Source: Escherichia coli O157 typing phage 13. Taken from it: a stretch of DNA of 64,000 bases. The stretch lies in the sequence record KP869111; one strand, written 5' to 3'. Position 1 is the stretch's first letter. Each line of letters starts with the position of its first letter. Shown here piece after piece: positions 1-64,000 of this stretch. The translations under genes and the position numbers were made by a program. Under the pieces are notes generated by a model. The model was not told the origin of the DNA. It saw only the letters and a list, made by a program, of their open reading frames with translations, and made no database searches.

Positions 1-179
1 AGGGTAATTGTACCGTTGCATTTACGTCCGATCATTCTGTCAAGTTCAGCTTTAGCTACGGCTAAAGACGGGTTCTTTGTTACTAAATGGCCTATGCCAA
101 TCGTCCAAAAGCCTTCAGTGTCTTTGTATAAAGTCAGTCTAAGACCTTCGTCATTACGAAGCATTTCAAATATATTCAT
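1..179 (-). CDS. e: lysozyme (endolysin) e, N-terminal 59 codons; 3' end beyond window
   Basis: Minus-strand ATG at 179 after GGGAGG SD; translation [32 protein letters not shown]... matches T4 lysozyme N-terminus from memory; not in ORF track because it runs off the edge. Confidence 0.85.
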
Positions 180-182
180 AAT

Positions 183-204
183 ACCTCCCACGTTTATAGG
201 AGGT
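183..204 (-). promoter_or_regulatory. stem-loop sequestering the SD of gene e (ACCUCC-loop-GGAGGU); loop contains TATAAAC late-promoter-like element
   Basis: Inverted repeat acctcc/ggaggt directly upstream of e ATG; matches the known T4 lysozyme translational control hairpin. Confidence 0.6.
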
Positions 205-213
205 ATTTATTAC

Positions 214-669
214 TTATAGGATGGTAGTGAGCACCTTATATAATGATTTACCCATTACATATTCCCATTGAGAAGGTTTAATTAAAGCGAATGCATCAAA
301 TTCAGGAATCTGTCGTCCGTCTGGGAATGTATGATAGGAATTACAAACACTGTTTCTGAATTGCTCGTGCTCTACAGGGATGGTATATAGGAACAGATGA
401 ATATTCTTATTGTCTGAGTAATGATGTTCACCTAGGTCTTTCAGGAAGGCAGGGTCATATTGTGTAAACCCAGTTTCTTCTTCGCATTCACGAATAGCGG
501 CTTCAATAGGAGATTCGCCAGGTTCGACACGGCCTTTAGGAATATCCCACCGATGAGTTAATGCACCTTTAGGACGAGAACCAGTTACACGCCCCATGAA
601 TAACTCTTTATCTTCGGTAAGGAAAATAATACCGGCTGATAGCTCTTTCACTTTATTTTTCTTACTCAT
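214..669 (-). CDS. nudE: Nudix hydrolase NudE (e.1)
   Basis: 151 aa; Nudix box GRVEPGESPIEAAIRECEEETG; position next to e as in T4. Confidence 0.9.
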   Translation of the reverse strand: MSKKNKVKELSAGIIFLTEDKELFMGRVTGSRPKGALTHRWDIPKGRVEPGESPIEAAIRECEEETGFTQYDPAFLKDLGEHHYSDNKNIHLFLYTIPVEHEQFRNSVCNSYHTFPDGRQIPEFDAFALIKPSQWEYVMGKSLYKVLTTIL

Positions 670-973
670 CANNNNNNNNNNNNNNNNNNNNNNNNNNNNN
701 NNNNNNNNNNNNNNNNNNNNNNNNNNNNNNNNNNNNNNNNNNNNNNNNTCGGTCCCATGATTTGGCCATTAATTCGGACATAAATTCTTCAATGCGCGTT
801 TCTTTAGATGGACTTTCACTATTAGAGACCGCAAGTTTGTAATCTGCAATAGGACAGAACATATCAAGGTCCGTATTAAGGTCGTCTTTGATTTTTTCTT
901 CTGACACATCTTTATCGTATGTGTACAGATAACTATCACATGATTCTGATTTAATGTAAATTGCTATACTCAT
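662..973 (-). CDS. hypothetical protein, interrupted by N-run; start moved to ATG at 973 (ATGA overlap with upstream stop)
   Basis: Track ORF 662..988; C-terminal part is masked so true end is uncertain. Confidence 0.35.
   Translation of the reverse strand: MSIAIYIKSESCDSYLYTYDKDVSEEKIKDDLNTDLDMFCPIADYKLAVSNSESPSKETRIEEFMSELMAKSWDRXXXXXXXXXXXXXXXXXXXXXXXXXXDE
672..748. other. run of N (masked/undetermined bases)
   Basis: 77 N; flanking ORF stays in frame across it. Confidence 0.95.
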
Positions 974-1461
974 CTCAAATTCCTGCATTCGGTAATAAAA
1001 CGTTCAACTTCATTATTCTTGGCCTTTATCTTGTCTTTATGTTCTTGTAAACTACTTTTAATAAGATTAATAATGATGGCGGCGGTACCGCCGCCAATGA
1101 TGCCACCAACAACACTTATGATACTAGATGCTAATAAGATAGCAATAATATCAACAAAACTGAAAGAACTCACCTTAGTACTAAAAAACCATACCGACGG
1201 TGCAAATATAATCCATCCTGTTATCCATTGGCACTTATTGAAAAACTTTTCAAGATCAGCTTGAGTTGTTCGTATTACTTCATCGATAGGTTGATATCCA
1301 TTAATGTATCTGTTCACAATAATACCTGCTGGCTGGTCGATTTTAAATTCTTGGCAAATACGTTTCACTAAGTAGGATGGACATCCTGTCCAATCTACTG
1401 AATAGTATGAAATACCTTCATTGCCATCGTCTATATTAGACCAATATGTTTTGTTAATCAT
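970..1461 (-). CDS. hypothetical protein with C-terminal hydrophobic (TM-like) segment
   Basis: 163-aa ORF; segment IIAILLASSIISVVGGIIGGGTAAIIINLI; in e.x-like early region. Confidence 0.6.
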   Translation of the reverse strand: MINKTYWSNIDDGNEGISYYSVDWTGCPSYLVKRICQEFKIDQPAGIIVNRYINGYQPIDEVIRTTQADLEKFFNKCQWITGWIIFAPSVWFFSTKVSSFSFVDIIAILLASSIISVVGGIIGGGTAAIIINLIKSSLQEHKDKIKAKNNEVERFITECRNLR

Positions 1462-2147
1462 TACCAGCCTTCCATAGGGAATTCCAGATAAACTTGGGTA
1501 TTGACACGAATTTCATTGGTAATCTTTTTAACTCGGTCTGTATTACGAGATACACGTCCGAACCAACGCCATCCATTACTAATTGCACGAGAACCAGTGT
1601 GCCATGTTTGCCAATCAAACTGAAGAAGAGTACGATCTGGAGCTTCCCATTTCTCTAGTTCGCCTTTTTCGATTTTTTCGAGGACTTCTTTGTGCCACTG
1701 GCGATAGATAAGTTCGCCATCAGGAATCTGACTGAACTCTGCAGTTCCTGTTGCAAAATGAGTAGGACACACATCAGCGTTAACAAGACCAAGAATATGT
1801 TCAGACAAATAGCGAGGATTGTCATAGTCAGGTTGTCCTGCAGTAATAAAATGTTGACCAACCGGAATATCCGGGCGTGGTACGTCATCATGGTGATAAC
1901 CAGGAATAGCAGGATACCAACCAGGCATCAGCATATGGACTCGTGAATCAAATACTACATCCGAGTCTTTCCAATCGTCAGGGAGATTTTGGATAAAGCT
2001 ACGAGTAATTGGACCGCCGTTATCAAAAGCAAAATTCAAATCGCAATTAAAGAACATAGGCTCGTTTTTAATCTGGTCATTTTTAATCGCATGAGCAAAA
2101 CCACCTACTGCACGAGCTTGACTATTAAACACTTTAGAACTATTCAT
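1461..2147 (-). CDS. hypothetical protein (228 aa)
   Basis: Long ORF, stop/start overlap with neighbours; no domain I can name with confidence. Confidence 0.6.
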   Translation of the reverse strand: MNSSKVFNSQARAVGGFAHAIKNDQIKNEPMFFNCDLNFAFDNGGPITRSFIQNLPDDWKDSDVVFDSRVHMLMPGWYPAIPGYHHDDVPRPDIPVGQHFITAGQPDYDNPRYLSEHILGLVNADVCPTHFATGTAEFSQIPDGELIYRQWHKEVLEKIEKGELEKWEAPDRTLLQFDWQTWHTGSRAISNGWRWFGRVSRNTDRVKKITNEIRVNTQVYLEFPMEGW

Positions 2148-2148
2148 A

Positions 2149-2454
2149 TTATTTTCCTCGACATTCTTTAATGAAATTTTCTAGATTGGTAGATTCAATA
2201 GCTTTTTTACGAGCTTCTGCGTGTTCTTCTTCAGACAATTTACATTTATAATTGACCCAGACGTTATGGTCGAAACTAGTCGTGGCATATAATAACAATG
2301 CTCCAACGAATAGCAAAAACGGCGATAAGAATACAAAACCAGGAACACCATCCATACTGTAAGCCTTTTGTAATACTGCAACAGAAAGAGCTGCGTAAAA
2401 AAGTGATACAAATATTGTTAAAAGACCAATTCGGTTGGTTTCGCCTAATTTCAT
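2149..2454 (-). CDS. hypothetical small membrane protein (two hydrophobic segments)
   Basis: 101 aa; GAGGAG RBS; early promoter upstream. Confidence 0.6.
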   Translation of the reverse strand: MKLGETNRIGLLTIFVSLFYAALSVAVLQKAYSMDGVPGFVFLSPFLLFVGALLLYATTSFDHNVWVNYKCKLSEEEHAEARKKAIESTNLENFIKECRGK

Positions 2455-2482
2455 AATATTCTCCTCATGTTTTAATAGGACT

Positions 2483-2512
2483 ACTATAACATAGCCCTAT
2501 CAAGATGTAAAC
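2483..2512 (-). promoter_or_regulatory. T4-type early promoter (-35 GTTTAC, 18-nt spacer, -10 TATAGT)
   Basis: Minus-strand gtttac...tatagt then GAGGAG RBS and ATG at 2454. Confidence 0.55.
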
Positions 2513-2515
2513 TAC

Positions 2516-2803
2516 TTACAGAAGAGTTTTTGCAATAATTTTAAGCTGAGCTACAGAAATATGCTTAGCTTTAAACAGTGCGGTCTCTTCAGCCGGAGAG
2601 ATAACAATAGTAGCGCCATCTTTCTTAGCAGACCATCCATCCCCTAAGTAAACAGTACCTTTTACTTCTTCGCCGTCAACCAGACTAATCATTGGTTTAC
2701 CCTCACGTCCTTTATTTGCTTTAATAACTTCGGAAGTAAGGGTTGCTTCGGTCAGAGTAGAAACGTTAGCAACAGGTGATATAAATTCTTTATAGGTTTT
2801 CAT
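2516..2803 (-). CDS. ipI: internal protein (IPI-like) with N-terminal capsid targeting sequence
   Basis: 95 aa; N-terminus MKTYKEFI... and LTE cleavage-type motif typical of T4 internal proteins; located beside 57B as ipI in T4. Confidence 0.7.
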   Translation of the reverse strand: MKTYKEFISPVANVSTLTEATLTSEVIKANKGREGKPMISLVDGEEVKGTVYLGDGWSAKKDGATIVISPAEETALFKAKHISVAQLKIIAKTLL

Positions 2804-2837
2804 TTTATTTCCTTGAGGTTGTTTATTTGATAGGATG

Positions 2838-2867
2838 ATAGTATCACACCATCATACTTATGTAAAC
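2838..2867 (-). promoter_or_regulatory. T4-type early promoter (GTTTAC - 18 nt - TGTGATACTAT)
   Basis: Consensus-like -35/-10 with extended TG upstream of ipI-like gene. Confidence 0.6.
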
Positions 2868-2880
2868 TGTTTTGTGAAAA

Positions 2881-3566
<686 letters not shown>

Positions 3567-3570
3567 TTTA

Positions 3571-4305
3571 TTACCTTAAGATTGTTTCAATTTTAGAATA
3601 AAGCTCTTCTAAAGAGCCGTCGTTTGTAATAACTAAATCGCCTTCTTCAATAGGCAACCCAGCTTCTGTAATATGTTTATCAGTGGATTCCGTACCAGAG
3701 CGAACCACATGAATAACTGTAGCACCCATCGCTCTAGCGGTTTCCATTTCATGGACTTGGCGTGTATCGGTTACAACATAGTAATCGAAATCACTTCCAA
3801 TATAATCCATATAGTTTAATGCAAAAAGTTTAACCCAATACATACGGTCAAATAAATTAACGACAACATCCGTACCGAGGGCTTGCATAAGACGGCGGAT
3901 TGACCATGTGTCGTTGATATTATTTATAGCTTCACGCAGGGCTTCATACGGTTTAATATCTAGATATGAATACCCACCTTCTAAGGATGATAATACTTTA
4001 ACATTATTAATTGGTAAATATTGACTTTGTAAATAAATTAGCGCTTCTTCCAATAATTCAATAACATCCAACTTATTGAGATTTAATGGTGTTTCACGGT
4101 CATATCCGACACCTTCAAAGTATTCGTATTTCAACTCTGTGAATACATTAGGGTTTTCGGCATGTTTACGTCCCCAGGCTATTGCTAGAGCGTCTTTAAT
4201 CGGATATGCCAATTGGTATTTTACGGATTTAAAGTTTGAATTGATGTAATCAGCAGTGGTGTCTTTACCACTACGTTTGACGCCACTTAAAAAGATTAGC
4301 TCCAT
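3571..4305 (-). CDS. 1: gp1 deoxynucleoside monophosphate kinase
   Basis: 244 aa; P-loop GVKRSGKDT; T4 gene order. Confidence 0.9.
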   Translation of the reverse strand: MELIFLSGVKRSGKDTTADYINSNFKSVKYQLAYPIKDALAIAWGRKHAENPNVFTELKYEYFEGVGYDRETPLNLNKLDVIELLEEALIYLQSQYLPINNVKVLSSLEGGYSYLDIKPYEALREAINNINDTWSIRRLMQALGTDVVVNLFDRMYWVKLFALNYMDYIGSDFDYYVVTDTRQVHEMETARAMGATVIHVVRSGTESTDKHITEAGLPIEEGDLVITNDGSLEELYSKIETILR

Positions 4306-4332
4306 AGGTTTTCCTCATATAATTTATGAGTG

Positions 4333-4360
4333 ATTATAACATACGGAGCTAGAAGCGATT
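4333..4360 (-). promoter_or_regulatory. candidate middle (MotA-box) promoter for gene 1: TCGCTTCTA - 11/12 nt - TATAAT
   Basis: Minus-strand perfect TATAAT with imperfect MotA box about 12 nt upstream. Confidence 0.35.
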
Positions 4361-4943
4361 AACGCAAGGAAGGGTGTCTAGAAATGGATTTAGATTCGAC
4401 TGCTTGACGTGGTTGTTGAGATACAATGACTTCACCATCCTTTTCTATCGTCATATACGCATAGTGAATAGTTGCTACGCACGTAACGGCAGGGTCAGAA
4501 TCTTCAGTGTAACTAAATTCAATTTCGCTCAGATCGGAAATCCATGGTTTATAGAAATTTGCCGTCAAAACTACTTCTGTCTTATTGTTATTTAAAATGT
4601 GCAAAGTAACAAACTCAGGACCATCGGAGTGGGCAGTATTATGTCCGGTTATATAGTTATTAGTGCTGAGCATCCATTTATACATGTTCATCCAGGACGT
4701 CATGTCTTCATCAACTATAAATCGTACAATAAAAGGGTCGTATTCAAATGTGGTGCCTGCACGCATTGCACGTCCTAACCCCATTGTGCCTGTCACAGTT
4801 TCAACAACAGGAATTCTCACACCTGGCAACGGTGCCGTTTGAGCATTGAGCACAAAACCCGAAGTTCGTGTACTATCTGGGATATCCACAACAAAGTTTG
4901 TTATATTTGTTTGGTTAAAAATCTGTCTCGTTGGACGAGTCAT
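4359..4943 (-). CDS. 3: gp3 tail completion / sheath stabilizer
   Basis: Track ORF starts at GTG 4949; ATG at 4943 has GAGGTG SD; synteny between 1 and 2. Confidence 0.8.
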   Translation of the reverse strand: MTRPTRQIFNQTNITNFVVDIPDSTRTSGFVLNAQTAPLPGVRIPVVETVTGTMGLGRAMRAGTTFEYDPFIVRFIVDEDMTSWMNMYKWMLSTNNYITGHNTAHSDGPEFVTLHILNNNKTEVVLTANFYKPWISDLSEIEFSYTEDSDPAVTCVATIHYAYMTIEKDGEVIVSQQPRQAVESKSISRHPSLR

Positions 4944-5045
4944 AAGCACCTCAAAAACGCTTTAATAAAAATGCAGTATAATGGTTTTAGGTCTCTTCCA
5001 TTAATCTGGTTCAACAGAATATCAGAAGAACGGAAGAGAATAGAA

Positions 5046-5867
5046 TTAAGATTTCCAAACAGTATTCGCAGAGAAACGTTTTCCTTTTGACATAAATTGC
5101 TGAGTAGGTAACATGATTATGTTAGCCCAGTCTTTAGGAGCTATTTCTGTTATTGTTCCTCTAATGTGGCCTGGCAGGTATGCTTTAATCATTTTGTCCG
5201 CACCTTGAAATCCTTTCACCTTGCTCCAGTCTATCTTCAACTTTGTGTTATTAGTAATAGTAGTTGTGCTAGCATATTGCTTCAGCAATTCTTCAAGAAA
5301 CTGTTGTCGTGCTTTAGGTGGGATATAGTGCAAGTTTAACCCATACATCAAATTATGTTTACCTAATCCTAAATAAATAATCAAAGGATATCTGTCCCAA
5401 TACGGCAGAGTATCTTTATGTTTAGCATCATACACGTAAGTATAAATTTTGCCTGGCGTAGGCTTGACTACTTTATGACCTTTTACACTTTTCTTAATTG
5501 TTTCAACAAACCACTTAGATGATTTGTTGTTTACTGCTGCGCCTTCATTTCTAATCTTTTCTCGTATTGAACTGCGAAACGAGTTTATCATCAGAAGTTG
5601 ACGTTCTTGCTTATTGAGTTTATTTTTAGGTTTAGATTCAAGCGTTTCAATTTTCTGTGCAGTCTTAATAGATGATGCATATCTAGACATTGCAGATGTA
5701 AACGACGAGTATTTTATTCCTTTTGATTCTGCAAATGCTTTTGCAGTGATTCCTTTCTCTTTAGCTTTCTTGTATTCTAATCCTATCTCAATCCATTTTC
5801 TTTCATTCATAGACTGAGCAATCTTAGGGGCTTGTACGCCTTCAGATATAATTTGGAATATGCTCAT
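5046..5867 (-). CDS. 2: gp2 DNA end protector protein
   Basis: 273 aa; T4 gene order 3-2-4. Confidence 0.85.
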
Positions 5868-5869
5868 AA

Positions 5870-6319
5870 TTACCCCTTGTATCCGAGTTTTCTAAGACCA
5901 TCTTCGGTTAGAACTCGAAATTTTATATTTCTCTTTTCAGCAACAGCTGAGGCAGCTTTCCATTTGTCACAGTTCACAGACCAGGTATATATTTCATTCA
6001 TATAACGTTTCTTTGCTGCGGTAGTAAGATTTGCGGGCTTAATAGGTGGTTGAGTTTCTTTCTTTGGTTTTATTTCTACAAAGAACTCTTGACCTGATGC
6101 ATCTTTCATCCATATGTCCATATAGTATCGACGTTTCTTACCTTCAGCATTACAAAAATATGGAATTACTGCTGTTTCACTACCCCATGCAATAATTTCT
6201 GGATTTTTATCCAACCATTCGAAAAAGAATTTTTCCCAGTTTGAACGATACGTTATTTTGGTATGGTCTCCACGGTATTTTTTTAAATTTTTTGGGACCC
6301 ATTTACCAGAGTAGGCCAT
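5870..6319 (-). CDS. 4: gp4 head completion protein
   Basis: Start moved to ATG at 6319 (MAYSGKW...); track ORF extends upstream in frame. Confidence 0.8.
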
Positions 6320-6330
6320 GTTGTCCTCCT

Positions 6331-6338
6331 TATAAATA
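6331..6338 (+). promoter_or_regulatory. late promoter TATAAATA upstream of gene 53
   Basis: Exact TATAAATA about 40 nt upstream of gp53 start. Confidence 0.6.
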
Positions 6339-6345
6339 GTATTAT

Positions 6346-6353
6346 TATTTATA
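6346..6353 (-). promoter_or_regulatory. late promoter TATAAATA (minus strand) upstream of gene 4
   Basis: Exact TATAAATA in the divergent 4/53 intergenic region. Confidence 0.55.
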
Positions 6354-6380
6354 CCAATTTCATATTGGAAGGAGACTATC

Positions 6381-6956
6381 TTGTTATTTACATTCTTCGA
6401 CCCAATAGGATATAGTGCTAAAACAGTTGATAAGAATGCACCTACTATTCCTATGACAGACATATTTCGTAACTATAAAGAGTACTTTAAGCGTGTGGCT
6501 GCCAATTATAGATTACGTTCTTATTATATTAAAGGCTCTCCGCGTCCTGAAGAACTAGCGAATATCATTTATGGCAACCCTCAATTATACTGGGTCCTTT
6601 TGATGTGCAACGATAACTACGACCCGTATTATGGTTGGATTACATCTCAGGAAGCAGCGTATCAAGCTTCTATTCAGAAATATGCTAATGCTGGCGGCGA
6701 CCAAGTTCTTTATCATATTAATGAAAATCGTGAGAAATTTTACAATTTGGTTTCATATCCGGACGAGCCTTTAGTGTGGTATGATAAAGGTGATGAAGCT
6801 CGTAAGTATCCGCAATATAAAGGACCTTTAGCTGCAGTAGATACTTATGAAGCTGCAGTATTAGATAATGAAAAACTTCGTAAAATAAAAATTGTTGCAA
6901 AAGAAGATATAAACTCGTTTATCACAGATTTGATTCGTGAGATGGAGATTGCATAA
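6381..6956 (+). CDS. 53: gp53 baseplate wedge protein
   Basis: 191 aa, TTG start after GGAGA; matches T4 gp53 from memory. Confidence 0.9.
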   Translation: MLFTFFDPIGYSAKTVDKNAPTIPMTDIFRNYKEYFKRVAANYRLRSYYIKGSPRPEELANIIYGNPQLYWVLLMCNDNYDPYYGWITSQEAAYQASIQKYANAGGDQVLYHINENREKFYNLVSYPDEPLVWYDKGDEARKYPQYKGPLAAVDTYEAAVLDNEKLRKIKIVAKEDINSFITDLIREMEIA

Positions 6957-8689
6957 TGGAAATGATTAGCAGTAGCCTTAATTGGTTCGTGGGTGTTGTC
7001 GAGGACAGAATGGACCCATTAAAACAAGGGCGAGTTCGAGTTCGAGTCGTTGGTCTTCATCCAGCACAGAGAGCACAAGGTGATGTACAAGGTATTCCTA
7101 CAGAAAAACTTCCATGGATGACTGTTATTCAACCTATTACGTCTGCATCAATGTCAGGTATTGGTGGTTCTGTTACAGGTCCTGTTGAAGGAACTCGAGT
7201 ATATGGTCATTTCTTAGACAAATGGAAAACAAACGGGATTGTACTTGGTACATACGGCGGAATCGTACGTGAAAAGCCTAATAGACTTGAAGGTTTTTCA
7301 GACCCGACAGGCCAGTATCCGCGACGTTTAGGTAATGATACGAACGTATTAAACCAAGGTGGTGAAGCTGGTTATTATTCAAACTCTAACGTAATTCAAG
7401 ATAACAACTTGGATTATGGTATAAACCCGGATGATACAGATTTAGCAAATATTCCGGAAGATGATGACCCTAATTTTACAATAACAGAAATGTTACGTCG
7501 TGACGAAGGTCTTCGTGATAAAGTGTATTGGGACCATCTCGGATATCCTACCGTAGGTATTGGACACCTTATAGTAATGGAAAAAACCCGAGATATGTCT
7601 AGAATTAATAAATTGTTATCCGATCAAGTAGGGCGTGAAGTAACAGGAAATCCTGGGACTATTACATTAGAAGAAGCAACAGCGTTATTTGAGAAAGACC
7701 TTGCTAAGATGCAGAAAGACATTCGTTCTAATTCTAAAGTAGGTCCTGTTTATGCTAAAATGAACAGATCTCGCCAAATGGCATTAGAAAACATGTGCTT
7801 CCAAATGGGCGTTGGTGGTGTAGCAAAATTCAATACTATGCTTAAAGCAATGGCCGAAGGCGATTGGAAAACTGCATACAAATCTGGACGCGATTCATTA
7901 TGGTTCCAACAGACTAAAGGGCGTGCTTCACGTGTAACAACAATTATTTTAACCGGTAACATGGAATCATACGGTGTTCCTGTTAAAACACCGCCTTCAC
8001 CAGGAGTTGGTGCTGATTTAGTTACTAGAAATACCGATCCGGAAGACCCTGCTGGTCCTCCTGTTCCATTAGATTCACGTATCCTTTTTAAAGAACCTGA
8101 ATCAAGTTATCGTGGTGAGTATCCATACGTTCATGCTATGGAAACAGAAAGTGGTCATATCCAAGAGTTTGACGATACTCCAGGTAATGAACGTTATCGC
8201 TTAGTTCATCCAACAGGGTCATATGAGGAAGTTTCTCCGTCTGGGCGTCGTACTCGTAAAACTGTAGAAGACCTTTTTGACATCACTAATGGTGATGGGA
8301 ACTTCTTGATTTCTGGCGATAAGCTTGTTAACGTTGGTGCTAATGAAATATATTATAACATGGCAGACCGCCTCCATCAAATAGACGGCAATGACACAAT
8401 CTTTATTCGTGGTAACCAATCTAAAACTGTTGAAGGCGATGGAACTCTTTACGTTAAGGGTAATATCAAAATAGTTGTTGACGGAAATGCAGATATTCTT
8501 GTTAAAGGTGATGCTAAAACTCAGGTCGAAGGGAATCATGATTACACCGTCAACGGAAACGTTAAATGGACTGTTAATGGTAATGTTGATATGACTGTTG
8601 CCGGTGATTGGGCAGAAAGAATGTCTACAATGAGCTCAGTAGCTTCAGGACAATACACTGTTGACGGATCTCGTATTGATATTGGGTAA
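6956..8689 (+). CDS. 5: gp5 baseplate hub / cell-puncturing protein with lysozyme domain
   Basis: 577 aa; T4-lysozyme-like segment DEGLRDKVYWDHLGYPTVGIGHL; C-terminal beta-helix repeats (VxGxxxxxV). Confidence 0.95.
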   Translation: MEMISSSLNWFVGVVEDRMDPLKQGRVRVRVVGLHPAQRAQGDVQGIPTEKLPWMTVIQPITSASMSGIGGSVTGPVEGTRVYGHFLDKWKTNGIVLGTYGGIVREKPNRLEGFSDPTGQYPRRLGNDTNVLNQGGEAGYYSNSNVIQDNNLDYGINPDDTDLANIPEDDDPNFTITEMLRRDEGLRDKVYWDHLGYPTVGIGHLIVMEKTRDMSRINKLLSDQVGREVTGNPGTITLEEATALFEKDLAKMQKDIRSNSKVGPVYAKMNRSRQMALENMCFQMGVGGVAKFNTMLKAMAEGDWKTAYKSGRDSLWFQQTKGRASRVTTIILTGNMESYGVPVKTPPSPGVGADLVTRNTDPEDPAGPPVPLDSRILFKEPESSYRGEYPYVHAMETESGHIQEFDDTPGNERYRLVHPTGSYEEVSPSGRRTRKTVEDLFDITNGDGNFLISGDKLVNVGANEIYYNMADRLHQIDGNDTIFIRGNQSKTVEGDGTLYVKGNIKIVVDGNADILVKGDAKTQVEGNHDYTVNGNVKWTVNGNVDMTVAGDWAERMSTMSSVASGQYTVDGSRIDIG

Positions 8690-8692
8690 TAT

Positions 8693-9208
8693 ATGGCACA
8701 AATACTTCCTTTAAATACCGACTTAGGAGAAGACATGGAAGGGGCGTCTATTGACGTCCTTTTTACTCCACAGTTAGAAACAACCGAAACTTTAGTGTCA
8801 ATAAATATAACAGATTATGAACCGACACAAGGCATTACGGTAGACGGCAATCGTTTATATGGAACATATGAAAGTGTGTTTAGCTTTTCTTCGGATGCAT
8901 TGAAATACCGATTAAATGATGATTTTGAAACAGCATCTTCATGGGATGATTTACCAAAAGATGAATCCACACAGTTATATTTGTGGAGAGCTCCTCAGAA
9001 TCTTCGTAAAGTGTTTAGTTATACGGTTGAAATGATTTATAACTACCAAGAAGAAAGTTCATCAGGCGGTTCTAGAAGTGACTCTGGTACAGAACCTCCA
9101 CCGGCTCCAGTACAAAAAACTCTTACTAAGGTTTATACAAAAACTATAGTAGGAAATTGGAGCAAATGGGCTCATCAATTACGAAACTATGTTTATGTGA
9201 GGCCGTGA
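8693..9208 (+). CDS. 5.1: gp5.1-like hypothetical protein
   Basis: 171 aa ORF between gene 5 and 5.4. Confidence 0.7.
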
Positions 9209-9210
9209 AA

Positions 9211-9504
9211 ATGTCTGGCTTAAGTTACGACAAGTGCGTTACAACAGGTCATGAAGCATGGCCTCCTACTGTAATAAATGCTTCCCAATCTAAAGTATTC
9301 ACCGGCGGTATTCCTGTTCTTGTAGCAGGAGACCAAATAACACCTCATACAGAAATTAAAAAACCATACGAGACTCATGGAGGTGTTACTGAACCTCGTA
9401 CATCTAAAGTATACGTCACCGGTAAAAAGGCCGTTCAAATGGCTGACCCAATTTCATGCGGGGATACTGTTTCTCAGGCCTCGTCAAAAGTCTTTATAAA
9501 ATAG
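9211..9504 (+). CDS. 5.4: gp5.4 PAAR-repeat spike tip protein
   Basis: ATG at 9211 gives 97 aa [19 protein letters not shown]...; track ORF 9157 is an upstream extension. Confidence 0.8.
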
Positions 9505-9512
9505 GAATTAAA

Positions 9513-11486
9513 ATGGCAAACACTCCTGTAAATTATCAATTAACCCGAACAGCGAATGCTATTCCCGAGATTTTTATCGGGGGCACATTTGCCGAAATCA
9601 AACAGAACATTATCGAATGGCTCCATGGACAGAATGAATTTCTTGACTATGATTTTGAAGGTTCACGCTTAAACGTATTGTGCGACCTTTTAGCATATAA
9701 CACTCTTTACATCCAACAGTTCAGTAATAGTGCAGTGTATGAAAGTTTTATGCGCACTGCAAACTTGCGTAGCTCTGTTGTACAAGCGGCTCAAGATAAC
9801 GGATATCTGCCTTCATCTAAATCAGCAGCACAAACAGAAATTATGCTCACATGTACGGATGCGTTAAATAGAAACTATATCACCATTCCACGTGGCACTC
9901 GTTTCTTAGCATATGCTAAAGATACTTCTGTTAACCCATATAACTTTGTTTCTACTGAAGATGTCATTGTAGTTAAAGACAAAAATAACCAATATTTCCC
10001 ACGTCTTAGATTAGCTCAGGGACGTATTGTTCGTACTGAATTAACATTTGATAAATTAAAACCTATCATTATTCGTGATAAGAACATTGACCGTAATTTA
10101 GTTAAGTTGTACGTTGATGGAGCAGAATGGATTAACTGGACTCGTAAGTCGATGGTTCACGCTGGTTCTACGTCAACAATCTATTATATGCGTGAAACAG
10201 TTGATGGGAACACCGAATTTTATTTTGGTGAAGGCGAAATCTCTATTAACACATCAGAAGGTGCGTTAACATCCAACTATATTGGTGGCCTTAAACCTGT
10301 TCAGGGTTCTAAAATCGTAATTGAGTATATTTCTACTAATGGCGCAGATGCTAACGGTGCTGTAGGATTTTCTTATGCTGATACATTAGCTAATATCACG
10401 GTAATCGATATTAATGAGAACCCTAGCAATAACCCAGACTTTGTCGGGGCCGATGGCGGCGGCGACCCTGAAGATATTGAACGTATTCGAGAATTAGGCA
10501 CAATTAAACGCGAAACTCAACAACGTTGTGTAACCGCTTCCGACTATGACACATTCGTCTCTGAGCGGTTTGGTTCTATTATTCAAGCAGTTCAAACATT
10601 CACAGATTCGTCTAAACCTGGGTATGCATACATTGCTGCTAAGCCTAAATCTGGATTGTATTTGACTTCTGTCCAACGTGATGATATCAAAAACTATTTG
10701 AATGATTATAACTTAGGGACTATTACACCTGTTGTTATTTCGCCTGATTATTTGTTTATCAAAATGAATATCAAAGTTACGTACGCGTTGAATAAACTCC
10801 AAGAATCAGAACAATATCTTGAAGGGCAAATTATTAATAAAATTGACCGATATTATATTGAAGATGTAGAAATTTTTAACTCATCGTTTGCAAAATCTAA
10901 AATGCTAACTTATGTCGATGATGCAGATATTTCTATTATTGGTTCTTCAGCTACTATTCAAATGGTTCGCGAAGTACAGAACTTTTATAAAACGCCTGAG
11001 GCCGGTATTAAATACAATAATCAGATTAAAGATAGATCGATGGAATCTAATATATTCTCGTTTGATTCGCACAGACCTAATCCAGAAAATGCAAACGAAA
11101 CTATTAAATACGGTGTTCGCATAGTATCTTCTGACCGTAATGACCGTGGCATAGGTCAAGTTATTATTGGTCCATTTGCAGATGGCGATGTTGTTGAAAA
11201 CGAAAATATACAACCTTATACAGGTAATGATTTTAATAAACTTACTGTTACTGACGGACGAAACAAATACTATTCAATTGGTGAGGTGAATTATCCTGCC
11301 GATTCGATTTATTGGAACATTGCTAAAATTGACCTCACTTCAGACCGTTTTGAAGTTCAGACAATTGAACTTTATTCCGACCCTGCAGATGATATTATTT
11401 TTACAAAGGATGGTTCTTTAATCGTATTCGAAAATGACTTACGTCCTCAGTACTTAACTATAGATTTGGAGCCTATTTCACAATGA
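9513..11486 (+). CDS. 6: gp6 baseplate wedge protein
   Basis: ATG at 9513 (MANTPVNYQL) follows gp5.4 stop; track start 9456 overlaps 5.4. Confidence 0.9.
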   Translation: MANTPVNYQLTRTANAIPEIFIGGTFAEIKQNIIEWLHGQNEFLDYDFEGSRLNVLCDLLAYNTLYIQQFSNSAVYESFMRTANLRSSVVQAAQDNGYLPSSKSAAQTEIMLTCTDALNRNYITIPRGTRFLAYAKDTSVNPYNFVSTEDVIVVKDKNNQYFPRLRLAQGRIVRTELTFDKLKPIIIRDKNIDRNLVKLYVDGAEWINWTRKSMVHAGSTSTIYYMRETVDGNTEFYFGEGEISINTSEGALTSNYIGGLKPVQGSKIVIEYISTNGADANGAVGFSYADTLANITVIDINENPSNNPDFVGADGGGDPEDIERIRELGTIKRETQQRCVTASDYDTFVSERFGSIIQAVQTFTDSSKPGYAYIAAKPKSGLYLTSVQRDDIKNYLNDYNLGTITPVVISPDYLFIKMNIKVTYALNKLQESEQYLEGQIINKIDRYYIEDVEIFNSSFAKSKMLTYVDDADISIIGSSATIQMVREVQNFYKTPEAGIKYNNQIKDRSMESNIFSFDSHRPNPENANETIKYGVRIVSSDRNDRGIGQVIIGPFADGDVVENENIQPYTGNDFNKLTVTDGRNKYYSIGEVNYPADSIYWNIAKIDLTSDRFEVQTIELYSDPADDIIFTKDGSLIVFENDLRPQYLTIDLEPISQ

Positions 11487-14400
11487 CAGTAAAAGCGCCA
11501 GCAGTCACAAGTCTCAGAATATCCAAGTTGTCCGCTAACCAAGTTCAAATACGCTGGGATGACGTTGGTGCTAATTTCTACTATTTCGTAGAAATCGCTG
11601 AGACTAAAACGGCAGACGGGGAAATAATTCCCCCTGCCAGCTACAGATGGATAAATTTAGGATATACCCCTAATAACAACTGGTTCGAAAGTAGCTTAGA
11701 CCCATTAACTTCTTATATTATTCGTGTATCAACTGCCGCTGAAGGCTTCGAGAGATCTGATTGGGTATATACCGAAATATTTGAATCATTTCAGACTAAC
11801 GCGTATACATTTCAACATATGATTGAAATGCAATTGGCTAACACTTTTATTAGAGAAAAATTTACAAATAACAACATGGCTTATGTCGATTTTAATAACG
11901 ACACTATAATGGCAGCTCTAATGAATGAATCGTTCCAATTTAGCCCTGCTTATGCAGATATTTCATCTATTAAAAATTTCATTATTGGCGAAAATGAGTA
12001 TCATGAAATTCAAGGTTCGATTCAACAGGTGTGTCATGATATAAACCGTGTTTATTTGATGGAATCCGAAGGAATTCTTTATTTGTTTGAACGGTATCAG
12101 CCTGTGGTTAAAGTCTCTAATGATAAGGGACAAACCTGGAAATCGGTTAAATTGTTTAATGACCGTGTAGGGTACCCTGTATCAAGAACAGTGTATTACC
12201 AGACAGATTACACCACGTATGTTCTTGGGTATGATAAATTATTTTACGGCCGTAAATCAACTGACGTTCGTTGGTCTGCTGATGATGTGAGATTTAGTTC
12301 TCAAGATATAACATTTGCTAAAATTGGTGACCAGTTAAATTTAGGATTTGATGTAGAAATATTTGGTAACTACGCATCATTACCTGCTAACGTGTCACGT
12401 ATTGCAGAAGCTATCGTTTGCAATGACGATTATGTGTACGTCGCTGCTCGAGATAAAGTTCGTTTTATTAAAACTAGTAATGCCCCTATCGATTCAGACC
12501 CGTTATCTCCGACGTATTCCGAACGTTTGTTTGAACAAGAAACATTTAACATCACAGGTAACCCTAAGGCAGTTTGTTATAAAATGGATTCTGTCGGCGG
12601 TAAAATATTTGCACTGATTATCGGTGAAGTTGTTAATCTTAATGACGACCCGAGGACCACTCCTATTGTTGATTCTGCTGATAAGGGTATTTACGTTCTA
12701 GACCATGATGCTGGCACATTTAAACGTGTGTTTGGTAATACTGAAGAAGAACGCCGTCGTATTGAACCTGGGTACACCAGTATGTCTACTGATGGTGTTG
12801 AGTTATCTATTTCATCTAGTAATTTTAAATTTCTAGAATCGGATATTGTTGATGACCCAAAAACGCAAATCAAGTACGGTTTAATCGGTGCTGTTAAATA
12901 TGAGTATCCTCGCGAATGGTTGGCTGATAAACATTATCATATGATGGCATTTATTTCAACTGAAGACTCTCAATGGGAATCGTTCACTCCTCAACCGATG
13001 GAATACTATGCTGAGCCATTCTTTAGTTATTCTAGAAAGTCTGGTACTCGTTGTTGGATTAATAACTCAGACAAGGCCGTTGTAATTTATTCTGATTTAC
13101 TTTACACTAAGGTTATTGAGAATCATCCACTTAGTTCTTCAGACCGTGAAGTTCATGAATATTGGAAGGACGGTGACTGTACAATAGTGATGCCTAACGT
13201 GGATTTCACCGGATTTAAAAAATATGCATCCGGCATGATTTTCTATAAATCATCAGGTGAGATTATTTCTTATTATGATTTTAGTTATCGTGTTAGAGAT
13301 AATGTTTCTATAATTTGGAAGCCTACTAATATATTCTTAACAGCATCATTACAAAACCAAGAAAAAGATACCACATGGACTCCTGTAGAAGAGAATGGTA
13401 TTGCAGACCCAGATTTACGTCCATTGCTCACTACAATGATGCCGGAGTCTTATCTTTTAGATAATACAAACTTTGAAGCGTTCTGCGAGGCTTATATTCA
13501 GTATCTTTCTGACGGTTATGGGACCCATTATAACAACCTTTTGAATCTTATTAAAAATCAATATCCGCGCGAAGAACATGCGTGGGAATACTTATGGTCT
13601 GAGATTTATAAACGAAACATTTACTTAAACGCCGAAAAACGCGATTTAGTGTCTCGTTTCTTTGAATCAAGAAGTTATGACTTCTATTCAACTAAAGGAA
13701 CTGAAGCATCATATAAATTCTTGTTTAAAGTGCTTTATAACGAAGATGTTGAAATTGAAATTGAATCTAGTTCCGGGACCGAATATGATATCATCATTGA
13801 ATCTGATTCGTTGACAGAAGATTTGGTCGGACAAACCATATACACCGCTACAGGACGTTGTAATGTGACGTATATCGAGAGAAGTTACTCTAAAGGTAAA
13901 TTACAATGGACTGTAACAATTCACAACCTCTTAGGTCGTTTAATCCAAGGACAGGAAGTTAAAGCTGAAAGACTCCCTGGTTTTGAAGGTGAAATTGTTC
14001 GTGGTATTAAAGGTAAAGAGCTTTCTCAGAACAACATCGATTACATAAATCGTGGTAGAGCATACTACGTAATGAAGATTAAATCTAAACTTCCGTCATC
14101 TCGTTGGAAATCAGACGTATTACGTTTTGTTCATCCGGTTGGATTTGGATTTATCGCAATTACCCTTCTCACAATGTTTATTAACACCGGATTAACACTT
14201 AAACATGTTGAAACCATTATTAATAAATACAAAAACTATAAGTGGGATTCTGGATTACCGACTAAATATGCAGACCGAGTGGCTAAATTAGACCCACAAG
14301 GAAATGTTGAGTTTGACCCTATTACAGGTAAAGCGATATATGAAATAGGCCCTATGGCTGGTCAAGATTATCCATTGCCTGAAGATTATAACGCTGAAAA

Positions 14401-14581
14401 CAATAACTCCATATTTCAAGGTCAACTTCCATCGGAACGACGTAAACTGATGAGCCCATTATTTGATGCGTCCGGAACAACATTCTCTAGATTTAGAGAT
14501 TTGGTTGAACAACGGTTAATCGATAATGTAGGAAATCCAAGAGACCCCGTGAATCCACCACAGGTTAAATTAGATGAATGA
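11483..14581 (+). CDS. 7: gp7 baseplate wedge protein
   Basis: 1032 aa, ATGA overlap with gp6; T4 order. Confidence 0.9.
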   Translation: MTVKAPAVTSLRISKLSANQVQIRWDDVGANFYYFVEIAETKTADGEIIPPASYRWINLGYTPNNNWFESSLDPLTSYIIRVSTAAEGFERSDWVYTEIFESFQTNAYTFQHMIEMQLANTFIREKFTNNNMAYVDFNNDTIMAALMNESFQFSPAYADISSIKNFIIGENEYHEIQGSIQQVCHDINRVYLMESEGILYLFERYQPVVKVSNDKGQTWKSVKLFNDRVGYPVSRTVYYQTDYTTYVLGYDKLFYGRKSTDVRWSADDVRFSSQDITFAKIGDQLNLGFDVEIFGNYASLPANVSRIAEAIVCNDDYVYVAARDKVRFIKTSNAPIDSDPLSPTYSERLFEQETFNITGNPKAVCYKMDSVGGKIFALIIGEVVNLNDDPRTTPIVDSADKGIYVLDHDAGTFKRVFGNTEEERRRIEPGYTSMSTDGVELSISSSNFKFLESDIVDDPKTQIKYGLIGAVKYEYPREWLADKHYHMMAFISTEDSQWESFTPQPMEYYAEPFFSYSRKSGTRCWINNSDKAVVIYSDLLYTKVIENHPLSSSDREVHEYWKDGDCTIVMPNVDFTGFKKYASGMIFYKSSGEIISYYDFSYRVRDNVSIIWKPTNIFLTASLQNQEKDTTWTPVEENGIADPDLRPLLTTMMPESYLLDNTNFEAFCEAYIQYLSDGYGTHYNNLLNLIKNQYPREEHAWEYLWSEIYKRNIYLNAEKRDLVSRFFESRSYDFYSTKGTEASYKFLFKVLYNEDVEIEIESSSGTEYDIIIESDSLTEDLVGQTIYTATGRCNVTYIERSYSKGKLQWTVTIHNLLGRLIQGQEVKAERLPGFEGEIVRGIKGKELSQNNIDYINRGRAYYVMKIKSKLPSSRWKSDVLRFVHPVGFGFIAITLLTMFINTGLTLKHVETIINKYKNYKWDSGLPTKYADRVAKLDPQGNVEFDPITGKAIYEIGPMAGQDYPLPEDYNAENNNSIFQGQLPSERRKLMSPLFDASGTTFSRFRDLVEQRLIDNVGNPRDPVNPPQVKLDE

Positions 14582-15578
14582 TTCAAGTGTTATCTATCGT
14601 GCAATAGTTACATCAAAATTTAGAACAGAGAAAATGCTGAATTTTTATAATTCAGTTGGGGATGGAGATGATAAGAACTCCATTTATATTACGTTTGGAC
14701 GTTCAGAGCCTTGGGCGTCAAATGAAAATGAGGTGGGCTTCGCCCCACCTTATCCTACAGATTCTGTTCTTGGTGTTACTGATATGTGGACCCATATGAT
14801 GGGTACCGTTAAAGTTTTACCTTCAATGTTAGATTCTGTTATTCCTAGACGTGATTGGGGAGATGTGCGATATCCAGACCCTTACACGTTTAGAATTAAC
14901 GATATAGTCGCATGTAATACTGCTCCGTACAACGCGACAGAAGTTGGAGCTGGTTGGTTAATTTACCGTTGTTTAGATGTCCCTGACGTAGGGCTCTGTT
15001 CAATAGAATCTTTAGATAATAAAGATGAATGTCTTAAATTAGGTGGTAAATGGACTCCGTCTGTTCGTTCTATGTCTCCTCCTGAAGGCAGAGGCGATGC
15101 TAATGGGGTCATCGAAACAGGTGATGGATATATTTGGGAATATCTTTATGAGATTCCTGCTGATGTGTCAATTAACCGTTGCACTAACGAATATCTTGTA
15201 GTTCCATGGCCGGAAGAAATTAAAGAAGACCCCACCCGTTGGGGATATGAAAATAACTTAACTTGGCAACAAGATGACTACGGTTTGATTTACCGTGTTA
15301 AAGCTAATACGATGCGGTTTAAAGCATATTTTGATTCTGTTTATTTCCCTGAGGCAGCTTTGCCTGGTAACAAGGGTTTTAGACAGATATCAATTATCGC
15401 AAACCCGTTAGAAGCTAAGAAAAATCCAAATGACCCTAATGTTAAAGCAGAAAAGGATTATTACGACCCTAGAGACCTGCAACGTCATTCCGGTGAAATG
15501 ATTTATATGGAAAACCGACCACCTGTTATTATGGCAATGGACCAAACAGAAGAAATTAACATTTTGTTTATGTTTTAA
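14574..15578 (+). CDS. 8: gp8 baseplate wedge protein
   Basis: 334 aa; synteny. Confidence 0.9.
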   Translation: MNDSSVIYRAIVTSKFRTEKMLNFYNSVGDGDDKNSIYITFGRSEPWASNENEVGFAPPYPTDSVLGVTDMWTHMMGTVKVLPSMLDSVIPRRDWGDVRYPDPYTFRINDIVACNTAPYNATEVGAGWLIYRCLDVPDVGLCSIESLDNKDECLKLGGKWTPSVRSMSPPEGRGDANGVIETGDGYIWEYLYEIPADVSINRCTNEYLVVPWPEEIKEDPTRWGYENNLTWQQDDYGLIYRVKANTMRFKAYFDSVYFPEAALPGNKGFRQISIIANPLEAKKNPNDPNVKAEKDYYDPRDLQRHSGEMIYMENRPPVIMAMDQTEEINILFMF

Positions 15579-15581
15579 TTA

Positions 15582-15606
15582 GGGAGCCTTCGGGCTCCCA
15601 TTTTTG
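15582..15606 (+). terminator. intrinsic terminator hairpin GGGAGCC-UUCG-GGCUCCC followed by T-run
   Basis: Perfect stem with UUCG tetraloop then ATTTTTG after gp8 stop. Confidence 0.7.
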
Positions 15607-15610
15607 TATC

Positions 15611-15618
15611 TATAAATA
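15611..15618 (+). promoter_or_regulatory. late promoter TATAAATA upstream of gene 9
   Basis: Exact motif between terminator and gp9 RBS. Confidence 0.65.
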
Positions 15619-15650
15619 GAATATAATATCGGACAACAAAAGGCAGAATT

Positions 15651-16523
15651 ATGGCATTTTTTAAGCAAACTCCTAAACAATTAATCGATACCGGCGAAAT
15701 TGGTAATGCCTCAACAGGTGATATCTTATTCGACGGTGGTAATAAAATAAATGACGATATCAACGCTATTTACAATGCATTTGGCGATCAACGTAAAATG
15801 GCCGTAGCAGATGGAACCGGACCTACAGGTCAAACTATTCATGCCACAGGTTATTATCAAAAAGGAAAGGCAGCCGATTATCAAACTCCTATTAAACCCG
15901 GCACCATGCATGATATTGATGCTTCTGATGGCGGTGTGATTGTTATTATTGACCGTCCTGAATTAGGTGACTCTGTAGAATTCATAAACTCTAATGGGTC
16001 TATTTCTGTTAACAATCCTTTAAGTATCCAAGTAACTGATGGTTCGATTAAAGGTGTTCTTAATAATCTTGTTATTTCCACCCCTTATACCCATGTTGTT
16101 CTTCGTTGTGTTGAACTTAATGGGCCAACTTCAGTATGGAATTATTCTACTGATAGCATGTTTGGGCAGAAAGAATCTCCTGTCGATGGGACTTGGAGTC
16201 TTACAGGAAACACAGTTTCTATTCCTCTGTTTTATCGCACGGATTATAACATGGCCAAATTGCTTGTTACATGCCAATCCGCCGACGGTAGAAAAATAAA
16301 AACATGCGAAATAAATATTCTAATAGATACAATTAACTCAGAAGTTCTTTCTACCGAATTTGCAGTAATGCGAGTTGGTAATGTAGATGAAACCGACGAG
16401 ATTGCTAATATTAGCTTTAGTATTATTAACAACTTTGCTACTATGACGATTACATCCGATATTATTGGATTACGTTCGGCAGTTAAAATTATCTCAACTC
16501 AGAAAATTGGGGTCGCTCAATAA
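15651..16523 (+). CDS. 9: gp9 baseplate wedge / long tail fiber socket
   Basis: 290 aa; synteny. Confidence 0.9.
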   Translation: MAFFKQTPKQLIDTGEIGNASTGDILFDGGNKINDDINAIYNAFGDQRKMAVADGTGPTGQTIHATGYYQKGKAADYQTPIKPGTMHDIDASDGGVIVIIDRPELGDSVEFINSNGSISVNNPLSIQVTDGSIKGVLNNLVISTPYTHVVLRCVELNGPTSVWNYSTDSMFGQKESPVDGTWSLTGNTVSIPLFYRTDYNMAKLLVTCQSADGRKIKTCEINILIDTINSEVLSTEFAVMRVGNVDETDEIANISFSIINNFATMTITSDIIGLRSAVKIISTQKIGVAQ

Positions 16524-18328
16524 TGAAACAAAATATTAAAATTGGTAACGTCGTTGATGACGGACAAGGCGATTACCTTCGTCGAGGTGGTGAAAAAATA
16601 AATGAGAACTTTGACGAAATCTATTATGAATTAGGTGATGGTGAAGTTCCTTATGCAGCTGGTGCATGGAAGACTTATGATGCGGCTGATGGTCTTAATC
16701 TTAAGGCTGCTTGGGGTAAATCTTATGCAATTAATACTACTTCTGGGCGAGTTTCGGTAAATCTTCCTAAAGGGACAATTGCAGACTATAATAAAGTTAT
16801 TCGTGCTCGTGACGTATTTGCAACTTGGAACATTAACCCTGTTACTTTAATTCCGGCAAACGGAGACACGATTAAAGGTTCTTCATCTCCGGTAGAAATT
16901 AACGTTCAGTTCTCTGATTTAGAATTAGTTTATTGTGCTCCTGGACGTTGGGAATACATCAAGAACAAACAAATTGATAAAATAGTTAGCTCTGACATTA
17001 GTAATGTTGCTCGTAGAGAATATCTTGTTGAAACCCAAGGTCAGACCGATTTCATGGATGTTTTTAACGGGACCTCTTATAACGTTAACAACATTCGCGT
17101 AAAACATCGTGGCAACGAATTGTATTATGGTGATGTATTCAGTGATAATAGTGATTTTGGTTCTCCGGGCGCTAATCCTGGTGAACTGGTTGCACTCGAT
17201 GGATTTAATATTAGATTACGCCAACCATGTAATGTTGGGGACACTGTACAAATTGAGACATTCCTAGACGGTGTTTCTCAGTGGCGTAGTTCATATACTC
17301 GTCGCCAAGTTCGCATTTTAGATAGTAAATTGACTGCTAAAAAGTCTATTGACGGAAGTATTTACGTCACTGATTTGAGTACGTTCAGGTCTATTCCATT
17401 TACAGCATTTGGTATTAATCCTACGGAACCACCTAACCCGAATTCATTAGAAGTTCGCTTCAATGGTATTCTCCAAGAATTAGCTGGTACTGTTGGAACT
17501 CCTATTTTCCGTTGTGAAGGTGTGGATGCTGATTCTGAAGAGTCATGCGCTAATCTCGGTGGGACATGGACTCAATCGTATACAGATTATGCGATTGAAT
17601 ATACTGATAATATCCCTAGCGCAATTCTGTTTGACCGTCAATTTGAAGACCAAGACATTATTACCATAACATGGTTTAATAACGATTTAGGAACTCTTCT
17701 TGAAATGGAAGAAATTCTTGATGTCGCTGATGAGAAATATGTTTCTCAAGGGTCTAACATTGAAATTACTGGTGACGTTGCATTAACCGATTTCGATAAA
17801 ATTGGATGGCCTAATGTAGAACCTGTTCCTAAGTATGAACGTGAATTCTCGACTATCTCAGCAATATTTGACACAATTTATCCTGTTGGGACTATTTACG
17901 AAAATGCTGTTAACCCTAATAATCCGGCCACTTATTTAGGTTTTGGTTCATGGAAAATTTGGGGGCAAGGCAAAGTATTAGCAGGTTGGAATGACGACGC
18001 GTCGGATCCTAATTTTGCATTAAATAATAATGACCTTGACGTCAATGGTAACCCTACTCATACCGCAGGTGGTACCGTTGGTGTAACAACCATCACATTA
18101 GAAAATGCTGATTTACCGGCTACACAAACCGATGAAAAGGTTCTTATTTCTGATGATAATGGTACAGTAATTATAGGCGGCTGCCAATATGACCCGGATG
18201 AAGAAGGTCCTATTTACACTAAATATCGTGAAGACCATGCAAAGACTAATGGATCTCATGTTCCAGCGCGTTCTATAACTAATATTCAGCCATCTATAAC
18301 TGTATACCGTTGGGTAAGGATTGCATAA
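16523..18328 (+). CDS. 10: gp10 baseplate wedge protein
   Basis: 601 aa; synteny. Confidence 0.9.
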
Positions 18329-18987
18329 TGACTGTACTTAATACAAAGGCGGGAGTTATTTCCCGTCATGCTGATTTTTTGAATTACAGAAAAAATCCAG
18401 ATCAAATTGATGTTTTAAACAACCAAGCTGTAGGTTCCGTGACTATTTCTCAGTTAGCTCGCGGTTTTTATGATGCTAACGTAGAATCTGCAATAAATGA
18501 TGTCCATAATATGGCACGAGCTGATATTGGTACTGTTGTCACAAACACTTCAGGCGTATCGCCTGAAGGTACAGCACAAGTTGATTATTGGACTTTTTCT
18601 GGTGATGTTCTCGACGATACTTTGGCCCCTGGAACGCCGGTCGTTATTAACGTATTTGGACTTGCTGTTAAAGCAACAATCGGTATGACTGATAACGAAT
18701 TAACGGCACAAGTTCGTATAGCTTTACAAGAAGCCATTGCTAATCAAATCGCTATTTCTTCTTATAAAGACCATCCGTCCGAAGGTAATAAACTTCAGGT
18801 GACATATTTAGATAACCAACGTCATGTGTTGCCAACATATGCTTCGTTTGGTGTAACAATTTCGCAAGAAATTTTGTCTGAAGCAAAATCCGGATACGGA
18901 ACATGGAATTTACTGGGTGCCCAAACGGTTACTCTTGATAACCATAATACTCCTACCGTTTTCTACCACTTTGTGAGAGCCTCATGA
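18328..18987 (+). CDS. 11: gp11 baseplate wedge / short tail fiber connector
   Basis: ATG at 18328 (TAATG overlap with gp10) gives 219 aa; track start 18310 is TTG. Confidence 0.9.
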
Positions 18988-20639
18988 GTAATAACAATAC
19001 ATACCAACACGTTTCAAACGAATCCATTTACGTTGAATTCGACCCTACGGGGTCGAATTTTCCAGATACAGTCACTAATGTCCAAGCCGCATTAGCTGCT
19101 ATTTCTCCTTCAGGTGTTAATGGTGTACCGGAAGCAACAACTACTACACCAGGAATTATTCAAATAGCTACTCCACAAGAAGTTATTGATGGACTAGATA
19201 ATAGTAAAGCTGTTACTCCGGCATCACTGAATGCTCGTCTACAATATCCTAATGCAACCGAAACTCAATATGGCTTAACTCGTTATGCTACTGAAGATGA
19301 AGCAGTAACAGGAACTATTGACGATGCATCAATTACTCCGCTTAAATTGAATCAAAAAATAGACAATGTATTCCAGACAAAAGTGTCAACAGAAGCATCA
19401 AATGGTGTAATTAAAATTTCGACTTCTGCTGCGGCATTAGCCGGTTCTGACGATACGACGGCAATGACTCCGTTAAAAACGCAACAATTGGCAATTAAAC
19501 TTATTTCGCAAATTGCTCCAAATAATAGTGACGCCACTGAATCTATTACCGGTGTTGTTCGTTTGGCTACAGTTGCTCAAGCGCAACAAGGCACCCTGCG
19601 TGAAGGCTATGCAATTTCACCTTATACCTTTATGAATTCAGTAGCATCAGAAACTAATAAAGGTGTCGTTAAACTAGGGACACAGACTGAAGTAAATAGT
19701 AACAACTCTTCAGTTGTAGTGACCGGCGCAACATTAAACGNNNNNNNNNNNNNNNNNNNNNNNNNNNNNNNNNNNNNNNNNNNNNNNNNNNNNNNNNNNN
19801 NNNNNNNNNNNNNNCGTGGGGCTACAACTTCTTTACGTGGAGTTGTTCGTTTAACTACACAAGCTGGTAGCCAATCAGGTGGTGATGGTTCTTCTGCCCT
19901 TGCTTGGAATGCTGATGTTATCCACCAACGAGGCGGACAAACTATTAATGGCACGCTTCGCATTAATAATACGTTGACTGTTGGTTCTGGTGGCGCTAAT
20001 ATAACGGGTAATGTCAATATGACCGGTGGTTATATTCAAGGCAATCGTATTGTGACTCAAAATGAATTAGACCGAATTCTCCCAGTTGGCGCTATTACAA
20101 TGTGGGCTGCAGATAGTTTACCGAGTTCTGACTGGCGCTTCTGTCACGGTGGGACCGTTTCTGCTTCAGAATGTCCGGTATATGCTTCCAGAATTGGGAC
20201 ACGATATGGCGGTAGTTCTTCTAACCCAGGCTTGCCTGATATGCGTGGATTATTTGTTCGCGGCTCAGGTCGTGGCTCTCACTTAACAAATCCAAATGTT
20301 AATGGTAATGACCAGTTTGGTAAGCCTAGATTAGGTGTAGGTTGTACCGGTGGATATGTCGGTGAAGTGCAAAAACAACAGATGTCATATCATAAGCATG
20401 CTGGCGGTTTTGGTGAACATGATGATTCTGGAGCATTCGGTAATACCCGTAGATCAAATTTTGTTGGTACACGTAAAGGACTTGACTGGGATAACCGTTC
20501 ATACTTCACCAATGACGGATATGAAATTGACCCGGCATCACAACGAAATTCCAAATATACATTAAATCGTCCTGAATTAATTGGAAATGAAACACGTCCA
20601 TGGAACATTTCTTTAAACTATATCATTAAGGTAAAATAA
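18984..20639 (+). CDS. 12: gp12 short tail fiber
   Basis: 551 aa; contains masked N-run but frame is preserved; conserved C-terminal receptor-binding region. Confidence 0.85.
19741..19814. other. run of N (masked/undetermined bases) inside gene 12
   Basis: 74 N; ORF continues in frame. Confidence 0.95.
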
Positions 20640-22087
20640 TGGCTGATATAACTCTGGTAGATTTACCATATGTTGACGGCCCGCCAGACGCGGGTCAGAG
20701 TCGTATTGAATGGATTAAAAACGATGAAGAAATAACAGGTGCTGACACAAAATACGGTTCTGAAGGTGTAATGAACCGTCCTATTGTTGAAGTTCAACGT
20801 AACGTAGAAGCGTTAGATGTTAATATTAAAACTATAGCATCTTCTTTGAATACGGCCAATGAAGATATCAAAGCTATTCAAGGTATTTTAGATGTTTCTG
20901 GGGATGTTGATGCTCTTGCACAGATAGGCCAGAACACCCAAGATATTGATGTCATTAAAGTCACAGTTCAAACCCATGCTAGTGAATTGAATGATTTGAA
21001 TGAACATATTGATGCGAATACTGATGATATTGGTGTTTATAATCAGGAAAAAGATTCAGTTTATAGAACGGTTCGTAACGACCTGCTTTGGATTAAAAAT
21101 GAATTAGGACAATATACTGGTCAAGATATTAATGGGGTTCCTACTCCAGGAAATGATAGCACTGGTATGAAACGCCGTATTATGACTAATAGCTCCGTAA
21201 TTGTTGACCACGGTGTTCGATTAACTGATCTAGAAACTAAATTTGCTGATTCTGACGTCGGCTCTTTAACTACTGAAGTCGAACACTTGCGCGAAGAAAT
21301 GGGACCTCGCACTTCTTTCACTACTCCAGTGTTTAGTCGTCTTTCCAGTATTGATTTAACTTTGTCGCGTCAAAATGCTGACTTGGATGGCATTAAACAG
21401 TCTATTGGGTATCCTAATACGACTTCTATTATTACTACCACTAATGCAAATAGTTCAGCAATAAACGACATTAATCTTGAGCTCAATCAATCAGGTGGTA
21501 TTAAACCTCGTTTGACTACAGTAGAAACTGCCATTGGCGCTGATGATTTGCCTACTACAATCCAAGGACGTATTAAACTCAATACTGATGCTATCGGAGC
21601 ATTGAACACTGTTGTCGGCTCTGATTCTTCGTCAGGACTGCGTTTTAATGTGTCATGGTTAAATAACGTAGTTGGTGTTGACGCTTCAGGCGGAAAACCG
21701 GAACCAGACGGCTCTTTGCTTTATCGTACTCGAGAGCTTGAAGGAACTATCAGTGGGATGAGTAATGACATTCAGAACATTCAAACTGATGTTGGGACTA
21801 CTTCCACAGGAATTAAGGGTTCTGTAAACACATTAAATACTCTTATAAATGGCACCAACCCAAATGGTTCGACTGTTGAAGAACGCGGTATATTGCCTAC
21901 AGTTAAAAGTCATGATACGACAATTAATGGTTTAACTTCTAGAATTGCTACTCTTGAAACTGACTTGGCCGCTGCAGAAGCTGAAATCCAAACTCTTAAG
22001 GACGCTGGATATATTGAAGATGCTCCTTCAGACGGTAAATTCTATGTTCGCAAAGATGGTGCATGGGTTGAACTTCCTACAGCTTAA
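20639..22087 (+). CDS. wac: fibritin (whisker antigen control) neck whiskers
   Basis: 482 aa; synteny after gene 12. Confidence 0.85.
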   Translation: MADITLVDLPYVDGPPDAGQSRIEWIKNDEEITGADTKYGSEGVMNRPIVEVQRNVEALDVNIKTIASSLNTANEDIKAIQGILDVSGDVDALAQIGQNTQDIDVIKVTVQTHASELNDLNEHIDANTDDIGVYNQEKDSVYRTVRNDLLWIKNELGQYTGQDINGVPTPGNDSTGMKRRIMTNSSVIVDHGVRLTDLETKFADSDVGSLTTEVEHLREEMGPRTSFTTPVFSRLSSIDLTLSRQNADLDGIKQSIGYPNTTSIITTTNANSSAINDINLELNQSGGIKPRLTTVETAIGADDLPTTIQGRIKLNTDAIGALNTVVGSDSSSGLRFNVSWLNNVVGVDASGGKPEPDGSLLYRTRELEGTISGMSNDIQNIQTDVGTTSTGIKGSVNTLNTLINGTNPNGSTVEERGILPTVKSHDTTINGLTSRIATLETDLAAAEAEIQTLKDAGYIEDAPSDGKFYVRKDGAWVELPTA

Positions 22088-22093
22088 TGAAAA

Positions 22094-22107
22094 GGGCCTT
22101 CGGGCCC
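22094..22107 (+). terminator. hairpin GGGCC-UUCG-GGCCC downstream of wac (weak U-tract)
   Basis: Perfect 5-bp GC stem with UUCG loop immediately after wac stop. Confidence 0.45.
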
Positions 22108-22119
22108 TAAAGGATTTAT

Positions 22120-23046
22120 ATGTCAGGTTATAATGCACAAAACCCTAAAGAATTAAAGGATGTAATATTACGTCGTTTAGGCGCTCCTATTGTAAATGTT
22201 GAATTAACTACGGACCAAATTTATGATTGTATTTCACGAGCGTTAGAACTTTATGGCGAATACCATTTTGACGGGTTGAATAAAGGTTTCCATGTATTTT
22301 TTGTTGATGACGAAGAAAAATACCGTCACGGCGTATTTGATATGCGTGGTTCTAATGTATTTGCCGTAACAAGAATTATAAGAACAAATGTTGGCTCTAT
22401 TACTTCAATGGATGGTAATGCAACTTATCCATGGTTCACCGATTTCCTTTTAGGAATGGCTGGTGTTTCAGGTGGTATGGGTAGTAATTGTGGTAAATTC
22501 TACGGTCCGAACGCTTTTGGCGCTGACCTCGGGTATTATTCTCAATTAGTATCTTATATGGGTATGCTTCAAGATATGATTGCTCCTCTTCCAGATTTTT
22601 GGTTTAACTCTGCAAACGAGCAATTAAAAGTAATGGGTAACTTTAGACAAAAAGATGTCATTATCGTTGAATCGTATGTTCGCTCTTATATCGAGACCCA
22701 TAAGATGGTAGGAAATACAGTAGGGTACGGACAGGTCGGTCCTCGTGATTCATGGTCTATTTCTGAACGTTATGATAATCCAGACCATAATTTGGTCGGA
22801 CGTCGAGTTGGTGAAGATCCTGCAACTAAACAAGGCGCATATAACAACCGCTGGGTTAAAGATTATGCAACTGCATTAGCTAAAGAGCTTAATGGACAAA
22901 TTCTTGCTAAACATCAAGGTATGATGTTACCGGGTGGCGTCACTGTTGATGGTGTTCGATTAATTGAAGAAGCTCGTTTAGAGAAAGAAGCTTTACGAGA
23001 AGAGTTATATTTACTGGACCCTCCTGCAGGTATTTTGGTAGGTTAA
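22120..23046 (+). CDS. 13: gp13 neck protein
   Basis: 308 aa; synteny. Confidence 0.9.
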
Positions 23047-23047
23047 T

Positions 23048-23812
23048 ATGGCAACTTATGATAAAAATCTTTTCGCCAAACTAGAAAATCGTGGTGGGTA
23101 TTCTAAAACTAATGAAACCGAGATTTTAAACAAATATGTGAATTTTAATAATTACGAGAATAGTCAGACATTAGCTGATGTTCTAGTGGCAGAAAGCATA
23201 CAGATGCGCGGTATTGAATGTTTTTATGTTCCACGTGAATATGTTGCCGTGGACCTTATCTTTGGTGAGGACCTTAAAAATAAATTTACTAAAGCATGGA
23301 AATTTGCTGCATATCTGAACTCTTTTGAAGGTTATGAAGGAGCGAAATCGTTCTTCAGCAACTTCGGAATGCAAGTTCAAGACGAAGTTACATTATCTAT
23401 TAACCCAGGTCTTTTCAAACACCAGGTCAACAATCAGGAGCCCAAGGAAGGTGATTTAATATACTTCCCAATGGACAACAGTTTGTTTGAGATTAACTGG
23501 GTTGAACCATATGACCCATTCTATCAAGTAGGTAAAAATGCGATTCGTAAAATTACTGCAGGCAAGTTTATTTACTCTGGCGAAGAAATCAATCCGGTGC
23601 TTCAGAAAAATGAAGGTATCAATATACCTGAATTTAGTGACTTGGAACTTAACCCTGTTAGAAATCTTGACGGTATCCATGACATTAATATCGATGAATA
23701 TTCTGAAGTTGAGCAAATCAATTCAGAGGCAAGTGAATACGTTGAGCCGTATGTAGTAGTTAACAACCGTGGTAGACAAAATTCACCATTTGACGATGGG
23801 TTTATGAATTAA
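23048..23812 (+). CDS. 14: gp14 neck protein
   Basis: 254 aa; synteny. Confidence 0.9.
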
Positions 23813-23835
23813 TAAATAGATAAGATAAAGCAAAC

Positions 23836-23853
23836 ACCGGTCGAAAGGCCGGT
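23836..23853 (+). promoter_or_regulatory. stem-loop ACCGGUC-GAAA-GGCCGGU in gp14/gp15 intergenic region, just upstream of the gp15 RBS
   Basis: 7-bp stem with GNRA loop; no U-tract. Confidence 0.4.
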
Positions 23854-23861
23854 TAGGAGAA

Positions 23862-24686
23862 ATGATGTTTGGTTATTTTTACAACTCGTCGTTCAGGCGA
23901 TATATCACAATGATGGGCGATTTGTTTTCAAATATCCAAGTTAACCGTCAATTGTCTACAGGCAATAAATTAATTAGAGTTCCTATCACGTATGCATCTA
24001 AAGAGCACTTTATGATGAAACTTAATAAATGGACCTCTATAAACTCACAAGAAGATGTGGCTAAAGTCGAAACTATCCTACCACGTATAAATCTCCAAAT
24101 GGTAGATTTCGTTTATAACCCGACGTTTAAAACGAATATATTGAATAACTCTCTTTTGAGTAAATCGACTAAGGATATTGTAGACCAATACAACCCATCA
24201 CCAATTAAAATGATTTTTGAACTGAGCATCTTTACTCGTTATGAAGATGATATGTTCCAAATCGTTGAGCAAATTATTCCATATTTTCAGCCACATTTTA
24301 ATACGACTATGATTGAGCAATATGGGCAGGATATTCCATTTGAAAGGGATATTAAGGTCGTATGGATGGCTGCGGCAATGGATGAACAAATAGATGGTGA
24401 TAATTTATCCCGTAGACGTTTAGAGTGGTCATTAACATTTGAAGTAAATGGATGGATGTATCCTCCGGTAGGCGCAGCAGAAGGTCTTATTAAAACGACT
24501 TATCTTGATTTTCATGCTAATGAACGAGACCTTCAAACAGCCGAAAGCGTTTTTGAATCAGTTGATACAGAAATTAAACCGAGAGACGTTGAAGTACAAG
24601 ATTGGAATGGTGAAGTTGAACAAACTTATACTCATGATATTCCAATTCCGACTCCACCAACCCCTCCTGGTCCTAGAAAACAATAA
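23862..24686 (+). CDS. 15: gp15 tail sheath stabilizer / tail terminator
   Basis: 274 aa; synteny. Confidence 0.9.
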   Translation: MMFGYFYNSSFRRYITMMGDLFSNIQVNRQLSTGNKLIRVPITYASKEHFMMKLNKWTSINSQEDVAKVETILPRINLQMVDFVYNPTFKTNILNNSLLSKSTKDIVDQYNPSPIKMIFELSIFTRYEDDMFQIVEQIIPYFQPHFNTTMIEQYGQDIPFERDIKVVWMAAAMDEQIDGDNLSRRRLEWSLTFEVNGWMYPPVGAAEGLIKTTYLDFHANERDLQTAESVFESVDTEIKPRDVEVQDWNGEVEQTYTHDIPIPTPPTPPGPRKQ

Positions 24687-27012
<2,326 letters not shown>

Positions 27013-27039
27013 AAATAAAGCAAATTAAGAGGAATTAAA

Positions 27040-29022
27040 ATGTCACTTCTCTCTCCGGGCGTTGAGCTCAAAGAAACTACCGTACAGAGTACTGTAGTTA
27101 ATAACTCCACTGGTACTGCTGCCCTGGCTGGAAAATTCCAATGGGGCCCTGCATTCCAGATTAAACAAATCACTGATGAAGTTGCATTAGTTGATATGTT
27201 TGGTACTCCTAATACGGATACAGCAGATTATTTCATGTCTGCTATGAACTTCCTTCAATATGGTAATGACCTTCGTGTTGTACGCGCAGTTGACCGTGAT
27301 ACTGCTAAGAACTCATCTCCTGTAGCAGGCAATATTGAATTCACAATCTCTGCTGCTGGTAGTAACTATGCAGTTGGTGATAAAATTATCGTTAAGTATT
27401 TGACCGAAACTGTTGAAGCAGATGGTTATGTCACTTCGGTTGATGTCGATGGTAAAATTCTTAACATTTATATCCCAACCGGTAAAATTATTGCTCGTGC
27501 AAAAGAAATTAATGAATATCCGGCATTGGGTTCTAACTGGACCGCCGAAGTTGCCAGTTCTTCTTCTGGACTTTCTGGCGTTATTACAATTGGTTCTATC
27601 GTAACCGATTCGGGTATTCTGTTAACTGAAGTTGAAACTTCTGAAGAAGCTATTACTTCTCTAACTTTCCAAGAATCTATTAAAAAATATGGTGTCCCAG
27701 GCGTAGTTGCTCTTTATCCTGGTGAACTTGGCGACCAGCTCGAAATTGAAATCGTATCTAAAGCAGACTACGACAAAGGTGCTTCAGCCCAGTTAAAAAT
27801 TTATCCTGATGGTGGTACTCGCGCATCTACTGCTAAAGCAATCTTTGGGTATGGCCCACAAACTGATGACCAATATGCAATTATAGTTCGTCGTAACGAT
27901 GCTGTAGTTCAGAGCGTAGTTCTTTCTACTAAACGTGGTGAACGCGATATTTATGGTAGTAATATCTTTATTGATGATTTCTTTGCTAAAGGTGCAAGCA
28001 ATTATATTTTCGCTACTGCACAAGGTTGGCCAAAAGGTTTCTCTGGCGTAATCAAACTGGGTGGTGGCTTATCATCTAATGAAACGGTTGACGCTGGTGA
28101 TTTAATGGAAGCTTGGGATTTGTTTGCTGACCGCGAATCTGTTAATGCGCAGTTGTTTATTGCCGGTTCTTGTGCAGGTGAATCTTTAGAAGTTGCTTCT
28201 ACAGTTCAGAAACATGTTGTAGCAATTGGTGATTCTCGCCAAGATTGCTTGGTTCTTTGCTCACCACCACGTTCAACTATAGTCGGTATTCCTGTTAATC
28301 GTGCAGTTGATAATCTGGTTGATTGGCGTACTGCATCAGGAACTTACACTGATAATAACTTTAATGTAAGTTCTACTTATGCTGCTATTGACGGTAACTA
28401 TAAATATCAATATGACAAATATAATGACGTGAATCGTTGGGTTCCGTTAGCTGCTGATATTGCAGGTCTTTGTGCCCGTACAGACAATATTTCTCAGCCT
28501 TGGATGTCTCCGGCCGGTTATAACCGTGGACAAATTCTTAACGTTATTAAGCTTGCAATTGAAACTCGTCAACCACAACGTGATCGTTTGTATCAGGAAG
28601 CTATTAACCCTGTTACTGGTACCGGCGGTGACGGATATGTTCTGTATGGTGATAAAACTGCCACTTCCGTTCCTTCACCATTTGACCGTATTAACGTTCG
28701 TCGTTTGTTCAATATGGTTAAAACGAACATTGGTTCAGCATCTAAATATCGCCTGTTTGAATTGAACAACGCATTTACCCGTTCTTCTTTCCGTACAGAG
28801 ACTTCTCAATATCTACAGGGTATTAAAGCTCTCGGTGGTGTATATAACTTTAAAGTTGTTTGTGATACTACCAATAACACCCCAGCAGTTATCGACCGTA
28901 ATGAATTTGTAGCTACTTTCTACTTACAACCTGCCCGCTCGATAAATTATATTACGTTGAACTTTGTAGCAACAGCAACTGGTGCCGATTTCGACGAACT
29001 GATTGGTGCTGTAGGTGGTTAA
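27040..29022 (+). CDS. 18: gp18 tail sheath protein
   Basis: 660 aa; synteny. Confidence 0.95.
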   Translation: MSLLSPGVELKETTVQSTVVNNSTGTAALAGKFQWGPAFQIKQITDEVALVDMFGTPNTDTADYFMSAMNFLQYGNDLRVVRAVDRDTAKNSSPVAGNIEFTISAAGSNYAVGDKIIVKYLTETVEADGYVTSVDVDGKILNIYIPTGKIIARAKEINEYPALGSNWTAEVASSSSGLSGVITIGSIVTDSGILLTEVETSEEAITSLTFQESIKKYGVPGVVALYPGELGDQLEIEIVSKADYDKGASAQLKIYPDGGTRASTAKAIFGYGPQTDDQYAIIVRRNDAVVQSVVLSTKRGERDIYGSNIFIDDFFAKGASNYIFATAQGWPKGFSGVIKLGGGLSSNETVDAGDLMEAWDLFADRESVNAQLFIAGSCAGESLEVASTVQKHVVAIGDSRQDCLVLCSPPRSTIVGIPVNRAVDNLVDWRTASGTYTDNNFNVSSTYAAIDGNYKYQYDKYNDVNRWVPLAADIAGLCARTDNISQPWMSPAGYNRGQILNVIKLAIETRQPQRDRLYQEAINPVTGTGGDGYVLYGDKTATSVPSPFDRINVRRLFNMVKTNIGSASKYRLFELNNAFTRSSFRTETSQYLQGIKALGGVYNFKVVCDTTNNTPAVIDRNEFVATFYLQPARSINYITLNFVATATGADFDELIGAVGG

Positions 29023-29035
29023 TAAGACGCCTGAT

Positions 29036-29053
29036 GGGCTATTTCGGTAGCCC
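29036..29053 (+). terminator. hairpin GGGCUAU-UUCG-GUAGCCC after gene 18 (no U-tract; abuts late promoter)
   Basis: 7-bp stem with UUCG loop. Confidence 0.45.
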
Positions 29054-29054
29054 A

Positions 29055-29062
29055 TATAAATA
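29055..29062 (+). promoter_or_regulatory. late promoter TATAAATA upstream of gene 19
   Basis: Exact motif in 18/19 intergenic region. Confidence 0.65.
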
Positions 29063-29134
29063 TACTATATCGTTTAAAAATTAATTCTATGGGCATCAGG
29101 TTAATCCTAAGCCCATATTACTACAGAGGCTAAT

Positions 29135-29626
29135 ATGTTTGTAGATGACGTAACTCGTGCCTTCGAATCTGGTGATTTCGCTCGCCCTAACCTGTTCGAA
29201 GTAGAAATCTCTTATCTTGGGCAAAACTTTAGCTTCCAGTGTCGTGCTACGGCTCTTCCTGCTGCGATCGTTGAAAAGGTTCCTGTTTCTTATATGAACC
29301 GTAAAATTAATGTGGCTGGTGACCGTACATTCGATGATTGGACTATTACAGTAATGAACGACGATGCTCATAGCATTCGTCAGAAATTTGTTGATTGGCA
29401 AGGTATTGCAGCAGGACAAGGTAATGAAATTACCGGTGGTAAACCTGCTGAATATAAAAAGACTGCTATCGTTCGTCAATTTGCTCGTGATGCTAAAACG
29501 GTCACTAAAGAAGTTGAAATTGTCGGCTTGTGGCCTACTAACGTTGGTGAAGTATCTCTTGACTGGGACAGTAATAACGAGATTGAAACGTTCGAAGTAA
29601 CTCTTGCTCTTGATTGGTGGGAATAA
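29135..29626 (+). CDS. 19: gp19 tail tube protein
   Basis: 163 aa; synteny. Confidence 0.95.
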   Translation: MFVDDVTRAFESGDFARPNLFEVEISYLGQNFSFQCRATALPAAIVEKVPVSYMNRKINVAGDRTFDDWTITVMNDDAHSIRQKFVDWQGIAAGQGNEITGGKPAEYKKTAIVRQFARDAKTVTKEVEIVGLWPTNVGEVSLDWDSNNEIETFEVTLALDWWE

Positions 29627-29674
29627 TCTGGTTGGGGAGAAATCCCCAGCTTCCCGTGATGACGGAGAAGTCCA

Positions 29675-29682
29675 TATAAATA
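29675..29682 (+). promoter_or_regulatory. late promoter TATAAATA upstream of gene 20
   Basis: Exact motif in 19/20 intergenic region. Confidence 0.65.
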
Positions 29683-29710
29683 TAACTATAATTCCCATTC
29701 GGAGAATACA

Positions 29711-31282
29711 ATGAAATTTAATATCTTAAGTTTGTTTGCTCCATGGGCAAAAATGGACGAACGTGATTACAAAGACCAAGAAAAAGAAAATTTAGAATCG
29801 ATCACCGCACCAAAATTAGACGACGGCGCTAAAGAATACGAAGTATCTGAAAATGAAGCACAGCAAACATATAATGCTATGTTTCAGAGAATGTTCGGTA
29901 GCCAAGAACCAGGGCTCAAATCAACGCGTGAATTAATCGATACGTATCGAAATTTGATGACGAACTATGAAGTGGATAATGCAGTCTCTGAAATAGTTTC
30001 CGATGCTATCGTATATGAAGATGATACAGAAGTCGTTTCTATAAATTTAGACAACACAAAATTTAGTCCAAATATCAAATCAATGATGTTGGATGAATTT
30101 AACGAAGTGTTAAATCATTTATCTTTCCAACGTAAAGGTTCAGACCATTTTAGACGTTGGTACGTAGATTCTCGAATTTTCTTCCATAAAATTATTGACC
30201 CTAAACGCCCTAAAGAAGGTATTAAAGAGCTTCGTCGTTTAGACCCACGTCAAGTTCAATATGTCCGTGAAGTTATTACAACCACTGAAGCTGGTGTTAA
30301 AATAGTCAAGGGTTATAAAGAATATTTCATTTATGACACATCACACGAATCTTATGCTTGTGATGGTCGCATATATGAAGCTGGCACAAAAATAAAAATC
30401 CCTAAAGCCGCGATTGTTTATGCCCATTCTGGTTTAGTTGATTGTTGTGGTAAAAATATCATTGGTTATTTGCATCGGGCTATTAAGCCGGCGAACCAAT
30501 TAAAACTTCTTGAAGATGCAGTCGTAATTTATCGTATTACTCGTGCTCCCGATCGTCGTGTATGGTACGTTGATACAGGTAATATGCCTTCAAGAAAAGC
30601 AGCAGAACATATGCAACATGTTATGAATACGATGAAAAACCGTATTGCATATGATGCTACTACAGGCAAGATTAAAAACCAGCAGCATATTATGTCGATG
30701 ACCGAAGATTATTGGTTACAACGACGTGATGGTAAAGCAGTAACAGAAGTTGATACATTACCAGGTGCAGATAATACCGGAAATATGGAAGATGTACGTT
30801 GGTTCCGTAATGCGCTTTATATGGCTTTACGTATTCCTATTACCCGTATTCCAAGTGACCAAGGTGGTATACAGTTTGATGCTGGTACTTCTATTACACG
30901 AGATGAATTATCATTTGGTAAATTTATTCGTGAGCTGCAACATAAATTTGAAGAGATATTCCTAGACCCGCTTAAAACTAATTTAATTCTTAAAGGAATT
31001 ATTACAGAAGATGAGTGGAATGATGAAATAAATAATATTAAGATAAAATTTCATCGGGATAGTTATTTCTCGGAATTAAAGGATGCTGAGATTCTGGAGC
31101 GTCGCATTAATATGCTTCAGATGGCCGAACCATTTATTGGTAAATATATTTCTCACAGAACAGCTATGAAAGATATTCTTCAGATGTCTGACGAGGAAAT
31201 TGAACAAGAGGCTAAGCAAATTGAAGAAGAGTCGAAAGAGGCTCGTTTCCAAGACCCCGACCAAGAACAAGAGGATTTTTAA
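29711..31282 (+). CDS. 20: gp20 portal vertex protein
   Basis: 523 aa; synteny. Confidence 0.95.
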
Positions 31283-31512
31283 TGGACGATTTAATTCAAG
31301 CTATTAAATCAAACGACCTCGTTGCTACTCGAAAGTTTTTTGAAAGTGCAATGGCAGAAAAAACGGTTCGTTTGATTGAAGCACGCAAAGCAGAAATCGC
31401 TTCTCAATTTTTGATTGAAGGCGAAGAACCTGAAGAAGAAAAGAAAGCTTCGGAAGACGACGCTGATGAAGGCGATGACGACGAAGACGAAGATGATGAG
31501 GACGATGAATAA
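31282..31512 (+). CDS. 67: gp67 prohead core protein
   Basis: 76 aa with poly-acidic C-terminus. Confidence 0.8.
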
Positions 31513-31937
31513 TGTATCTTATCCCTGAATCTTATGAATTGGTACTCGAAAATGTCGAAGCACTTATTCCTGAAGCACAGGGCCGAATCGATGCATTGTC
31601 TTCTGCTCTCGATATTGACGATATAAATACTATTATCGAGAACATGCTTGAAACTGAAACGGATTTAGCTGTTGCAATGGCTTCCATTATTAATGAAGAA
31701 CAGTTAAACGAGTTTATCGTTAAACATGTTTCTTCTCGTGGTGAAGTCACCCGCACTAAAGACCGTAAAACTCGTGAACGTAACGCGTTCCAAACAACCG
31801 GTCTTTCTAAAGCAAAACGTAGACAAATCGCTCGTAAGGTCGTTAAAGCTAAAAAAGCTAACCCTTCAGGCCAAGTTAAAGGCTTGCGTAAGCGTAAAAA
31901 AGCTCTTAAACGTCGTAAAGCATTAGGATTAAGCTAA
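31512..31937 (+). CDS. 68: gp68 prohead core protein
   Basis: 141 aa, basic C-terminus; synteny. Confidence 0.8.
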
Positions 31938-32578
31938 TGAATAAACCCGAGTTACTTATTGAAACTTGGGGTCAACCCGGTGAGATTATTGATGGCGTTC
32001 CAATGTTGGAATCTCATGATGGAAAAGATTCTGGCTTAAAACCAGGGCTTTATATAGAAGGTATTTTTCTTCAGGCAGAGGTTGTTAACCGAAATAAACG
32101 TTTATATCCTAAACGTGTTTTGGAAAAAGCCGTAAGCGACTATATTAAAGAACAAGTCGCAACCAAACAAGCCCTTGGAGAATTAAATCATCCACCTCGT
32201 GCAAATGTTGACCCTATGCAAGCCGCTATCATTATTGAAGATATGTGGTGGAAAGGAAACGATGTATATGGACGTGCTAGAATTATTGAAGGCGACCATG
32301 GTCCCGGCGATAAATTAGCTGCTAATATACGAGCTGGTTGGATTCCAGGTGTTTCCTCTCGTGGTCTTGGTTCTTTAACCGACACCAATAAAGGGTACCG
32401 TATCGTGAACGAAGGATTTAAATTAACCGTCGGTGTAGATGCCGTATGGGGTCCTTCTGCTCCAGATGCTTGGGTTACTCCTAAACAAATATCAGAATCA
32501 GAAAATTCGGTGGAAATCACCAAAAACAGTGCTGATGAAGCATTTAAAGCTCTCGCAGAGAGTTTAAAAGCATTATAA
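31937..32578 (+). CDS. 21: gp21 prohead protease
   Basis: 213 aa; synteny. Confidence 0.9.
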   Translation: MNKPELLIETWGQPGEIIDGVPMLESHDGKDSGLKPGLYIEGIFLQAEVVNRNKRLYPKRVLEKAVSDYIKEQVATKQALGELNHPPRANVDPMQAAIIIEDMWWKGNDVYGRARIIEGDHGPGDKLAANIRAGWIPGVSSRGLGSLTDTNKGYRIVNEGFKLTVGVDAVWGPSAPDAWVTPKQISESENSVEITKNSADEAFKALAESLKAL

Positions 32579-32611
32579 ATAATAATGTAATCTAAACCAC
32601 AGGACACTAAA

Positions 32612-33424
32612 ATGATCAAAGAACAACTTTTGAAAGAAGCTCAGAACATCGAGACTTCAGTTGCTCTTAATAGTGTTTTCGAATCAGTAGAACTGTCTCC
32701 GGACGTTAAAGCTAATTTCAGCACTGTATTCGAAGCCACCGTTAAGCAGGAAGCAGTCAAACTGGCTGAATCTCATATCAAAGCCATCGCCGAAAAGGCC
32801 GAAGAAGAAGTTGAAAAGGCTAAAGAAGATGCTGAAGAGAAAGCTGATAAAAAATTGGCTGAACAAGCTTCTAAATTCCTAGACCATCTTGCAAAAGAAT
32901 GGCTCGCAGAAAACCAAATCGCAGTTGATAAAGGCATTAAAGCTGATTTGTTCGAATCCATGCTTGGTGGTCTGAAAGAACTGTTTGTTGAACATAACGT
33001 TGTTGTTCCAGAAGAATCTGTAGATGTTGTAGCAGAAATGGAAGAAGAGCTGGCCGAACATAAAGAAGAAACCGCTCGTTTGTTCGAAGAAGTTACCAAA
33101 CGTGATGCATATATCAATTACGTTCAGCGTGAAACCGCTATTAATGAAAGCGTGAAAGACCTGACTGAATCTCAGAAAGAAAAAGTTATTGGCCTGGTTG
33201 AAGGTATGGATTATTCTGACGCATTTGGTACTAAGTTAACTGCTATTGTAGAAATGGTTAAAGGTTCTACTAAAGAAGAAGCCGCTATTACCGAAAGTAT
33301 AAATACAGTTGACAATGACGCTGCCGGTCTTAATTTTGTTGCCGAAGCAGTTGACACTACCACAACTCAGGTAGAACAGAATTCTAATGTAAGTTTATAT
33401 GCGAAAGTCGCATCTCGTTTCTAA
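32612..33424 (+). CDS. 22: gp22 prohead core scaffold protein
   Basis: 270 aa, highly acidic/helical; synteny. Confidence 0.9.
   Translation: MIKEQLLKEAQNIETSVALNSVFESVELSPDVKANFSTVFEATVKQEAVKLAESHIKAIAEKAEEEVEKAKEDAEEKADKKLAEQASKFLDHLAKEWLAENQIAVDKGIKADLFESMLGGLKELFVEHNVVVPEESVDVVAEMEEELAEHKEETARLFEEVTKRDAYINYVQRETAINESVKDLTESQKEKVIGLVEGMDYSDAFGTKLTAIVEMVKGSTKEEAAITESINTVDNDAAGLNFVAEAVDTTTTQVEQNSNVSLYAKVASRF
33298..33305 (+). promoter_or_regulatory. late promoter TATAAATA inside the 3' end of gene 22, upstream of gene 23
   Basis: Exact motif about 137 nt upstream of gp23 ATG, as expected for T4 P23. Confidence 0.5.
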
Positions 33425-33441
33425 TTTAAAGGTTAACACAA

Positions 33442-35004
33442 ATGACTACTATCAAAACTAAAGCTCAGCTCGTAGACAAATGGAAAGAACTGCTGGAAGG
33501 TGAAGGCCTGCCGGAAATCGCTAATAGCAAGCAGGCTATTATCGCTAAAATCTTCGAAAACCAGGAAAAAGATTTCGAAGTATCCCCTGAATATAAAGAC
33601 GAGAAAATCGCTCAGGCATTTGGTTCTTTCTTGACCGAAGCTGAAATTGGTGGTGACCATGGTTATAATGCTCAGAACATCGCAGCAGGTCAAACCTCTG
33701 GTGCAGTAACCCAAATTGGGCCAGCAGTTATGGGTATGGTTCGTCGTGCTATTCCTAATCTGATCGCTTTTGATATTTGTGGTGTTCAGCCTATGAACAG
33801 CCCTACCGGTCAGGTATTTGCTCTCCGTGCAGTATATGGTAAAGACCCTATCGCTGCTGACGCTAAAGAAGCTTTCCATCCGATGTATGCTCCAGATGCG
33901 ATGTTCTCTGGTCAGGGTGCTGCTAAGAAATTCCCAGCTCTGGCTGCTAGCACACAAACCACAGTAGGTGATATCTATACTCACTTCTTCCAGGAAACTG
34001 GTACTGTATATCTGCAAGCTTCTGTTCAAGTAACAATCGATGCGACCGATGCTGCTAAATTAGATGCCGAAGTTAAGAAACAAATGGAAGCTGGTGCACT
34101 GGTAGAAATCGCTGAAGGTATGGCTACTTCTATCGCTGAACTCCAGGAAGGTTTCAACGGTTCTACCGATAACCCATGGAATGAAATGGGCTTCCGTATC
34201 GATAAACAAGTTATTGAAGCTAAATCTCGCCAGCTGAAAGCTGCTTACTCTATCGAATTAGCACAAGACCTCCGTGCAGTACACGGTATGGATGCTGATG
34301 CTGAACTGAGCGGTATTCTGGCTACAGAAATTATGCTAGAAATCAACCGTGAAGTTGTTGATTGGATTAACTACTCAGCACAGGTTGGTAAATCTGGTAT
34401 GACCCTGACTCCGGGTTCTAAAGCTGGTGTATTTGACTTCCAGGACCCGATTGATATCCGTGGTGCTCGTTGGGCCGGTGAAAGCTTTAAATCTCTGTTG
34501 TTCCAGATTGATAAAGAAGCAGTTGAAATTGCTCGTCAAACCGGTCGTGGTGAAGGTAACTTCATTATCGCTTCCCGTAACGTAGTTAACGTACTGGCTT
34601 CAGTTGATACTGGTATTTCTTACGCTGCACAGGGTCTGGCTTCCGGTTTTAATACCGACACTACTAAGTCTGTATTTGCCGGTGTACTTGGTGGTAAATA
34701 CCGCGTATACATCGACCAGTATGCTAAACAGGATTATTTCACCGTTGGTTACAAAGGCGCTAACGAAATGGATGCAGGTATTTACTATGCTCCTTACGTT
34801 GCACTTACCCCACTGCGTGGTTCTGATCCTAAGAACTTCCAGCCGGTAATGGGCTTTAAAACTCGTTACGGTATCGGTGTTAACCCGTTTGCTGAAAGTT
34901 CCCTGCAGGCTCCAGGTGCTCGCATCCAGTCCGGTATGCCATCTATCCTGAACAGCCTTGGTAAGAACGCTTACTTCCGCCGTGTATATGTAAAAGGCAT
35001 CTAA
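33442..35004 (+). CDS. 23: gp23 major capsid protein
   Basis: 520 aa; near-identical to T4 gp23 as I recall it. Confidence 0.97.
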   Translation: MTTIKTKAQLVDKWKELLEGEGLPEIANSKQAIIAKIFENQEKDFEVSPEYKDEKIAQAFGSFLTEAEIGGDHGYNAQNIAAGQTSGAVTQIGPAVMGMVRRAIPNLIAFDICGVQPMNSPTGQVFALRAVYGKDPIAADAKEAFHPMYAPDAMFSGQGAAKKFPALAASTQTTVGDIYTHFFQETGTVYLQASVQVTIDATDAAKLDAEVKKQMEAGALVEIAEGMATSIAELQEGFNGSTDNPWNEMGFRIDKQVIEAKSRQLKAAYSIELAQDLRAVHGMDADAELSGILATEIMLEINREVVDWINYSAQVGKSGMTLTPGSKAGVFDFQDPIDIRGARWAGESFKSLLFQIDKEAVEIARQTGRGEGNFIIASRNVVNVLASVDTGISYAAQGLASGFNTDTTKSVFAGVLGGKYRVYIDQYAKQDYFTVGYKGANEMDAGIYYAPYVALTPLRGSDPKNFQPVMGFKTRYGIGVNPFAESSLQAPGARIQSGMPSILNSLGKNAYFRRVYVKGI

Positions 35005-35028
35005 TCTTAATTGATTAAATCTTATTTT

Positions 35029-35052
35029 GGGAGACTTCGGTCTCCCATTTTT
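35029..35052. terminator. bidirectional intrinsic terminator GGGAGAC-UUCG-GUCUCCC with flanking T/A runs
   Basis: Perfect 7-bp stem, UUCG loop; follows gp23 stop and minus-strand ORF stop. Confidence 0.75.
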
Positions 35053-35056
35053 GGTT

Positions 35057-35326
35057 TTATTTCTGTGCAATTTTGATGTAAGTTTTCAAAATATTTTGCC
35101 AATTAGGCATACCTTCTTGGACATATGCCGGAGAACCATCTTTGTTTTTGAATGATGCAAGTTTATCAGTGGCCCAATAACCTTTAGCTCGAGCTTCAGA
35201 ATCAACTTTCATCCATACTTTGTTGAAGGCATTACCATTAACTTTTGCACCATATTTTTCTACTAACTTAACTGCTTCAGCTTCCAGAACTTTTAAAGTA
35301 TCTCGTAAGAAACGTGCTTTAGTCAT
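35057..35326 (-). CDS. hypothetical early protein (89 aa) inserted between genes 23 and 24
   Basis: Own early promoter, GAGGAG RBS, ATG at 35326, terminator downstream. Confidence 0.7.
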   Translation of the reverse strand: MTKARFLRDTLKVLEAEAVKLVEKYGAKVNGNAFNKVWMKVDSEARAKGYWATDKLASFKNKDGSPAYVQEGMPNWQNILKTYIKIAQK

Positions 35327-35356
35327 TTTGTTTACTCCTCTGTAGTTGATAAGTCT

Positions 35357-35386
35357 ATAGTATCACATACCAAATACGTTGTAAAC
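35357..35386 (-). promoter_or_regulatory. T4-type early promoter (GTTTAC - 18 nt - TGTGATACTAT)
   Basis: Consensus-like elements upstream of the 89-aa minus-strand ORF. Confidence 0.6.
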
Positions 35387-35392
35387 AATCTT

Positions 35393-35400
35393 TATAAATA
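35393..35400 (+). promoter_or_regulatory. late promoter TATAAATA upstream of gene 24
   Basis: Exact motif 27 nt upstream of gp24 ATG. Confidence 0.65.
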
Positions 35401-35427
35401 ATCTATATCACATAAGGAAAAAATGCA

Positions 35428-36711
35428 ATGAGTAAAATCCAAAAATTATTGCGTGAATCTACAACGTCTACTAGCAACTCAATTGGTCGCCCAAATCTCG
35501 TTGCTTTGACTCGCGCTACGACTAAATTAATATATTCTGACATTGTAGCAACACAAAGAACTAATCAACCTGTTGCTGCTTTTTATGGTATCAAATATCT
35601 TAACCCAGATAACGAATTCACATTTAAAACCGGTGCTACTTATGCTGGCGAAGTTGGATATGTAGACCGAGAAAAAATTACTGAACTCACAGAAGAATCA
35701 AAAGTCACACTAAATAAAGGTGATTTTTTCAAATATAATAATATCGTCTATAAAGTGTTAGAAGATACACCATTTGCAGATATTCAAGAAAGTGATCTAG
35801 AATTAGCTCTTCAGATTGCAGTCGTTCATTTAAAGGTACGGTTATTTTCAGATGCAGCGGTAACAAGCAAATTTGAAAGCTCTGATAGCGAAATTTCTGA
35901 TGCAAGATTCCAGATTAATAAATGGCAAACTTCAGTCAAATCTCGCAAACTTAAAACTGGTCTCACGGTTGAATTAGCGCAAGATTTGGAAGCGAATGGA
36001 TTTGATGCCCCTAACTTCTTAGAGGATTTGCTTGCTACTGAAATGGCTGATGAAATTAATAAAGATATTCTTCAGTCTTTAATTACTGTATCGAAACGTT
36101 ATAAAGTTACTGGAATTACTGACACCGGATTTATTGACTTGAGCTATGCATCCGCTCCAGAAGCAGGTCGTTCATTATATCGAATGGTGTGTGAAATGGT
36201 ATCACACATTCAAAAAGAGACAACTTATACTGCAACGTTTTGTGTAGCCTCAGCTCGTGCAGCTGCTATTCTTGCTGCTTCCGGTTGGTTAAAACATAAG
36301 CCAGAAGATGACAAGTATCTTTCACAAAATGCTTATGGATTCTTGGCAAATGGATTACCTCTTTACTGCGATACCAACAGTCCGTTAGATTATGTTATTG
36401 TTGGTGTTGTAGAAAATATCGGCGAAAAAGAAATTGTAGGGTCCATCTTTTATGCTCCATACACTGAAGGAGTAGATTTAGATGACCCGGAACATGTTGG
36501 TGCATTTAAAGTTGTAGTTGATCCAGAAAGCTTGCAACCGTCTATCGGATTATTGGTTAGATATGCTTTATCAGCAAATCCTTACACAGTAGCAAAAGAC
36601 GAAAAAGAAGCGAGAATAATTGATGGTGGGGACATGGATAAAATGGCAGGACGTTCAGACTTGTCTGTTTTACTCGGTGTTAAATTGCCTAAAATTATTA
36701 TAGATGAATAA
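35428..36711 (+). CDS. 24: gp24 head vertex protein
   Basis: 427 aa, paralog-like to gp23; synteny. Confidence 0.9.
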   Translation: MSKIQKLLRESTTSTSNSIGRPNLVALTRATTKLIYSDIVATQRTNQPVAAFYGIKYLNPDNEFTFKTGATYAGEVGYVDREKITELTEESKVTLNKGDFFKYNNIVYKVLEDTPFADIQESDLELALQIAVVHLKVRLFSDAAVTSKFESSDSEISDARFQINKWQTSVKSRKLKTGLTVELAQDLEANGFDAPNFLEDLLATEMADEINKDILQSLITVSKRYKVTGITDTGFIDLSYASAPEAGRSLYRMVCEMVSHIQKETTYTATFCVASARAAAILAASGWLKHKPEDDKYLSQNAYGFLANGLPLYCDTNSPLDYVIVGVVENIGEKEIVGSIFYAPYTEGVDLDDPEHVGAFKVVVDPESLQPSIGLLVRYALSANPYTVAKDEKEARIIDGGDMDKMAGRSDLSVLLGVKLPKIIIDE

Positions 36712-36722
36712 ACAAAAAAAAA

Positions 36723-36743
36723 GGGACCTTACGGTCCCTTTTT
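36723..36743. terminator. bidirectional intrinsic terminator GGGACC-UUAC-GGUCCC between A-run and T-run
   Basis: Hairpin lies between convergent genes 24 (+) and rnlB (-). Confidence 0.75.
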
Positions 36744-36745
36744 CG

Positions 36746-37744
36746 TTATGATACTAATTCAATCCATGCAGGACGCAGAACATCTTGCACCATTCGGACT
36801 AATTCTTTCTTAACAAGATTCGGATTATCGGATGATGTTAATACAATACCTTCACGAGAAGTTTCTTCCAGAATATCTTGAACAGTCAATCCCATCACTT
36901 TGCCAAAATCTTTTGGCGTTACAGTCCCAATCTTAGAAATCACATTATTAACACGGTTTAATGTAACATAACAAGCTAGGACATCAAGCAAGTTTTTGTC
37001 AATTTCGGTTAATGGAACCTGAGTTTTAATAGGCTTATCAGACTTTTTCTTTTCACTGAATTTAGAGTTCTTACACTTAATAGCTACACGAGTACCGTTT
37101 GGCAGCCATTTAGGGAAACAAGGCTTCAGAACATAACCTTCTGCTGTATTATCACCAATAACATTAGCATCAAATACGCAATTATTTGCTTCGACAAGGT
37201 CTTCTGACGCAGTAGCATTATAAGCGGCTAAGACGGAATCAAGGTCGTTTGGAATCATGATAAGAGCATCAAATGTGCCACGACCAAGCATTGGTGCCAT
37301 TTTAAAACCGAATTCATTACAGAAATCTTGCATTTCGTAATCAGTCAAATACGTATTATCACCACTTTCTGTATTGATAATGATATCGAACACATAAAAA
37401 TCTTTTTCACCGTAGTCAACACCTTTCTGGATTCCACCACCAGCGAATTCACCGAATACTTGATATGATACGGCTCGAGCTGTGTACATGAATTCCTGAA
37501 CGGCTTTAATAGCTTTATCATACTTCTTGAGTACGATTTCATAACCATAAAAATCTTCTGCTGGAAGAATAGGGCCTGTGCGCTTGGCGCATGTGACGTT
37601 GTCACGTTCAATAATTAAACTAAAGTTGGTCCCATGGATTTTCTCACGTGCTACCCAAACACCAGTAGTCAAACCATTAGTGTAGAGTTTTTCAATAAAC
37701 TTAGAGTTGTAGTGGTTTTCAAGACTGCTGTATTTCTTAAACAT
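36746..37744 (-). CDS. rnlB: RNA ligase 2 (Rnl2)
   Basis: 332 aa; nucleotidyltransferase motif I KIHGTN; matches T4 Rnl2 N-terminus from memory. Confidence 0.9.
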
Positions 37745-37835
37745 AAATCACCATTATAAATAATAATATCAAAATAATTAGCAGAGACTCTGTCTCCGAC
37801 CCGATGTTTAATTTGAATGGATAGAACCTAGATTC

Positions 37836-37863
37836 ATTATACCATCAAAAAATGTAAAGCATA
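37836..37863 (-). promoter_or_regulatory. candidate middle promoter for rnlB: MotA box TATGCTTTA - 13 nt - TATAAT
   Basis: MotA-box consensus and perfect -10 on minus strand. Confidence 0.45.
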
Positions 37864-38115
37864 TTAGAACTTGATTTCTATCCAATGCCCATCACGTTGG
37901 TCATGATTAATTTTGTACTGAAAGCCGTTATCACGAAGCCATTGACCGACTTGCTCGGTGATAGTTAAATCATTCTTTGATGGATAGTACGTGAATTGTG
38001 TCTGGCCTTTGTCAGCGGCTTTCTCTGCCATCACAGAGAAGTTAGTAATAAAATCACTCAACAAATTGGCTTTAGTGGCCAGAGCCCTTTCTCTTAATTC
38101 CTGTGCAAAACTCAT
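37864..38115 (-). CDS. hypothetical protein (24.2 position)
   Basis: 83-aa ORF, stop/start overlap with neighbour. Confidence 0.6.
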   Translation of the reverse strand: MSFAQELRERALATKANLLSDFITNFSVMAEKAADKGQTQFTYYPSKNDLTITEQVGQWLRDNGFQYKINHDQRDGHWIEIKF

Positions 38116-38312
38116 TTCTTCACCTTTTTGTTAATCAAACGTTTACGGTATACAACTTTTTCTTTTGCTTTAAACTTTGACCGAGCTGTCTCGGCTTTAG
38201 TCCATAGTAATCCAACTTCTTTAGGTTGTAAACCGATTTTTTGAGCAATTTCTACGAATGAAAATCCCGCCTCATGTAATGTATAAACTTCAACTTCAGC
38301 TCTCATAATCAA
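38112..38312 (-). CDS. small putative HTH DNA-binding protein (24.3 position) with basic tail
   Basis: 66 aa; HTH-like segment FVEIAQKIGLQPKEVGLL. Confidence 0.6.
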   Translation of the reverse strand: MIMRAEVEVYTLHEAGFSFVEIAQKIGLQPKEVGLLWTKAETARSKFKAKEKVVYRKRLINKKVKK

Positions 38313-38387
38313 TCCAGTATTATTTGGTTTGTGCCATTATATACATCAATCTCAAGATGTGTTTTGTATGCTTTAAAAACGAAGAAA

Positions 38388-38401
38388 GGGGCCGAAGCCC
38401 C
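38388..38401 (-). terminator. intrinsic terminator GGGGC-UUCG-GCCCC followed by U-rich tract (minus strand) after hoc
   Basis: Hairpin immediately downstream of hoc stop. Confidence 0.6.
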
Positions 38402-38407
38402 TTACGA

Positions 38408-39823
38408 TTATGGATATGTATAGATGATACCAGTTTCTAAAGCAGTTTTATGGATGATGTATCCATTACGTGATTCTTGAACATCAACTTCTGGATAGTC
38501 TTTCATCATCTTCTGAAGAGTGTAACGATGCAGGTAGTATTTACTATCTGGATCGTCAATTTTCCAATCTTTACCTTCTTCAGTCATTTTTTGTATTTCA
38601 TCCATAACCCACCAACCGCACCAGATGTAAGCTGAAGTACGATGTGGAAGAGGATGAACATAAGGTAATTCACCTTCTGGTTCAATTGGAGTCCGTTCAG
38701 CAATAACAACTTCAGCGGTTGAACTAATTGTCTTTGAAGTATAATTATCTTTAGTTAATACTGCTTCAACTTTAATTGTATGAGTACCCGCTGAGGAGGT
38801 ATCAATACTGTAAGTATTGGTAGAATTACTTTCTGCTACGTTGTCTTTCTTCCAAGAATATACAATATTAGTATCACCTGGAGCACCAGTAACAGATGCT
38901 GTTAAAGTTGCAGTTCCACCAACAGTAGTATTAACTGATGGCGGAGATAAAGAAATGGTGGCACTATTAAATGTCGCATTATTAGTTACTACTGTTGCTT
39001 CTGCTGAAATTTCTTTTGTAACATAATCTGTTGCAGAAACAGATACGGTGCATTTAAGAGTTTTACTTCCGACCTCGGTTGGAGTGAATTTATACGTAGC
39101 AGAAGTTGCATCCGGAATATTACTGTCATCCATTGACCACTGGAATGATGTAGTAGCACCTGGAGGTGCACTAGAGACATTTGCAGTTAAAGTAATAGGA
39201 ACACCAAAGACCGTAGTCGGAGACTCAGGCGTAATTTTTAGTGTTGAAGAATTAGCCTTTTTATTTACAGTCAAAGAAACCGCTGATGATTCTACTGTTT
39301 TATCAACGTAATCAGTTGCAGTCACTGTGACAGAACAAGTTATAGACTTAGTTCCTTCGGATGTTGGTATATATTCAAAGGTTGATTGCTTTTGACCATC
39401 AACAGCGACCCCGTCAACTTTCCATGTATAAGCAATAGCAGCACCACTAGGTTGATTGCTTACATTAGCAGTGAATGTTGTTGCTGTTCCAATTTCTACT
39501 GCCGCCGGAGAAGCCGGAGTAACAGCGACGGTAGAATTATTTTCTTTCTTATTAACAGTGATAGTTGTTGACGCTTCAGCTATTTCCGGATCTCCTGCGG
39601 AAAGTGTATTAGTTGCAACCACTTTAATTTTTTTTGTTCCTGCTGGAGAAGCAAGAGTATAATCCATTGTAGCAGCCGTAGAATCCTGTGCTATATCATC
39701 TACAGTCCAGACGTATGTAATAGTACCATCCGGAGTTTCACCTGCAGGTGTAGCAGTGAATGTTTGTGAACCTCCAATAACCCCTGTAGGAGTTATTGGA
39801 GATAACGTGACAGTGAATGTCAT
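38408..39823 (-). CDS. hoc: Hoc, highly immunogenic outer capsid protein with four tandem Ig-like domains
   Basis: 471 aa; four ~95-aa T/S/V-rich repeats plus C-terminal capsid-binding region. Confidence 0.85.
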   Translation of the reverse strand: MTFTVTLSPITPTGVIGGSQTFTATPAGETPDGTITYVWTVDDIAQDSTAATMDYTLASPAGTKKIKVVATNTLSAGDPEIAEASTTITVNKKENNSTVAVTPASPAAVEIGTATTFTANVSNQPSGAAIAYTWKVDGVAVDGQKQSTFEYIPTSEGTKSITCSVTVTATDYVDKTVESSAVSLTVNKKANSSTLKITPESPTTVFGVPITLTANVSSAPPGATTSFQWSMDDSNIPDATSATYKFTPTEVGSKTLKCTVSVSATDYVTKEISAEATVVTNNATFNSATISLSPPSVNTTVGGTATLTASVTGAPGDTNIVYSWKKDNVAESNSTNTYSIDTSSAGTHTIKVEAVLTKDNYTSKTISSTAEVVIAERTPIEPEGELPYVHPLPHRTSAYIWCGWWVMDEIQKMTEEGKDWKIDDPDSKYYLHRYTLQKMMKDYPEVDVQESRNGYIIHKTALETGIIYTYP

Positions 39824-39832
39824 AAGTTATCC

Positions 39833-40501
39833 TTATTTTAATGTTATGAAAGAAGAATTACGAGTTTCACGAATTAGAACTGATCCGTCGCGATTAATAT
39901 AATAAATTAAGCTAAATAATGTTTGGTGAGCAGAAGCATGTACAAAACTAGTTGGGCGAGATTTCCAATCTGGGGTTTCGGCTATCCATTGATAAATCCA
40001 CCAAGGAACAGTAACATACCCTGGGCCTTTGCCTAATTTAATGAGTGTAGGACTAAAATTTTCAGGCAGAACAAATTTTACTTCTTTATTTACCTCTGAC
40101 TCAGGCTCTTTTTCAGATTCAACAACCTGAGTAATTGCTTCTTCGAATTTATCATGGTCGAATTCTTTTTCTTGTTCGACAACTTCTAATACTTCAACTT
40201 GTTCTGTTGGAGAATCAAACAACAGAATAGCTTCTTCTTTAACTTCTTCGTTGGTGAAATTAACACCATCCACATCATCTGCGGCAGTAATTAAATCAGT
40301 GATAGATAATCCATCAGTTTCAGGTAATGGTTCATCAGCCAGTGCGTTAAGAGCTTCTTCGATATCAATAACAATATTATCGAATGATTTTGTTTTCTTA
40401 ACACTAATGCCAAATTGTTTCGCATATTCGAACAGTTTAGCTTTGGCTTCCTTTTTATCAGAAAGAGCACGTAACTCTTCAATATAGTCTTTATCGATCA
40501 T
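39833..40501 (-). CDS. inh: Inh, inhibitor of prohead protease
   Basis: 222 aa; position between hoc and uvsW. Confidence 0.75.
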   Translation of the reverse strand: MIDKDYIEELRALSDKKEAKAKLFEYAKQFGISVKKTKSFDNIVIDIEEALNALADEPLPETDGLSITDLITAADDVDGVNFTNEEVKEEAILLFDSPTEQVEVLEVVEQEKEFDHDKFEEAITQVVESEKEPESEVNKEVKFVLPENFSPTLIKLGKGPGYVTVPWWIYQWIAETPDWKSRPTSFVHASAHQTLFSLIYYINRDGSVLIRETRNSSFITLK

Positions 40502-40514
40502 GGTATTTCCTCAT

Positions 40515-40522
40515 TATAAATA
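40515..40522 (+). promoter_or_regulatory. late promoter TATAAATA upstream of uvsW
   Basis: Exact motif 30 nt upstream of uvsW ATG. Confidence 0.6.
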
Positions 40523-40551
40523 TAACTATATTTATTACATGGTAATTTGAC

Positions 40552-42066
40552 ATGACTGACATTAAAGTACATTTTTATGATTTTAGTCACGTGCGCATTG
40601 AATGCGACGAAAGTACGTTTTATGAACTTCGTGACTTTTTTAGCTTTGAAGCTGACGGGTATAAATTTAACCCAAAATATCGCTATGGGCAATGGGATGG
40701 TAGAATTCGACTTTTAGATTACAATCGTTTGTTACCATATGGACTTGTAGGACAAATAAAAAAGTTCTGTAACAATATGAGTTATTCTGTATGGATTGAC
40801 CCTAAAATCTTTGAGACTGAAGACCTTACCAGGGAAGATTTTGACGCATGGCTTTCTAAACAAGAAATTTATTCGGGCAACACCAAAATCGAACCACATT
40901 GGTATCAAAAAGATGCAGTATATGAAGGACTAGTTAATCGTCGTCGAATTTTAAACCTTCCGACATCAGCAGGTAAATCACTAATCCAAGCACTTTTAGC
41001 TCGGTATTATTTAGAGAACTATGAAGGTAAAATTCTCATTATCGTCCCTACAACAGCATTGACAACCCAAATGGCTAATGATTTTGTTGATTATCGCTTG
41101 TTTAGTCATTCGATGATTAAGAAAATTGGCGGTGGTGCTGATAAAGCGGACAAATCTAAAAACGACGCTCCAATTATTGTTGGCACATGGCAAACGGTAG
41201 TTAAGCAGCCTAAAGAATGGTTCTCTCAGTTCGGTATGATGATGAACGATGAATGCCACTTAGCAACAGGCAAAAGTATTTCTTCAATCATCGCAGGATT
41301 AAATAATTGCATGTTTAAATTCGGTTTATCCGGCTCATTAAGAGACGGAAAAGCCAATGTAATGCAGTACGTAGGTATGTTCGGCGAAATCTTCCGTCCT
41401 GTTAGCACGTCTAAATTAATGGAAGACGGACAGGTAACTGAGCTTAAGATTAATAGTATTTTCCTTCGTTATCCGGACGAATTCACCGTTAAATTAAAAG
41501 GTAAAACATACCAAGAAGAAGTTAAAATTATTACCGGACTAAAACGTCGTACAAAGTGGATTGCTCAACTTTCGGTCAAATTGGCTAAGAAAGACGAGAA
41601 CGCCTTTGTAATGTTTAAACACGTTACACACGGTAAAGAAATATTTGAAGCTATTAAAGAGCTTGGATACGAAAAAGTTTATTACGTATCAGGTGAAGTT
41701 GATACTGAAACACGTAACGCGCTTAAAGTCATGGCAGAAAATGGTAAAGGCATTATTATTGTCGCATCATATGGAGTATTCTCTACTGGTATTTCAGTCA
41801 AGAATCTTCATCATGTTATTTTTGCTCATGGTGTTAAATCAAAAATTATCGTACTTCAAACCGTAGGTCGTGTGCTTCGCAAGCATGGTTCTAAAGCTGT
41901 TGCTACAGTTTGGGATCTCATCGACGATGCAGGTGTAAAACCTAAATCATTAAATACTAAAAAGAAGTATACTCATCTTAATTACTTGTTAAAACACGGT
42001 ATTGATCGTATCCAACGTTACGCTGATGAGAAATTTAACTATGTAATGAAAACAATTAATTTATAA
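40552..42066 (+). CDS. uvsW: UvsW SF2 DNA/RNA helicase
   Basis: 504 aa; Walker A TSAGKS, motif II DECH. Confidence 0.9.
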   Translation: MTDIKVHFYDFSHVRIECDESTFYELRDFFSFEADGYKFNPKYRYGQWDGRIRLLDYNRLLPYGLVGQIKKFCNNMSYSVWIDPKIFETEDLTREDFDAWLSKQEIYSGNTKIEPHWYQKDAVYEGLVNRRRILNLPTSAGKSLIQALLARYYLENYEGKILIIVPTTALTTQMANDFVDYRLFSHSMIKKIGGGADKADKSKNDAPIIVGTWQTVVKQPKEWFSQFGMMMNDECHLATGKSISSIIAGLNNCMFKFGLSGSLRDGKANVMQYVGMFGEIFRPVSTSKLMEDGQVTELKINSIFLRYPDEFTVKLKGKTYQEEVKIITGLKRRTKWIAQLSVKLAKKDENAFVMFKHVTHGKEIFEAIKELGYEKVYYVSGEVDTETRNALKVMAENGKGIIIVASYGVFSTGISVKNLHHVIFAHGVKSKIIVLQTVGRVLRKHGSKAVATVWDLIDDAGVKPKSLNTKKKYTHLNYLLKHGIDRIQRYADEKFNYVMKTINL

Positions 42067-42080
42067 GGGCTTCGGCCCTT
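42065..42080 (+). promoter_or_regulatory. hairpin AAGGGC-UUCG-GCCCUU overlapping uvsW stop, adjacent to uvsW.1 RBS
   Basis: 6-bp stem with UUCG loop. Confidence 0.4.
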
Positions 42081-42091
42081 AGGAGATAAAA

Positions 42092-42322
42092 ATGGTACTT
42101 GAATTTAAACAATTTTTATACGAAGCATCTATTGACGAATTCATGGGTAAAATTGCTAGTTGTCATACCCTAGAAGGGCTTGAAGAATTGGAAGCTTATT
42201 ATAAGAAACGTATAAAAGAAACGGAATTAAAAGATACAGATGATATTTCTGTCAGGGATGCCTTAGCAGGTAAGCGTGCCGAACTTGAAGGCGATGATGA
42301 GGATGTGGAAGAAGACTTCTAA
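42092..42322 (+). CDS. uvsW.1: UvsW.1 small acidic protein
   Basis: 76 aa immediately after uvsW. Confidence 0.75.
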   Translation: MVLEFKQFLYEASIDEFMGKIASCHTLEGLEELEAYYKKRIKETELKDTDDISVRDALAGKRAELEGDDEDVEEDF

Positions 42323-42333
42323 TTAAAAAAAAA

Positions 42334-42356
42334 GGCCCGACCTTTTTGGAAGGGCC
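42334..42356 (-). terminator. intrinsic terminator (stem GGCCCGACC/GGAAGGGCC, then T9 on minus strand)
   Basis: Hairpin followed by nine T on minus strand, downstream of the small minus-strand ORF. Confidence 0.65.
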
Positions 42357-42382
42357 AAAAACCATAGGCAAAAAAGGTAACA

Positions 42383-42550
42383 CTATAGTAAAAGTTGGGT
42401 TTCGTTCAATTGCTCTTCTGAACTTTCTGAAACCGGCAATTGTTGGACATAATTATAACAAGGACCAGGATGTGCTGGACCTTTGTCTGTTTCAACAACC
42501 AATGCAGAATCGATTGGAGTTTTACAGACAACACAAATCTTATCTGACAT
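42383..42550 (-). CDS. small Cys-containing protein (55 aa; uvsY.-2 position)
   Basis: Manual translation MSDKICVVCKTP...PGPCYNY...; GGAGG SD; below the ORF-track size cutoff. Confidence 0.55.
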   Translation of the reverse strand: MSDKICVVCKTPIDSALVVETDKGPAHPGPCYNYVQQLPVSESSEEQLNETQLLL

Positions 42551-42579
42551 GATTGCCTCCTAAGTTGAAATTACATATC

Positions 42580-42587
42580 TATTTATA
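42580..42587 (-). promoter_or_regulatory. late promoter TATAAATA (minus strand) upstream of the 55-aa ORF
   Basis: Exact motif on minus strand. Confidence 0.4.
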
Positions 42588-42807
42588 CAACTCTCATATG
42601 CATATCAATGCCCATATCTTTAGAATAAAAATATTCATCAAGATATCCGGCAAATTTTCCTTTAATATAAAGGACGTCTTCACCACACGGGTGGTCTGCC
42701 AGGATACGAATATCCTGACGACGTAGACGATACTTTTCCATTAAGAATTTAATTTCAGTTTCAAATTCTTCGTCATTATTAAAGGCATCTTCAATTGAAT
42801 AACGCAT
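42583..42807 (-). CDS. hypothetical protein (uvsY.-1 position)
   Basis: 74-aa ORF directly downstream of uvsY. Confidence 0.65.
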   Translation of the reverse strand: MRYSIEDAFNNDEEFETEIKFLMEKYRLRRQDIRILADHPCGEDVLYIKGKFAGYLDEYFYSKDMGIDMHMRVV

Positions 42808-43220
42808 TATTGCCCCGCTTCAAATTCTCGCATATCCTGGATATGTTTAAGTGCAAAACTACGAGACTTAACCGCGTCAAGTGCACCACTACAGAACTCA
42901 AGTAAAATTCCCCAGTATTGTAAAGTAGTCTCTATTTTAAGCACATCTTTATCTGCAGCCAGGACAGTTTTCATTTCAGATTTCTCATATCGGTCCATAC
43001 TGAATTCATCACCGTCACCTCGTCCCGAGTAGTAGTCTAATCTTGCTTTTAGAGCAGTTTTCTTCTGAGTCTCTATACGCAACATTTCTTTACGAATAAA
43101 TGAGTGCTTACGTAGCCATTTGCTGTATAACTTAACATTATTCGCCGTCTCATATTGCAACTTTGTCGTATCAATAGCTAAGTCTGCGTCTAACTCTTCC
43201 TGTAAATCTTCCAGCTTCAT
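42807..43220 (-). CDS. uvsY: UvsY recombination mediator
   Basis: ATG at 43220 gives 137 aa MKLEDLQEEL...; track ORF extends upstream in frame. Confidence 0.9.
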   Translation of the reverse strand: MKLEDLQEELDADLAIDTTKLQYETANNVKLYSKWLRKHSFIRKEMLRIETQKKTALKARLDYYSGRGDGDEFSMDRYEKSEMKTVLAADKDVLKIETTLQYWGILLEFCSGALDAVKSRSFALKHIQDMREFEAGQ

Positions 43221-43275
43221 AATATTCTCTCTTTTAACTAATAATCTCCCGGCTGTATCGGAAGGACCTAAAACC

Positions 43276-43303
43276 ATTATACATAGGTTGCCTTGAAGCA
43301 TTA
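43276..43303 (-). promoter_or_regulatory. middle promoter PuvsY: MotA box TAATGCTTCA - 12 nt - TATAAT
   Basis: Consensus MotA box and -10 in the 25/uvsY intergenic region. Confidence 0.7.
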
Positions 43304-43699
43304 CACTCTATTGCTTGACGCTAACTGAAGTTTAATTTGTTCAATATCGTCAGGGTTGTCTACGACCGAAAATCTAATCTCTACTATAACCGTATAGTCA
43401 TCATATACTGGCGTTACACTTACAGAAAGTTTGTCGATGCGTGGCTCATAGTTACGAACAGCTGCCTGGATATTACGCTCAATCGTATCGGCTGTAAGTG
43501 GTGTCATGTTCTCGAAAAGTTCATCGACCAAATCACATCCAAATTCAGGGTCGAAGGGGCGTGAGCCTTTTCTAGTTGTCACTATGCCAAGAAGACTATT
43601 TTTAATAGAACGAAGTCCTACAGAACGAGCAACGTCCTTGTTCCAATCCATACGCATTTCTGGGTCGATATCTGAATAAAGTTTATTGATATTAGACAT
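43301..43699 (-). CDS. 25: gp25 baseplate wedge protein
   Basis: 132 aa; synteny. Confidence 0.9.
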   Translation of the reverse strand: MSNINKLYSDIDPEMRMDWNKDVARSVGLRSIKNSLLGIVTTRKGSRPFDPEFGCDLVDELFENMTPLTADTIERNIQAAVRNYEPRIDKLSVSVTPVYDDYTVIVEIRFSVVDNPDDIEQIKLQLASSNRV

Positions 43700-44325
43700 T
43701 ATAGTAACTCAAAGAATTCTTTGAGGCCTCGTATTGTGTGAACGTGTGACGCCCCACATTTGGGACATTTAATAGGGGTTGCTAGATAAATTGATGGTGA
43801 TACTAAAAGATTTTTAATATTGATCATGTCATCTTCCGTTATAAGGCCATAAAGGTCGTTTATTTCTGCTTCAGTTAAATCTTCAACAGGGATGGACTCT
43901 CCATTGACAAAAACGGCCTCAATACATGAAGCAATCATTAATGCGATATTTTTATCGTCAAATAATTTAGGTTGACGGAACTTAATTTTAATACCGCTGA
44001 ACGAATACCAGGGATCGGCCTGTTCATCTAATTGAGTGTGCAATAAATTCATATAGACTTGAAATGAATGCCCACAGGAACAATTCCAGGTGTGTTCTTG
44101 ATTCACTTCACCTAATGAATGTGCCCACAGATTTACCAACAATAACTCGGCTTCTTGTTTAGTCAAGTTTTTAGCATTAGAGCAATTAGTGATAATATTG
44201 TTCACTGCTGATTCAATAGTACCGGTAGCCCGCGCACCTATGAGTCCTAAATATTCTTTTAAAGTAAAGGCTCTACAATTCACTTCTTTATCGCCTAAAC
44301 GTACGGTAAACGTATATTTGTACAT
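43699..44325 (-). CDS. 26: gp26 baseplate hub protein
   Basis: 208 aa; synteny. Confidence 0.85.
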   Translation of the reverse strand: MYKYTFTVRLGDKEVNCRAFTLKEYLGLIGARATGTIESAVNNIITNCSNAKNLTKQEAELLLVNLWAHSLGEVNQEHTWNCSCGHSFQVYMNLLHTQLDEQADPWYSFSGIKIKFRQPKLFDDKNIALMIASCIEAVFVNGESIPVEDLTEAEINDLYGLITEDDMINIKNLLVSPSIYLATPIKCPKCGASHVHTIRGLKEFFELL

Positions 44326-44343
44326 GTTAACTCCTTTATTGTG

Positions 44344-44355
44344 TATTTATAAATA
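44344..44355. promoter_or_regulatory. divergent overlapping late promoters: TATAAATA on both strands (gene 26 on minus, gene 51 on plus)
   Basis: Sequence tatttataaata carries the motif on each strand between divergent late genes. Confidence 0.6.
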
Positions 44356-44372
44356 ATAGAAAAGGAGTAATT

Positions 44373-45125
44373 ATGGCTAATATAATTCGTTGTAAATTAC
44401 CGGATGGTGTTCATCGTTTTAAGCCGTTCACTGTGGCGGATTATAGAGACTTTTTACTAGTTAGAAATGATATCGAACATCGTTCGCCGCAAGAACAAAA
44501 AGAAATAATTGCCGATCTGATTGATGATTATTTTGGCGAGTACCCTAAAACATGGCAACCATTTATATTCCTGCAAGTTTTTGCAGGCTCTATAGGCAAA
44601 ACAAAAGTTCCCGTTATTTTCACTTGCCCTAAATGCTCTAAAGAAAAAACTGCACCATTTGAGATATATCAAAAAGAACTAGTCGAACCTGAACTTGATG
44701 TTGCTGGTATAAAAATACGTTTTTCTTTCCCTGAAAAGTTTTATGACAATAAAGCATTAATGATAAGTGAAAACATAAAAGAAATATATTATAATGATGA
44801 ATGGTACCCATGGAATGATTTGACTGAAGAGAACCAAATCCAAGTAATAGAAGCAATAGACATTGACTCGCTCGAGAAGGTTATTGCTTCTATGAATCCT
44901 ATTAATTTGACCCTTAGATTAGGTTGTTGTGAACGTCATGTTAAAACATACACTGATATCTTAGAGGTTTTTAAATTGTTAGTTAACCCTGATGAGATTT
45001 TTACATTCTATCAGATAAACCATTCACTAGTAAAGAGTCAATACACATTGGATTCTATTATGCAAATGATTCCTGTTGAACGTGGTATTGCTTTAACATT
45101 AGTAGAAAAGGACCATAAAAAATGA
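44373..45125 (+). CDS. 51: gp51 baseplate hub assembly catalyst
   Basis: 250 aa; synteny. Confidence 0.85.
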
Positions 45126-46294
45126 CAGTATTCCAACGTCCAGGATATCCTAACTTAAGCGTTAAATTATACCAAGATTATTCTGCTTGGCAAGAAAATA
45201 GATACGTTGAACTCGCAGCAACAATAACAACTTTAACCATGCGAGATTCACTATATGGAAGAAATGAAGGGATTCTTCAATTTTATGACACTAAAAACAT
45301 CCACACTAAAATGGATGGTAGACAGATAGTTCAAATCTCTGTTTCAAATTCAAACACACCTCTCCAAGTTAGAACTCGAATTTACGGATGTAGACATTAT
45401 TCTGTGTCTGTGGACTCAAAAGGCGACAATATTATTGCAATTGAGCTTGGAACAATACATTCTATAGAGAACCTTAAATTTGGGCGTCCATTCTTCCCAG
45501 ACGCAGGCGAATCTATACGTGAAATGTTAGGTGTCATATACAAAGACCGTACGTTAATTACTCCGCCAATAAACACTATTAATGCTTATGTTCCTGATAT
45601 TCCTTGGACAAGCACATTTGATGATTATTTGGCATATGTCAGAGAATTAGGACTTGCTACAGCGAGTGATAAGTTCGTATTCGTATGGCAAGATATTTTA
45701 GGCGTAAACATGATTGACTACGATACTCTTATTGGTCAAGAAGGCATTAAGATGATTGTAGGCGAGCCAAATACTGTAGGTCAGTATATTCAAGAGCTTG
45801 AGTATCCATTAGTATGGGATTTCACCTGGATGACTAAAGCCAACCAATTTACAAGAGACCCTATTAAAAACGCCACAATATTCGCTCATTCATTTTTAGA
45901 TACATCTATTCCGGTTATTGTTACAGGCGATGGTGATAATGCTATTGTTGTGTCAAGATCCGGCGGATATTCCGAAATGACCTATCGTAATGGATTTGAA
46001 GAAGCAAGTCGTCTTCAGACAATGGCTCAATATGATGGATATGCTAAATGCACTACTACAGGCAATTTTAACATAACGCCTGCTACTAAAATTATATTTG
46101 TTGACCAAAAGAACCAATTCAAATCCGAATTTTACGTAGATGAAGTTATTCATGAGTTATCAAATAACAACTCACAAACTCATCTGTACATGTTTACCAA
46201 CTCAATGGTGTTAGAACCTGTTAACCCAGTTAAGGTTAAAAATGAACTTAAATCTGATTCTACCTCTAAAGAAAATAATTCTACCACAGTCTAA
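45122..46294 (+). CDS. 27: gp27 baseplate hub protein
   Basis: 390 aa; synteny. Confidence 0.9.
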
Positions 46295-46775
46295 TAAAAA
46301 GGTAATGATTCCCAAATTAGGGCTCAAACATTATAATCTTTTAAAGGACGTTAAAGGCCCTGATGAAAACATGAAAATCTTAGCTGATTCTATTTGTAAA
46401 AATATGAGTCCCGCAGATTTTGATTTTGCATGTCTACACATATTGGAATTTAATAACAAACTTAAGTCTGAAGTTGAAAAAGACGGATTCACATATAAGC
46501 TAGATGACGTCTATGTATGCCAACGAACAGAATTCCAATTCCAAGGCAATACTTTTTATTTTAGACCTCCAGGCAAATTTGAACAATTCGCTACAATCAG
46601 TGAAATGCTATCAAATTGCTTAATAAAAGTTAATGACGAAGAGAAAGAAATTTCTTTCCTTGAGATGCCTGCTTTTGTAATCAAATGGGCAGAAGACCTT
46701 TCGACAACTATTGCTATTCCAGGCCCTAATGGTCCTATTAAGGGTATAGCAGAAATTATTGGATTGCTTGAATGA
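46242..46775 (+). CDS. 28: gp28 baseplate hub distal subunit (start uncertain; overlaps gp27 3' end)
   Basis: 177-aa ORF; alternative ATG (MIPKLG) at 46305. Confidence 0.8.
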
Positions 46776-48544
46776 AACCTGAAGAAATGAAATCCATGCG
46801 TAGAAATAAGGTCATTGCCGATAATAAACCACAAAAAGTAGCTGCAACAGCAGCTACCGATTCATTAGAAGCATTGAATAACATTTCATCAAAACTAGAC
46901 GATGTCCAAGCTGCGTCTGAACTCACATCACAAAGTGTAGAAGATAAAGGCAATGGAATTATTGAATCAATTGGAGACTTAAAGAATTCGACAGATAATA
47001 CTGCTGAAGGCACAGAGCTTATCGCAGAAGTTATTGAAAAACAAACTGAAGTCACTAAAAGTATAAACGAAGTTTCTAATGCAATAAACTCTAAGTTAGA
47101 CCGATTAGCTACATTATTAGAGCAAAAATTACAAACATCTACCGCTATTCAAAATACAGGAGGCACCTCTCTTGAAGTAATTGAGAACGCAATACCTGTT
47201 AAAGTGGTTGAGAACGAAACTTCTGATGAGTTGTTTAAAGCATTACCTACACCTGAAAAGATTGATAATAAGCCAGACGAAGATTTCTTCCCAGCGCCGG
47301 TTCAAGAAAGTGCTAATTCTACTTCCGATTCTAAAGGCGGAATTAGCTTTAAATTGAGCGATAAAATTGCAATGCTCACCAAAACAGTTCAAGCCGGGTT
47401 TAATAAATCAATATCCATTTCAGACAGAATTGCTGGAATGCTTTTCAAATACACTATAACGGCTGCTATTGAAGCAGCAAAAATGGCTGCACTTATTCTT
47501 GGTATTGTTATTGGTATTGATTTATTGATAGTCCATTTCAAATATTGGACAGACAAGTTCACTTCTGCCTGGGATTTATTTGATGAAAACTTTACTAAAT
47601 TCTCCGATGAAGCTAAAGAGTGGGGTAAATTCTTAAGTGATATATTCACTTCTATTGACTCGATAAAACAATTGTGGGAAGCTGGAGACTGGGGTGGTTT
47701 AACCGTTGCTATTGTCAAAGGTGTAGGAACAGCATTAATGAACTTAGGTGAACTAATTCAATTAGGAATGGCTAAACTCTCCGCGTCTATATTGCGTGCT
47801 ATAGGTTTTGGTGATACCGCTGACGAAATAGAAGGACGTGCTTTAGAAGGATTCCAAGAAACTACTGGGAACAAATTAAAGAAAGAAGACCAAGAGAAAG
47901 TCGCTAAATATCAAATGAAGCGTGACGATGGGGAATTAGGAACCGTTTCTAAAGGTCTTGATATGTTACAACGCGGCAAAACATTCGTTACTAACTGGGT
48001 TCGTGGTAATGACAATAAAGAAGAGTTTAGTACAAGTGATGAGCGCGCTGCGGAATCAGCAAAATTAAAAGAGTTACCTGAAGAGGAACGTAAAGAGGCG
48101 TACATAAAAGCGAATGAAACTCGTGCTGCACTGGTTAGATTTGAGGATTATATCGATAAAATCGATATGACTAATCCAGAAAATGCTAAAAACGTCGAGA
48201 AGTCTTATGCTGATTTAAGTAAACTTATTAAAGACCCTGAACTTAATAAAACTCCTGTTGTTAAAAAGGAAATAGATGCTAGATTTGAAAAGCTAAATAA
48301 TAAAATGGCTGAAGCCAAAAAGGCTCAGACAACAGTTAAGCCTGAATCTTCGACTAAATCTCCGGAAGCAAAACAAGTTCAGTCAATAGAGAAAGGACGT
48401 GCTTCTGAATCTAAACAACAGCAACCGGTAGCGGCGATTAGTAACACAAATAATGTCGTCAAAAAGAATACCGTAGTCCAGAATATGACCCCTGTAACAA
48501 GTACAACGGCTCCTGGAATTTTCCATGCCACCGGTGTTAATTAA
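46772..48544 (+). CDS. 29: gp29 tail tape measure / baseplate hub protein
   Basis: 590 aa; synteny. Confidence 0.9.
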   Translation: MKPEEMKSMRRNKVIADNKPQKVAATAATDSLEALNNISSKLDDVQAASELTSQSVEDKGNGIIESIGDLKNSTDNTAEGTELIAEVIEKQTEVTKSINEVSNAINSKLDRLATLLEQKLQTSTAIQNTGGTSLEVIENAIPVKVVENETSDELFKALPTPEKIDNKPDEDFFPAPVQESANSTSDSKGGISFKLSDKIAMLTKTVQAGFNKSISISDRIAGMLFKYTITAAIEAAKMAALILGIVIGIDLLIVHFKYWTDKFTSAWDLFDENFTKFSDEAKEWGKFLSDIFTSIDSIKQLWEAGDWGGLTVAIVKGVGTALMNLGELIQLGMAKLSASILRAIGFGDTADEIEGRALEGFQETTGNKLKKEDQEKVAKYQMKRDDGELGTVSKGLDMLQRGKTFVTNWVRGNDNKEEFSTSDERAAESAKLKELPEEERKEAYIKANETRAALVRFEDYIDKIDMTNPENAKNVEKSYADLSKLIKDPELNKTPVVKKEIDARFEKLNNKMAEAKKAQTTVKPESSTKSPEAKQVQSIEKGRASESKQQQPVAAISNTNNVVKKNTVVQNMTPVTSTTAPGIFHATGVN

Positions 48545-48552
48545 GGATTATT

Positions 48553-49662
48553 ATGATTAGTGTAAAAGAAATAGTAGTAGATGCAAAGGATTTAAATAAA
48601 GCAATCCCAGTCTCAGAAAGTGCTGGGCAAAGCACTAAAACCGAAACAACTACTAAAACTTATGTTGCTCAATTTCCTACAGGAAGAGCAGCCGGAAATG
48701 ACTCCACAGGAGACTTCCAGGTAACAGACCTTTATAAGAATGGATTATTATTTACCGCGTACAATATGTCTGCACGCGATTCAGGATCCCTCAGGAATTT
48801 ACGTCCGGCATACGCCGGGACTTCATCTAATGGTATCATATCAGATTTAACTGATAATGTGAAAGATGCAGTGACTAAATTCTCAAACGGATTGCTTCCT
48901 GCCGGAGCTAATAAATCTACTATAAATAAAACTCCTGTTGCTAATATACTTTTGCCACGTTCCAAATCTGACGTTGATACAACTTCACATCGTTTTAATG
49001 ATATCGGTGATAGCCTTATTACTAAAGGTGGAGGTACTGCTACGGGTGTTTTAAGTAACATTGCTTCTACTGCAGTTTTTGGTGCATTAGATTCTATTAC
49101 TCAAGGGCTTATGGCTGATAATAACGAACAGATTTATACGACTTCTCGTAGTATGTATGGCGGTGCTGAGAACCGTACTAAAGTCTTTACATGGGATTTA
49201 ACTCCGCGTTCAACTGAAGACCTTATGGCTATTATAAACATTTACCAGTATTTTAACTATTTCTCATATGGTGAGACCGGTAAATCACAGTACGCCCAAG
49301 AGATTAAAAGTTATTTAGACGAATGGTACCGTTCAACGTTTATTGAGCCTATGACGCCAGATGATGCAGTAAAAAATAAGACATTGTTTGAAAAGATTAC
49401 TGCGTCATTAACAAACGTATTAGTTGTAAGCAACCCTACAATTTGGATGGTTAAAAACTTTGGTTATACATCTAAATTTGATGGATTAACTGACGTATTT
49501 GGTCCATGCCAAATTCAAAGTGTACGTTTTGATAAAACTCCAAATGGACAATTTAATGGTCTCGCTGTTGCTCCTAACTTACCGTCAACATTTACGTTAG
49601 AGATAACAATGCGAGAAATTATTACATTAAACCGTTCTTCACTTTATGCGGGGACTTTCTAA
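48553..49662 (+). CDS. 48: gp48 baseplate tail tube cap
   Basis: 369 aa; synteny. Confidence 0.9.
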   Translation: MISVKEIVVDAKDLNKAIPVSESAGQSTKTETTTKTYVAQFPTGRAAGNDSTGDFQVTDLYKNGLLFTAYNMSARDSGSLRNLRPAYAGTSSNGIISDLTDNVKDAVTKFSNGLLPAGANKSTINKTPVANILLPRSKSDVDTTSHRFNDIGDSLITKGGGTATGVLSNIASTAVFGALDSITQGLMADNNEQIYTTSRSMYGGAENRTKVFTWDLTPRSTEDLMAIINIYQYFNYFSYGETGKSQYAQEIKSYLDEWYRSTFIEPMTPDDAVKNKTLFEKITASLTNVLVVSNPTIWMVKNFGYTSKFDGLTDVFGPCQIQSVRFDKTPNGQFNGLAVAPNLPSTFTLEITMREIITLNRSSLYAGTF

Positions 49663-50624
49663 TGTACTCTTTAGAAGAATTTAATAACCAAGCTATAAAT
49701 GCAGATTTCCAACGAAACAATATGTTTAGTTGTGTATTTGCTACTACACCATCGACTAAATCATCTTCACTAATTTCGTCAATTGGTAGTTTTGCTTATA
49801 ATAACTTAGGGTTGGATTCTGATTGGTTAGGATTAACTCGAGGTGATATCAATCAGGGTGTAACAACCCTGATTACAGCAGGAACACAGAAATTAATTCG
49901 AAAATCAGGTATAAGTAAATATCTGATTGGAGCAATGAGTCAACGTACGGTACAAAGCTTGTTAGGTGAGTTCACAGTCGGAGCTTATCTGATAGACTTC
50001 TTCAATATGGCATATAATAATACAGGTTTAATGATTTATTCTGTAAAAATGCCTGAGAACCGATTATCGTATGAAACAGATTTCAACTATAACTCCCCGA
50101 ACATCCGAATTACCGGTCGTGAAATGGACCCGTTAGTAATAAGCTTTAGAATGGATTCCGAAGCATCTAACTTTAGAGCAATGCAAGACTGGGTAAACTC
50201 GGTCCAAGACCCTGTAACAGGTCTTCGTGCTTTACCACAAGACGTCGAAGCGGATATTCAGGTTAATTTACATGCACGAAATGGTTTACCACATACCGCT
50301 GTCATGTTCACTGGATGTATTCCTGTTAGCGTCTCTTCTCCTGAGTTAACGTATGATGGTGATAACCAAATAACAGTTTTTGACGTAACATTTGCTTATC
50401 GCGTTATGCAATCAGGTGCTGTAAATAGACAGGCTGCTTTAGAATGGCTGGAATCAGGACTTATTAGTAGTGTTTCAGGAATGTTTGGGAATAATCAAAA
50501 TGATTCTGGGCTAGGAAGTGCAGTATCAAGACTTTCTAGATTAGGTGGGACTGCTGGAGGTGTGTCTAATATAAACACATTGACAGGTGTGGTGAATTCT
50601 GCATCAAGAGTTTTAGGTCTATAA
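49662..50624 (+). CDS. 54: gp54 baseplate tail tube initiator
   Basis: 320 aa; synteny. Confidence 0.9.
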   Translation: MYSLEEFNNQAINADFQRNNMFSCVFATTPSTKSSSLISSIGSFAYNNLGLDSDWLGLTRGDINQGVTTLITAGTQKLIRKSGISKYLIGAMSQRTVQSLLGEFTVGAYLIDFFNMAYNNTGLMIYSVKMPENRLSYETDFNYNSPNIRITGREMDPLVISFRMDSEASNFRAMQDWVNSVQDPVTGLRALPQDVEADIQVNLHARNGLPHTAVMFTGCIPVSVSSPELTYDGDNQITVFDVTFAYRVMQSGAVNRQAALEWLESGLISSVSGMFGNNQNDSGLGSAVSRLSRLGGTAGGVSNINTLTGVVNSASRVLGL

Positions 50625-50634
50625 GAAAAAAAAA

Positions 50635-50651
50635 GGGAGACGTTGTCTCCC
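50635..50651. terminator. bidirectional intrinsic terminator GGGAGAC-GUU-GUCUCCC flanked by A9 and T-rich tract
   Basis: Hairpin between convergent gene 54 (+) and the alt-adjacent ORF (-). Confidence 0.75.
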
Positions 50652-50660
50652 TTTAGGGGT

Positions 50661-50954
50661 TTATTTACGGAATGAAAGAAATGCTGGTGCTCGGAATGGA
50701 GTATCATCTTTAGAGTATTTAACTAATACGACCATTGGTACCTCTGTTTCTAAATGACCTGTCAGTACACCGATAAAAATTTGATCAGTGTGTTCAGGGT
50801 CACGAAAGTTTTTAAGAGGTTCCATAGCAATATGGAATGCACCTGGGAATACTCGATTCAATTCGTCAATCACAGCTTCGTTAAAAACATCATCCGCTGG
50901 GATAGCATCTTCAACTACTAGTTCTTGACCATTAAAGCGAAGCATAGATTTCAT
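50661..50954 (-). CDS. hypothetical protein (97 aa) downstream of alt
   Basis: ATG at 50954 has GAGGAG RBS and its own early promoter; track ORF extends to 51026 across the promoter. Confidence 0.6.
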   Translation of the reverse strand: MKSMLRFNGQELVVEDAIPADDVFNEAVIDELNRVFPGAFHIAMEPLKNFRDPEHTDQIFIGVLTGHLETEVPMVVLVKYSKDDTPFRAPAFLSFRK

Positions 50955-50983
50955 AACGTTCTCCTCATGTTGTTGATAGGATG

Positions 50984-51013
50984 ATAGTATCACACATCCA
51001 TGTGCTTGTAAAC
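50984..51013 (-). promoter_or_regulatory. T4-type early promoter (GTTTAC - 18 nt - TGTGATACTAT) overlapping alt stop
   Basis: Consensus-like elements and conserved leader CATCCTATCAACAACATGAGGAG. Confidence 0.6.
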
Positions 51014-53100
51014 TATCCTTGAACAAATTTAAACGGAACCGATTCCAAATCCATTAAAGATGCTAACAGTTTCAATCCTTTAGGAGCACTAGTTTTTTCT
51101 ACAAATGAGGAGAACGATACCGGCTCATCCGATTCGATTTCACCCGTCATAGCAACCACCTCGCCTGTTTCCATGAGAACATCACCATCGTAAATTACAG
51201 CTTCGTCCAACTGGTCTGAGGACATAACTTCAGCTTGAATAAATTTAAGGTTGGATTCTAAACCTGCACCAGTGTCAGATGACGCATCTGTAATTTTATT
51301 TATCTGCAAGAGAATGCCTCTAGGCAAAATAATTTCTTGCTCATTAGGGTGATTACTCAACTGTCCTGGATAAATCACGTTAACTTTATGGGCGCCGTCA
51401 ATAGCCCATCCAACGTTAACACGGATTTGTTCTGGTGCATGCATAGCTGTTCTTACTTGACTAGGAGAAATAGTAACACCTTCGTCATTATTGTCAATGT
51501 TAAGCTCTTTGCGAACTTCTTCAGGAGCAAGTCCAAGGGCAACGTTCTCTTTAAACCCGCCAAAAATAATAGGAGCTAATGAAGTAGAAACATAGTTTCT
51601 GAAGTAGAATACCTTATTTTTAACCATTGCTTCGTAAATAGGCATTCTGATAGACTGGGCTCTATACAACGTTAGTCCTTCAGGTAAACGGTCTCCATTT
51701 AAAAACGCCGAATCAAGACCATCAATAGCGCGTTTAACTTCATCTTCATCTGCAACATCATAAAAATCCGGTTTATAACGGCCTAACAACATATTATTGA
51801 TATCGGTATACGCAGAAGAGGCATATTCACGAATAGCTCGTTTTTCAGCAACAGAGTATTGTTTAGGGTCCCGATTCATTGTTATATTAAAGGTGCCTCT
51901 AGCCGATTCTCGTGCATAAGTATACATCACATTAGACAAGAACGCTGATTTACGTTGTTTCCAAGTTTTTTCAGATACTTCAGCTAAAACGTCGTCAGCC
52001 AGTTGGAAATTATCTCGTCTAAAATCTTCAAACCATTCGTCTTTAATAGAGTCTGCAATTTCGTTTGCAGCTTCAACAAAAGCAGCTAATGCTTTAACAG
52101 ATGTTGTTTTTTCAGTTTTAATTTTCTTAGCAAACTTTTCTAAAGTTGGCTTAATAACACTACCATAAGAAACTTCATCAGCAAATCTAAAGGATTCATC
52201 AATACGATTATAAATCTTATTTTCGATATCAGCAACTAGAGTGCCTTTTGCTGTAGACGATGCCTGGGCTAGTACGATTTCATATGCTTCAGGAAGTAAT
52301 TCAGCTGTAGCTGGGCCACTAACTTCTTTAGCAGAATTTTCGTATTTCTGGAATAACTCGCCTTCTTGGCGGTCAGCTTCTAAAGATTGACTTGCTGCAA
52401 TAGCGCGACGAGAAATTTTAGTACGAGCAATAACAGGCTTATCTTTACGTTTTTCTTCTACAGCAGCAATAGAACCAGCGATAGCCGTTTCTTTGGTGAC
52501 TTTTTCGCCAGTCTTTTTACTCACATAAACTTCACCAACATCAGAATCTACTTTCGTGTACAACTCTGTGTTAATGTTAGGGATGCCTTTAATATCTTCA
52601 ATGTTGGCATTTTTACGAACCATCATCACATAGGTGTGTTTACCTGTGAATTGATACATTGCAGACAATACTTTAAAACGACCACCAGTTTTAGTAGAAA
52701 CTAAACGAGCAAGAAGAGTTTGAAGTTGTTGTCCACGTCCTTTCAATTTCTTGGTAGGGAATCGGAACAAAACTGCATCCATACGAAGAGCTTTAACCTG
52801 TTCATACACTGTATTGAAAATGGTGTTGATTGCATCAATAGGAGCAGGACCAAGACCATTTTTTAATTCAGCGAGATTACCCTTTTCAGAAAGACTCATA
52901 ATAACGACATGAGCGTATTTGTCACCAAGTTTAACTTGTTTTACAGCATCGCCTTCGGAAAGGTAAGAGAATAAACGAACTACGATGTTTGTATCGATAT
53001 CACCAATTTTCCAGACTTGTGGAACTTTAGCTTTAGGGTTCAAATTGACGACAGGAAGACTGCCTTCAGATTCAAACACTTCATTTAATTGTTCAGACAT
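51013..53100 (-). CDS. alt: Alt ADP-ribosyltransferase (virion-packaged)
   Basis: 695 aa; position between gene 54 and gene 30 as in T4. Confidence 0.85.
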   Translation of the reverse strand: MSEQLNEVFESEGSLPVVNLNPKAKVPQVWKIGDIDTNIVVRLFSYLSEGDAVKQVKLGDKYAHVVIMSLSEKGNLAELKNGLGPAPIDAINTIFNTVYEQVKALRMDAVLFRFPTKKLKGRGQQLQTLLARLVSTKTGGRFKVLSAMYQFTGKHTYVMMVRKNANIEDIKGIPNINTELYTKVDSDVGEVYVSKKTGEKVTKETAIAGSIAAVEEKRKDKPVIARTKISRRAIAASQSLEADRQEGELFQKYENSAKEVSGPATAELLPEAYEIVLAQASSTAKGTLVADIENKIYNRIDESFRFADEVSYGSVIKPTLEKFAKKIKTEKTTSVKALAAFVEAANEIADSIKDEWFEDFRRDNFQLADDVLAEVSEKTWKQRKSAFLSNVMYTYARESARGTFNITMNRDPKQYSVAEKRAIREYASSAYTDINNMLLGRYKPDFYDVADEDEVKRAIDGLDSAFLNGDRLPEGLTLYRAQSIRMPIYEAMVKNKVFYFRNYVSTSLAPIIFGGFKENVALGLAPEEVRKELNIDNNDEGVTISPSQVRTAMHAPEQIRVNVGWAIDGAHKVNVIYPGQLSNHPNEQEIILPRGILLQINKITDASSDTGAGLESNLKFIQAEVMSSDQLDEAVIYDGDVLMETGEVVAMTGEIESDEPVSFSSFVEKTSAPKGLKLLASLMDLESVPFKFVQG

Positions 53101-53120
53101 AGTGTTTTCCTTTTAGTAAT

Positions 53121-53128
53121 AATTTATA
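53121..53128 (-). promoter_or_regulatory. near-consensus late promoter (TATAAATT) upstream of alt
   Basis: 7 of 8 match, 20-25 nt upstream of alt ATG; consistent with late expression of a packaged protein. Confidence 0.35.
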
Positions 53129-53140
53129 TTTATGCCAAAA

Positions 53141-53156
53141 AGAGCCCGAAGGCTCT
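53141..53156 (-). terminator. hairpin AGAGCC-UUCG-GGCUCU followed by UUUUU (minus strand) upstream of alt
   Basis: Stem-loop overlaps the stop of the upstream small ORF. Confidence 0.55.
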
Positions 53157-53344
53157 TAATCCACAATCAGGAACAAAGTACGATAAACTTCAAAATTAGG
53201 GCCTTTTTCGTACTTATCAAAATTGTCCATAAAAATATTATAGGAATCGTTATTAGGAAAATCTAATACAATTTGGGAACAAGAGGTGGAAACGTCACCA
53301 CCATCTTTATTAGCGACAACTACTGTTTCTAAATAAGCTTTCAT
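53156..53344 (-). CDS. hypothetical small protein (62 aa) between ligase and alt
   Basis: ATG at 53344 overlaps ligase stop (TAATG); track ORF extends further upstream. Confidence 0.55.
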   Translation of the reverse strand: MKAYLETVVVANKDGGDVSTSCSQIVLDFPNNDSYNIFMDNFDKYEKGPNFEVYRTLFLIVD

Positions 53345-54837
53345 TATAAACCTGTCTGGGACCACGGTCCAAATACGTCTTCAAATGAATCCGCTTCTGT
53401 TTTATCAAAACGGAACCCTTTAATAATTGGAAGGAAAATACCTACAGTACCTTCACGGCCTTTAGAATGAACCCAACCATTACATTCGCAATCAGCAATA
53501 CGTCCAATCAATTTACCTTCACGAGCTTCAGCCATTAATCGTTCACGGTCTAAATCATGACGCTCATCTAAAGGAATAAGAACCTTTACACCATCAACTG
53601 TTTTATGAGTTGTATCTTTAAACCCTGAACCACAATCGGTTGTAATACGACGACAACGTGATACGAGTTCGACACCACCTAATTTGTTAGGGTCTTTAGA
53701 GTGTTCGTAGTATCCTACAACTTCTAAAGCGATATCAATAACTTCTTTAAATTTAATTAGGTTCTTAGAGCGTTTGTTTTCCCAATATGAATCACGGTTT
53801 TTAAGGATAATACCTTCAAGACCTTGGTCAACATATTTTTTATAAACCACTTTAGCTTCGTCAAGATTACGAACTAACTGATTTTCAATTGGCTCAATTC
53901 GCTTAAAGCCTTCAGCCATATTTTCAAGAGCAGCAAAACGAACATCGTATTTCTGACCTTTAATTTTGCCATCAGAATAGACTTCATCTAAAGGAACATA
54001 GTCCCAGGCTTGAAGAACCATACCTTCCGCTTCTTTAGGAGAAATAGTCCCTTGAAGAGATTTATTTGCTAAACCGTTTGAAGTGCTACGGTCTGCAACT
54101 TGTACTTCTTCAGATTCTTCATTATCGCCAAATAAGAACGACAGGTCATTTCCTGAGCTCACAGCCTTTTTAATATCAAATGAATGATAAACCAATTCAC
54201 CGTCGATTAAAACCCCATTAGGGTGTCTTTCACGGGCTTCTTTAGTCATTTCCATTAGTTCATCTGCTAATAGGGTAAGACCATGGTATTCATTACCAGC
54301 ACGAGAAAAGAATTGAACACCGTCATCACGAACTTCAGCGAAACAACGAGCACCATCTGCCTTTAATTGAGCAAATGCAGGCCATTTAATATTTTTAGTA
54401 ATCAATTTCTCGTCATATGCAGATGCTAACATCTGCGGTTGCAATTGAATAAGTCCAGGCCATACCTTATTCGCGATAGACACTGAAGCACCTACTTCAA
54501 GGTCTCGCATCATTACACGGCGTAGTACTTCAACATCATCAGGTTTACCGTCGGCGATATAACCCATGAGCTCTTTAATTGCTGCATTACCAGTGAGTTT
54601 ACGAGTGGCCAATGTGAACTCAATAAAATCCAACATGTCATCTAATTCAAGAAGGCCATACGCTTGAGACCTTTCACCTGGTCCTGGCCATTTCTTAATA
54701 TAATACTGAATGCCACGTGCATACGTTAAACGATATACACGTTCAAGTAATTTGTTGTCCTTATTTTTCTTAAGGATTTCCTGTTTTGTTTTAGTAGAAC
54801 CGATCGCAGCTATTTGGTTTAAAATATCTAAAATCAT
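53344..54837 (-). CDS. 30: ATP-dependent DNA ligase gp30
   Basis: 497 aa; adenylation motif I KADGAR. Confidence 0.95.
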   Translation of the reverse strand: MILDILNQIAAIGSTKTKQEILKKNKDNKLLERVYRLTYARGIQYYIKKWPGPGERSQAYGLLELDDMLDFIEFTLATRKLTGNAAIKELMGYIADGKPDDVEVLRRVMMRDLEVGASVSIANKVWPGLIQLQPQMLASAYDEKLITKNIKWPAFAQLKADGARCFAEVRDDGVQFFSRAGNEYHGLTLLADELMEMTKEARERHPNGVLIDGELVYHSFDIKKAVSSGNDLSFLFGDNEESEEVQVADRSTSNGLANKSLQGTISPKEAEGMVLQAWDYVPLDEVYSDGKIKGQKYDVRFAALENMAEGFKRIEPIENQLVRNLDEAKVVYKKYVDQGLEGIILKNRDSYWENKRSKNLIKFKEVIDIALEVVGYYEHSKDPNKLGGVELVSRCRRITTDCGSGFKDTTHKTVDGVKVLIPLDERHDLDRERLMAEAREGKLIGRIADCECNGWVHSKGREGTVGIFLPIIKGFRFDKTEADSFEDVFGPWSQTGL

Positions 54838-55103
54838 TTGATATCCTCGATTTTGGTTACGGTTCTATTATAAGCCACTTCATCTAGAAGCGATTTCAGC
54901 GTTTTCTGATAAGTGGTAATCCATTTACCGAGTCCTTCAACATAATATTCTGAAATGTAGATGAACCCTTGTTCAACACACTCTTTAAATATTTCTGCGT
55001 CTTTTACTGAACGAAACACCGGCCAGTCTCGAAAGAACATGTTAACATGACCGTAGTCACGTGTGGTGTTTTTGCCATCTGTAATATCATGAACTACAAA
55101 CAT
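54834..55103 (-). CDS. hypothetical protein (30.1 position)
   Basis: 89 aa; ATGA overlap with ligase start. Confidence 0.65.
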   Translation of the reverse strand: MFVVHDITDGKNTTRDYGHVNMFFRDWPVFRSVKDAEIFKECVEQGFIYISEYYVEGLGKWITTYQKTLKSLLDEVAYNRTVTKIEDIK

Positions 55104-55112
55104 AATTAGCCC

Positions 55113-55928
55113 TTAACAATTTATAGACCAAGTCCATTTAGACGAATCTAAAGGAAAGTTTTGAATCGTCCACCATGGCTGCATATCGGTTGGTCCTGGA
55201 GTTCGCCAAGTATACGGATTCGACGGAGTGCCAATTTGATTAGGCCATGCACCTGGACTTGTTGCACCAGATTCTTTAAGCAAATCTGCCAATCGTTTTA
55301 AAAGGTCTTCACGATCTGAATCTGAATTATGCTCTGGCGGAACTAAACGAGATTCAATATCATCCCATGTGTGTACACGTTGTGCAGTGCGAGGAATATC
55401 ATCACGTTCACCACGAGCCAACCAATAAATCGGTACATTAAGAATTTCTGCCGCATGGTCACAGTGATGAGCTAAATCGTCAACGTAACAAATCACGTTA
55501 TACTTTGTTTTGGCTAGTTCGAATAATTGTTCTTTTGAAGAATCATGACCACACATCATTACTTCAGAGAAAGCGCCTGGGAACAAAGCATTCAAATTAA
55601 ATTGTCTATTCAATCGAGCATCAATTGAATCGCCTAGTGCCGTCACGGCTACAAAATTATAGTCTTCTTTTAGTTTATTGATAACTCGAAGAGCATCTGA
55701 ATAAGGCGCTAAGTAACGAATAAAATCAGAGCTATTATATTTTTCTATTAATTGTTTACCAAGGTTATCGTCGGTATTGAACAGTTTACCAGGAGAAATA
55801 AATTTTTCGTCCTGAATCATTTTTAAAATATGTTCTAATGGAAGATTATATTTTTGGGCAAAATAAGGAAGTCCAGATTGCCAACTTAAACATACACCAT
55901 CAATATCAGTCAAAATAGTAGGCTTCAT
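55113..55928 (-). CDS. HAD-superfamily phosphatase-like protein (30.2 position)
   Basis: 271 aa; HAD motif I DIDGV near N-terminus, later DD motif (YVDD); W/P-rich C-terminal extension. Confidence 0.75.
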   Translation of the reverse strand: MKPTILTDIDGVCLSWQSGLPYFAQKYNLPLEHILKMIQDEKFISPGKLFNTDDNLGKQLIEKYNSSDFIRYLAPYSDALRVINKLKEDYNFVAVTALGDSIDARLNRQFNLNALFPGAFSEVMMCGHDSSKEQLFELAKTKYNVICYVDDLAHHCDHAAEILNVPIYWLARGERDDIPRTAQRVHTWDDIESRLVPPEHNSDSDREDLLKRLADLLKESGATSPGAWPNQIGTPSNPYTWRTPGPTDMQPWWTIQNFPLDSSKWTWSINC

Positions 55929-56392
55929 AAAGAGTCTCTTAATAGGTTTAACACATCAATAAATTCAGCTTCAGTTAGTATTGTATCATCTTTTGTTAGG
56001 TGGCTAGCCATGCTGTGCTTCAAAATTTTTCCTTTAGAGGCTTGTAAGGCATCACGAAACCCCTTATTTTGGATCGCGGCTTCAAAATATGCATTTGTGT
56101 ATAATTCTTTCCACGCTTCGGAGTATCTTGAAAATGGAACTCCTAACCAGAAGAGAGTCCCACGGTCCTGAGCTCTTGCATAAGACCTTCCAGCTTGCTG
56201 TGCAGCCAATCCAGACAACCCAAATATACGTCTTTGTTGTTCAACATTTTTCACCTTACATCCTTGGAGAAATCCTTCAAGACCTCCGAATTGAATACCA
56301 TCCATAACAAAAGGCCATTGAGCAAAGTTACTTAATGCACATGACGGCCACTTGAAATTACTTCTTATTTCTAATTCAGACATCTTTAACAC
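55925..56392 (-). CDS. NADAR (YbiA/DUF1768-like) domain protein (30.3 position)
   Basis: 155 aa; LSNFAQWPFVMDG...EGFLQGCK aligns with YbiA FSNFAAWPIKVDG...EHYFQAQK. Confidence 0.75.
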   Translation of the reverse strand: MLKMSELEIRSNFKWPSCALSNFAQWPFVMDGIQFGGLEGFLQGCKVKNVEQQRRIFGLSGLAAQQAGRSYARAQDRGTLFWLGVPFSRYSEAWKELYTNAYFEAAIQNKGFRDALQASKGKILKHSMASHLTKDDTILTEAEFIDVLNLLRDSL

Positions 56393-56591
56393 TTATAATT
56401 TCAACATCAGCCCAATGGTCGTATCCGGGTATACGGTCTTCGATAGATAAATTTCCGTCATTTTTAGGTAGTTTAATCGATGTGATATACGGTTCTAAAT
56501 GGTCTTCTGTATGCGGAGAAACGTCTGTCACACGATAAGTAACTTCAACCATTTCCGTACCAAACAATTTCTGGATTAGTTTATTCAACAT
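56376..56591 (-). CDS. hypothetical protein (71 aa)
   Basis: ORF overlapping neighbours in operon-like arrangement. Confidence 0.55.
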   Translation of the reverse strand: MLNKLIQKLFGTEMVEVTYRVTDVSPHTEDHLEPYITSIKLPKNDGNLSIEDRIPGYDHWADVEIISVKDV

Positions 56592-56750
56592 GTTTCAACC
56601 CTTTAATAGGAGATAACTCTTTACCCATACGTATGTCAGAAGTCCCATCAACCCATTGAACAGCATACGCTTCATTGATAATTCCAGCGGCGGTTTTAAA
56701 TTCATGGAGAACTTTAAAAATCATCCCAGGGATTCCAACACCTTTTAATT
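56581..56750 (-). CDS. hypothetical protein, 3' portion only (5' end lies in N-run)
   Basis: Open minus-strand frame from the N-run to TAA at 56581-56583. Confidence 0.4.
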
Positions 56751-56868
56751 NNNNNNNNNNNNNNNNNNNNNNNNNNNNNNNNNNNNNNNNNNNNNNNNNN
56801 NNNNNNNNNNNNNNNNNNNNNNNNNNNNNNNNNNNNNNNNNNNNNNNNNNNNNNNNNNNNNNNNNNNN
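56751..56868. other. run of N (masked/undetermined bases)
   Basis: 118 N. Confidence 0.95.
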
Positions 56869-56884
56869 CGTCCTTGGATGTAAA

Positions 56885-57499
56885 CTACTTAACGAAATTA
56901 ATTTCTACCGGATGAACGACAGGTTGAGCAGTGATATATTGAGTAATTGCTTTCATGACTAGAGCTTCAGAACCAGGATTTTTCTCAACGAATTCACGTG
57001 CTTGGTTATGAGCTTCAAGTTCACTTAGTAAACCACTTCGTTGGCATCCACGGTCTTGAGTACCCTGTTCAGATAAAAAGACGACGATGTATTTTTCATC
57101 GTCATACGGTTTAGACGGTTGAGCAAATGTTCCTTTACTTCCGAAAGGAGAGTTATGACGCCACATATCGCCGTGAGGAGTTTCAACCTTCGTATATTCG
57201 TGCGGGCCATTTTTCTTAATTTCTTGATGTGGAACTTCATAGATCTTAGGGTTAGGACATTCAATAAAATGCTCATCTAAATCAGTCGAGAATATTAAAG
57301 TAAAACAATTACTGAATTTACCGACACCTGCCTGATAAATTTTACCTTCAGAAGTTCTAATTTCACAAACTGAGCCGGCATCAGTAACTTCTAAAACTTC
57401 AAAAGGCTCGATAAGGTCATATGAGAACATGTTTTTAAGGCGTGGAGTAATATCCCCATTTTTAAAATTCATTTTATAAAAAGTATTAACTTTAAACAT
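56885..57499 (-). CDS. hypothetical protein (204 aa)
   Basis: Long ORF with GAGGAA RBS. Confidence 0.65.
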   Translation of the reverse strand: MFKVNTFYKMNFKNGDITPRLKNMFSYDLIEPFEVLEVTDAGSVCEIRTSEGKIYQAGVGKFSNCFTLIFSTDLDEHFIECPNPKIYEVPHQEIKKNGPHEYTKVETPHGDMWRHNSPFGSKGTFAQPSKPYDDEKYIVVFLSEQGTQDRGCQRSGLLSELEAHNQAREFVEKNPGSEALVMKAITQYITAQPVVHPVEINFVK

Positions 57500-57511
57500 A
57501 ATTTCCTCAGT

Positions 57512-57527
57512 GGGAGCCGAAGCTCCC
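57512..57527 (-). promoter_or_regulatory. intercistronic hairpin GGGAGC-CGAA-GCUCCC just upstream of the RBS of the 204-aa ORF
   Basis: Perfect 6-bp stem; no U-tract, so not a canonical terminator. Confidence 0.45.
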
Positions 57528-57534
57528 AGTTAAA

Positions 57535-57900
57535 TTAGATATCAAATTCATTAAGAACTACATCAAAGATTGCTTCAAGATGTTCAGGTTTAGCTCGATG
57601 ACTCAGGATATGACGAATCCAAGTTTTAACCAGAAGTTCACGATTATCACCATTCCAGCAAGGATGAGTACCTAAATCGCGCTGACGGAAATCATCATCT
57701 AATGCAATTTTAAAATTTGAACCTTCCATCGTGATTGAAACCGTGATGCCATTTTCAAATCGCATATAAACGTAATTAGGAGTCATGCACTGTTCGATTT
57801 CACAAACTGTACCGTTTTCGTGTTTCCATAAGCAAATAACTTCAGAAGAACCAGCGATACCGTTAGAAACATATTTACGTTCGAAGTTGATGTAGTTCAT
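57535..57900 (-). CDS. hypothetical protein (121 aa), possible paralog of the next ORF
   Basis: Own early promoter; shared CMTP motif with adjacent ORF. Confidence 0.65.
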   Translation of the reverse strand: MNYINFERKYVSNGIAGSSEVICLWKHENGTVCEIEQCMTPNYVYMRFENGITVSITMEGSNFKIALDDDFRQRDLGTHPCWNGDNRELLVKTWIRHILSHRAKPEHLEAIFDVVLNEFDI

Positions 57901-57928
57901 TTTATTCTCCGGATGTTTAAGTTGTTTG

Positions 57929-57970
57929 TTGGTACAGGTCTATAATAACATAACCTGTACCAAAGTAAAC
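57929..57970 (-). promoter_or_regulatory. early promoter (GTTTAC - 17 nt - TATTAT) with perfect 10-bp inverted repeat TTGGTACAGG/CCTGTACCAA flanking the -10
   Basis: Inverted repeat 57929-57938 and 57954-57963 with the -10 in the 15-bp spacer. Confidence 0.55.
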
Positions 57971-57974
57971 TGTT

Positions 57975-58343
57975 TTATGCAACTTTAATCCAATTGTCTA
58001 AATTTAAAACACCTTTGGCTTTCATTTTTTCGATCAGGTTATCTGCTGTAATGCGTCCATTTTGATACCATGTAACATCTTCAGAGTAACCAGTTTCTTC
58101 GTCAACATATGTTTCTGAACGAATTTTACCGGTAATAATAGTTTTTAATTCGTATGTGTCACCTGTGAAAAAGTTTGCTAACACAATTTTCCAAGAGAAA
58201 TCATTTGAAGGACCTTCAGGGGTCATACAACTTACGAACTCAAATTGCTCTTTGTATAACATCCACTGGAATTCTTTAATTTCGATAGCTTTATAACCGT
58301 CGTGGTCTTTACATTTGATGTATGAGTTCAGATTGATTTTCAT
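57975..58343 (-). CDS. hypothetical protein (122 aa)
   Basis: Own early promoter and conserved leader CCGGAGAATAAAATG shared with downstream cassette. Confidence 0.65.
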   Translation of the reverse strand: MKINLNSYIKCKDHDGYKAIEIKEFQWMLYKEQFEFVSCMTPEGPSNDFSWKIVLANFFTGDTYELKTIITGKIRSETYVDEETGYSEDVTWYQNGRITADNLIEKMKAKGVLNLDNWIKVA

Positions 58344-58384
58344 TTTATTCTCCGGTTGTTTTATTGATTAGGTGGTACAAGTCT

Positions 58385-58413
58385 ATAGTAACACATCCTA
58401 CAGGAGAGTAAAC
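58385..58413 (-). promoter_or_regulatory. T4-type early promoter (GTTTAC - 17 nt - TACTAT)
   Basis: Consensus-like elements upstream of ATG at 58343. Confidence 0.55.
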
Positions 58414-58449
58414 ATCTTTTTAATCTTTTTCTGCCCTAAACGCACAAAA

Positions 58450-58467
58450 GGGAGACCGAAGTCTCCC
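58450..58467 (-). terminator. hairpin GGGAGAC-UUCG-GUCUCCC followed by UUUUG (minus strand)
   Basis: Perfect 7-bp stem immediately after stop of the small basic ORF. Confidence 0.6.
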
Positions 58468-58472
58468 TAAAA

Positions 58473-58652
58473 TTATGCAACAACCTTTCCAAAACGAGAA
58501 GCATCATCTCGAAGAACTGCACGTGCTCTGCGCATGATCTTCTCAACTGTTTGATTAATACGAGAGTTCGACCCACGCTTGTATCCAGCGCGTTTAGAGG
58601 TACCATCAACTTTCTTTTCAACTGCTTTCTTTGCTTTAGCTTGTTTTGCCAT
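58473..58652 (-). CDS. small basic protein (59 aa, K/R-rich)
   Basis: ATG-initiated ORF MAKQAKAKKAVEKK... ending before the terminator hairpin; preferred over TTG-initiated track ORF 58436..58621. Confidence 0.5.
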   Translation of the reverse strand: MAKQAKAKKAVEKKVDGTSKRAGYKRGSNSRINQTVEKIMRRARAVLRDDASRFGKVVA

Positions 58653-58808
58653 TATAAATTCTCTTTAAATGAAAATGCAGGACTTATTGACATTGCCTGC
58701 GCAAGCCCTCAAGGGGAACATAGGTTTTGGATATTTAACGACAGGATAACCATAAACCCGTCATCATACCAACCACGACTTAGACAGATAACCTTTTTCT
58801 GACGCGTG

Positions 58809-58837
58809 ATAGTACAAAATACATTCAAGAGGTACAC
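58809..58837 (-). promoter_or_regulatory. candidate early promoter (GTGTAC - 17 nt - TACTAT) inside the ORF-free region downstream of rIII
   Basis: One mismatch to GTTTAC; would give a ~150-nt leader for the small basic ORF. Confidence 0.3.
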
Positions 58838-58920
58838 CGTAAAATTGTCGGGGCGGTACTTCTAAAACATACCGATTCGCAAATCGATAATCAGACAATT
58901 CGACGGCTCCTCGATTTAAC

Positions 58921-59169
58921 TTACTTCAGGGTAATAATAAAATGACGTACTGCTTTACGAGCTGCTGAAGCCAGAGGCTTAGCATATTTCAGTTCATCTT
59001 TTGCTTCCAGTTCAGCAGCCAGAGTAGCCTGAGCAGGATTCAGATGTTTGAAATATCGCAGGATTTCCAGTGCTTCGGCTTCAACATCAATTGAAGCGCC
59101 GTAGTTTTCGTGACCGTTATTCCATGCGTTGCGTTGCAGTTCAAGAGCGTGTTGTAATTGTTTAATCAT
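58921..59169 (-). CDS. rIII: rIII lysis inhibition accessory protein
   Basis: 82 aa; matches T4 RIII from memory. Confidence 0.85.
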   Translation of the reverse strand: MIKQLQHALELQRNAWNNGHENYGASIDVEAEALEILRYFKHLNPAQATLAAELEAKDELKYAKPLASAARKAVRHFIITLK

Positions 59170-59285
59170 TTTAAATTCTCAATTCGAGATAATATTTAGT
59201 AGCCACGTTCGTCTGAATTTCACCTTCTTTCGACAGGTCTCTCAGTTGTAGGCTACCGCTTAGAAGAGTGTTCTCTTCATATAGT

Positions 59286-59293
59286 TATTTATA
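59286..59293 (-). promoter_or_regulatory. late promoter TATAAATA (minus strand) upstream of rIII
   Basis: Exact motif in the 31/rIII intergenic region. Confidence 0.45.
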
Positions 59294-59626
59294 TCACTTA
59301 TAAAGACACGGAATAGCTTTATAGTGGCATGTTACGAATTTCTGTTTAATTTCTTTAGGTTGTTTAAGTCCCAAAGCCACAAATGGATGTGGAACATTTC
59401 GAATTTGTCCAACTGGTAGTGGAGTCAAATCACCGACTTCAACAAAACCTTCAGGAACATCAGGACCTACAGAATGAACTACACATAGTTCAGGAACTTC
59501 ACCTTGAACACGTTTACCGATCACAAGTCCTGATTCGGTAACTTCTTCATCACCTGCTTGAGCGGGTTCAGAAACCAGAATGACATATTCACCAACAGCA
59601 CGAATTGGGAGTTGTACTTCAGACAT
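59294..59626 (-). CDS. 31: gp31 co-chaperonin (GroES-like)
   Basis: 110 aa; matches T4 gp31 from memory. Confidence 0.9.
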
Positions 59627-59655
59627 CTTATTTCCTTGTTGTTTGACGATAGATT

Positions 59656-59682
59656 AATAATACCATACTATTCGTAAAGCAT
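59656..59682 (-). promoter_or_regulatory. candidate middle promoter for gene 31: MotA box TATGCTTTA - 12 nt - TATTAT
   Basis: MotA-box consensus with proper spacing to -10. Confidence 0.5.
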
Positions 59683-59683
59683 A

Positions 59684-59992
59684 TTACATAAGAAGCAAAC
59701 GTTCTACCGGAGTACCATCAACCGAAATTACTTTATCAAGGCGGAAAGAACGCCACTGGCCTAACTTGGTATCGAATGCTCGAACTGATTCACGAGGTTC
59801 AGAACGAACTTCTGTTGCCGGATTGTTATTTTCATATTTGACTTCAAGTTCATCACGCGAAGCAAACATAGTGCGTACCTCGCCGTTAGCCTTTTCAAAT
59901 ACAACACAATGAACGCCTACAGACAGAATAGTTTTAATACGTTCACGAAGAACCATAGTTTCTTGTTCAGTTAAAATCATATTATTCACCAC
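59684..59992 (-). CDS. hypothetical protein (31.1 position)
   Basis: 102-aa ORF overlapping cd stop region. Confidence 0.6.
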   Translation of the reverse strand: MVNNMILTEQETMVLRERIKTILSVGVHCVVFEKANGEVRTMFASRDELEVKYENNNPATEVRSEPRESVRAFDTKLGQWRSFRLDKVISVDGTPVERLLLM

Positions 59993-60563
59993 AAAAGTTT
60001 CGGATTTGTTCCCAATTCAGAGAACGAAGATTATTACGAGAGTACTGAATTACTTCAATACCGGCTTGTTTTAGAATGTCTGCCCAATTTTCAGGAGATC
60101 TGTCATATAATTCTGCGTATACAACCTTTTTAATACCTGACTGTGTAATAGCTTTAGTGCAATCAGGACATGGAGAAAGTGTCGTATACAACGTAGCACC
60201 TTCAATAGAATTACCTTTACGAGCTGCAAACAAAATTGCATTCAGTTCCGCATGGATTTCGTTATTAGCGGACCATGCACTATGAGCAGCCCGATGTTCT
60301 TTAGCCAAAACAAAATTATCCACCCGTCCAAATGCTGTAGTGCCTTCTTTATGCCCAGCAACGATGACCGGGCTTGGTTTATTCTTCAACCAACCGTTTT
60401 CGGATGCATGTTCACAACAGTTAACACCACCGGCCGGGCTACCGTTATACCCAGTAGAGATAATGCGTCCATCTTTTTCAATGACGGCACCAACTTTCCA
60501 TGAACAACATTTTGATTCTTGAGAAATCAAATAAGCAATTTGAAGATATGTGCTAGCTTTCAT
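59982..60563 (-). CDS. cd: dCMP deaminase
   Basis: 193 aa; zinc-binding motifs HAELNAI and PCPDC. Confidence 0.95.
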   Translation of the reverse strand: MKASTYLQIAYLISQESKCCSWKVGAVIEKDGRIISTGYNGSPAGGVNCCEHASENGWLKNKPSPVIVAGHKEGTTAFGRVDNFVLAKEHRAAHSAWSANNEIHAELNAILFAARKGNSIEGATLYTTLSPCPDCTKAITQSGIKKVVYAELYDRSPENWADILKQAGIEVIQYSRNNLRSLNWEQIRNFCGE

Positions 60564-61555
60564 TATTGAACCTTATTAATATAAGTTAACAGCTCTTTAG
60601 TTTGTTCCCAACTGATGCACGCATCGGTAACGGAAACGCCATAGGACATATTATCAGAAATTTTTTGATTTCCTTCATGTAGGAATGATTCTATCATAAT
60701 TCCTTTGACCAAATCATTAGCTGCTAAATTTTTACCAATACCAATTTGATTGCTATAATGCCCATCAGCGTTTGCATGGCTACAGTCAACCATTACATAA
60801 TGATTCAGACCTACTGCCCTTGCTTTGTTAGAAGCTTCTTGAATATCAGAAGAATGATAGTTCGGGCCGTTGGTCCCGCCACGCAATACGATATGCGTAT
60901 TCTGATTACCTTCAGCTTCAACAATGCCTACAGTACCATCGACGTCCATACCCATATACCGATGAGGCCAGGCGGCACTATACATCGCGTCTGTAGCTAC
61001 TTTAATAGAACCATTGGTTGCGTTCTTGAAGCCTACGCACATCGGTAGACCTGAAGCAATTTCACGATGTGTCTGACTTTCAGTCGTACGGGCGCCAATA
61101 GCAACCCATGAGAAAATACCAGAAAGATACTTAATCGTGAATGGGTCTAATACTTCAGTTGCTAATGGAAGTCCCATACGTAGAAGTTTACGACACAATG
61201 TTCGTGCAACTATAAGACCGTGGTTCATATCAAAACTTCCGTCAAGATATGGATCATTTACAAGACCTTTCCAACCTACGGTAGTTCGAGGCTTTTCAAA
61301 ATAAACGCGCATCACTAACAGAACATTAGGAAGACGAGTTTGAAGTTCAGCCAGACGTTTGCCGTATTCAACAGCAGCAATAGGGTCATGAATTGAACAA
61401 GGACCTACAACAATAAGTTTGCGTGGGTCTTCACCGTTCATAATCGAATTAACTTGTTCGCGATGAGAAGCCACTTGTGATGCGTAAGCTTCCGACAAAG
61501 GAATAATCTCAGCCAGTTCTTTTGGAGAAATAAGTTTTCCGACGACAGGTAACAT
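60563..61555 (-). CDS. 3-deoxy-D-arabino-heptulosonate 7-phosphate (DAHP) synthase, class I (AroG-like)
   Basis: 330 aa; collinear with E. coli AroG from memory; KPRTTVGWKGL motif and metal ligands C (GPCSIHDP), H (DCSHAN), E (ESFLHEGNQ), D (SVTDACI); stop overlaps cd start. Confidence 0.9.
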   Translation of the reverse strand: MLPVVGKLISPKELAEIIPLSEAYASQVASHREQVNSIMNGEDPRKLIVVGPCSIHDPIAAVEYGKRLAELQTRLPNVLLVMRVYFEKPRTTVGWKGLVNDPYLDGSFDMNHGLIVARTLCRKLLRMGLPLATEVLDPFTIKYLSGIFSWVAIGARTTESQTHREIASGLPMCVGFKNATNGSIKVATDAMYSAAWPHRYMGMDVDGTVGIVEAEGNQNTHIVLRGGTNGPNYHSSDIQEASNKARAVGLNHYVMVDCSHANADGHYSNQIGIGKNLAANDLVKGIMIESFLHEGNQKISDNMSYGVSVTDACISWEQTKELLTYINKVQ

Positions 61556-61658
61556 AACAATCCTTAGGAGATATAAACAGATTCTGATTCAACAATACCT
61601 TTAACCGGATTAGACAGGCTAAGTTGGTAGTGCTCAGATTTATGACCATTCTCGATAG

Positions 61659-61678
61659 TAATGAGATAGCTCTCATTA
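61659..61678 (-). promoter_or_regulatory. hairpin AAUGAGA-GCUA-UCUCAUU overlapping the stop codon of the upstream ORF, in the leader of the DAHP synthase gene
   Basis: 7-bp perfect stem; no U-tract. Confidence 0.4.
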
Positions 61679-61912
61679 TAGTGTTCCATATACTCGAGTT
61701 GCTTCAACAAGACCATCACTGCCTAATTTAAGATTAGTAATTTGGTCACCATCTTTAGGATTAACGATTATGAGAAAAGAACGTGGAGATTCTTGAATAA
61801 CTCGTAATGTTGCATCTTGGAAACGTTCAGACACTTTATTGATGAGTGCTTGAGCAAATTCTTTTACTTTAATCTGAAATTCGTGTACTGTAATTGGGTT
61901 TTCACTTAGCAT
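61676..61912 (-). CDS. hypothetical protein (78 aa)
   Basis: Own early promoter and GAGGAA RBS. Confidence 0.6.
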   Translation of the reverse strand: MLSENPITVHEFQIKVKEFAQALINKVSERFQDATLRVIQESPRSFLIIVNPKDGDQITNLKLGSDGLVEATRVYGTL

Positions 61913-61940
61913 TTCTATTTCCTCATTTGTTGGTAGAGTT

Positions 61941-61970
61941 ATAGTATCACAACTCCACCATGTTGTAAAC
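61941..61970 (-). promoter_or_regulatory. T4-type early promoter (GTTTAC - 18 nt - TGTGATACTAT)
   Basis: Consensus-like elements upstream of ATG at 61912. Confidence 0.6.
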
Positions 61971-61972
61971 CA

Positions 61973-62248
61973 TTAAATTGCTTTGCATTCAATTTTTTGT
62001 GTACCGAAATTGATATCACACTGGATAACTAAATCGCCGTCAAGATCAAATACCACTATGACGTGTGCAGACCCAGGGAGAAGAGTAATAGCAATAGAAT
62101 CTACTTGGTCTGGGAGCAAAGCATTGAGTACATGAGTTAGTTGAGCATGAACTCTGAGTTCGGCTGCATTATCAAGCACTTCAAACATATTATTAGCAAT
62201 AATCTGACTGAAGACTACCTTTACAATTTCAGAATAAGTTGGGAACAT
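61973..62248 (-). CDS. hypothetical protein (91 aa)
   Basis: ORF in cd-pseT interval. Confidence 0.6.
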   Translation of the reverse strand: MFPTYSEIVKVVFSQIIANNMFEVLDNAAELRVHAQLTHVLNALLPDQVDSIAITLLPGSAHVIVVFDLDGDLVIQCDINFGTQKIECKAI

Positions 62249-62255
62249 AATTACC

Positions 62256-62480
62256 TCAGTGTACAGTATTTACTTTAACTCGAACAACAAATCGCTCGGT
62301 CGGTTCACCTACAGGAACAAACTCTACATGATATTCACCTTTGTAACGAGTATTCAGATCATTACGAATTCCTGCGAGTTTGTTGATTAATGTAGGACTC
62401 ATATTAAGTCCCACTAGTTTACGAAGCATTTTGTATGCTTCATCTTCGATTTCATGATGTTTATCGTACATAGTTTTCAT
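62256..62480 (-). CDS. hypothetical protein (74 aa)
   Basis: ORF in cd-pseT interval. Confidence 0.6.
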   Translation of the reverse strand: MKTMYDKHHEIEDEAYKMLRKLVGLNMSPTLINKLAGIRNDLNTRYKGEYHVEFVPVGEPTERFVVRVKVNTVH

Positions 62481-62651
62481 TTAACCATTCAATTGCCTGG
62501 TCGACGTTATCAAATATACCGCCGTCCAAACGTTCTTCATGCTCATAGTCCAGCACATCAATACCGAACTGTCCATTTACTAAAGGCCAGGCTACAAACA
62601 AATATTCTTTATGCTGTTCGATGGCCTCAATCACTTCATATAATCGTTTCA

Positions 62652-62652
<1 letters not shown>
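62461..62652 (-). CDS. hypothetical protein (63 aa)
   Basis: ORF overlapping pseT stop by 1 nt. Confidence 0.55.
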
Positions 62653-63716
<1,064 letters not shown>

Positions 63717-63739
<23 letters not shown>

Positions 63740-64000
63740 TATTTATTCCTAAGAAAGTTTCAAGAATACGAATGTTATGCTCGCGCCGGTCTTTATTAAT
63801 TTCAGCAACGTTTTTATTAATTGACGTACTTCTAACGTTTGAAGAAATAAATTTAATCATATGACTTTTGAGTTGTTGCAAATCCAACCCTTTTTCTTTA
63901 GCAGCTTTACGAAGAGCTTTACCTGCTTCATCTAGGGCCTTTGCCGCATCTTTGTCATAATTGACAAGTGACGACGTTCCACGACAGATATCAATATACT
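63717..64000 (-). CDS. hypothetical protein, C-terminal ~94 codons (5' end beyond window)
   Basis: Open minus-strand frame from window edge to TAA at 63717-63719; not in ORF track because it lacks a start in-window. Confidence 0.45.

Follow-up and report, generated by a model that had tools for sequence, protein, structure and literature searches.

We asked whether the small gene directly downstream of 57B in Escherichia coli O157 typing phage 13 specifies an anti-restriction activity of its own or encodes a protein already known from other T-even phages. The initial annotation of a 64,000-nucleotide stretch of this phage (sequence record KP869111; the whole stretch is called the window here) had described a 95-aa internal protein with a capsid-targeting sequence at this position, and had suggested that its mature region of about 76 aa may carry a distinct anti-restriction function. 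Our analysis leaves us highly confident that the ORF is ipI, that the phage is a Mosigvirus (an RB69-like T-even phage), and that the product is the internal protein I precursor. The gene is already known, its product being identical to RB69 IpI, which is published, annotated, and partly characterised. The IPI family includes the first known phage-injected restriction inhibitor, for which a structure has been solved.

The 95-aa ORF beginning with MKTYKEF was confirmed and lies on the minus strand, which the initial annotation had not given (Table 1). The span 2516-2867 proposed for the locus likewise held, its ends coinciding exactly with the stop codon and with the first G of the −35 box GTTTACA. 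The start codon of ipI (2803..2801) is the first ATG past an in-frame TAA. The N-terminal translation reads MKTYKEFISPVANVSTLTE, continues with ATLTSEV... after the cleavage point, and the full 95-aa product is MKTYKEFISPVANVSTLTEATLTSEVIKANKGREGKPMISLVDGEEVKGTVYLGDGWSAKKDGATIVISPAEETALFKAKHISVAQLKIIAKTLL. Residues 20-95 aligned with positions 1-76 of the 76 positions of the Pfam profile PF11634 (IPI_T4, described as 'nuclease inhibitor from bacteriophage T4') with E=1.3e-50, and the score of 169.7 bits, where 25 is the gathering cut-off, shows that ipI is not a chance ORF. The product also matched PHROG 4363, 'internal virion protein' (E=6e-48), and its sole match in the PDB was entry 2JUB, 'Internal protein I' (E=5.8e-42, 72 of 76 residues identical, gapless). 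RB69 IpI (NP_861845), from the same genus, is identical at 95 of 95 residues counted from MKTYKEF, with 99.6% nucleotide identity. A solved structure at 95% identity together with an identical annotated protein settles the identity of the gene. The RefSeq annotation of RB69 ipI (16450-16749 of the RB69 locus, L004) includes four extra upstream codons, giving MEPKMKTYKEF..., and comparison of T4, the window, and other phages places the true RB69 start at MKTYKEF.

Table 1. Coordinates in the window of ipI, its signals, and other features named in the text
Feature	Position	Strand	Evidence
ipI CDS (95-aa precursor; stop codon 2516..2518)	2516..2803	minus	ORF list; Pfam IPI_T4; PHROG 4363; identity to RB69 IpI
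Codons 1-19: capsid-targeting leader MKTYKEF, variable linker ISPVANVST, gp21 site LTE	2747..2803	minus	Alignments; start of the 2JUB chain
Codons 20-95: mature IPI* domain, 76 aa	2519..2746	minus	Pfam profile; PDB 2JUB; dN/dS vs T4
Shine-Dalgarno sequence AAGGA, 6 nt 5' of ATG	2810..2814	minus	Read from sequence
Predicted T4-type early promoter: GTTTACA, 17-nt spacer ending TGA, TACTAT	2838..2867	minus	Promoter scan 9/12 with TG; conservation with T4; same box before the first ip cassette of RB69
Second promoter box, right after the ipI stop: TTTACA-17-TATAGT with TG; 13-bp hairpin	2455..2515	minus	Promoter scan; comparisons
57B	2881..3336	minus	Pfam Acb1, E=1.3e-58
RB69 ORF133c homologue, 101 aa	2149-2454	minus	
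RB69 ORF132c homologue, 228 aa	1461-2147	minus	PHROG 1843
Prohead protease (gene 21), with E19 of the IpI precursor as its expected cleavage point	31937..32578	plus	Pfam Peptidase_S77, E=2.9e-107
gp22 scaffold	32612..33424		T4_CASP, E=1.5e-89
Runs of N	672-748; 19741-19814; 56751-56868		

We determined the distribution of ipI by tblastn against 50,697 phage records. Relatives were present in 290 of them, 288 with at least 80% protein coverage, and copies at least 99% identical in 23. O157 typing phages 3 and 6, ESh15, mar005p1, and PNJ-6 carry a 100% identical IpI. The relatives are labelled 'nuclease inhibitor', 'internal head protein', or 'internal virion protein' in the database. The DNA of the window is 99.8% identical to that of E. 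coli O157 typing phage 6, genus Mosigvirus.

The N-terminal region has the organisation of a gp21-processed propeptide. An LTE motif about 19 residues in, as the initial annotation had stated, was found as L17-T18-E19 followed by A20, and it is in register with the structure, the 76-aa T4 IPI* chain of 2JUB aligning with residues 20-95, from A20 exactly. The pattern MK[TS][YF]x[ED]F occurred a single time in the six frames of the whole 64-kb window, in the ipI leader. Residues M1, K2, T3, E6, and F7 of the leader were invariant in the ten family members that we aligned, which came from Mosigvirus, Tequatrovirus, Dhakavirus, and Moonvirus; the variable portion of the propeptide is the linker, residues 8-14. 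T4 IPI has the same type of leader, a cleavage site after (I/L)-T-E19, a position next to 57B, and promoter elements like those in the window. The MKTY.EF leader, processing by gp21, and injection with the DNA are features common to T4 IPII, IPIII, and other T-even ip-locus proteins, whose similarity to IpI is confined to the leader (PMC12373910). The Pfam IPI_T4 and 2JUB matches, the leader, and the cleavage motif thus bear out the description of the ORF as an internal-protein gene with a targeting leader and a gp21-type site.

The genomic context agrees with that of T4. The gene order 57B(Acb1)-57A-1-3-2-4-53-5 is the same, with 57B to 4 on the ipI strand and 53 and 5 opposite; gene 1, upstream of ipI, encodes a dNMP kinase. 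The ORF lies directly downstream of 57B/57A/1/3/2/4, with 57B as its immediate upstream neighbour, which is the ipI position of T4 and the one to which it had first been assigned. An apparent inverted match at 75% between window positions 4492-6353 and 'L001' was really to the T4 locus and represents ordinary orthologues of genes 3, 2, and 4. The 57B product matches the Pfam family Acb1, an anti-CBASS cyclic-nucleotide phosphodiesterase, and the gene is labelled 'RNA ligase' or 'hypothetical protein' in many records. As this match adjoins ipI, two counter-defence genes appear to stand side by side. The genes for the gp20 portal, the gp22 scaffold, and the gp23 capsid protein adjoin gene 21, with Alt further on, so the window encodes the machinery that an internal protein needs for its packaging and processing.

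The two genes after ipI are homologues of RB69 ORF133c, a predicted membrane protein with its own early promoter, and of RB69 ORF132c. The only match of the 228-aa ORF132c homologue was to PHROG 1843 (unknown function), with none in Pfam; the gene under its match is annotated as a 2OG-Fe(II) oxygenase in one record. The window contains three runs of N (Table 1). The first (77 N) lies at the start of nudE and the end of ORF130c, a place that spans only 2 nt in typing phage 6 and in RB69, and it shortens the ORF call of nudE by one codon; either about 75 nt of extra sequence is hidden there or a mask was inserted.

Upstream of ipI, on the minus strand, we located a predicted promoter with its −35 element GTTTACA at 2867..2861, its −10 element TACTAT at 2843..2838, and an A/T-rich stretch upstream. 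In an alignment with the region upstream of T4 ipI, the −35, TGn, and −10 elements agree base for base, and GTTTACATA and GTGATACTAT are kept at equal distance from the ATG. T4 early promoters have a UP/−35/TGn/−10 architecture (reviewed by Hinton, PMC2988021). By its sequence, the element upstream of ipI is a T4-type early promoter that falls short of a perfect consensus. The initial annotation had called it a consensus early promoter; the early type stood, but 'consensus' was a slight overstatement, as the −10 element agrees with TATAAT at four of six positions and the scan score was 9/12. Another candidate, TTCACA-16-TATGAT at 2878..2851, had a scan score of 10/12 and was rejected, its −10 element not being conserved in T4. 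No late promoter of the form TATAAATA was visible upstream of ipI, and the sequence alone therefore leaves the supply of the protein during head assembly unaccounted for. We found no intrinsic terminator 3' of ipI.

We compared the product with T4 IPI, whose precursor (95 aa) and mature form (76 aa) have the same lengths as in the window. The precursors are identical at 84 of 95 residues (88%), divided into 12 of 19 in the propeptide and 72 of 76 in the mature domain, where the differences, given as window to T4, are V47I, V84A, Q86H, and T93N. In our ten-sequence alignment the mature domains of Mosigvirus and Tequatrovirus varied only at positions 47, 67, 84, 86, and 93, and the variants at these five positions assorted freely; that of Tequatrovirus phage F1 differs from the window solely by T93N. 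The IPI-like proteins of the Dhakavirus phage dhabil (57% identical) and the Moonvirus Salmonella phage KM16 (34%) are encoded at the same locus and have the same leader and a conserved NKGREGK...YLGDG core. A Nei-Gojobori comparison of the window with T4 counted 28 synonymous changes in the mature region and 4 that were non-synonymous (dN 0.023, dS 0.85, dN/dS 0.028), whereas dN/dS for the propeptide is 0.31. These values indicate that the mature IPI* domain is under strong purifying selection. Protein identity to T4 is highest for ipI (88%) among seven neighbouring genes, the others being gene 4 (87%), 57B (85%), gene 2 (76%), gene 1 (62%), gene 3 (59%), and 57A (55%). Hence, the hypervariability that had been ascribed to the locus applies to its gene content, which is polymorphic, but not to ipI itself, the best conserved of the seven. 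The suggestion of a distinct anti-restriction activity did not survive this comparison: the domain is IPI*, nearly that of T4, identical to that of RB69, and strongly constrained. A mature region identical to that of T4 IPI had been named as evidence against the suggestion, and the alignment with T4 IPI comes down in substance to that.

The function can be proposed from what is known of these relatives. T4 IPI is present at about 360 copies per head, is processed by gp21, is injected, inhibits GmrSD, and is dispensable for assembly (PMC9958956; PMC4437046), and the toxicity of the CT596 GmrSD is abolished by co-expression of IPI* (PMC4437046). The DNA of RB69, the type phage of the genus, contains arabinosyl-hmC and not glucosyl-hmC, and according to Thomas et al. 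it is cut by GmrSD, whose restriction of RB69 is prevented by an RB69 IPI with 'four residues different' from that of T4 (PMC6024577); the four differences that we counted between the window and T4 agree with this figure. It is a reasonable inference from genus membership and from that study (PMC6024577) that the DNA of our phage also carries arabinosyl-hmC, and O157 typing phage 3 is listed there among the phages with an at least 97% identical homologue of a candidate arabinose-pathway gene. In the mechanism that we propose, a sigma-70 promoter of the T4 early type would drive ipI, with probable additional transcription reading through from the upstream gene 57B. The 95-aa precursor would enter the scaffolding core of the prohead via its N-terminal MKTYKEF leader, and gp21, the prohead protease whose gene also lies in the window, would cut after Leu-Thr-Glu19 to yield the 76-aa IPI*. 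Ejected with the DNA, IPI* would inhibit the CT596/Eco94-type GmrSD type IV restriction endonuclease, which if uninhibited would cut the glycosylated hydroxymethylcytosine DNA. Packaging, cleavage, and GmrSD inhibition are thus predicted for this phage by identity to RB69 and T4.

The target of the inhibitor could differ while its fold and delivery stay the same. The RB69-type allele (V47, V84, Q86, T93) might inhibit another subset of GmrSD enzymes and be tuned to arabinosyl-hmC DNA. Three of the four differences from T4 fall within the C-terminal 12 residues, and among the ten aligned sequences T93 is found only in Mosigvirus copies. T4 Ip2 and Ip3 are likewise GmrSD inhibitors directed at other subtypes, and Ip1, Ip2, and Ip3 each act strictly on one subtype, with no cross-protection (PMC12373910). 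Furthermore, the UTI89 GmrSD restricts RB69 but spares T4, an effect for which the authors left open whether the IPI substitutions or the arabinose are the cause (PMC6024577); a difference between the T4 and RB69 alleles in GmrSD spectrum is therefore a question already posed in the literature. However, the substitutions are conservative (V/I, V/A, Q/H, T/N) and freely assorting, V84 and Q86 also occur in the Tequatrovirus phages HY03, EC121, and F1, the latter two with V47 as well, and the low dN/dS gives no sign of diversifying selection. RB69 IPI also reportedly protects against the same GmrSD as T4 IPI (PMC6024577). We therefore consider a shifted target improbable. If it were true, the four-residue allele, and above all its residues of the C-terminal helix region (T93, and V84 paired with Q86), would alter the set of GmrSD enzymes that is neutralised, which would explain the restriction by the UTI89 enzyme of RB69-like phages and not of T4, and the locus would offer a natural allelic series for mapping the IPI*-GmrSD interface.

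IpI might instead serve this phage mainly as a dispensable part of the scaffold core or as a DNA counterion in the head, and not act against restriction at all. As a part of the core, IPI is non-essential (PMC9958956), and the relevance of GmrSD to arabinosyl-hmC DNA comes from one study (PMC6024577). Such a role would hardly account for the strong purifying selection on a non-essential 76-aa domain, which exceeds that on the neighbouring structural genes 3 and 57A, and in that same study the CT596 GmrSD cuts RB69 DNA and IPI reportedly prevents the restriction (PMC6024577). We regard a purely structural role as very unlikely, and inhibition of GmrSD by an injected IPI* remains our preferred reading of the gene.

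The polymorphism of the locus concerns the cassettes around ipI. In RB69 the order is 57B - ip(108 aa, MKTYQEFIAE...) - ipI - tRNA.4/.3/.2 - tRNAs ... ORF134c - ORF133c, so that the leader-bearing gene of 108 aa separates 57B from ipI, and ipI leads into tRNA.4/.3/.2 and tRNA genes. Phage SHSML-52-1 has 57B - ipI - a further 'internal head protein' - tRNA.4, and typing phage 6 has 57B - ipI - ip(87 aa, MKTYKEFIAE|SESFALTE...) - ORF133c homologue. In the window, in contrast to RB69, ipI follows directly on 57B and is itself followed by the ORF133c homologue. Compared with RB69, the window is without the 108-aa gene and without an 8.5-kb block that contains tRNA.4/.3/.2, two tRNA genes, e.3-e.8, and several ORFs; the missing segments are 7890-16449 and 16742-17087 of L004 and, compared with typing phage 6, 4116-4379 of its locus (L001). 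The block downstream of ipI has eight tRNA genes in T4 and two in RB69, and none was detected in the whole 64-kb window. None of the 50,697 phage records contained exactly 57B-ipI-ORF133c as one contiguous arrangement. That the ORF might be a novel product of the hypervariable locus, sharing only the leader and carrying a mature domain with a new anti-defence function, is suggested by the 87-aa gene just 3' of ipI in typing phage 6, the 108-aa gene 5' of ipI in RB69, and the further 'internal head protein' genes at the locus in SHSML-52-1 and Salmonella phage KM16, but this idea is refuted by a mature domain that is IPI* itself, identical to RB69 IpI, and by a six-frame scan of the whole 64-kb window that found no second leader-bearing ip ORF, and we give it next to no credence.

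The cassettes of T-even ip loci are organised with a repeated promoter box, as at the locus in the window. Each is preceded by a copy of about 45 nt (GTTTACA..GATAGGrCTATGTTATAGTAGTCCTATyAAAACA). The 87-aa gene of typing phage 6 stands between two direct copies, and the box at 2455..2515 in the window is a single hybrid copy, with its 5' half as in the upstream and its 3' half as in the downstream copy of typing phage 6. This box would drive the next gene, the 101-aa membrane ORF, and forms the rearrangement junction. By local BLAST against RB69, junction 1 maps to 33 nt of the promoter box (window 2468..2500) and junction 2 to 27 nt at the leader and its first codons (2781..2807). The pattern agrees with a shuffling of ip cassettes through homologous recombination, with the repeated regulatory and leader sequences as its substrates and each event a loss or a gain. 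A recombination between repeated sequences that shuffles the ip cassettes was reportedly proposed by Repoila et al. in 1994. The diversity of the ip locus in T-even phages is credited to Repoila et al. 1994 in a later article (PMC12373910).

The promoter boxes of the ip locus fall into two types of near-identical copies, and in each an inverted repeat spans the spacer and the −10 element. They are located at 2455-2515 and 2804-2870 (minus) in the window, at 4041-4130 and 4366-4459 in L001, and at 7875-7975, 16364-16464, 16738-16800, and 17100-17200 in L004 (RB69). An RNA hairpin of −15.9 kcal/mol (z −2.9) is predicted after ipI in the window and one of −17.4 kcal/mol (z −3.6) before T4 ipI; the one predicted before ipI in the window is weak (z −0.8). 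The stem sequences differ between T4 and this phage with the pairing preserved. Candidate roles for these hairpins are a recombination substrate, the 3' end of a read-through RNA, or occlusion of the promoter.

Overall, the gene content of this locus is hypervariable while IPI is among the most conserved genes of the neighbourhood. Because IPI is conserved within a hypervariable locus, leader-bearing ORFs found here should be checked against IPI* before they are called new.

Follow-up and report, generated by a model that had tools for sequence, protein, structure and literature searches.

What is an 89-codon open reading frame (ORF) on the opposite strand doing between the two capsid genes 23 and 24 of a T-even phage? 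The question is raised by the stretch of DNA analysed here (64,000 nucleotides; hereafter the window), for which an earlier note, made from the letters alone, had proposed a self-contained early gene cassette with its own promoter and ribosome-binding site (RBS), a terminator shared with gene 23, and a moron-like architecture of the kind seen in host-interaction or anti-defence genes. On balance, the comparisons described below suggest that the locus is probably a dispensable accessory early-gene cassette, consisting of promoter, RBS and 89-codon ORF, which is set between the terminator of gene 23 and the late promoter of gene 24.

Gene neighbourhood and coding capacity

The window belongs to a Mosigvirus, that is, an RB69-like T-even coliphage of the Tevenvirinae. 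The site is flanked upstream by gene 23 for the major capsid protein (33442–35004, plus strand; 520-aa ORF) and downstream by gene 24 for the capsid vertex protein (35428–36711, plus strand; 427-aa ORF), with both product names taken from matching records. The gap of 423 bp between these two large plus-strand ORFs is 100% identical in E. coli O157 typing phages 3 and 6, and at least 95% identical in about 140 further records, essentially all of them from Mosigvirus. Beyond gene 24, the minus-strand gene order rnlB, 24.2, 24.3 and hoc is as in RB69 and T4. The gap does contain the opposite-strand ORF of 89 aa that the earlier note had placed there (35057–35326, minus strand; ATG start, TAA stop), and this ORF is a member of PHROG 6003. 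Comparison with the T4 locus bears out that T4 carries segD at the same position, on the opposite strand, and the window indeed has a different small protein without assigned function in its place.

Conservation indicates that the ORF truly encodes a protein and that purifying selection acts on it. A tblastn search matched 239 phage records, with a single full-length match in 237 of them, and the PHROG 6003 profile aligns with residues 1–89 over profile positions 1–90 of 90 (E = 2.9e-45). The ratio dN/dS (Nei–Gojobori) is 0.08 between JS98 and VR5, an unsaturated pair (dS 0.37), and 0.14 between the window and the 62%-identical metagenomic ortholog L020, a pair in which synonymous sites are saturated (pS 0.70, pN 0.23); the ORF is thus conserved as coding among close relatives. 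More than 200 phage genomes already carry an annotation of the gene, as a ‘hypothetical protein’ in every source, and orf173 of JS98 as well as ORF188c and ORF189c of RB69 belong to the same family and occupy the same locus. The two RB69 ORFs are the annotated remains of a single copy with one +1 and one −1 frameshift, and phages mogra and 310Ecol104PP also have frameshifted or truncated copies. Since these three copies are broken, the gene appears to be dispensable in culture, and the broken copies in RB69 and mogra are compatible with a conditional role and equally with a marginal one.

Transcription signals

The Shine–Dalgarno sequence GAGGAG, read from the sequence at 35335–35340 (minus strand), lies 8 nt before the ATG of the ORF, as had been claimed. 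About 30 nt upstream of the ATG, a T4-type early (sigma70) promoter extends over 35357–35386 (minus strand), with the −35 element GTTTAC(A) at 35381–35386 and the extended −10 element TGTGATACTAT at 35357–35367; in sigma70 terms, it reads TTTACA-17-TACTAT with a TG-extended −10. It has the sequence features by which T4-type early promoters are recognized, namely GTTTAC at −36 to −31, approximately 17 nt to a TAnnnT −10 element, an AT-rich upstream region and a position just 5′ of an ORF in the same orientation. Both promoter elements named in the earlier note are therefore present; its spacing needs amendment, as 13 nt lie between GTTTAC and TGTGATACTAT, whereas the 18 nt reach as far as the TACTAT hexamer. 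The AT-rich region upstream is itself the T4-type late promoter of gene 24, TATAAATA (35393–35400, plus strand), which stands back-to-back with the early promoter at 6 nt from its −35 element.

A generic sigma70 scan of 33000–37900 returned 12 sites against 13.4 expected, which is chance level and uninformative for DNA this rich in AT. The specific motif behaves differently: the 18-base pattern GTTTACA-N12-TGTGATACTAT has four exact copies in the 64-kb window against 0.07 expected, a figure that counts matches with up to three mismatches. At that tolerance, five matches are found, all on the minus strand; the fifth (three mismatches, 38204–38233) lies within an ORF, and all four exact copies lie 30–40 nt upstream of an RBS and ATG, each before a small minus-strand ORF. 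Two of the other exact copies precede small ORFs of DUF5498 and DUF7320. Orthologous loci retain the GTTTAC...TAnnAT promoter and the adjoining TATAAATA, a motif that carries the annotation of a T4-late promoter in SA20RB, a phage with an empty gap, and both promoters had been predicted for RB69, the early one as Pe:109605 at the same place on the minus strand (Nolan et al. 2006, PMC1524935, supplementary file 2) and the late one of gene 24 as Pl:109573 (PMC1524935, supplementary file 4). By these sequence signals, the locus qualifies as a self-contained promoter–RBS–ORF unit that uses the phage’s own early-promoter class. The 89-aa ORF would then be transcribed by unmodified host RNA polymerase immediately after infection.

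At its other end, the ORF abuts the intrinsic terminator of gene 23, which a terminator scan located at 35028–35059 (plus strand). This consists of a stem-loop with a UUCG loop (35028–35047; GGGAGAC-UUCG-GUCUCCC) followed by the T-run ATTTTTGGTTTTA, and the hairpin has a folding energy of −16.1 kcal/mol (z = −4.6). The stop codon of the 89-aa ORF lies inside this T-run, and the hairpin begins 10 nt past the stop. A bidirectional terminator, as the earlier note had called it, would have a GC-rich hairpin with an A-tract upstream and a U-tract downstream, giving hairpin and U-run on both strands. However, UUUUUGGUUUU follows the hairpin on the plus strand only; read on the strand of the ORF, the loop is CGAA and the tail is AAAAUAAGAUUUAA / AAAAUAAGAUUU, without a U-tract, and the scan returned the plus-strand site only. 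The hairpin is thus shared with the 89-aa ORF in a purely physical sense: as a canonical intrinsic terminator it serves gene 23 alone, and the ORF has no terminator of its own. By contrast, a two-way terminator is present at the corresponding locus of VR20. Because its strand lacks a U-tract, the early transcript probably passes the hairpin and enters gene 23 at its 3′ end in antisense orientation.

States of the 23/24 gap and exchange between them

Comparison of the 23–24 intergenic region across T4-like phages, which had been suggested as a check, revealed that the 89-aa ORF is present, absent or replaced among relatives, in five states. Most Tequatroviruses, and Jiaodavirus as well, have an empty gap: the stop codon of gene 23 is followed by the UUCG hairpin, the T-run, TATAAATA, an RBS and gene 24 and by nothing else, with an intergenic region of about 83 bp. 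The gap holds segD alone, on the minus strand, in T4, T6 and about 50 other records, and the 89-aa ORF (allele A) in about 120 Mosigvirus records. A second allele of 88 aa (allele B), which is only 33–36% identical to allele A yet keeps its length, fold and invariant residues, occupies the gap in Dhakavirus (JS98 orf173), Gapriverviruses, VR-type phages and some Tequatroviruses, including ZJUN4, whose copy is 98.9% identical to that of JS98. Finally, allele B is followed after 3 nt by a 219-aa SegD homolog in about 38 records, comprising LF82-type phages, AV114, ATK48, F2 and related Mosigviruses as well as Dhakavirus IME341; the homolog in LF82-9 is 57% identical to T4 SegD (223 aa). The UUCG hairpin is kept in all T-even loci examined. 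As the empty gap already holds both terminator and late promoter, the cassette is an insertion, bounded by the T-run and the late promoter, and the sequences as a whole mark the 23/24 gap as a small, plastic and swap-prone site.

One exchange can be mapped closely. Against the window, phage LF82-9 shows 96.5% identity across gene 23 as far as the hairpin, and 95.5% identity starting again at the RBS; between hairpin and RBS, it carries the Dhaka-type allele together with the SegD-like endonuclease. Its promoter is the same as that of the window base for base up to GAGGAG, where the allele switches, so that this RBS (35335–35340) is the left recombination breakpoint. Given that the flanks match and the interior is replaced, the breakpoints fall in two short motifs, RBS and hairpin, that are common to all versions of the locus. 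These alignments indicate an allele swap in one Mosigvirus lineage, delimited by the RBS on one side and the conserved terminator hairpin on the other. The swap fits the model of PeSL-mediated shuffling at promoter and stem-loop motifs in T4-type phages (PMC4122927), in which the presence of such motifs inside the conserved core goes together with plastic, non-essential genes (PMC4122927). Cassettes may move between phages in a PeSL-like manner, recombining where the short promoter/RBS and hairpin motifs are conserved, probably assisted by SegD-type homing at the 23/24 site.

Homing could also be given the leading part. On that account, the ORF would be a passenger or target of SegD-type homing. 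It would persist because the endonuclease makes use of the promoter, transcription unit and homing site it offers, and would spread by co-conversion and not by any benefit to the phage. The 3-nt linkage to a SegD-like gene within one transcription unit in about 38 genomes suggests as much, as do the presence in T4 of segD alone at the same position with a positionally equivalent promoter-like sequence, the finding that SegD-like genes adjoin the gene for the major capsid protein in further T4-like genera, and the passage of the JS98-type allele across genera (Tequatrovirus ZJUN4 and Mosigvirus LF82-9). However, most carriers have no endonuclease, including the allele-A Mosigviruses and most Dhakaviruses, the homologs in non-T4 phages have none nearby, and the flanks of LF82-9 display no extended co-conversion tract; moreover, purifying selection on the protein sequence is strong. 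Spread as a homing passenger is accordingly considered unlikely.

Whatever the function of the ORF, the 23/24 locus is a compact natural illustration of how T-even phages shuffle modules: a single 90-bp gap can be empty or hold either ORF allele, segD, or the ORF together with a SegD homolog, and the recombination endpoints can be mapped to the RBS and the terminator hairpin. The annotation of the gene as hypothetical and its cataloguing, as well as the prediction of the RB69 promoter in 2006, were already known; the literature searched contains neither the five-state account of the gap nor the mapped allele swap, nor a function for the family.

The protein family, its possible role and related systems

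Profile searches and structure prediction, likewise put forward as checks, gave a confident model without an informative fold or profile match. AlphaFold2, with an alignment of 19 sequences, predicts helices at residues 3–25, 31–48 and 76–88 and a β-hairpin formed by residues 52–60 and 66–70 (pLDDT 94.2, pTM 0.80). The sole match in BFVD, a family member of 88 aa with 32% identity, represents the other allele and has the same fold (TM 0.87). A Foldseek search against the PDB returned nothing at E ≤ 0.001, the best PDB sequence-profile match had E = 0.3, and NCBIfam and PADLOC gave no meaningful match for the protein; an Rfam search of 34500–36000 yielded sub-threshold noise only. The protein is basic (pI about 9.8) and soluble, and basic charge extends to 18 of 19 family members (pI 9.4–9.9), which are essentially cysteine-free and lack a hydrophobic segment. 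The invariant residues are mostly polar and comprise N30, G31, N32 and N35 at the junction of helices 1 and 2, and Q70 at the end of strand 2.

Several candidate assignments were considered and rejected. Pfam DUF4859 scores 17.9 bits against a cutoff of 22.6 and is matched by only 2 of 19 members. With 89 aa and no Pfam nuclease match, the protein is not a GIY-YIG/Seg homing endonuclease, which would have a GIY-YIG catalytic domain and about 200–250 aa. In size, charge and helix–helix–β–helix order, it resembles HU/IHF, which had prompted that comparison; the hhalign probability for an HU/IHF-type DNA-binding protein is 0.4%. Two apparent homologs from the exhaustive HMMER search, an RTX/cadherin-type adhesin (ten stretches) and a protein with six Cyt-b5 repeats, are repeat-summed weak local matches. 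In the latter case, the E-value is inflated because four to six repeats are summed, and only ~31 residues (40–70) resemble the N-terminal β-hairpin of the cytochrome b5-like domain (about 74 aa), for which the ORF has no Pfam match. A seeming 160-aa fusion protein traces to a chimeric contig of 701 bp.

Outside the T-even phages, homologs with 35–40% identity were found in three settings: in Acinetobacter phage ABPH49, which is classified in the Vequintavirinae; on metagenomic contigs L006 and L012, of which L006 is related to Serratia myoviruses of about 145–150 kb; and on contig L022, which encodes a lambda-J-type tail tip protein and is distantly related to 42-kb Serratia siphoviruses. Each of these homologs has its own sigma70-like promoter directly upstream (TTGACA-N17-TATAAT types) and is surrounded by small ORFs without assigned function. 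Profile searches of 5.8 billion clusters and exhaustive HMMER searches of 1.84 billion representatives found only about 25 family clusters, counted at 90% identity and all of 83–93 aa, a small number that limits comparative inference; a profile of the non-T4 subfamily found no relatives in JGI metagenome contigs or GTDB representative genomes. In these collections, the family thus appears small, phage-restricted and horizontally mobile. Literature searches with locus tags, the PHROG identifier and Mosigvirus transcriptomes as subjects returned nothing on this gene.

Taken together, the basic charge, polar invariant residues, early promoter, dispensability, patchy distribution and transfer between unrelated Enterobacterales phages make a conditional accessory factor the most economical reading. 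The product would be a small, cysteine-free, basic α/β protein with an invariant polar cluster (N30-G31-N32, N35 and Q70), most likely acting stoichiometrically by binding an anionic partner, be it a nucleic acid, a nucleotide-derived signal or an acidic host protein. Such binding might tune the takeover of the host or counter a defence found in some host strains but not in others, and the best guess at present is a dispensable host-interaction or anti-defence factor with an anionic target. A bolder version, which is conceivable but doubtful, holds that the ORF is the founding member of a structurally novel family of small basic early proteins, traded among at least three groups of Enterobacterales phages (T-even, Vequintavirinae-like and siphovirus), that these neutralize a host defence or host factor by way of an anionic ligand bound at the Asn/Gln cluster, and that the two alleles reflect an arms race with different host targets. 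Should the product turn out to act in host takeover or anti-defence, the catalogue of such factors would gain a new fold and a new target, and there would be an explanation for why a site in the middle of the essential capsid operon is kept open to exchange.

The same features could instead describe a nucleic-acid-binding regulator of the phage’s own transcription or translation programme, neither host-directed nor anti-defence. A small protein of high pI with a helical core and a β-hairpin, whose gene has an early promoter and stands next to the most highly expressed late gene, would suit such a role. Yet the gene is missing from most Tequatroviruses, whose developmental programme is the same, is disrupted in RB69, and occurs in unrelated phages with different regulatory circuits, and the protein has no likeness to HU/IHF or to any DNA-binding fold; a regulator of this kind is judged improbable. 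More improbable by far is that the relevant product is RNA and the ORF incidental, with capsid expression being tuned by early transcription antisense into gene 23, or by its collision with read-through from gene 23 into gene 24. The promoter is indeed directed at gene 23, the hairpin without U-tract on that strand makes antisense read-through plausible, and the cassette is flanked by two signals that converge or diverge. However, amino acids are conserved despite saturated synonymous sites in the comparison with L020, dN/dS is far below 1 in the unsaturated JS98–VR5 pair, the same protein recurs in other phages in entirely different genomic contexts, the structure prediction is confident, and Rfam gave no above-threshold match. 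A chance ORF or decaying pseudogene in AT-rich intergenic DNA, to which the broken copies in the RB69 reference, mogra and 310Ecol104PP might point, is excluded by the conservation data, considering the intact copies in 237 of 239 records, the low dN/dS, the PHROG 6003 match and the retention of length, fold and invariant residues by two such divergent alleles.

Read as an accessory early-gene cassette, the locus can be set beside three known systems. The moron-like character proposed earlier holds in part: like phage morons, the ORF has its own promoter, displays presence/absence polymorphism at a precise site and is shared between unrelated phages. Unlike morons, it lacks its own terminator, its composition is not atypical for the genome, and its carrier is strictly lytic, so that expression to the benefit of a lysogen does not apply. 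With the T4 segD locus, it has in common the insertion point, the opposite-strand orientation and the downstream hairpin, and T4 segD has the promoter-like sequence TTTACA-17-TATTAT at the equivalent position beside TATAAATA; it differs in that the gap of the window has no endonuclease gene and the ORF no nuclease signature.

The third comparison is with the PeSL-flanked ORFan cassettes of T4-type phages (Arbiol et al. 2010, PMC2839356; Comeau et al. 2014, PMC4122927). Like these, the locus combines a small novel ORF with a T4-type early promoter (TTTACW-N17-TAYWAT) and a conserved stem-loop as boundary, lies inside the conserved core beside plastic, non-essential adaptive genes, and has its allele breakpoints in the promoter/RBS and stem-loop. 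Unlike them, it has the late promoter of gene 24 upstream and no composite stem-loop-plus-promoter unit, and its downstream stem-loop is the terminator of gene 23, in the opposite orientation. A bona fide unit of stem-loop and early promoter does occur elsewhere in the window, where the identical 18-nt hairpin (58450–58467) is followed by a promoter (58385–58413). In its architecture, the 23/24 locus is ordinary: ORFan cassettes that are driven by an early promoter and occupy a plastic site of a T4-type genome are well described.

Broken copies and distant homologs of the ORF

Between genes 23 and 24 of the RB69 reference (NC_004928), the counterpart of the 89-aa ORF (L003, the RB69 locus, 5292-5532) carries a +1 frameshift, a -1 frameshift and a cluster of substitutions; as a result, the ORF is divided into RB69ORF188c and 189c. 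These frameshifts could represent either true inactivation or sequencing error of the 2003 era. Truncated copies are also present in phages mogra and 310Ecol104PP.

In JS98-like phages and related metagenomic contigs (the Dhakavirus-type loci L002, L007 and L020), gene 24 occurs as a tandem duplicate (24a, 24b) that directly adjoins the ORF. Two further metagenomic contigs with homologs, L012 and the Vequintavirinae-like L006, belong to phages of higher GC. On both sides of their homologs, every small gene has a sigma70 promoter close to consensus, and a GC-rich hairpin lies inside the -35/-10 spacer or overlaps it (TTGACA-CGGGCTTCGGCCCG-TGGTATAAT is one instance); this composite of promoter and hairpin is unusual. 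After the homolog in L006 follows a stretch of ~1.7 kb without called genes (5600-7260), in which no tRNA was found.

Hairpin, repeat and promoter copies in the window

An exact second copy of the terminator hairpin of gene 23, GGGAGACTTCGGTCTCCC, is located at window 58450-58467 (-). An early promoter lies 37 nt downstream of this copy, and the whole unit (58385-58467 (-)), comprising hairpin and early promoter, is a PeSL-like composite. A further copy, with 92% identity, lies at 15582-15606 (+).

The cassette of the 89-aa ORF is also flanked by an inverted repeat of 28 nt (75% complementary; arms at window 35047-35074 and 35419-35446), one arm of which consists of the T-run and the end of the ORF, and the other of the 5' UTR and start of gene 24. 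This repeat may be a chance product of AT-rich DNA; if real, its arms could pair within read-through RNA extending from gene 23 to gene 24.

One exact copy of the early-promoter motif (window 61941-61970 (-)) is located upstream of a DUF7320 ORF (61676-61912 (-)) and, beyond it, of a 330-aa ORF of DAHP synthase family I (60563-61555 (-); Pfam E = 5e-75). The latter would be an early-controlled auxiliary gene for aromatic amino-acid biosynthesis.

SegD-like endonucleases beside gene 23

In several genera of T4-like phages (LF82-9 and records H280-H297), a gene for a SegD-like GIY-YIG endonuclease adjoins that of the major capsid protein, with carriers besides T4 and LF82-type Mosigviruses including RB16, KP27, Matisse, Cronobacter phages and Enterobacter phages; hence, the general homing region of this endonuclease family may be located on the 3' side of gene 23. 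In LF82-9 (L025), the gene occupies 1858-2517, and the start of its product aligns with the second ATG of T4 segD (MKYLIY).

According to a review (PMC2988022), no segD-specific promoter could be identified. Immediately 5' of T4 segD, adjoining gene 24's TATAAATA, lies a promoter-like sequence, TTTACA-17-TATTAT with a TG-extended -10 (L005, the T4 locus of NC_000866, 3234-3300 (-)), the position of which is equal to that of the early promoter in the window.

Follow-up and report, generated by a model that had tools for sequence, protein, structure and literature searches.

Tandem early promoter-leader cassettes upstream of genes 30.8 and 30.7 of a T4-like coliphage, with a probable RNA hairpin around one of their promoters

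Two small neighbouring genes of Escherichia coli O157 typing phage 13 (KP869111) lie behind closely similar upstream sequences, one of which carries a perfect inverted repeat around its -10 element. The question raised by this locus is what has been repeated here, genes or regulatory sequence, and at which level the inverted repeat acts. A stretch of 64,000 nucleotides, the window, was analysed. The locus lies on the minus strand and consists of two tandem small early open reading frames (ORFs) of 122 and 121 aa in a T4-like coliphage (Mosigvirus). An earlier sequence-only reading had taken them for a promoter-plus-gene unit that was duplicated and then diverged.

In the direction of transcription, all on the minus strand, the locus begins upstream of both cassettes with the homologue of gene 30.9 (58473..58652, 59 aa), an ORF assigned to phrog_1427 and named 30.9 in phage ATK47. 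It is followed by a terminator-type hairpin (58445..58468), read from the sequence as GGGAGAC-UUCG-GUCUCCC and then UUUU, which is just upstream of the promoter of 30.8, 32 nt 5' of its -35; the ATK47 annotation has a terminator (ARNold) at the equivalent position, and T4 is arranged alike. Then come cassette copy 2 (58339..58413), the gene 30.8 homologue (57975..58343, 122 aa, Pfam PF06019), cassette copy 1 (57896..57970) and the gene 30.7 homologue (57535..57900, 121 aa, Pfam PF06919, E=1.1e-51). A UUCG-tetraloop hairpin that has no U-tract (57511..57528) sits between the 30.7 stop codon and the Shine-Dalgarno sequence of the next ORF (56885-57499), abutting both; it is a Rho-independent terminator in the ATK47 annotation and is listed by the terminator scan of the window. 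Both cassettes thus lie in intergenic gaps of a variable (hyperplastic) region whose small early ORFs are co-oriented, and the gene content beside 30.7 varies between genera. An Rfam search of 57300-58800 gave nothing near any gathering score, and the T4 GenBank records NC_000866 and AF158101 have no promoter annotation at 30.7 or 30.8. Literature searches on gp30.7/gp30.8 and on 30.7/30.8/30.9/rIII found nothing relevant, and one for T4 start-site and terminator RNA-seq gave other phages only.

The upstream regions are paralogous, as had been claimed: they form a direct repeat (family D1; 57896-57970 and 58339-58413) of 75 nt at 79% identity and are copies of one promoter-leader unit. This unit is composed of a GTTTAC-N17-TAnTAT early promoter, preceded by A-rich sequence, a leader and a GGAG Shine-Dalgarno sequence, and in both copies it ends in CCGGAGAATAAAATG, which holds the Shine-Dalgarno sequence and the start codon. 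In copy 2, the promoter found by pattern match, P30.8 (58385..58413), has the -35 GTTTAC at 58408-58413, a 17-nt spacer ending in TGT and the -10 TACTAT at 58385-58390, followed by the leader, GGAG at 58350-58353 and the ATG of 30.8. In copy 1, P30.7 (57942..57970) has the -35 GTTTAC at 57965-57970, a 17-nt spacer ending in TGT and the -10 TATTAT at 57942-57947, and the copy also comprises the hairpin, the leader, GGAG at 57907-57910 and the ATG of 30.7. Both promoters are early-type (-35 GTTTAC), with neither a late TATAAATA box nor a MotA box; their activity and start sites are predicted from the match to the consensus. Other early-type promoters in the window reach ungapped pairwise identities of 0.25-0.64, a slightly unfair control since most of them have an 18-nt spacer. 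The pattern GTTTAC-N16-18-TANNNT-N6-GTAC occurs in the window at these two sites only (0.01 expected), and the motif TATAGACYTGTACCA, searched over the whole window with up to two mismatches, was found at the two cassette sites and at no others, so it is not a genome-wide binding site. The 30.8 promoter of T4 is unlike its 30.7 promoter, and the P30.7 promoter is kept in T4 and at all 30.7 loci examined except a Seunavirus locus (L024).

If the whole promoter-plus-gene unit had been duplicated in tandem, gp30.7 and gp30.8 would be highly diverged paralogues, which agrees with their similar lengths (121 and 122 aa), with the 79% identity of their upstream regions and with a CMTP motif in an equivalent place, at residues 38-41 of the 121-aa ORF and 39-42 of the 122-aa ORF. 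The predicted models of both proteins, with an N-terminal beta-meander and then C-terminal helices, might be counted on the same side; a fold search with the AlphaFold model of gp30.7 (pLDDT 66.9) gave no informative match. However, gp30.7 is a full-length match to PF06919 (174 bits against a gathering cut-off of 27) and gp30.8 to PF06019 (148.8 bits against 25). Pairwise alignment of the proteins, the check that had been proposed, gave no support for common descent: BLASTP aligned the CMTP stretch only (5/8 identities, E=0.13), and profile-profile comparison of PF06919 and PF06019 proteins with hhalign gave a probability of 0.1%. CMTP itself is replaced by YMTP in T4 gp30.7 and by Y/F-W-E-D in most other 30.7 homologues and is not present in T4 gp30.8. 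By their profile matches, gp30.8 and gp30.7 belong to different, unrelated Pfam families, no evidence of paralogy was found, and duplication of the genes is quite improbable. The repeated unit is a regulatory cassette of approximately 75 nt only, not the genes. For annotation, this means that similarity between upstream regions in T4-like genomes should not be taken as a sign of gene duplication.

With one direct-repeat copy on either side of 30.8, the cassettes would allow its excision or insertion, and recombination or gene conversion may keep the copies alike. Three related Klebsiella-type phages (L037, L023 and L038) were compared in this respect. L037 has the order terminator-Pa-30.8-ORF170-Pb-30.7, and L023 and L038 have one chimeric Pa/Pb cassette immediately 5' of 30.7, with two different chimeric junctions, one within the shared GTTACTATAGACYTGTACCACCCAAAC block and the other in GGAGAATAAAA. 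Judging by these gene orders and junctions, recombination between cassettes is what removed or inserted 30.8 in this group. Phages of the L003 type have two leaders that are near-identical 3' of the -10 yet unlike the window leaders, and this homogenisation indicates concerted evolution. Such promoter-leader cassettes are reusable, travelling with unrelated ORFs and mediating their gain and loss, and the direct repeats around 30.8 predict a spontaneous-deletion hot spot of concern to phage engineering and therapy genomes.

The inverted repeat of copy 1 had been given as a perfect 10-bp repeat with a 15-bp spacer; it is real and perfect, but has 11-bp arms separated by 13 nt (57929-57939 and 57953-57963; TTGGTACAGGT / ACCTGTACCAA). 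The 5' arm TTGGTACAGGT (57953..57963, minus strand) is within the -35/-10 spacer of P30.7, and the 3' arm ACCTGTACCAA (57929..57939, minus strand) begins 2 nt past the -10 and spans the predicted start site; both are defined by fold and covariation, and they bracket the -10 (57942-57947) as described. Only three perfect inverted repeats with arms of 11 bp or more and loops of up to 30 nt occur in the window, whereas 20 first-order Markov simulations averaged 0.3. The RNA fold of the 43-nt segment has an energy of -17.9 kcal/mol (z = -4.8), which 0 of 200 shuffles match. The second cassette was rightly said to lack the repeat: it has only the 3' arm-like AGACTTGTACCA, a fold z of -0.23, a stem score of 4.5 and no significant embedded hairpin. 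In the window hairpin, the 3' arm ends 18 nt 5' of GGAG, and the fold leaves the Shine-Dalgarno sequence unpaired. The hairpin has a 13-nt loop and no U-tract in its 3' flank (CAACAAAC), and it is absent from the terminator scan; a canonical intrinsic terminator is ruled out by the missing U-tract and by G-C pairs making up only 5 of the 11.

Hairpins were found upstream of 30.7 in other T4-like genera, with the arms GGTGAGAGTCT / AGACTCTCACC in Erwinia phage Gravdalen, TTGGTGTAAGAGTA / TACTCTTACACCAA in Klebsiella kv_tblp2, GCTGATTGAGTGT / ACACTCAATCAGC in Kosakonia 305, CTCCGTTGTAT / ATACAACGGAG in Moon and myPSH1140, CTCCGTTAGTTG / CAACTAACGGAG in CkP1, and CTCCGAGGTTT / AAACCTCGGAG in L039. 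The 5' arm begins 2-4 nt past GTTTAC in all of them and in the window. Across distant genera, the arm sequences are entirely different, while pairing and position upstream of 30.7 are kept. Among 11 in-register sequences, 92.7% of cells are paired, against 33-44% with the partner slid by 1-3 columns; this column-wise count left out the Kosakonia-type and Moon-type hairpins, whose 3' arms are out of register. Changes on both sides (compensatory) are found at 6 of 13 pairs, and none of 500 shuffles reaches the observed covariation score, although with only some three lineages behind the 11 sequences the shuffle control overstates significance, and sliding is the fairer control. One-sided changes, independent in all four cases, give G·U in the sense RNA, by A>G in L028, L029 and L036 and by C>T in L010. 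In Moon, CkP1, myPSH1140 and L039, and likewise at T4 P30.8, the Shine-Dalgarno sequence falls within the 3' arm. P30.8 of the window has no such hairpin, and some Jiaodavirus phages (L023 and L038) also lack it, so that not every context requires it.

Embedded hairpins also occur at other early promoters of the same genome, where they have unrelated arms. Among 37 GTTTAC-N16-18-TANNNT sites of the window and 100 kb of T4, 11 reach a spacer-to-downstream stem score of 8 or more, against 1 expected when spacers and downstream regions were swapped between promoters; allowing for orthologous and duplicated promoters, the 11 represent about 8 independent families. In these 11 promoter hairpins, admitting sense-strand G·U adds 18 pairs and admitting A·C adds 3. 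No preference of embedded hairpins for promoters that lack an upstream terminator emerged (1/11 against 3/17), with a crude detector that missed at least one real terminator, the known one after 30.9. A functionless repeat, arising as a chance palindrome or as a by-product of the promoter consensus, could be argued from the extended consensus of T4 early promoters, which includes TATAGAC and CAACAA past the -10, and from P30.8, which does without a hairpin. Such a repeat is scarcely credible given an expectation of only 0.3 per window, a fold z of -4.8, compensatory covariation across genera and an 11-fold enrichment over a swap control that preserves the consensus; the swap control and the covariation have effectively refuted it already.

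The proposal that the repeat is a site for a dimeric repressor, of phage or host, which would bind the double-stranded operator across the -10 and shut off P30.7, has geometry in its favour, with perfect 11-bp half-sites on either side of the -10, and T4 early promoters are indeed shut off a few minutes post-infection (Hinton, 2010). The half-sites, however, are neither conserved among relatives nor common to the early promoters of one genome. Arms are wholly replaced in other genera, with pairing, position and downstream gene kept, and no single repressor could read all hairpins because arms are unrelated between early promoters of one genome. Single changes produce G·T wobbles, which break the palindrome, and never A·C, an asymmetry without meaning for a duplex palindrome, and the 20-30 nt downstream shift of the 3' arm onto the Shine-Dalgarno sequence in several orthologues would make no sense for an operator. 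The review of Hinton (2010) names no sequence-specific repressor of T4 early promoters. An operator, already disfavoured on these grounds, is highly improbable. The other option that had been offered, an RNA structure at the transcript 5' end, is the better of the two, except that the 5' arm is in the -35/-10 spacer, upstream of the predicted start.

A hairpin acting in DNA, as a cruciform or in single strands, might switch the promoter in response to supercoiling, or might be a recombination hot spot and actively mobilise the cassette, for instance as the target of a structure-specific nuclease. Recombination junctions do lie in or beside the shared promoter/stem-loop block, the -10 is in the loop, where a cruciform would affect promoter melting, and Arbiol et al. 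(2010) placed one mini-circle crossover within the loop of a stem-loop and left the involvement of a recombinase open. Nevertheless, the sense-strand G·T bias means A·C mismatches on the complementary strand, which would destabilise a cruciform, and extrusion from stems as short as 8-14 bp is unlikely. The second cassette recombines without a hairpin, plain cassette homology explains the junctions, and the orthologues with the 3' arm over the Shine-Dalgarno sequence point to a function in RNA. Action at the DNA level is therefore considered unlikely.

The repeat is very likely a selected sense-strand structure of the kind described in promoter-early stem-loop (PeSL) cassettes, rather than an operator. 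The locus as a whole is probably made of two consecutive early cassettes of this kind, with the 30.7 repeat working as an RNA hairpin that insulates 30.7 from upstream transcription. Each cassette would provide a strong sigma-70 early promoter (GTTTAC, 17 nt ending in TGn, TAnTAT) and a short GGAG leader for one small gene. As the 5' arm is upstream of 30.7's own predicted start site, the layout indicates that the hairpin would form in read-through transcripts. RNA initiated at P30.7 would lack the 5' arm and could not fold it, since the 5' arm is in the promoter spacer and the 3' arm lies across the start site; RNA reading through from P30.8 or from further upstream would fold it. The likeliest role is insulation, which would leave expression of 30.7 to the promoter of that gene. 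In Moon-, Karam- and related phages and at T4 P30.8, the 3' arm on the Shine-Dalgarno sequence would act by the classical T4 mechanism of genes e, soc, 49 and I-TevI. At 30.7 of the window, the molecular effect, which we infer from the sequence together with start sites, read-through and termination, must differ from Shine-Dalgarno sequestration because the 3' arm stops 18 nt before GGAG; it may be attenuation or termination, which Arbiol et al. (2010) showed for one PeSL stem-loop. Another candidate effect is that the hairpin defines or protects an RNA end once the transcript has been processed. Processing by RNase III is rejected, since its typical substrates have stems longer than the 8-14 bp seen here.

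A wider proposal is possible, although rather doubtful: hairpins with a 5' arm hidden in the spacer could form a layer of early-gene control that is general to Tevenvirinae and under selection, present at about one-third of strong early promoters in two interchangeable modes, with the 3' arm at the start site or on the Shine-Dalgarno sequence, so that each small early gene answers only to its own promoter. The start-site mode would then operate by an uncharacterised mechanism, either U-tract-independent attenuation or RNA-end definition or protection linked with cutting of the GGAG leader by RegB or RNase E. If true, a conserved post-transcriptional insulator within T-even early promoters would extend the PeSL picture.

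PeSLs are cassettes of T4-type phages described in RB49 and phi1 (Arbiol et al., 2010; PMC2839356) and in PST/T4 and nt-1/KVP40, where the early promoter of PST/T4 is given as TTTACW-N17-TAYWAT (Comeau et al., 2014; PMC4122927). They are intergenic cassettes of approximately 75-100 nt between small early ORFs of hyperplastic regions, repeated in the genome and composed of an AT-rich upstream part, a strong sigma-70-type promoter, a stem-loop, a Shine-Dalgarno sequence and a start codon, and an ORF flanked by neighbouring copies is deleted or inserted when these recombine. The present locus likewise has the intergenic site, the promoter consensus with AT-rich upstream sequence, the Shine-Dalgarno sequence and start codon at the 3' end and recombining repeats; its stem-loops are the 30.7 stem spanning the -10 and, for the 30.8 cassette, the terminator hairpin upstream of the -35. 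These papers already describe phi1/RB49 stem-loops that overlap the -10 box and contain G-T pairs, and report a test of terminator activity for one RB49-type stem-loop (PMC2839356). The architecture has thus been published as the PeSL (Arbiol et al., 2010), and we infer its action at this locus.

The differences concern the stem. In the 2014 paper, stem-loops of T4/PST are placed just upstream of the promoter, whereas here and at T4 P30.7 the stem spans the -10, and the window stem is not of the polyG/polyC terminator-like type and has no U-tract. The PeSL papers see the stem-loops mainly as terminators and recombination substrates, and the passages cited do not describe covariation across genera or the shift of the 3' arm between start site and Shine-Dalgarno sequence. 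The covariation reported above, a comparative line of evidence separate from the original PeSL work, argues for selection on the embedded stem-loops as sense-strand structures. Rho-independent terminators share the position of an intergenic stem-loop between co-oriented genes, but the hairpin here has a stem of moderate GC content, no U-tract and a 13-nt loop that holds the -10 box.

The embedded stem-loops are also tied to a long-known T4 device for regulation, the promoter inside an inhibitory hairpin of genes e, soc, 49 and I-TevI (Uzan and Miller, 2010; PMC3014915), in which transcripts from upstream promoters alone can fold and those from the proximal promoter escape. At 30.7, the 5' strand is likewise upstream of the start site of the proximal promoter, as placed from the -10; the 3' strand leaves the Shine-Dalgarno/AUG region free in the window and covers it in the Moon, CkP1, myPSH1140 and L039 cassettes and at T4 P30.8. 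The internal promoter of the T4 genes is late (or middle), making their hairpin a temporal control, whereas both promoters here are early-type. The locus adds no new principle to these systems; its value is that of a clean testable example, in which changes to the arms can leave the -35 and -10 hexamers intact.

Every gene of the 30.9-30.8-30.7 locus is carried on the minus strand, and the 1.3 kb around both cassettes shares 100% identity with Escherichia coli O157 typing phages 3 and 6 and 98% with other Mosigvirus (RB69-like, T4-type) phages. In 5' to 3' order, gene 30.9 (58652-58473) is followed by a UUCG-tetraloop terminator hairpin with a GGGAG(A)C stem and a U-run (58468-58445; hairpin 58467-58450) that closes its unit, promoter P30.8 (58413-58385), gene 30.8 (58343-57975; 122 aa), promoter P30.7 (57970-57942), which contains the inverted repeat (arms 57963-57953 and 57939-57929), gene 30.7 (57900-57535; 121 aa), and a second UUCG hairpin with a GGGAG(A)C stem that closes the 30.7 unit (57528-57511). 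The last hairpin is without a U-tract and directly abuts the Shine-Dalgarno of the next ORF, yet the annotation of the related phage ATK47 lists it as a Rho-independent terminator. The next ORF (56885-57499, minus strand; 204 aa, phrog_17531) gave no match in a Pfam search and sits where T4 carries 30.6-30.4, confirming that the region is variable among T4-like phages. Three stretches of N (bases masked or not known) occur at 672-748, 19741-19814, and 56751-56868, the last lying approximately 20 nt past the stop of the 204-aa ORF and yielding an artefactual X-containing ORF. A 330-aa ORF adjoining dCMP deaminase (60563-61555, minus strand) is a DAHP synthase (AroG-like) according to the ATK47 annotation and resembles a host-type gene for aromatic amino-acid biosynthesis carried by a T4-like phage.

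The sequence-only reading had rightly described the two upstream regions as related; they form a 75-nt direct repeat with 79% identity, the copies being 443 nt apart. Both cassettes are T4-type early promoters with a -35 of GTTTAC, a 17-nt spacer ending in TGn, and a -10 of TATTAT or TACTAT, and both leaders end in CCGGAGAATAAAATG. The window has eight to ten such promoters against three expected, with a shared consensus after the -10 (e.g., TATAGAC and CAACAA), so the similarity is in part class consensus; however, the two cassettes are far more alike than any other promoter pair. GGAG is the Shine-Dalgarno in both leaders (57907-57910 and 58350-58353, minus strand), within CCGGAGAAUAAAAUG. 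The T4 endoribonuclease RegB cleaves at GGAG, which makes the 30.7 and 30.8 early mRNAs candidate RegB targets.

The same reading had proposed duplication of a whole promoter-plus-gene unit, and this part was not supported. The two ORFs do carry CMTP at nearly equal positions, but the 30.7 protein is a full-length PF06919 (Phage_T4_Gp30_7) and the 30.8 protein a full-length PF06019 (Phage_30_8), and they belong to separate PHROGs. In the pairwise protein alignment that had been proposed as a check, E..CMTP was the sole BLASTP similarity (E=0.13), and comparing a profile of 10 aligned 30.7 sequences with one of 18 aligned 30.8 sequences gave a probability of 0.1%. The CMTP position reads YMTP in T4 gp30.7 and Y/F-W-E-D in most other 30.7 homologues; the motif is absent from T4 gp30.8, and C-x-T-P conservation is confined to the 122-aa 30.8 subgroup. 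AlphaFold modelled 30.8 confidently, with eight to nine strands and one long helix (pLDDT 93.6); its 30.7 model, with five to six strands and two helices, is of low confidence (pLDDT 66.9). The two proteins may share a fold, but no evidence for paralogy was found in these comparisons; what recurs is the regulatory cassette.

The inverted repeat at P30.7 is perfect and lies at the -10 as described, with one pair more than reported (11 bp, 13-nt loop). The window contains three perfect inverted repeats of this size against 0.3 expected, and the 43-nt segment has a predicted folding energy of -17.9 kcal/mol (z = -4.8). The 30.8 cassette indeed lacks the repeat, having only a 3' arm-like sequence without a significant fold (z = -0.23). 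A perfect 12-bp inverted repeat with a 23-nt loop at 44847-44858 / 44882-44893 (ATAGAAGCAATA/TATTGCTTCTAT) lies within a 250-aa plus-strand ORF and not at a promoter.

Conservation was followed in 42 loci with 30.7 homologues (33-97% protein identity), giving 33 distinct upstream sequences. In nearly all of them, the stem begins 2-4 nt past GTTTAC and closes beyond the -10, while arm sequences differ wholly from genus to genus; what is conserved in the inverted repeat is its structure and not its sequence. Among 11 in-register sequences, 92.7% of cells are paired, against 33-44% with the 3' partner slid, and both-sided changes occur in six of 13 pairs; all four independent one-sided changes (loci L028, L029, L036, and L010) give a sense-strand G·U. 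In Moon, CkP1, myPSH1140, and loci L039 and L025, the 5' arm remains in the spacer and the 3' arm is displaced by 20-31 nt, so that it includes the Shine-Dalgarno GGAG. Outside Straboviridae, Cronobacter phage EspYZU12 (Vequintavirinae) encodes a gp30.7 homologue (33% identity) behind a TTGACA-type promoter, whose -10 region is flanked by an inverted repeat that is weak and only 6 bp long (GCCCTA/TAGGGC).

Embedded hairpins are a class feature of early promoters. Across 37 GTTTAC-N16-18-TANNNT sites in the window and 100 kb of T4, stems between spacer and downstream region scored ≥8 at 11, against one expected after exchanging spacers and downstream regions between promoters. The eleven include T4 dmd, dexA, cd.3, rnlA, alt.-3, an ndd-region ORF, 30.8, and 30.7, as well as window sites 61970 and 2512, and amount to approximately eight independent cases after allowing for orthologues and duplicates. 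Admitting sense-strand G·U extended these stems by 18 pairs, and admitting A·C (G·U on the other strand) by three. The promoters at 61941-61970 (GGTGGAGTT/AACTCTACC) and 2483-2512 (TTGATAGGGCT/AGTCCTATTAA), both on the minus strand, have hairpins across the -10 that are contiguous only with sense-strand G·U allowed. The former is possibly orthologous to the T4 cd.3 promoter (GGTAGAGTT/AGCTCTACC), the two hairpins differing only by wobble changes.

The geometry around the -10 had suggested either a dimeric repressor site or an RNA structure at the transcript 5' end. An operator for a duplex-binding repressor needs conserved half-sites, but these vary from genus to genus and among the promoters of a single genome, accept G·T but not A·C, and in some orthologues have one arm relocated onto the ribosome-binding site; a review of T4 prereplicative transcription names no sequence-specific early-promoter repressor (Hinton, 2010). 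The operator is thus not supported. The sense-strand wobble bias, arm turnover, and Shine-Dalgarno-covering variants instead favour an element that works as RNA in read-through transcripts. Contrary to the second of the two suggestions, it would not be formed in P30.7's own RNA, because the 5' arm sits between the -35 and -10 and is left out of RNA from a start predicted approximately 7 nt after the -10; the hairpin should fold only in RNA from P30.8 or further upstream. A terminator scan found none between P30.8 and P30.7, so read-through RNA is expected. Shine-Dalgarno-covering variants would produce the classical T4 effect, in which translation of upstream-initiated RNA is blocked, as for genes e, soc, 49, and I-TevI (Uzan and Miller, 2010, PMC3014915). 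In the window's variant, the Shine-Dalgarno is free in the fold and there is no U-tract; here the hairpin likely either attenuates read-through or defines and protects an RNA end.

The likeness of the two cassettes is lineage-specific: in T4 and loci L013-L015, the 30.8 promoter is unlike that of 30.7. In L003-type phages, both leaders are near-identical from the -10 to the ATG, yet unlike the window's leaders, which indicates concerted evolution by exchange between copies. Three IMG/VR contigs (L037, L023, and L038) have a 30.7 region matching the Jiaodavirus-type locus L023. L037 has the order terminator, Pa, 30.8, 170-aa ORF, Pb, 30.7, whereas L023 and L038 lack 30.8 and the 170-aa ORF (about 1 kb) and have a single chimeric Pa/Pb cassette immediately upstream of 30.7. 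The crossovers fall in a shared GTTACTATAGACYTGTACCACCCAAAC block in one and GGAGAATAAAA in the other, and the same GTTACTATAGACTTGTACCACC block is present in the window's P30.8. The two different junctions indicate that the flanking cassettes recombined independently at least twice. T4 promoters before rnlA and alt.-3 (17433 and 4190, approximately 13 kb apart) are near-identical over >50 nt (GTTTACAAGTCCCTCGTGTTGTGTTATAGTAGTCTTACT[G/A]ACATAACATGAGGA), each with a 13-bp hairpin whose 3' arm lies over the Shine-Dalgarno, and are another pair of dispersed cassette copies.

The best explanation is that of paired early cassettes of the promoter-early stem-loop (PeSL) type, with an RNA hairpin that would mark read-through transcripts. 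PeSLs resemble the window's cassettes in their AT-rich region, strong early promoter, stem-loop, Shine-Dalgarno, and ATG, and are repeated, recombinogenic, and tied to small ORFs in hyperplastic regions (Arbiol et al., 2010, PMC2839356; Comeau et al., 2014, PMC4122927). Read-through attenuation was measured for one PeSL stem-loop (Arbiol et al., 2010, PMC2839356). Comeau et al. (2014, PMC4122927) place the PST/T4 stem-loops just upstream of the promoter, which matches the 30.8 cassette but not the 30.7 cassette. This architecture makes the locus a further case of an already described kind, to which are added covariation across genera, two 3'-arm positions, a preference for wobble pairs on the sense strand, and concrete deletion junctions for the 30.8-30.7 locus.

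Follow-up and report, generated by a model that had tools for sequence, protein, structure and literature searches.

The gap between rIII and gene 30.9 in Escherichia coli O157 typing phage 13 (sequence record KP869111) is a real, non-coding, yet folded RNA region made of independent, strand-specific modules. The stretch of DNA that we analyzed (the window) is 64,000 nucleotides long and comes from a T4-like Mosigvirus genome having 100% identity with E. coli O157 typing phage 3. The gap, 58653..58920, comprises 268 nt between the rIII stop codon (58921-58923) and the ATG of a 59-aa ORF; the modules and other features described below lie on the minus strand. A first-pass annotation of the same letters had called the gap the longest non-coding stretch of the window, which is correct for ATG-initiated ORFs with a cut-off of at least 27 or at least 40 aa, and at a cut-off of at least 50 aa the gap ranks second after 56592-56884. 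The accompanying statement that neither strand has an ORF above about 26 codons is valid for ATG starts but not for TTG or GTG starts: a plus-strand TTG ORF of 83 aa (58551-58802) overlaps the gap, and alternative starts on the minus strand give a TTG ORF of 44 aa and a GTG ORF of 42 aa. The gap was also described as GC-richer than its flanks, and this proved wrong, as its GC content is 0.39-0.41 versus 0.43-0.48 for rIII and 0.43-0.45 for 30.9; the 30.8 side (0.33-0.35) is the sole flank poorer in GC.

Between the window and T4 the spacer has 95% identity, and the corresponding values are 87.6% for rIII, 89.5% for gene 31 and 92.1% for 30.9. The order rIII, gap (120-416 nt), 30.9 and terminator is kept in 38 loci, and rIII lies upstream of 30.9 in 38 of the 40 related loci. 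About 770 phage records have a match to the spacer. The next two ORFs after 30.9 match the Pfam families Phage_30_8 and Phage_T4_Gp30_7, and the T4 layout is identical. The folding energy of the spacer as a whole is ordinary (z = -0.7; z about -0.7 with both strands examined). In Rfam neither the spacer nor the gene 31-rIII spacer of the window had a match at E<=10; the sole matches in 57800-59800 were sub-threshold, due to chance and outside both spacers, and no relevant match was found at E<=1 for 11 related loci. It is the covariation in two modules, M6 and M1, that supports the earlier suggestion of a structured RNA region. Structure conservation in related phages had been proposed as a check, and the comparison yielded compensatory changes for both modules.

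The basic gene downstream of the gap is not new; on profile match, synteny and conservation it is the known T4 gene 30.9. The ortholog, a Lys/Arg-rich protein of 59 aa (58473..58652), matches the PHROG profile phrog_1427 (E 2.4e-31) over residues 1-57, and the T4 gene has the same synteny, after rIII and before 30.8/30.7 on the same strand. It had been described as unlisted, and although it was indeed absent from the ORF track given to the earlier reader, NC_041863 lists it as YP_009592750.1. Homologs of 30.9 form 65 clusters, of which 27 were aligned and show 63-91% identity with an invariant SKRA.YKR.SN core. Leaving aside the divergent patches at the N- and C-terminal ends, six point differences between the ORF and its T4 counterpart were read off the alignment, and every one is synonymous. 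These differences and the homologous clusters confirm the ATG-initiated basic ORF as a real gene. The frame is under purifying selection, as judged from the synonymous differences and from the rival frame, TTG-initiated 58436..58621, which is broken by stops in relatives and was rejected as spurious. The AF2 model of gp30.9 is mostly one helix, C-terminal and confident over residues 30-54, and the basic N-terminus has low confidence. Searches with gp30.9 gave nothing significant in Pfam, NCBIfam or PADLOC, a weak SlmA segment alone in a PDB profile search (E 0.25), and no similarity to TifA (E 15). Gene 30.9 carries a propagated mis-annotation, "glycogen branching enzyme". The gain for annotation is thus that the true 30.9 frame is settled and this label is flagged.

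The 30.9 unit is closed by an intrinsic terminator at 58446..58467 (GGGAGAC-UUCG-GUCUCCC plus UUUU, dG about -18 kcal/mol). It has the form of a Rho-independent terminator, a GC-rich hairpin followed directly by a U-run; the consensus scan omitted 58446-58467. The assertion that the basic ORF ends at a true terminator therefore stands: the hairpin and T-run are present and have a structural equivalent at the same place in every related locus (dG -14 to -20 kcal/mol), with stems that vary among relatives (GGACUCC/GGAGUCC, GGGAACC/GGUUCCC, GGGGCUCC/GGAGCCCC). The second terminator-like hairpin that had been reported, after rIII, is of a different nature. The hairpin at 58870..58890, UUAUCGAUU-UGCG-AAUCGGUA, differs from its T4 counterpart, UUAAUGAUU-UGCG-AAUCAUUA, by two compensatory pairs, and it is the apical hairpin of the conserved M6 helix. 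As its stem is AU-rich with 1-2 G-C pairs, forms the tip of a longer helix and is not called by the terminator scan, it is not a convincing rIII terminator.

M6 (58829..58912) begins 9 nt past the rIII stop and is a long irregular hairpin of 25 pairs in three helices. The RNAalifold consensus from 14 distinct sequences has five pairs with compensatory changes. In an alignment that is shallow, made of closely related sequences and itself the source of the M6 structure, 98.9% of the cells are paired versus at most 62% in slid controls, and the covariation score is 0.136 versus 0.079 in shuffles, with 0/500 shuffles reaching 0.136. Invariant G-U pairs make M6 specific to the minus (sense) strand. 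The neighboring element, M7 (58772..58810), identified by inspection, has an outer helix AUCACG/CGUGGU around the hairpin CAGA-AAAAGGUUA-UCUG (58785-58801). It is missing from T4 and polymorphically present or absent among the loci. One compensatory variant, CAGC/GCUG, was seen by inspection in two loci (L006 and L033) and gives M7 weak support.

An early-promoter-like site, GTGTAC-N17-TACTAT, lies at 58809..58837, with the -35 element inside the 3' strand of M6 and the -10 element at the M6/M7 junction. It fits the T4-type early (sigma-70) form, which has a GTTTAC-like -35, a 17-nt spacer and a TAnnnT -10, and it is one of three matches to the pattern GTKTAC-N17-TAYTAT in the 64 kb, where 0.05 would be expected; the three share this gene cluster and the minus strand. 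The near-consensus early promoter noted in the first-pass annotation is thus present and belongs to an enriched pattern, but it is not conserved and is found neither in T4, where the 51-nt segment with the -10 is missing, nor in the L008 locus, where the spacing is 11. Readings of the conserved leader as a MotA box or a late promoter were rejected because no such consensus is kept across the related gap sequences.

Module M1 is an H-type pseudoknot at 58719..58762 supported by covariation, a covariance model and a cognate-pairing test. It consists of P1 (GACGGG/CCUGUC), a loop (UUUAUGGUUAU), an A-rich linker (GUUAAAUAUCCAA) and the P2 3' strand (AACCUAUG). On alignment A3, 75% of the cells are paired versus 63% in shuffles (0/500) and at most 50% in slid controls. 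The covariance model, R1, finds exactly one sense-strand M1 per locus in the 39 loci having 30.9 and an rIII-type spacer; its match in the window is at 58715-58763 (58.7 bits), and it also matches once in L059, a locus outside the seed. Because MAFFT and covariance-model alignments left 1-nt register shifts unfixed (the extra A of the T4 type and the L037-type loop), an alignment-free comparison was made, in which cognate loop-tail duplexes average 6.0 bp versus 4.7 bp for non-cognate ones. Five different P2 helices of 7-9 bp occur in relatives, and in the window and the T4 type P2 has only 4-5 bp. M1 is single-copy by the covariance model, and TRF found no tandem repeats in 58400-59300.

M1 accompanies 30.9 in 39 of the 40 loci holding that gene. 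In some phages, however, about 300 nt and other modules separate it from the ATG, the order being shuffled, and a copy scoring 59.3 bits takes up the interval between the tRNA-Asp and tRNA-Pro genes of a phage that is not T4-like, with no 30.9 nearby. Two pattern scans of viral contigs returned further matches, mostly by chance; two of them (L170 and L173) are coding-sequence coincidences, and only L059 is a true extra copy. A search of 185,579 species genomes for the exact core pattern of M1 found none.

Between M1 and the start codon are smaller elements found by inspection. M2 (58706..58716) is a hairpin, CCCC-UUGA-GGG, followed by a conserved CUUG; relatives have CCC-UUCGA-GGG, CCUC-UUA-GAGG or GCC-UUCGA-GGC, at varying positions. 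MC (58677..58700) is a hairpin, GCAGG-CAAUGUCAAUAAGU-CCUGC, about 25 nt before the start codon. At this position relatives have the stems GGGAGC/GCUCCC, GUGGAG/CUCCAC, GAACUGG/CCAGUUC or GGCGA/UCGCC within conserved flanks, and the MC loop UGUCAAUAAG is kept on a different stem in L029 and L038. A stem-scan test of MC did not separate the observed sequences from shuffles, and the counts leave out the N-padded MC-region alignment, which had register errors. Further downstream, a pyrimidine tract AUUUUC (58671-58676) could pair weakly with the Shine-Dalgarno sequence GAGAAU (58658-58663), which together span 58658..58676; comparable CCUC/GAGG and UCUC/GAGA hairpins are found in rIII leaders. The local minimum free energy of the occluding hairpin is -2.6 kcal/mol, no better than shuffles, the pairing probability of the Shine-Dalgarno sequence is about 0.5, and RNAalifold gave no consensus hairpin on the last 31 nt of the leader. 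A further module, M4, lies in the gene 31-rIII spacer of the window (59198..59257) and was located by a blastn-short match to a module of the L011 locus. The same motif occupies the MC position in 30.9 leaders of Klebsiella-type relatives, and its RNAalifold structure has 17 pairs, nine of them with compensatory changes, and the conserved internal loops CUACAAC and GAACGUG.

Across the gap sequences of the 40 loci the modules recur in differing orders and combinations, being shuffled, swapped or deleted, and one module can serve in the leader of rIII or in that of 30.9, depending on the phage. In 23 related phages the gap holds one unit that matches a bacterial ToxI repeat, the sequence of which is published (PMC4010927), above all shuffles. 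The toxIN variant matched differs from phage to phage, with identities of 29-30/32-33, 27-31/32-36, 34-40/39-47 and 29/32. The T4-type gaps show a weak match (28-29/38) barely above the shuffle maximum, and the window has no ToxI-like unit, its best local score being 8 versus a shuffle mean of 10.5. The toxIN loci, having ToxI repeats, a terminator and a PF13958 toxin, were found on plasmids of E. coli, Salmonella, Klebsiella and Enterobacter. BLAST searches of 72,556 plasmids and 5,426 E. coli genomes with the spacer and with M1 gave no match; with these results and the absence of the M1 core pattern, no bacterial RNA was found that M1 or M6 would mimic. Of ToxI-like units in T4-like phages there is no mention in the literature searched, including studies of T4 and toxIN (PMC9391042, PMC10853763).

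The explanation that we favor, tentatively and from sequence comparison, is that the spacer is a transcribed mosaic of RNA modules which may well supply decoy or antitoxin-mimic RNAs. The spacer would be co-transcribed with rIII and 30.9 on the minus strand, the early-type promoter at 58809-58837 may contribute extra transcripts, and transcription would stop at the 58446-58467 terminator. It would act as RNA, a mosaic of the small independent folds M6, M7, M1, M2 and MC, which T4-like phages exchange, reorder, delete and replace. The modules would be stand-alone ligands, acting as decoys or mimics toward RNA-binding host factors, with a trans action presumed for those of the window itself, and the 3'-most elements of the spacer could double as the translation-initiation region of 30.9. 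Among the grounds for this reading are the single ToxI units at this site in many relatives and the general resemblance of M1 to type III antitoxins. The first-pass annotation had offered two alternatives here, a structured leader controlling the basic protein or a small non-coding RNA. The second gains support because the modules shuffle between phages and a copy of M1 sits between two tRNA genes; as for the control of the protein, the Shine-Dalgarno hairpin is too weak and without a consensus fold to speak for it.

A role in cis is possible, if somewhat doubtful, and is the main rival. Autogenous operators of this kind are familiar, gp32 acting on the pseudoknot of its own leader and ribosomal proteins on theirs. 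The spacer would then be a cis-acting 5' leader of 30.9 whose modules set mRNA stability or translation, and gp30.9 may bind M1 or MC as an autogenous operator. The protein is a plausible, predicted RNA binder because it is very basic and has a confident amphipathic helix. The spacer is directly upstream of 30.9, M1 is nearly constant in loci holding that gene, the ATG is always preceded, at about 30 nt, by the end of a structured hairpin, after which comes a pyrimidine tract able to pair with the Shine-Dalgarno sequence, and a dedicated terminator closes the unit; rIII is preceded by the same layout. Against it are the distance of M1 from the ATG in some phages, the variable modules in between, the M1 copy between tRNA genes, and a Shine-Dalgarno hairpin no stabler than its shuffles, and the ToxI-like unit found at the same site has an obvious role in trans. 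The precedent for a cis-acting leader is the autoregulatory leader of gene 32 in T4 and RB69, which has a 5' pseudoknot and a downstream region overlapping the ribosome-binding site (PMC3014915). In both cases a T4-type gene for a nucleic-acid binder, putative for gp30.9, has a pseudoknot in its 5' leader, but there is no sequence similarity, and the 30.9 leader has further modules, variable in order, between the pseudoknot and the ribosome-binding site.

It is unlikely that the features of the gap operate at the level of DNA, as an rIII terminator and an early 30.9 promoter in mobile promoter/stem-loop recombination cassettes, with the RNA folds as by-products. Mobile PeSL (promoter-early stem-loop) cassettes of T4-type phages were reportedly described by Arbiol et al. 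in 2010. The promoter-like site does resemble two neighboring early promoters, sharp boundaries separate the modules of the mosaic, and promoter/stem-loop cassettes stand before 30.8 and 30.7, apparently canonical PeSL examples within the window. Short early-region cassettes shuffled among T4-type genomes are indeed common to PeSLs and to this spacer. However, M6, M1 and M4 have no promoter consensus of their own and show strand-specific covariation of the RNA type rather than a simple promoter-flanking palindrome: the invariant G-U pairs and compensatory changes would become A-C mismatches on the opposite strand, and the covariance model matches the sense strand only. Moreover, the promoter is missing in T4 although the modules are 95% conserved, and the rIII-proximal hairpin, rich in A and U, is not called by the terminator scan. 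That the gap instead codes for unannotated micro-proteins (one or several), such as the TTG-initiated 44-aa ORF at 58764-58898, is very improbable and this reading was rejected, as, although TTG- and GTG-start ORFs exist, GAGGAG precedes the TTG and the KAW3E185 record annotates a 37-aa CDS in the gap, the T4 start is CTG with a stop three codons later, frames are shifted all along the conserved leader by 1-nt indels relative to T4, there is no PHROG match, and the substitutions are compensatory for pairing, not synonymous.

A bolder extension of the decoy or mimic reading, which we regard as speculative, is that the rIII-30.9 and gene 31-rIII spacers together form a hypervariable "RNA anti-defence island". 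Its modules, M1, M6 and M4 among them, would be swapped decoys or mimics of antitoxins or of other RNA ligands of abortive-infection nucleases, exchanged among phages in an arms race, and the ultra-conserved gp30.9 would be their RNA-binding partner. The association of M1 with 30.9, which counts against the decoy or mimic reading, would be explained just as well by a cis-acting or a protein-partner role. A modular RNA anti-defence function would help to account for the hitherto unexplained conservation of gene 30.9. Among lytic phages T4 is the best studied, and the modules here are covariation-supported RNAs absent from Rfam in one of its few long non-coding gaps; according to a 2010 review, T4 had no functionally characterised riboswitch or trans-acting small RNA (PMC3014915).

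The known systems to which this locus can be compared are of several kinds. T4 gp30.9 (PHROG 1427, formerly [quoted passage not shown]) is the ortholog of the basic protein, with 58 aa versus 59 in the window. Both have the synteny rIII-gap-30.9-terminator-30.8-30.7 and a basic composition, and nothing essential differs, the two proteins being told apart by a handful of substitutions, close to the N-terminus and at the C-terminus. Another comparison is with RNAs C and D of T4, small stable species that are likewise structured and phage-encoded; they belong to a tRNA cluster, as does the M1 copy in another phage. By inspection, however, rnaC and rnaD have no similarity to any module, and they have another location in the T4 genome.

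The type III antitoxins tenpI and cptI are H-type pseudoknots of 40-57 nt with a conserved A stretch (PMC3401426, PMC12283969). Compared with these by their published description, M1 is similar in being an H-type pseudoknot of roughly 50 nt with an A-rich strand. Among the modules, M1 alone has the H-type fold in a 31-62-nt unit that characterizes such antitoxins, as shown by the covariation of P1 and P2, and M6 does not because it is a plain long hairpin. The window differs in having no ToxI-like sequence and no tandem repetition (at least 1.5 units), and no cognate bacterial antitoxin was found for M1 or the whole spacer in plasmids, E. coli genomes and genome contigs. A further parallel is the intergenic pseudo-ToxI of Pectobacterium phage PhiTE, which has 1.5 repeats and is an established anti-Abi device (PMC3475682). 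Both are intergenic phage loci with a short antitoxin-like pseudoknot RNA, and relatives of the window carry ToxI-like units at exactly this site, although PhiTE is not T4-like. The presence of modules absent from Rfam, and in relatives of single ToxI units at this site that fit one toxIN variant or another, suggests that modular RNA-based counter-defence, so far known from the single phage PhiTE, may be widespread in Straboviridae.

Gene 30.9 is an ordinary, already known gene, and the interest of this region lies in the supposedly empty spacer preceding it, which in T4-like phages comprises a family of structured and unannotated RNA modules and appears to be a hotspot of RNA counter-defence. 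All genes of the cluster are on the minus strand: cd (59982-60563), a 31.1-like ORF listed between cd and gene 31, gene 31 (59294-59626), rIII (58921-59169), a 59-aa ORF (58473-58652) separated from rIII by a 268-nt gap (58653-58920) and followed by a hairpin terminator, 30.8 (57975-58343) and 30.7 (57535-57900). Escherichia coli O157 typing phages 3 and 6 (Mosigvirus, Straboviridae) match the region at 100% identity, and many RB69-like phages match it at 96-99%. The arrangement in T4 is the same, rIII being followed by a 244-nt gap and gene 30.9 (58 aa).

Sequence comparison identifies the 59-aa basic ORF as gene 30.9, with a match to PHROG 1427 (E 2.4e-31) and 65 matching protein clusters in public data. 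It is already present in the RefSeq record of this phage (YP_009592750.1); 27 aligned homologs share 63-91% identity and an invariant core, SKRA.YKR.SN. Outside divergent patches at the N and C termini, six point differences from T4 were read from the alignment and every one is synonymous; the alternative TTG-initiated frame, 58436-58621, contains stop codons in diverse relatives. The first-pass annotation, which preferred the basic protein to the TTG frame of its ORF track, therefore chose the correct frame, although the gene it took to be unlisted is not new. Its terminator after this ORF is also real, as an equivalent GC-rich hairpin and T-run lies 3' of the 30.9 stop in every related locus, with stems that vary between loci (dG −14 to −20 kcal/mol). 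The protein has no match in Pfam, NCBIfam or PADLOC, and PDB profiles returned a segment of SlmA alone, at a non-significant E of 0.25. The conserved C-terminal helix RINQTVEKIMRRARAVLRDDASRFG (residues ~30-55) has a weak likeness to residues 122-146 of SlmA, a nucleoid-occlusion factor. AlphaFold gave a confident C-terminal helix (residues 30-54) and a poorly ordered basic N-terminus, with a mean pLDDT of 68. The 30.9 protein is unrelated to TifA (T4 61.4), a small protein of T4 known to bind RNA and inhibit ToxN (PMC10853763). Several GenBank records (MZ868638, OR352942, PP658200 and others) label the 59-aa protein as '1,4-alpha-glucan (glycogen) branching enzyme, GH-13-type', evidently a propagated annotation error for so tiny a basic protein.

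The gap had been described as ORF-free and locally GC-rich. It is the longest stretch without ATG-initiated ORFs of at least 27 or at least 40 aa, but TTG- and GTG-initiated ORFs of up to 83 aa cross it, and at 0.39-0.41 GC it is no richer than rIII or 30.9. The window and T4 share 95% identity over the alignable part of the spacer, more than over rIII (87.6%), gene 31 (89.5%), 30.9 (92.1%) or 30.8 (67.7%). The early promoter noted previously, GTGTAC-N17-TACTAT, is present; GTKTAC-N17-TAYTAT occurs three times in 64 kb versus 0.05 expected, with one site in the gap and one each ahead of 30.7 and 30.8, all within this cluster. However, T4 is without a 51-nt segment bearing the −10 element of the gap promoter and one other relative has an 11-nt spacing, so that the promoter is plausible for this phage and not a conserved property of the region. 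Those before 30.7 and 30.8 (57942-57970 and 58385-58413, minus strand) are canonical GTTTAC-N17-TA(C/T)TAT early promoters. The former is flanked by an inverted repeat, GGTACAGGT...ACCTGTACC, and resembles the promoter-early stem-loop cassettes of T4-type phages.

Using the 30.9 protein, 40 related loci were collected; rIII is upstream of 30.9 in 38 of them, always with a long gap of 120-416 nt. Read side by side, the gaps are mosaics in which the same short modules return in varied orders and combinations. In the window the first of these on the minus strand is M6 (58829-58912), an irregular hairpin of 25 pairs recovered by RNAalifold, five of them compensatory; the supposed terminator-like hairpin after rIII is its apical part. 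Its pairing holds in 98.9% of cells compared with at most 62% for slid partners, its covariation score was reached by none of 500 shuffles, and its sense-strand specificity follows from invariant G-U pairs. Support for M7 (58772-58810, minus), which T4 lacks, is weak. M1 (58719-58762, minus) is a covariation-supported H-type pseudoknot with a 6-7-bp stem, P1, whose loop pairs with sequence 3' of a conserved A-rich linker, GUUAAAUAUCCAAA. On the raw MAFFT alignment its pairing holds in 75% of cells, versus 63% for shuffles (0/500 as high) and at most 50% for slid controls. The P2 helix takes five different forms of 7-9 bp in relatives (UUGUUGGUU/AACCAACGG, UUAGUAGUU/AACUACUAA, UUGGUAGUU/AACUGCUAA, UUCAAGGUU/AAUCUUGGG and UUGUGAG/CUCACAA) and only 4-5 bp in the window and T4 type; cognate loop-tail duplexes average 6.0 bp and non-cognate ones 4.7 bp. 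A covariance model built on P1 hit each locus exactly once and only on its sense strand, with no second copy in the 64-kb window. M2 (58706-58716) and MC (58677-58700), both minus-strand hairpins delineated by inspection, have stems that vary between phages and conserved flanks, together with a conserved loop in MC; a stem-scan test did not tell MC apart from shuffles. Pairing of the pyrimidine tract with the Shine-Dalgarno sequence is weak (−2.6 kcal/mol, equal to shuffles), and RNAalifold gave no consensus fold for it. Since the folding energy of the whole spacer is unremarkable on either strand (z = −0.7), the case for RNA structure rests on covariation and not on stability. The gap is very probably a conserved, sense-strand, multi-module structured RNA. 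The gap modules have no match in Rfam 15 and, within the window, are confined to this locus.

Other modules occur nearby or in relatives. Between gene 31 and rIII the window's spacer contains M4 (59198-59257, minus), of whose 17 pairs nine show compensatory changes and whose internal loops, CUACAAC and GAACGUG, are conserved; it has no match in Rfam and takes the position of MC in the 30.9 leader of Klebsiella-type relatives. An SD-pairing hairpin, UCUC-GAAUU-GAGA, lies 3' of it. Directly 3' of the gene 31 stop is the T4 late-promoter consensus TATAAATA (59286-59293, minus), then a 5' hairpin, GAAGAG...CUCUUC, that is conserved except for an apical part that differs between phages. A module of ~140 nt, CGGCAAGUGCAUGCUACCCCGAGG...GCUAACGGUGUGCAACAGAUAAGAG, is found in ~20 related loci (for example L011:1250-1390, L015:1200-1340 and L022:1215-1355) and not in the window; it has no match in Rfam, contains a GNRA hairpin and apparently could form a pseudoknot, and comparison between phages shows clear compensatory changes. 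Outside the seed, an M1 copy (59.3 bits; L059:6795-6844, minus) occupies the whole 58-nt spacer between tRNA-Asp and tRNA-Pro in the tRNA cluster of an uncultured phage whose portal and terminase are not T4-like. From its position this copy would leave tRNA processing as a free small RNA, which argues that at least M1 can act alone. About 2 kb away lies a gene for a 473-aa 'RNA-binding protein' (PHROG 850).

T4 and many relatives carry a further module, M5, directly 3' of the rIII stop or of M1; the window lacks it. Plasmids of E. coli, Enterobacter, Pectobacterium and Serratia yielded bona fide toxIN loci, in each of which 2-10 ToxI repeats (the published 36-nt repeat is AGGTGATTTGCTACCTTTAAGTGCAGCTAGAAATTC; PMC4010927) are accompanied by a terminator and by a toxin with PF13958 or with a ToxN/AbiQ-family annotation. 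In 23 related phages one gap unit each scored above all shuffles against bacterial ToxI, and the variant matched differs from phage to phage: classical ToxI in L011-L013 and L023 (29-30/32-33 identities), Enterobacter hormaechei ToxI in L020, L022 and L030 (27-31/32-36), P. atrosepticum pPA21A ToxI in L024 and L034-L036 (34-40/39-47), and E. coli pCV839-15-p3/Serratia ToxI in L040 (29/32). The T4-type unit is diverged and nearest to pPA21A ToxI (28-29/38). Positions include L011:1218-1250, L020:1194-1226, L024:1107-1146, L040:1398-1428 and, in T4 (L005), about 3245-3280 on the minus strand. On reading the sequences, both ToxI pseudoknot stems still pair despite substitutions, one changing from AGGU/ACCU to AGU/ACU and the other from UUGC/GCAG to UCGC/GCGG or UCAC/GUGA. 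Phage PhiTE has natural intergenic 1.5 'pseudo-ToxI' repeats, whose expansion leads to escape from ToxIN (PMC3475682), and the gap units of the 23 phages look like a family of such mimics. We found no mention of ToxI-like units in T4-like phages in the searchable literature, studies of T4 and toxIN included (PMC9391042, PMC10853763, PMC5449768).

The shuffling of modules, the M1 copy in a tRNA cluster and the ToxI units at the same site lead us to favour, tentatively, a role for the gap modules in which they would act as stand-alone RNA decoys or mimics. The main rival, in which the spacer would serve the basic gp30.9 as a classical cis-acting leader or autogenous operator, is possible and somewhat less likely; M1 co-occurs near-perfectly with 30.9, and a hairpin-plus-SD layout is common to the 30.9 and rIII leaders. 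Both readings could hold together, since the elements nearest the 3' end must in any case make up the translation-initiation region. Purely DNA-level features (promoter, terminator, recombination cassettes) are improbable in view of the strand-specific G-U pairs and compensatory changes. Micro-ORFs are very unlikely indeed, single-base indels between the window and T4 excluding a conserved reading frame; a short gap ORF annotated in one record is closed in T4. The first-pass annotation had offered a structured leader or a small non-coding RNA, an interpretation that is partly supported; its observation was partly confirmed.

The window itself has no ToxI-like unit (best score 8 versus a null mean of 10.5), and its spacer begins with GTTAAATCGAGGAG, whose only counterpart is the junction 3' of the ToxI-like unit in T4. 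M1 and the whole spacer have no match in 72,556 plasmids and 5,426 E. coli genomes, and none of 185,579 species genomes contains the exact M1 core pattern. It is therefore by association and architecture that we infer a mimic or decoy function for the window's own modules. Going by published descriptions, M1 has the same architecture as the longer tenpI/cptI antitoxins, this class being of 40-57 nt and forming an H-type pseudoknot in which a conserved A stretch makes A-minor contacts (PMC3401426, PMC12283969).

Follow-up and report, generated by a model that had tools for sequence, protein, structure and literature searches.

The window analysed here, a stretch of 64,000 nucleotides from Escherichia coli O157 typing phage 13 (KP869111), carries on its minus strand, at 60563..61555, an ATG-start open reading frame of 330 aa that encodes a type I-alpha DAHP synthase (3-deoxy-7-phosphoheptulonate synthase, DAHPS), positioned between a cd.2 homologue and the dCMP deaminase gene cd. 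No tRNA genes were found in the window. The features of the locus are as follows.

59982..60563, minus strand: cd, dCMP deaminase, directly downstream of the DAHPS gene (Pfam dCMP_cyt_deam_1, E = 1.6e-26; named cd in relatives)
60554..60565, minus strand: downstream cassette junction TAATGAAAGCTA, which directly repeats the upstream junction at 11/12 positions
60561..60565, minus strand: TAATG junction, in which the DAHPS TAA (60565..60563) and the cd ATG (60563..60561) share one base
60563..61555, minus strand: DAHPS coding sequence, 330 aa, AroF-like, with a remodelled allosteric pocket (profile matches, residues, model)
61561..61565, minus strand: Shine-Dalgarno-like AAGGA, 5 nt upstream of the DAHPS ATG (read from the sequence)
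61556..61675, minus strand: 120-nt spacer, part of the cassette, 100% identical in the six Mosigvirus compared
61667..61678, minus strand: upstream cassette junction TAATGAGAGCTA, made up of the cd.2 stop and a duplicate of the opening bases of cd
61676..61912, minus strand: cd.2 homologue (DUF7320), first gene of the presumed cd.2-DAHPS-cd unit (Pfam; 65% identical to T4 Cd.2)
61941..61969, minus strand: promoter-like (G)TTTACA-N17-TACTAT with an upstream TG, in the cd.3/cd.2 gap (consensus match only)

The 330-aa frame of the first-pass annotation was reproduced from the sequence at the coordinates given, on the minus strand and with an ATG start, and the assertion in that annotation of collinearity with class I DAHP synthases is borne out by matches in Pfam, NCBIfam and the PDB, all of them to DAHP synthases. 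These include Pfam DAHP_synth_1 (PF00793; 252 bits, cut-off 25.5, E = 5e-75), the NCBIfam aroFGH equivalog TIGR00034 (428 bits versus a cut-off of 173), PRK12755 (455 bits, above the curated threshold of 343), and the PHROG 5045 profile (E = 3e-182), on which residues 1-330 of the protein cover positions 8-337 of 341. The best sequence match among solved structures is E. coli AroF (6agm, E = 5e-105). The label of an AroG-type enzyme had to be abandoned: identity to the E. coli isoenzymes is highest for AroF (51%, versus 47% for AroG and 43% for AroH), the score against the NCBIfam AroG equivalog (NF006723) is 363 bits versus a cut-off of 568, and a Gly occupies the position of AroG S211. Assignment to AroH was likewise rejected, with 386 bits versus a cut-off of 463 for the AroH subfamily (NF009396). 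KDO8P synthase activity was also considered and dismissed, as the KPRTTVGWKG motif is identical to that of AroF/G/H, and the top structure and sequence matches are all to DAH7PS; the KPRT motif separates DAHPS from KDO8P synthase, in which a substrate motif of the KDO8PS type stands in its place. The predicted model (AlphaFold; pLDDT 91.5, pTM 0.91) has the (beta/alpha)8-barrel fold of solved DAH7PS, with Foldseek TM scores of 0.94-0.96 and rmsd of 1.5-1.7 Å to enzymes from N. meningitidis, F. tularensis, E. coli and yeast.

As to the catalytic machinery, the KPRTTVGWKGL motif noted earlier is indeed present, and the four metal ligands, previously reported as intact, are C53, H260, E289 and D311, aligning with AroG C61/H268/E302/D326 and invariant in 30/30 phage-clade sequences. 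The substrate residues R83, K88, P89, R90, T91, G154, A155, R156, K177 and R225 are all conserved in the phage protein, and correspond to the PEP- and E4P-binding residues of the AroG structures. In AroG numbering, C61, H268, E302, D326, R92, K97, P98, R99, T100, G163, A164, R165, K186 and R234 do not differ between the six phage sequences and E. coli AroF/G/H, and for the metal ligands and R92, K97, R99, R165, K186 and R234 this identity extends to 24 more phage-clade proteins. The protein is thus predicted, from these residues, to be a catalytically competent DAHP synthase, converting PEP and erythrose-4-phosphate into DAHP. Full-text literature searches turned up no biochemical or genetic study of a phage DAHPS.

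The gene as such is already known, being routinely annotated as an accessory gene of enterobacterial T4-like phages, in no fewer than six genera. Over the 2.6 kb compared, the window shows 100% identity to E. coli O157 typing phages 3 (Mosigvirus) and 6, and the copy in typing phage 3 is annotated aroF. Homologues occur in 212 phage records, with the reading frame intact across them, and the family, PHROG 5045, is filed as an auxiliary metabolic gene (AMG). The GenBank entries named 'aroF' or 'phospho-2-dehydro-3-deoxyheptonate aldolase', such as Shf125875 gp195, PhAPEC2_205, ECTP3_00186 of typing phage 3 and that of Klebsiella phage KLB31, represent the same gene; many of the deposited proteins are 100% identical to that of the window, and these records supply the name only. 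The implication of a notable new acquisition is thus not sustained, the gene being long-resident, routinely annotated and already filed as an AMG, and the shikimate-AMG hypothesis having been published, in general form, for a related phage, without residue analysis or experiment (PMC11845039). Of the possibility raised in the first-pass annotation, that the gene may be routinely annotated and characterized, only the former part applies, as the full-text literature, Mosigvirus and Tevenvirinae papers included, yielded one passing mention as an AMG and no characterization of the enzyme.

The overlap of the DAHPS stop with the cd start by 1 nt, claimed previously, is confirmed by the TAATG at 60565..60561, and in relatives without the DAHPS gene cd.2 is joined to cd by the same TAATG junction. 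In 11 records the 1113-bp cassette is lacking and the cd.2-cd junction is fused. The gene is missing, leaving a clean cd.2-cd junction, from RB69, JK36, JK42, moha, several mar005P1 records and ECO111 5-P, and since RB69 has no copy, the DAHPS gene is dispensable. A link to the arabinosyl-hmC DNA modification of Mosigvirus was rejected, as RB69, the phage in which this modification was described, is without the gene. The T4 interval between cd and pseT was correctly described as containing only small ORFs, namely cd.1 to cd.5, the DAHPS gene being absent from T4. The proposed placement in the early operon is also upheld, in terms of an early-type unit preceded by a promoter-like site, a consensus match only, where T4 has an early promoter (Pe133295 in the T4 annotation, in the equivalent cd.3/cd.2 gap); the count of promoter-like sites in the region is not above chance. 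No terminator-like site was recognized between cd.2, DAHPS and cd, and no promoter was found in a scan of the 120-nt spacer. Most likely, judging from these signals, an early cd.2-DAHPS-cd message would originate from the promoter upstream of cd.2. A lone internal MotA-box-like match is seen within the DAHPS coding sequence, without a suitable -10 context. The spacer contains a small ORF (61564..61689/61716) of doubtful coding status, restricted to the 139 cassette-bearing records. An RNA leader or riboswitch in the spacer was considered and rejected, with no match in Rfam and a fold z-score of -0.82.

Multiple lines of evidence speak to the age of the gene. The same slot upstream of cd is occupied in Kanagawavirus, Kagamiyamavirus, Winklervirus, Klebsiella phage EI and Bragavirus, with protein identities to the window protein of 77, 68, 68, 66 and 58%, respectively, in an order that broadly parallels the divergence of cd, pseT and gp31, the pseT-cd slot being common to six T4-like genera. 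In EcS1, X20, EI and PM2, DAHPS and cd are kept apart by other ORFs or homing endonucleases. The GC content of the DAHPS genes (0.33-0.44) is in line with that of each phage, versus 0.52 for the E. coli aro genes, with the window gene at 41% versus 52% in E. coli. The phage clade is monophyletic (100/100 bootstraps), and the nearest cellular homologue is at most 55% identical. A recent capture from the host was rejected on these grounds, with identity to E. coli AroF at just 51%, and the gene is instead an old resident of the variable pseT-cd region. As to a possible origin from enterobacterial aroF, a neighbor-joining tree puts the phage clade beside enterobacterial AroF, with only 41/200 bootstraps in support. 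Within Mosigvirus, sequence pairs show 1-5 synonymous versus 0-8 non-synonymous differences (ratios of 0 to 2, from only 1-12 differences per pair), substitutions too few for purifying selection to be demonstrable. At the DNA level, DAHPS ranks with the best-conserved parts of the locus in this genus, with identities of 99.0-99.9% versus 93-96% for cd. A recent sweep of the cassette was considered in this connection and dropped, because gp31, cd.2 and cd.4 are as conserved as DAHPS, and the locus is simply mosaic.

The feature that sets the phage enzymes apart is the feedback site. An unbiased scan over 329 aligned columns identified only six positions conserved within the phage and within the cellular enzymes, yet differing between the two groups. 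Five of these are named feedback-site residues (AroG P150, Q151, D155, S180, F209), and the sixth, AroG T223, is two residues past V221, another residue of the site. The clade-specific substitutions are I141, K142, G146, P171, Y200 and A214 in phage numbering, corresponding to P150I, Q151K, D155G, S180P, F209Y and T223A in AroG. Pro at 180 and Tyr at 209 are found in 30/30 sequences of the phage clade, and Ile, Lys and Gly at 150, 151 and 155 in 29/30, with Arg at position 151 in one member. Among the cellular homologues listed, Q151 is kept in 95/95 and S180 in 94/95, and P150, D155 and F209 in most. Conservation of the six residues between genera is 97-100%, against an overall protein identity of only 58-77%. 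With the pocket replacements nearly invariant over six genera, a pocket under constraint, possibly re-tuned, is no less good an account than simple loss.

The second difference is at the N-terminus, where 9-13 residues precede a conserved Pro in the phage clade, versus at least 17 in most of the cellular homologues listed. A shortened N-terminus had been described before, and it is real, while the proposed size of 10-20 residues is an overestimate: the window protein has 11 residues before this Pro and AroF/G/H have 18-20, a difference of about 8-9. The C-terminus is likewise shorter than in AroF/G/H, and two internal stretches, of 5 and 3 residues, are missing from the phage protein. The protein thus lacks the canonical AroF/AroG/AroH inhibitor pocket and N-terminal arm. 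In the cellular enzymes, the main chain of the inhibitor is bound by Q151/Q152 and S180/S181, P150L and S180F are feedback-resistant, P150L fully so, and a D155-K127 salt bridge steadies the inhibitor site (PMC9529685), while AroF becomes Tyr-insensitive through changes at Pro148 or Gln152, or through deletion of Ile11 (PMC5791370). A feedback-insensitive phage enzyme is therefore plausible in silico, with inhibition by Tyr, Phe or Trp predicted not to occur, since the pocket is rewritten and the N-terminal arm that helps to form it is shortened. The pocket substitutions are stronger evidence for such insensitivity than the N-terminal argument originally put forward.

Comparison with known systems places these changes in context. 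Phage residues 8-327 align with residues 17-344 of E. coli AroF (6AGL/6AGM), and the two proteins share the four metal ligands, the PEP/E4P residues, the KPRT motif and the Gly found where Phe- and Trp-type enzymes have Ser. Unlike AroF, the phage protein is about 9 residues shorter at the N-terminus, in the region of AroF Ile11, is truncated and internally deleted as described, and has Ile for P151, Lys for Q152, Gly for D156, Pro for S181 and Tyr for F210. Among the engineered resistant alleles (AroG P150L, S180F, D146N; AroF P148L, Q152I, delta-Ile11), counterparts to the phage changes exist at AroG 150, 151 and 180 and in the loss of the N-terminal segment. However, the phage changes are natural, combined (six positions plus truncation) and fixed clade-wide, the residues (I, K, P, G, Y, A) are not those of the laboratory alleles, and deregulation of the phage enzyme is a prediction. 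Type I-alpha DAHP synthases linked to viruses, their catalytic residues intact, are also found elsewhere. One example is presented by the giant-virus MAGs (IMG/VR GVMAG), whose copies retain the canonical P/Q/D/S/F pocket and long N-termini, and thus fall outside the T4-like clade. Another example is Aeromonas phage HJ05, which has a different altered pocket set (A/H/P/P/V), so independent remodelling is possible.

The explanation that we favour, and consider fairly probable as a whole, is of a competent, long-resident AMG, expressed early and predicted to be free of feedback, that would sustain flux into the shikimate pathway. Transcription from the promoter upstream of cd.2 would produce the cd.2-DAHPS-cd message early in infection, and DAHPS would be translated off its own Shine-Dalgarno sequence. 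The catalytic machinery being unchanged, and the amino-acid feedback pocket of AroF/G/H being systematically rewritten with the N-terminal arm cut short, the phage enzyme could keep carbon entering the rate-limiting first step of the pathway in an infected cell whose own aro genes can no longer be derepressed and whose DAHP synthases are feedback-inhibited. The outcome would be a supply of aromatic amino acids and of other chorismate products. No other phage-encoded shikimate pathway enzyme was found in the annotated region examined, and therefore any benefit rests on the downstream enzymes of the host.

Other interpretations differ in what they make of the pocket. The enzyme may be an ordinary Tyr-sensitive AroF-like protein that adds dosage, with the clade substitutions neutral or structural and inhibition kept. 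AroF is indeed the closest isoenzyme (51%), the Tyr-type Gly is present at the AroG S211 position, and D146, P148 (AroF numbering), L179 and V221 are retained, but the residues that bind the inhibitor backbone, Q151 and S180, are replaced by Lys (Arg in one) and by Pro in all 30 phage-clade sequences, while the cellular homologues listed keep them in 95/95 and 94/95 cases. With P150L or S180F singly conferring feedback resistance (PMC9529685), and with the segment carrying AroF Ile11 missing or shortened, we consider retained inhibition unlikely. The same low probability is assigned to a pocket re-tuned rather than lost, responding to another effector, such as a nucleotide, a phage-specific metabolite, chorismate or prephenate; if this were true, shikimate entry, or the drain on PEP/E4P, would be set by the state of infection or replication. 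The high conservation of the six clade-defining residues (97-100%, at 58-77% protein identity) is the pattern of a constrained site, and the gene adjoins cd, whose product, according to the T4 annotation, is under allosteric control, with HM-dCTP and dCTP as activators. On the other hand, the ligand is purely hypothetical, the conservation could equally be structural, the 137-147 loop and the beta6a/6b hairpin lying beside the dimer interface, and the position next to cd may simply be left over from a hyperplastic region, the two genes being separated in EcS1, X20, EI and PM2.

The question of benefit is separate from that of regulation. Thymidylate synthase and dCMP hydroxymethylase, both folate-dependent, are enzymes on which T4-type phages rely heavily, and E4P is made by transketolase and transaldolase. 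An active and deregulated enzyme could serve a non-aromatic purpose, with E4P drawn down so that the non-oxidative pentose-phosphate pathway shifts to pentose phosphates used for nucleotides, or with more chorismate made available to p-aminobenzoate and folate. The neighbourhood of nucleotide metabolism genes (cd, with pseT upstream) and the consumption of folate in phage dTMP and hm-dCMP synthesis would be in line with this; however, the sequence does not separate such a role from aromatic supply, and RB69 makes hmC DNA without the gene, so that we view a non-aromatic benefit as rather unlikely. That the gene is a decaying or hitch-hiking passenger of no function to the phage appears very improbable. 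It is dispensable in several Mosigvirus isolates, and dN/dS within the genus is not clearly below 1, on very small counts, but the frame is intact in 212 records, catalytic residues are invariant over six genera at 58-77% identity, GC content is fully ameliorated, divergence parallels that of neighbouring essential genes, and DNA identity within Mosigvirus is 99.0-99.9%, versus 93-96% for cd.

In terms of significance, the gene itself, a correctly annotated accessory gene in a well-sampled phage group, carries minor weight. What is added here concerns regulation: judging from the substitutions, the phage clade seems to share the solution of metabolic engineers (changes at AroG 150, 151 and 180, and loss of the N-terminal arm), by which the first, rate-limiting aromatic step is uncoupled from end-product control. 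If confirmed, this would be a clean case of host metabolism being overridden by a virus at the allosteric, rather than the transcriptional, level of control, and strain engineering would gain a DAHP synthase scaffold whose feedback resistance evolved in nature. Mosigvirus isolates that naturally carry or lack the cassette would then be ready material for measuring the worth of an AMG to a coliphage.

The open reading frame singled out by the first-pass annotation is present in the ORF listing of the window, as follows:

60563..61555, minus strand, DAHP synthase (DAHPS), 330 aa, ATG start

Its product matches Pfam DAHP_synth_1 (E = 5e-75, profile search) and scores above the cut-offs of the NCBIfam aroFGH equivalog (428 bits, cut-off 173) and of PRK12755 (455 bits, cut-off 343), while remaining under those of the AroG-specific (363 versus 568 bits) and AroH-specific (386 versus 463 bits) NCBIfam models. 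With identities of 51, 47 and 43% to AroF, AroG and AroH of Escherichia coli MG1655, respectively, the protein does not bear out the earlier designation as AroG-type, and among solved structures its closest match in sequence is E. coli AroF (6agm, E = 5e-105), residues 8-327 aligning with AroF 17-344. In the alignment with the three E. coli enzymes, the four metal ligands already recognized as intact are conserved (C53, H260, E289, and D311), as is every PEP/E4P residue checked. As every listed ORF opens with the earliest start codon following a stop, and no ATG, GTG, or TTG occurs in frame upstream of the DAHPS start before a stop, the short N-terminus must be real. AlphaFold2, given an alignment of 47 sequences, yields a confident model (pLDDT 91.5, pTM 0.91) that superimposes on solved enzymes from N. 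meningitidis, F. tularensis, E. coli, and yeast with TM 0.94-0.96 at 1.5-1.7 A.

The most telling features are found at the feedback site. For 30 sequences of the T4-like phage clade and 95 listed cellular homologues, we drew up a table of known positions (AroG numbering), in which the catalytic ones are invariant in both sets. The listed cellular homologues retain Q151 (95/95) and S180 (94/95), and almost always P150, D155, and F209, whereas the phage clade possesses I, K, G, P, and Y at positions 150, 151, 155, 180, and 209, a single member departing from this at each of 150, 151, and 155. An unbiased scan of 329 shared columns for residues conserved in at least 93% of the phage clade and at least 90% of the cellular proteins, but different between them, returned exactly six: P150I, Q151K, D155G, S180P, F209Y, and T223A. 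The residues ahead of the conserved Pro number at least 17 in the listed cellular homologues versus 9-13 in the phage clade. Thus, the sole clade-defining differences between phage and cellular enzymes are in or adjoining the pocket that binds the inhibitor, with a shorter N-terminal arm besides. According to a review of feedback-resistant enzymes (PMC9529685), Q151/Q152 and S180/S181 touch the main chain of bound Phe or Tyr, the D155 salt bridge stabilizes the inhibitor site, P150L is fully feedback-resistant, and S180F, F209A/S, and V221A confer resistance too; Tyr-insensitive AroF results from changes of Pro148 or Gln152, or from deletion of Ile11 (PMC5791370). The location of these changes, along with the short arm, supports the prediction that the phage enzyme is insensitive to feedback. 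The first-pass annotation had offered the same prediction from the missing N-terminal residues; it stands as one drawn from sequence, the pocket substitutions providing better grounds than truncation alone. A pocket re-tuned to another ligand would be an alternative, and, while we consider it unlikely, it retains a place because the replacement residues are themselves nearly invariant in the phage clade.

Other viral DAHP synthases are known from a scan of IMG/VR (78 loci). The T4-like loci have the I/K/G/P/Y signature, while most of the others, many giant-virus MAG contigs among them, have the canonical P/Q/D/S/F pocket and long N-termini. Dozens of putative giant-virus (Nucleocytoviricota) MAG contigs (L034, L036, L037, L039, and others among IMG/VR loci L034-L088), either viral or host contamination, encode type I-alpha enzymes with 40-47% identity to the window protein that, in contrast to the T4-like clade, keep the canonical pocket and long N-termini. 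One further example is Aeromonas phage HJ05 (OQ594355.1; locus L009:3899-5062), a 79 kb phage that is not T4-like, whose 387-aa homologue is annotated only as hypothetical. Unlike the T4-like clade, it has A/H/P/P/V at 150/151/155/180/209, and its allosteric pocket may have been remodelled independently.

As to the origin of the gene, comparison of the cd-pseT interval across T4-like genomes, as suggested in the first pass, reveals no DAHPS in T4 and its presence in six lineages, including that of the window. In the other five, too, the homologue sits in this slot shortly before cd, with a cd.1 homologue or homing-endonuclease genes intervening in some.

Identity (%) to the window in five lineages
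Kanagawavirus Entb_45: DAHPS 77, cd 84, pseT 58, gp31 86
Kagamiyamavirus EcS1: DAHPS 68, cd 75, pseT 58, gp31 57
Winklervirus X20: DAHPS 68, cd 71, pseT 56, gp31 66
Klebsiella phage EI: DAHPS 66, cd 79, gp31 65
Bragavirus PM2: DAHPS 58, cd 65, pseT 45, gp31 44

DAHPS divergence follows the same broad order as that of the flanking genes, Entb_45 being nearest and PM2 farthest for every gene. The GC content of the gene (0.33-0.44) is like that of each carrier phage, compared to 0.52-0.53 for E. coli aroF/G/H. Among 5.8 billion proteins searched, all matches above ~55% identity are phage or phage-like, and cellular matches, from many phyla, begin at 52-55%. A neighbor-joining tree of 128 sequences recovers the 30 members of the phage clade as a monophyletic group in 100/100 bootstraps; the enterobacterial AroF group lies nearest to them, though in only 41/200 replicates. 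Recent capture from a host is ruled out by the shared slot, the tracking divergence, the phage-like GC, the cellular identity of 52-55% at most, and the monophyly. DAHPS is an accessory gene of long standing in enterobacterial T4-like phages, inherited vertically along with its neighbours and sporadically lost. The earlier view of an acquired auxiliary metabolic gene holds as to its absence from T4 and its AMG classification, but the implication of a new acquisition is not supported.

RB69 and other phages manage without the gene, which marks it as accessory: it is missing from 11 records (RB69, JK36, JK42, moha, several mar005P1 records, and ECO111 5-P), in which the cd.2 TAA directly overlaps the cd ATG, and records named mar005P1 occur both with and without the cassette. 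An 11/12 direct repeat, TAATGA(G/A)AGCTA, lies at either end of the 1113-bp cassette, a 120-nt spacer plus the gene, and the spacer holds a small ORF:

61678..61667, minus strand, upstream repeat copy, TAATGAGAGCTA
60565..60554, minus strand, downstream repeat copy, TAATGAAAGCTA
61564..61689/61716/61719, minus strand, small spacer ORF, 41-51 aa, 'hypothetical protein' in many records

Loss or gain by recombination between the repeats is therefore possible with the cd coupling undisturbed. The upstream copy seems to duplicate the beginning of cd; its ATG opens a 55-aa ORF (61509..61676, minus strand) that begins MRA, versus MKA in cd. The spacer is 100% identical in the six Mosigvirus compared, without an Rfam match or unusual or significant folding indicative of an RNA element, and its small ORF is found by tblastn only in the 139 cassette-bearing records. 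Mosigvirus DAHPS genes are 99.0-99.9% identical at the DNA level versus 93-96% for adjoining cd, with dN/dS of 0-2 from only 1-12 differences per pair. We do not interpret this low diversity as a sweep, as neighbouring segments vary from 70% to 100% identity, and thus the locus is a mosaic. One such segment is cd.3 (61973-62248, minus strand), ~70% identical in DNA to AV118 or ChristianSchoenbein, with neighbouring genes at 94-100%, and 99.6% identical to Shf125875, a mosaic allele swap within the same small-gene cluster. EcS1 ORF233 (locus L005:3483-3818), a T4 Cd.1 homologue (39%, E = 3e-13), lies between DAHPS and cd, and X20 has a similar-sized ORF, gp193 (locus L006:3498-3839), at the corresponding place; in Mosigvirus this place holds no cd.1 and no other ORF. 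The cd.2-to-cd slot is a recurrent insertion/deletion site. In Klebsiella phage EI (locus L007:981-1575, 3510-4048) and Proteus phage PM2 (locus L008:1106-1822), Seg-/MobE-type homing endonuclease genes, some apparently fragmented, flank DAHPS, and such endonucleases may contribute to turnover of the region.

The 1-nt overlap of the DAHPS stop with the cd start, noted previously, is confirmed, and AAGGA is found 5 nt upstream of the DAHPS ATG. The sites and gene orders are:

60565..60561, minus strand, TAATG junction, DAHPS stop sharing one base with cd ATG
61969..61941, minus strand, promoter-like site GTTTACA-N17-TACTAT, consensus match only
T4: pseT - cd.5 - cd.4 - cd.3 - early promoter Pe133295 - cd.2 - cd.1 - cd
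Window: pseT - cd.4 - ORF227 - cd.3 - promoter-like site - cd.2 - 120-nt spacer - DAHPS - cd
RB69, JK36 and others: cd.2 - cd
EcS1, X20: cd.2 - DAHPS - cd.1 homologue - cd (X20 ORF assigned by position and size)

Because the promoter-like site falls between cd.3 and cd.2, where the T4 early promoter also lies, and no terminator-like site was found between cd.2, DAHPS, and cd, an early cd.2-DAHPS-cd transcript would be the simplest reading. Elsewhere, directly upstream of gene 31 (59294..59626), at ~59645-59684 (minus strand), a MotA-box-like ATATGCTTTA followed 12 nt on by TATTAT forms a T4 middle-promoter-like arrangement.

Over the 2.6 kb around the gene, identity to E. coli O157 typing phages 3 and 6 (Mosigvirus) is 100%, and in these the ORF is annotated 'aroF, phospho-2-dehydro-3-deoxyheptonate aldolase'. 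Full-length homologues are detected by tblastn in 212 phage records, 139 at 95-100% identity (Mosigvirus), 47 at 60-80% (Klebsiella, Enterobacter, Edwardsiella, Erwinia, and Serratia phages, and coliphage EcS1), and 26 below 60%, Proteus phages among them. In KP869101.1 (typing phage 3), two neighbouring genes carry automatic misannotations, cd (59982-60563) as 'ribD riboflavin biosynthesis protein' and the polynucleotide kinase/phosphatase pseT (62652-63551) as 'zeta toxin'; the RefSeq copy corrects the product names and retains the symbol ribD. The DAHPS gene must be counted as known, since it is correctly named in most of the 212 records, matches PHROG 5045 along its full length (E = 3e-182; category 'moron, auxiliary metabolic gene and host takeover'), and has a homologue in Klebsiella phage KLB31 for which a generic shikimate-AMG role was proposed (PMC11845039). 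Of the two attributes that the first-pass annotation had raised, routinely annotated and characterized, the former applies; as to the latter, no assay or deletion of a phage DAHP synthase was found in the literature searched, including targeted Mosigvirus/Tevenvirinae papers.

Taken as a finding, the gene is unremarkable; of the results, only the allosteric-site signature merits a test at the bench. The deregulated enzyme remains our preferred reading: the gene probably encodes an active, early-expressed DAHP synthase, insensitive to aromatic amino acids, that would keep the first shikimate step open in the host. In an infected cell, the host aro genes would no longer be inducible and the host DAHPS enzymes would be feedback-inhibited, and the phage enzyme would hold open this step, which is rate-limiting (PMC10729320). 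The extra flux may serve to supply aromatic amino acids, to make folate via chorismate, or to pull on the pentose-phosphate pathway through E4P.
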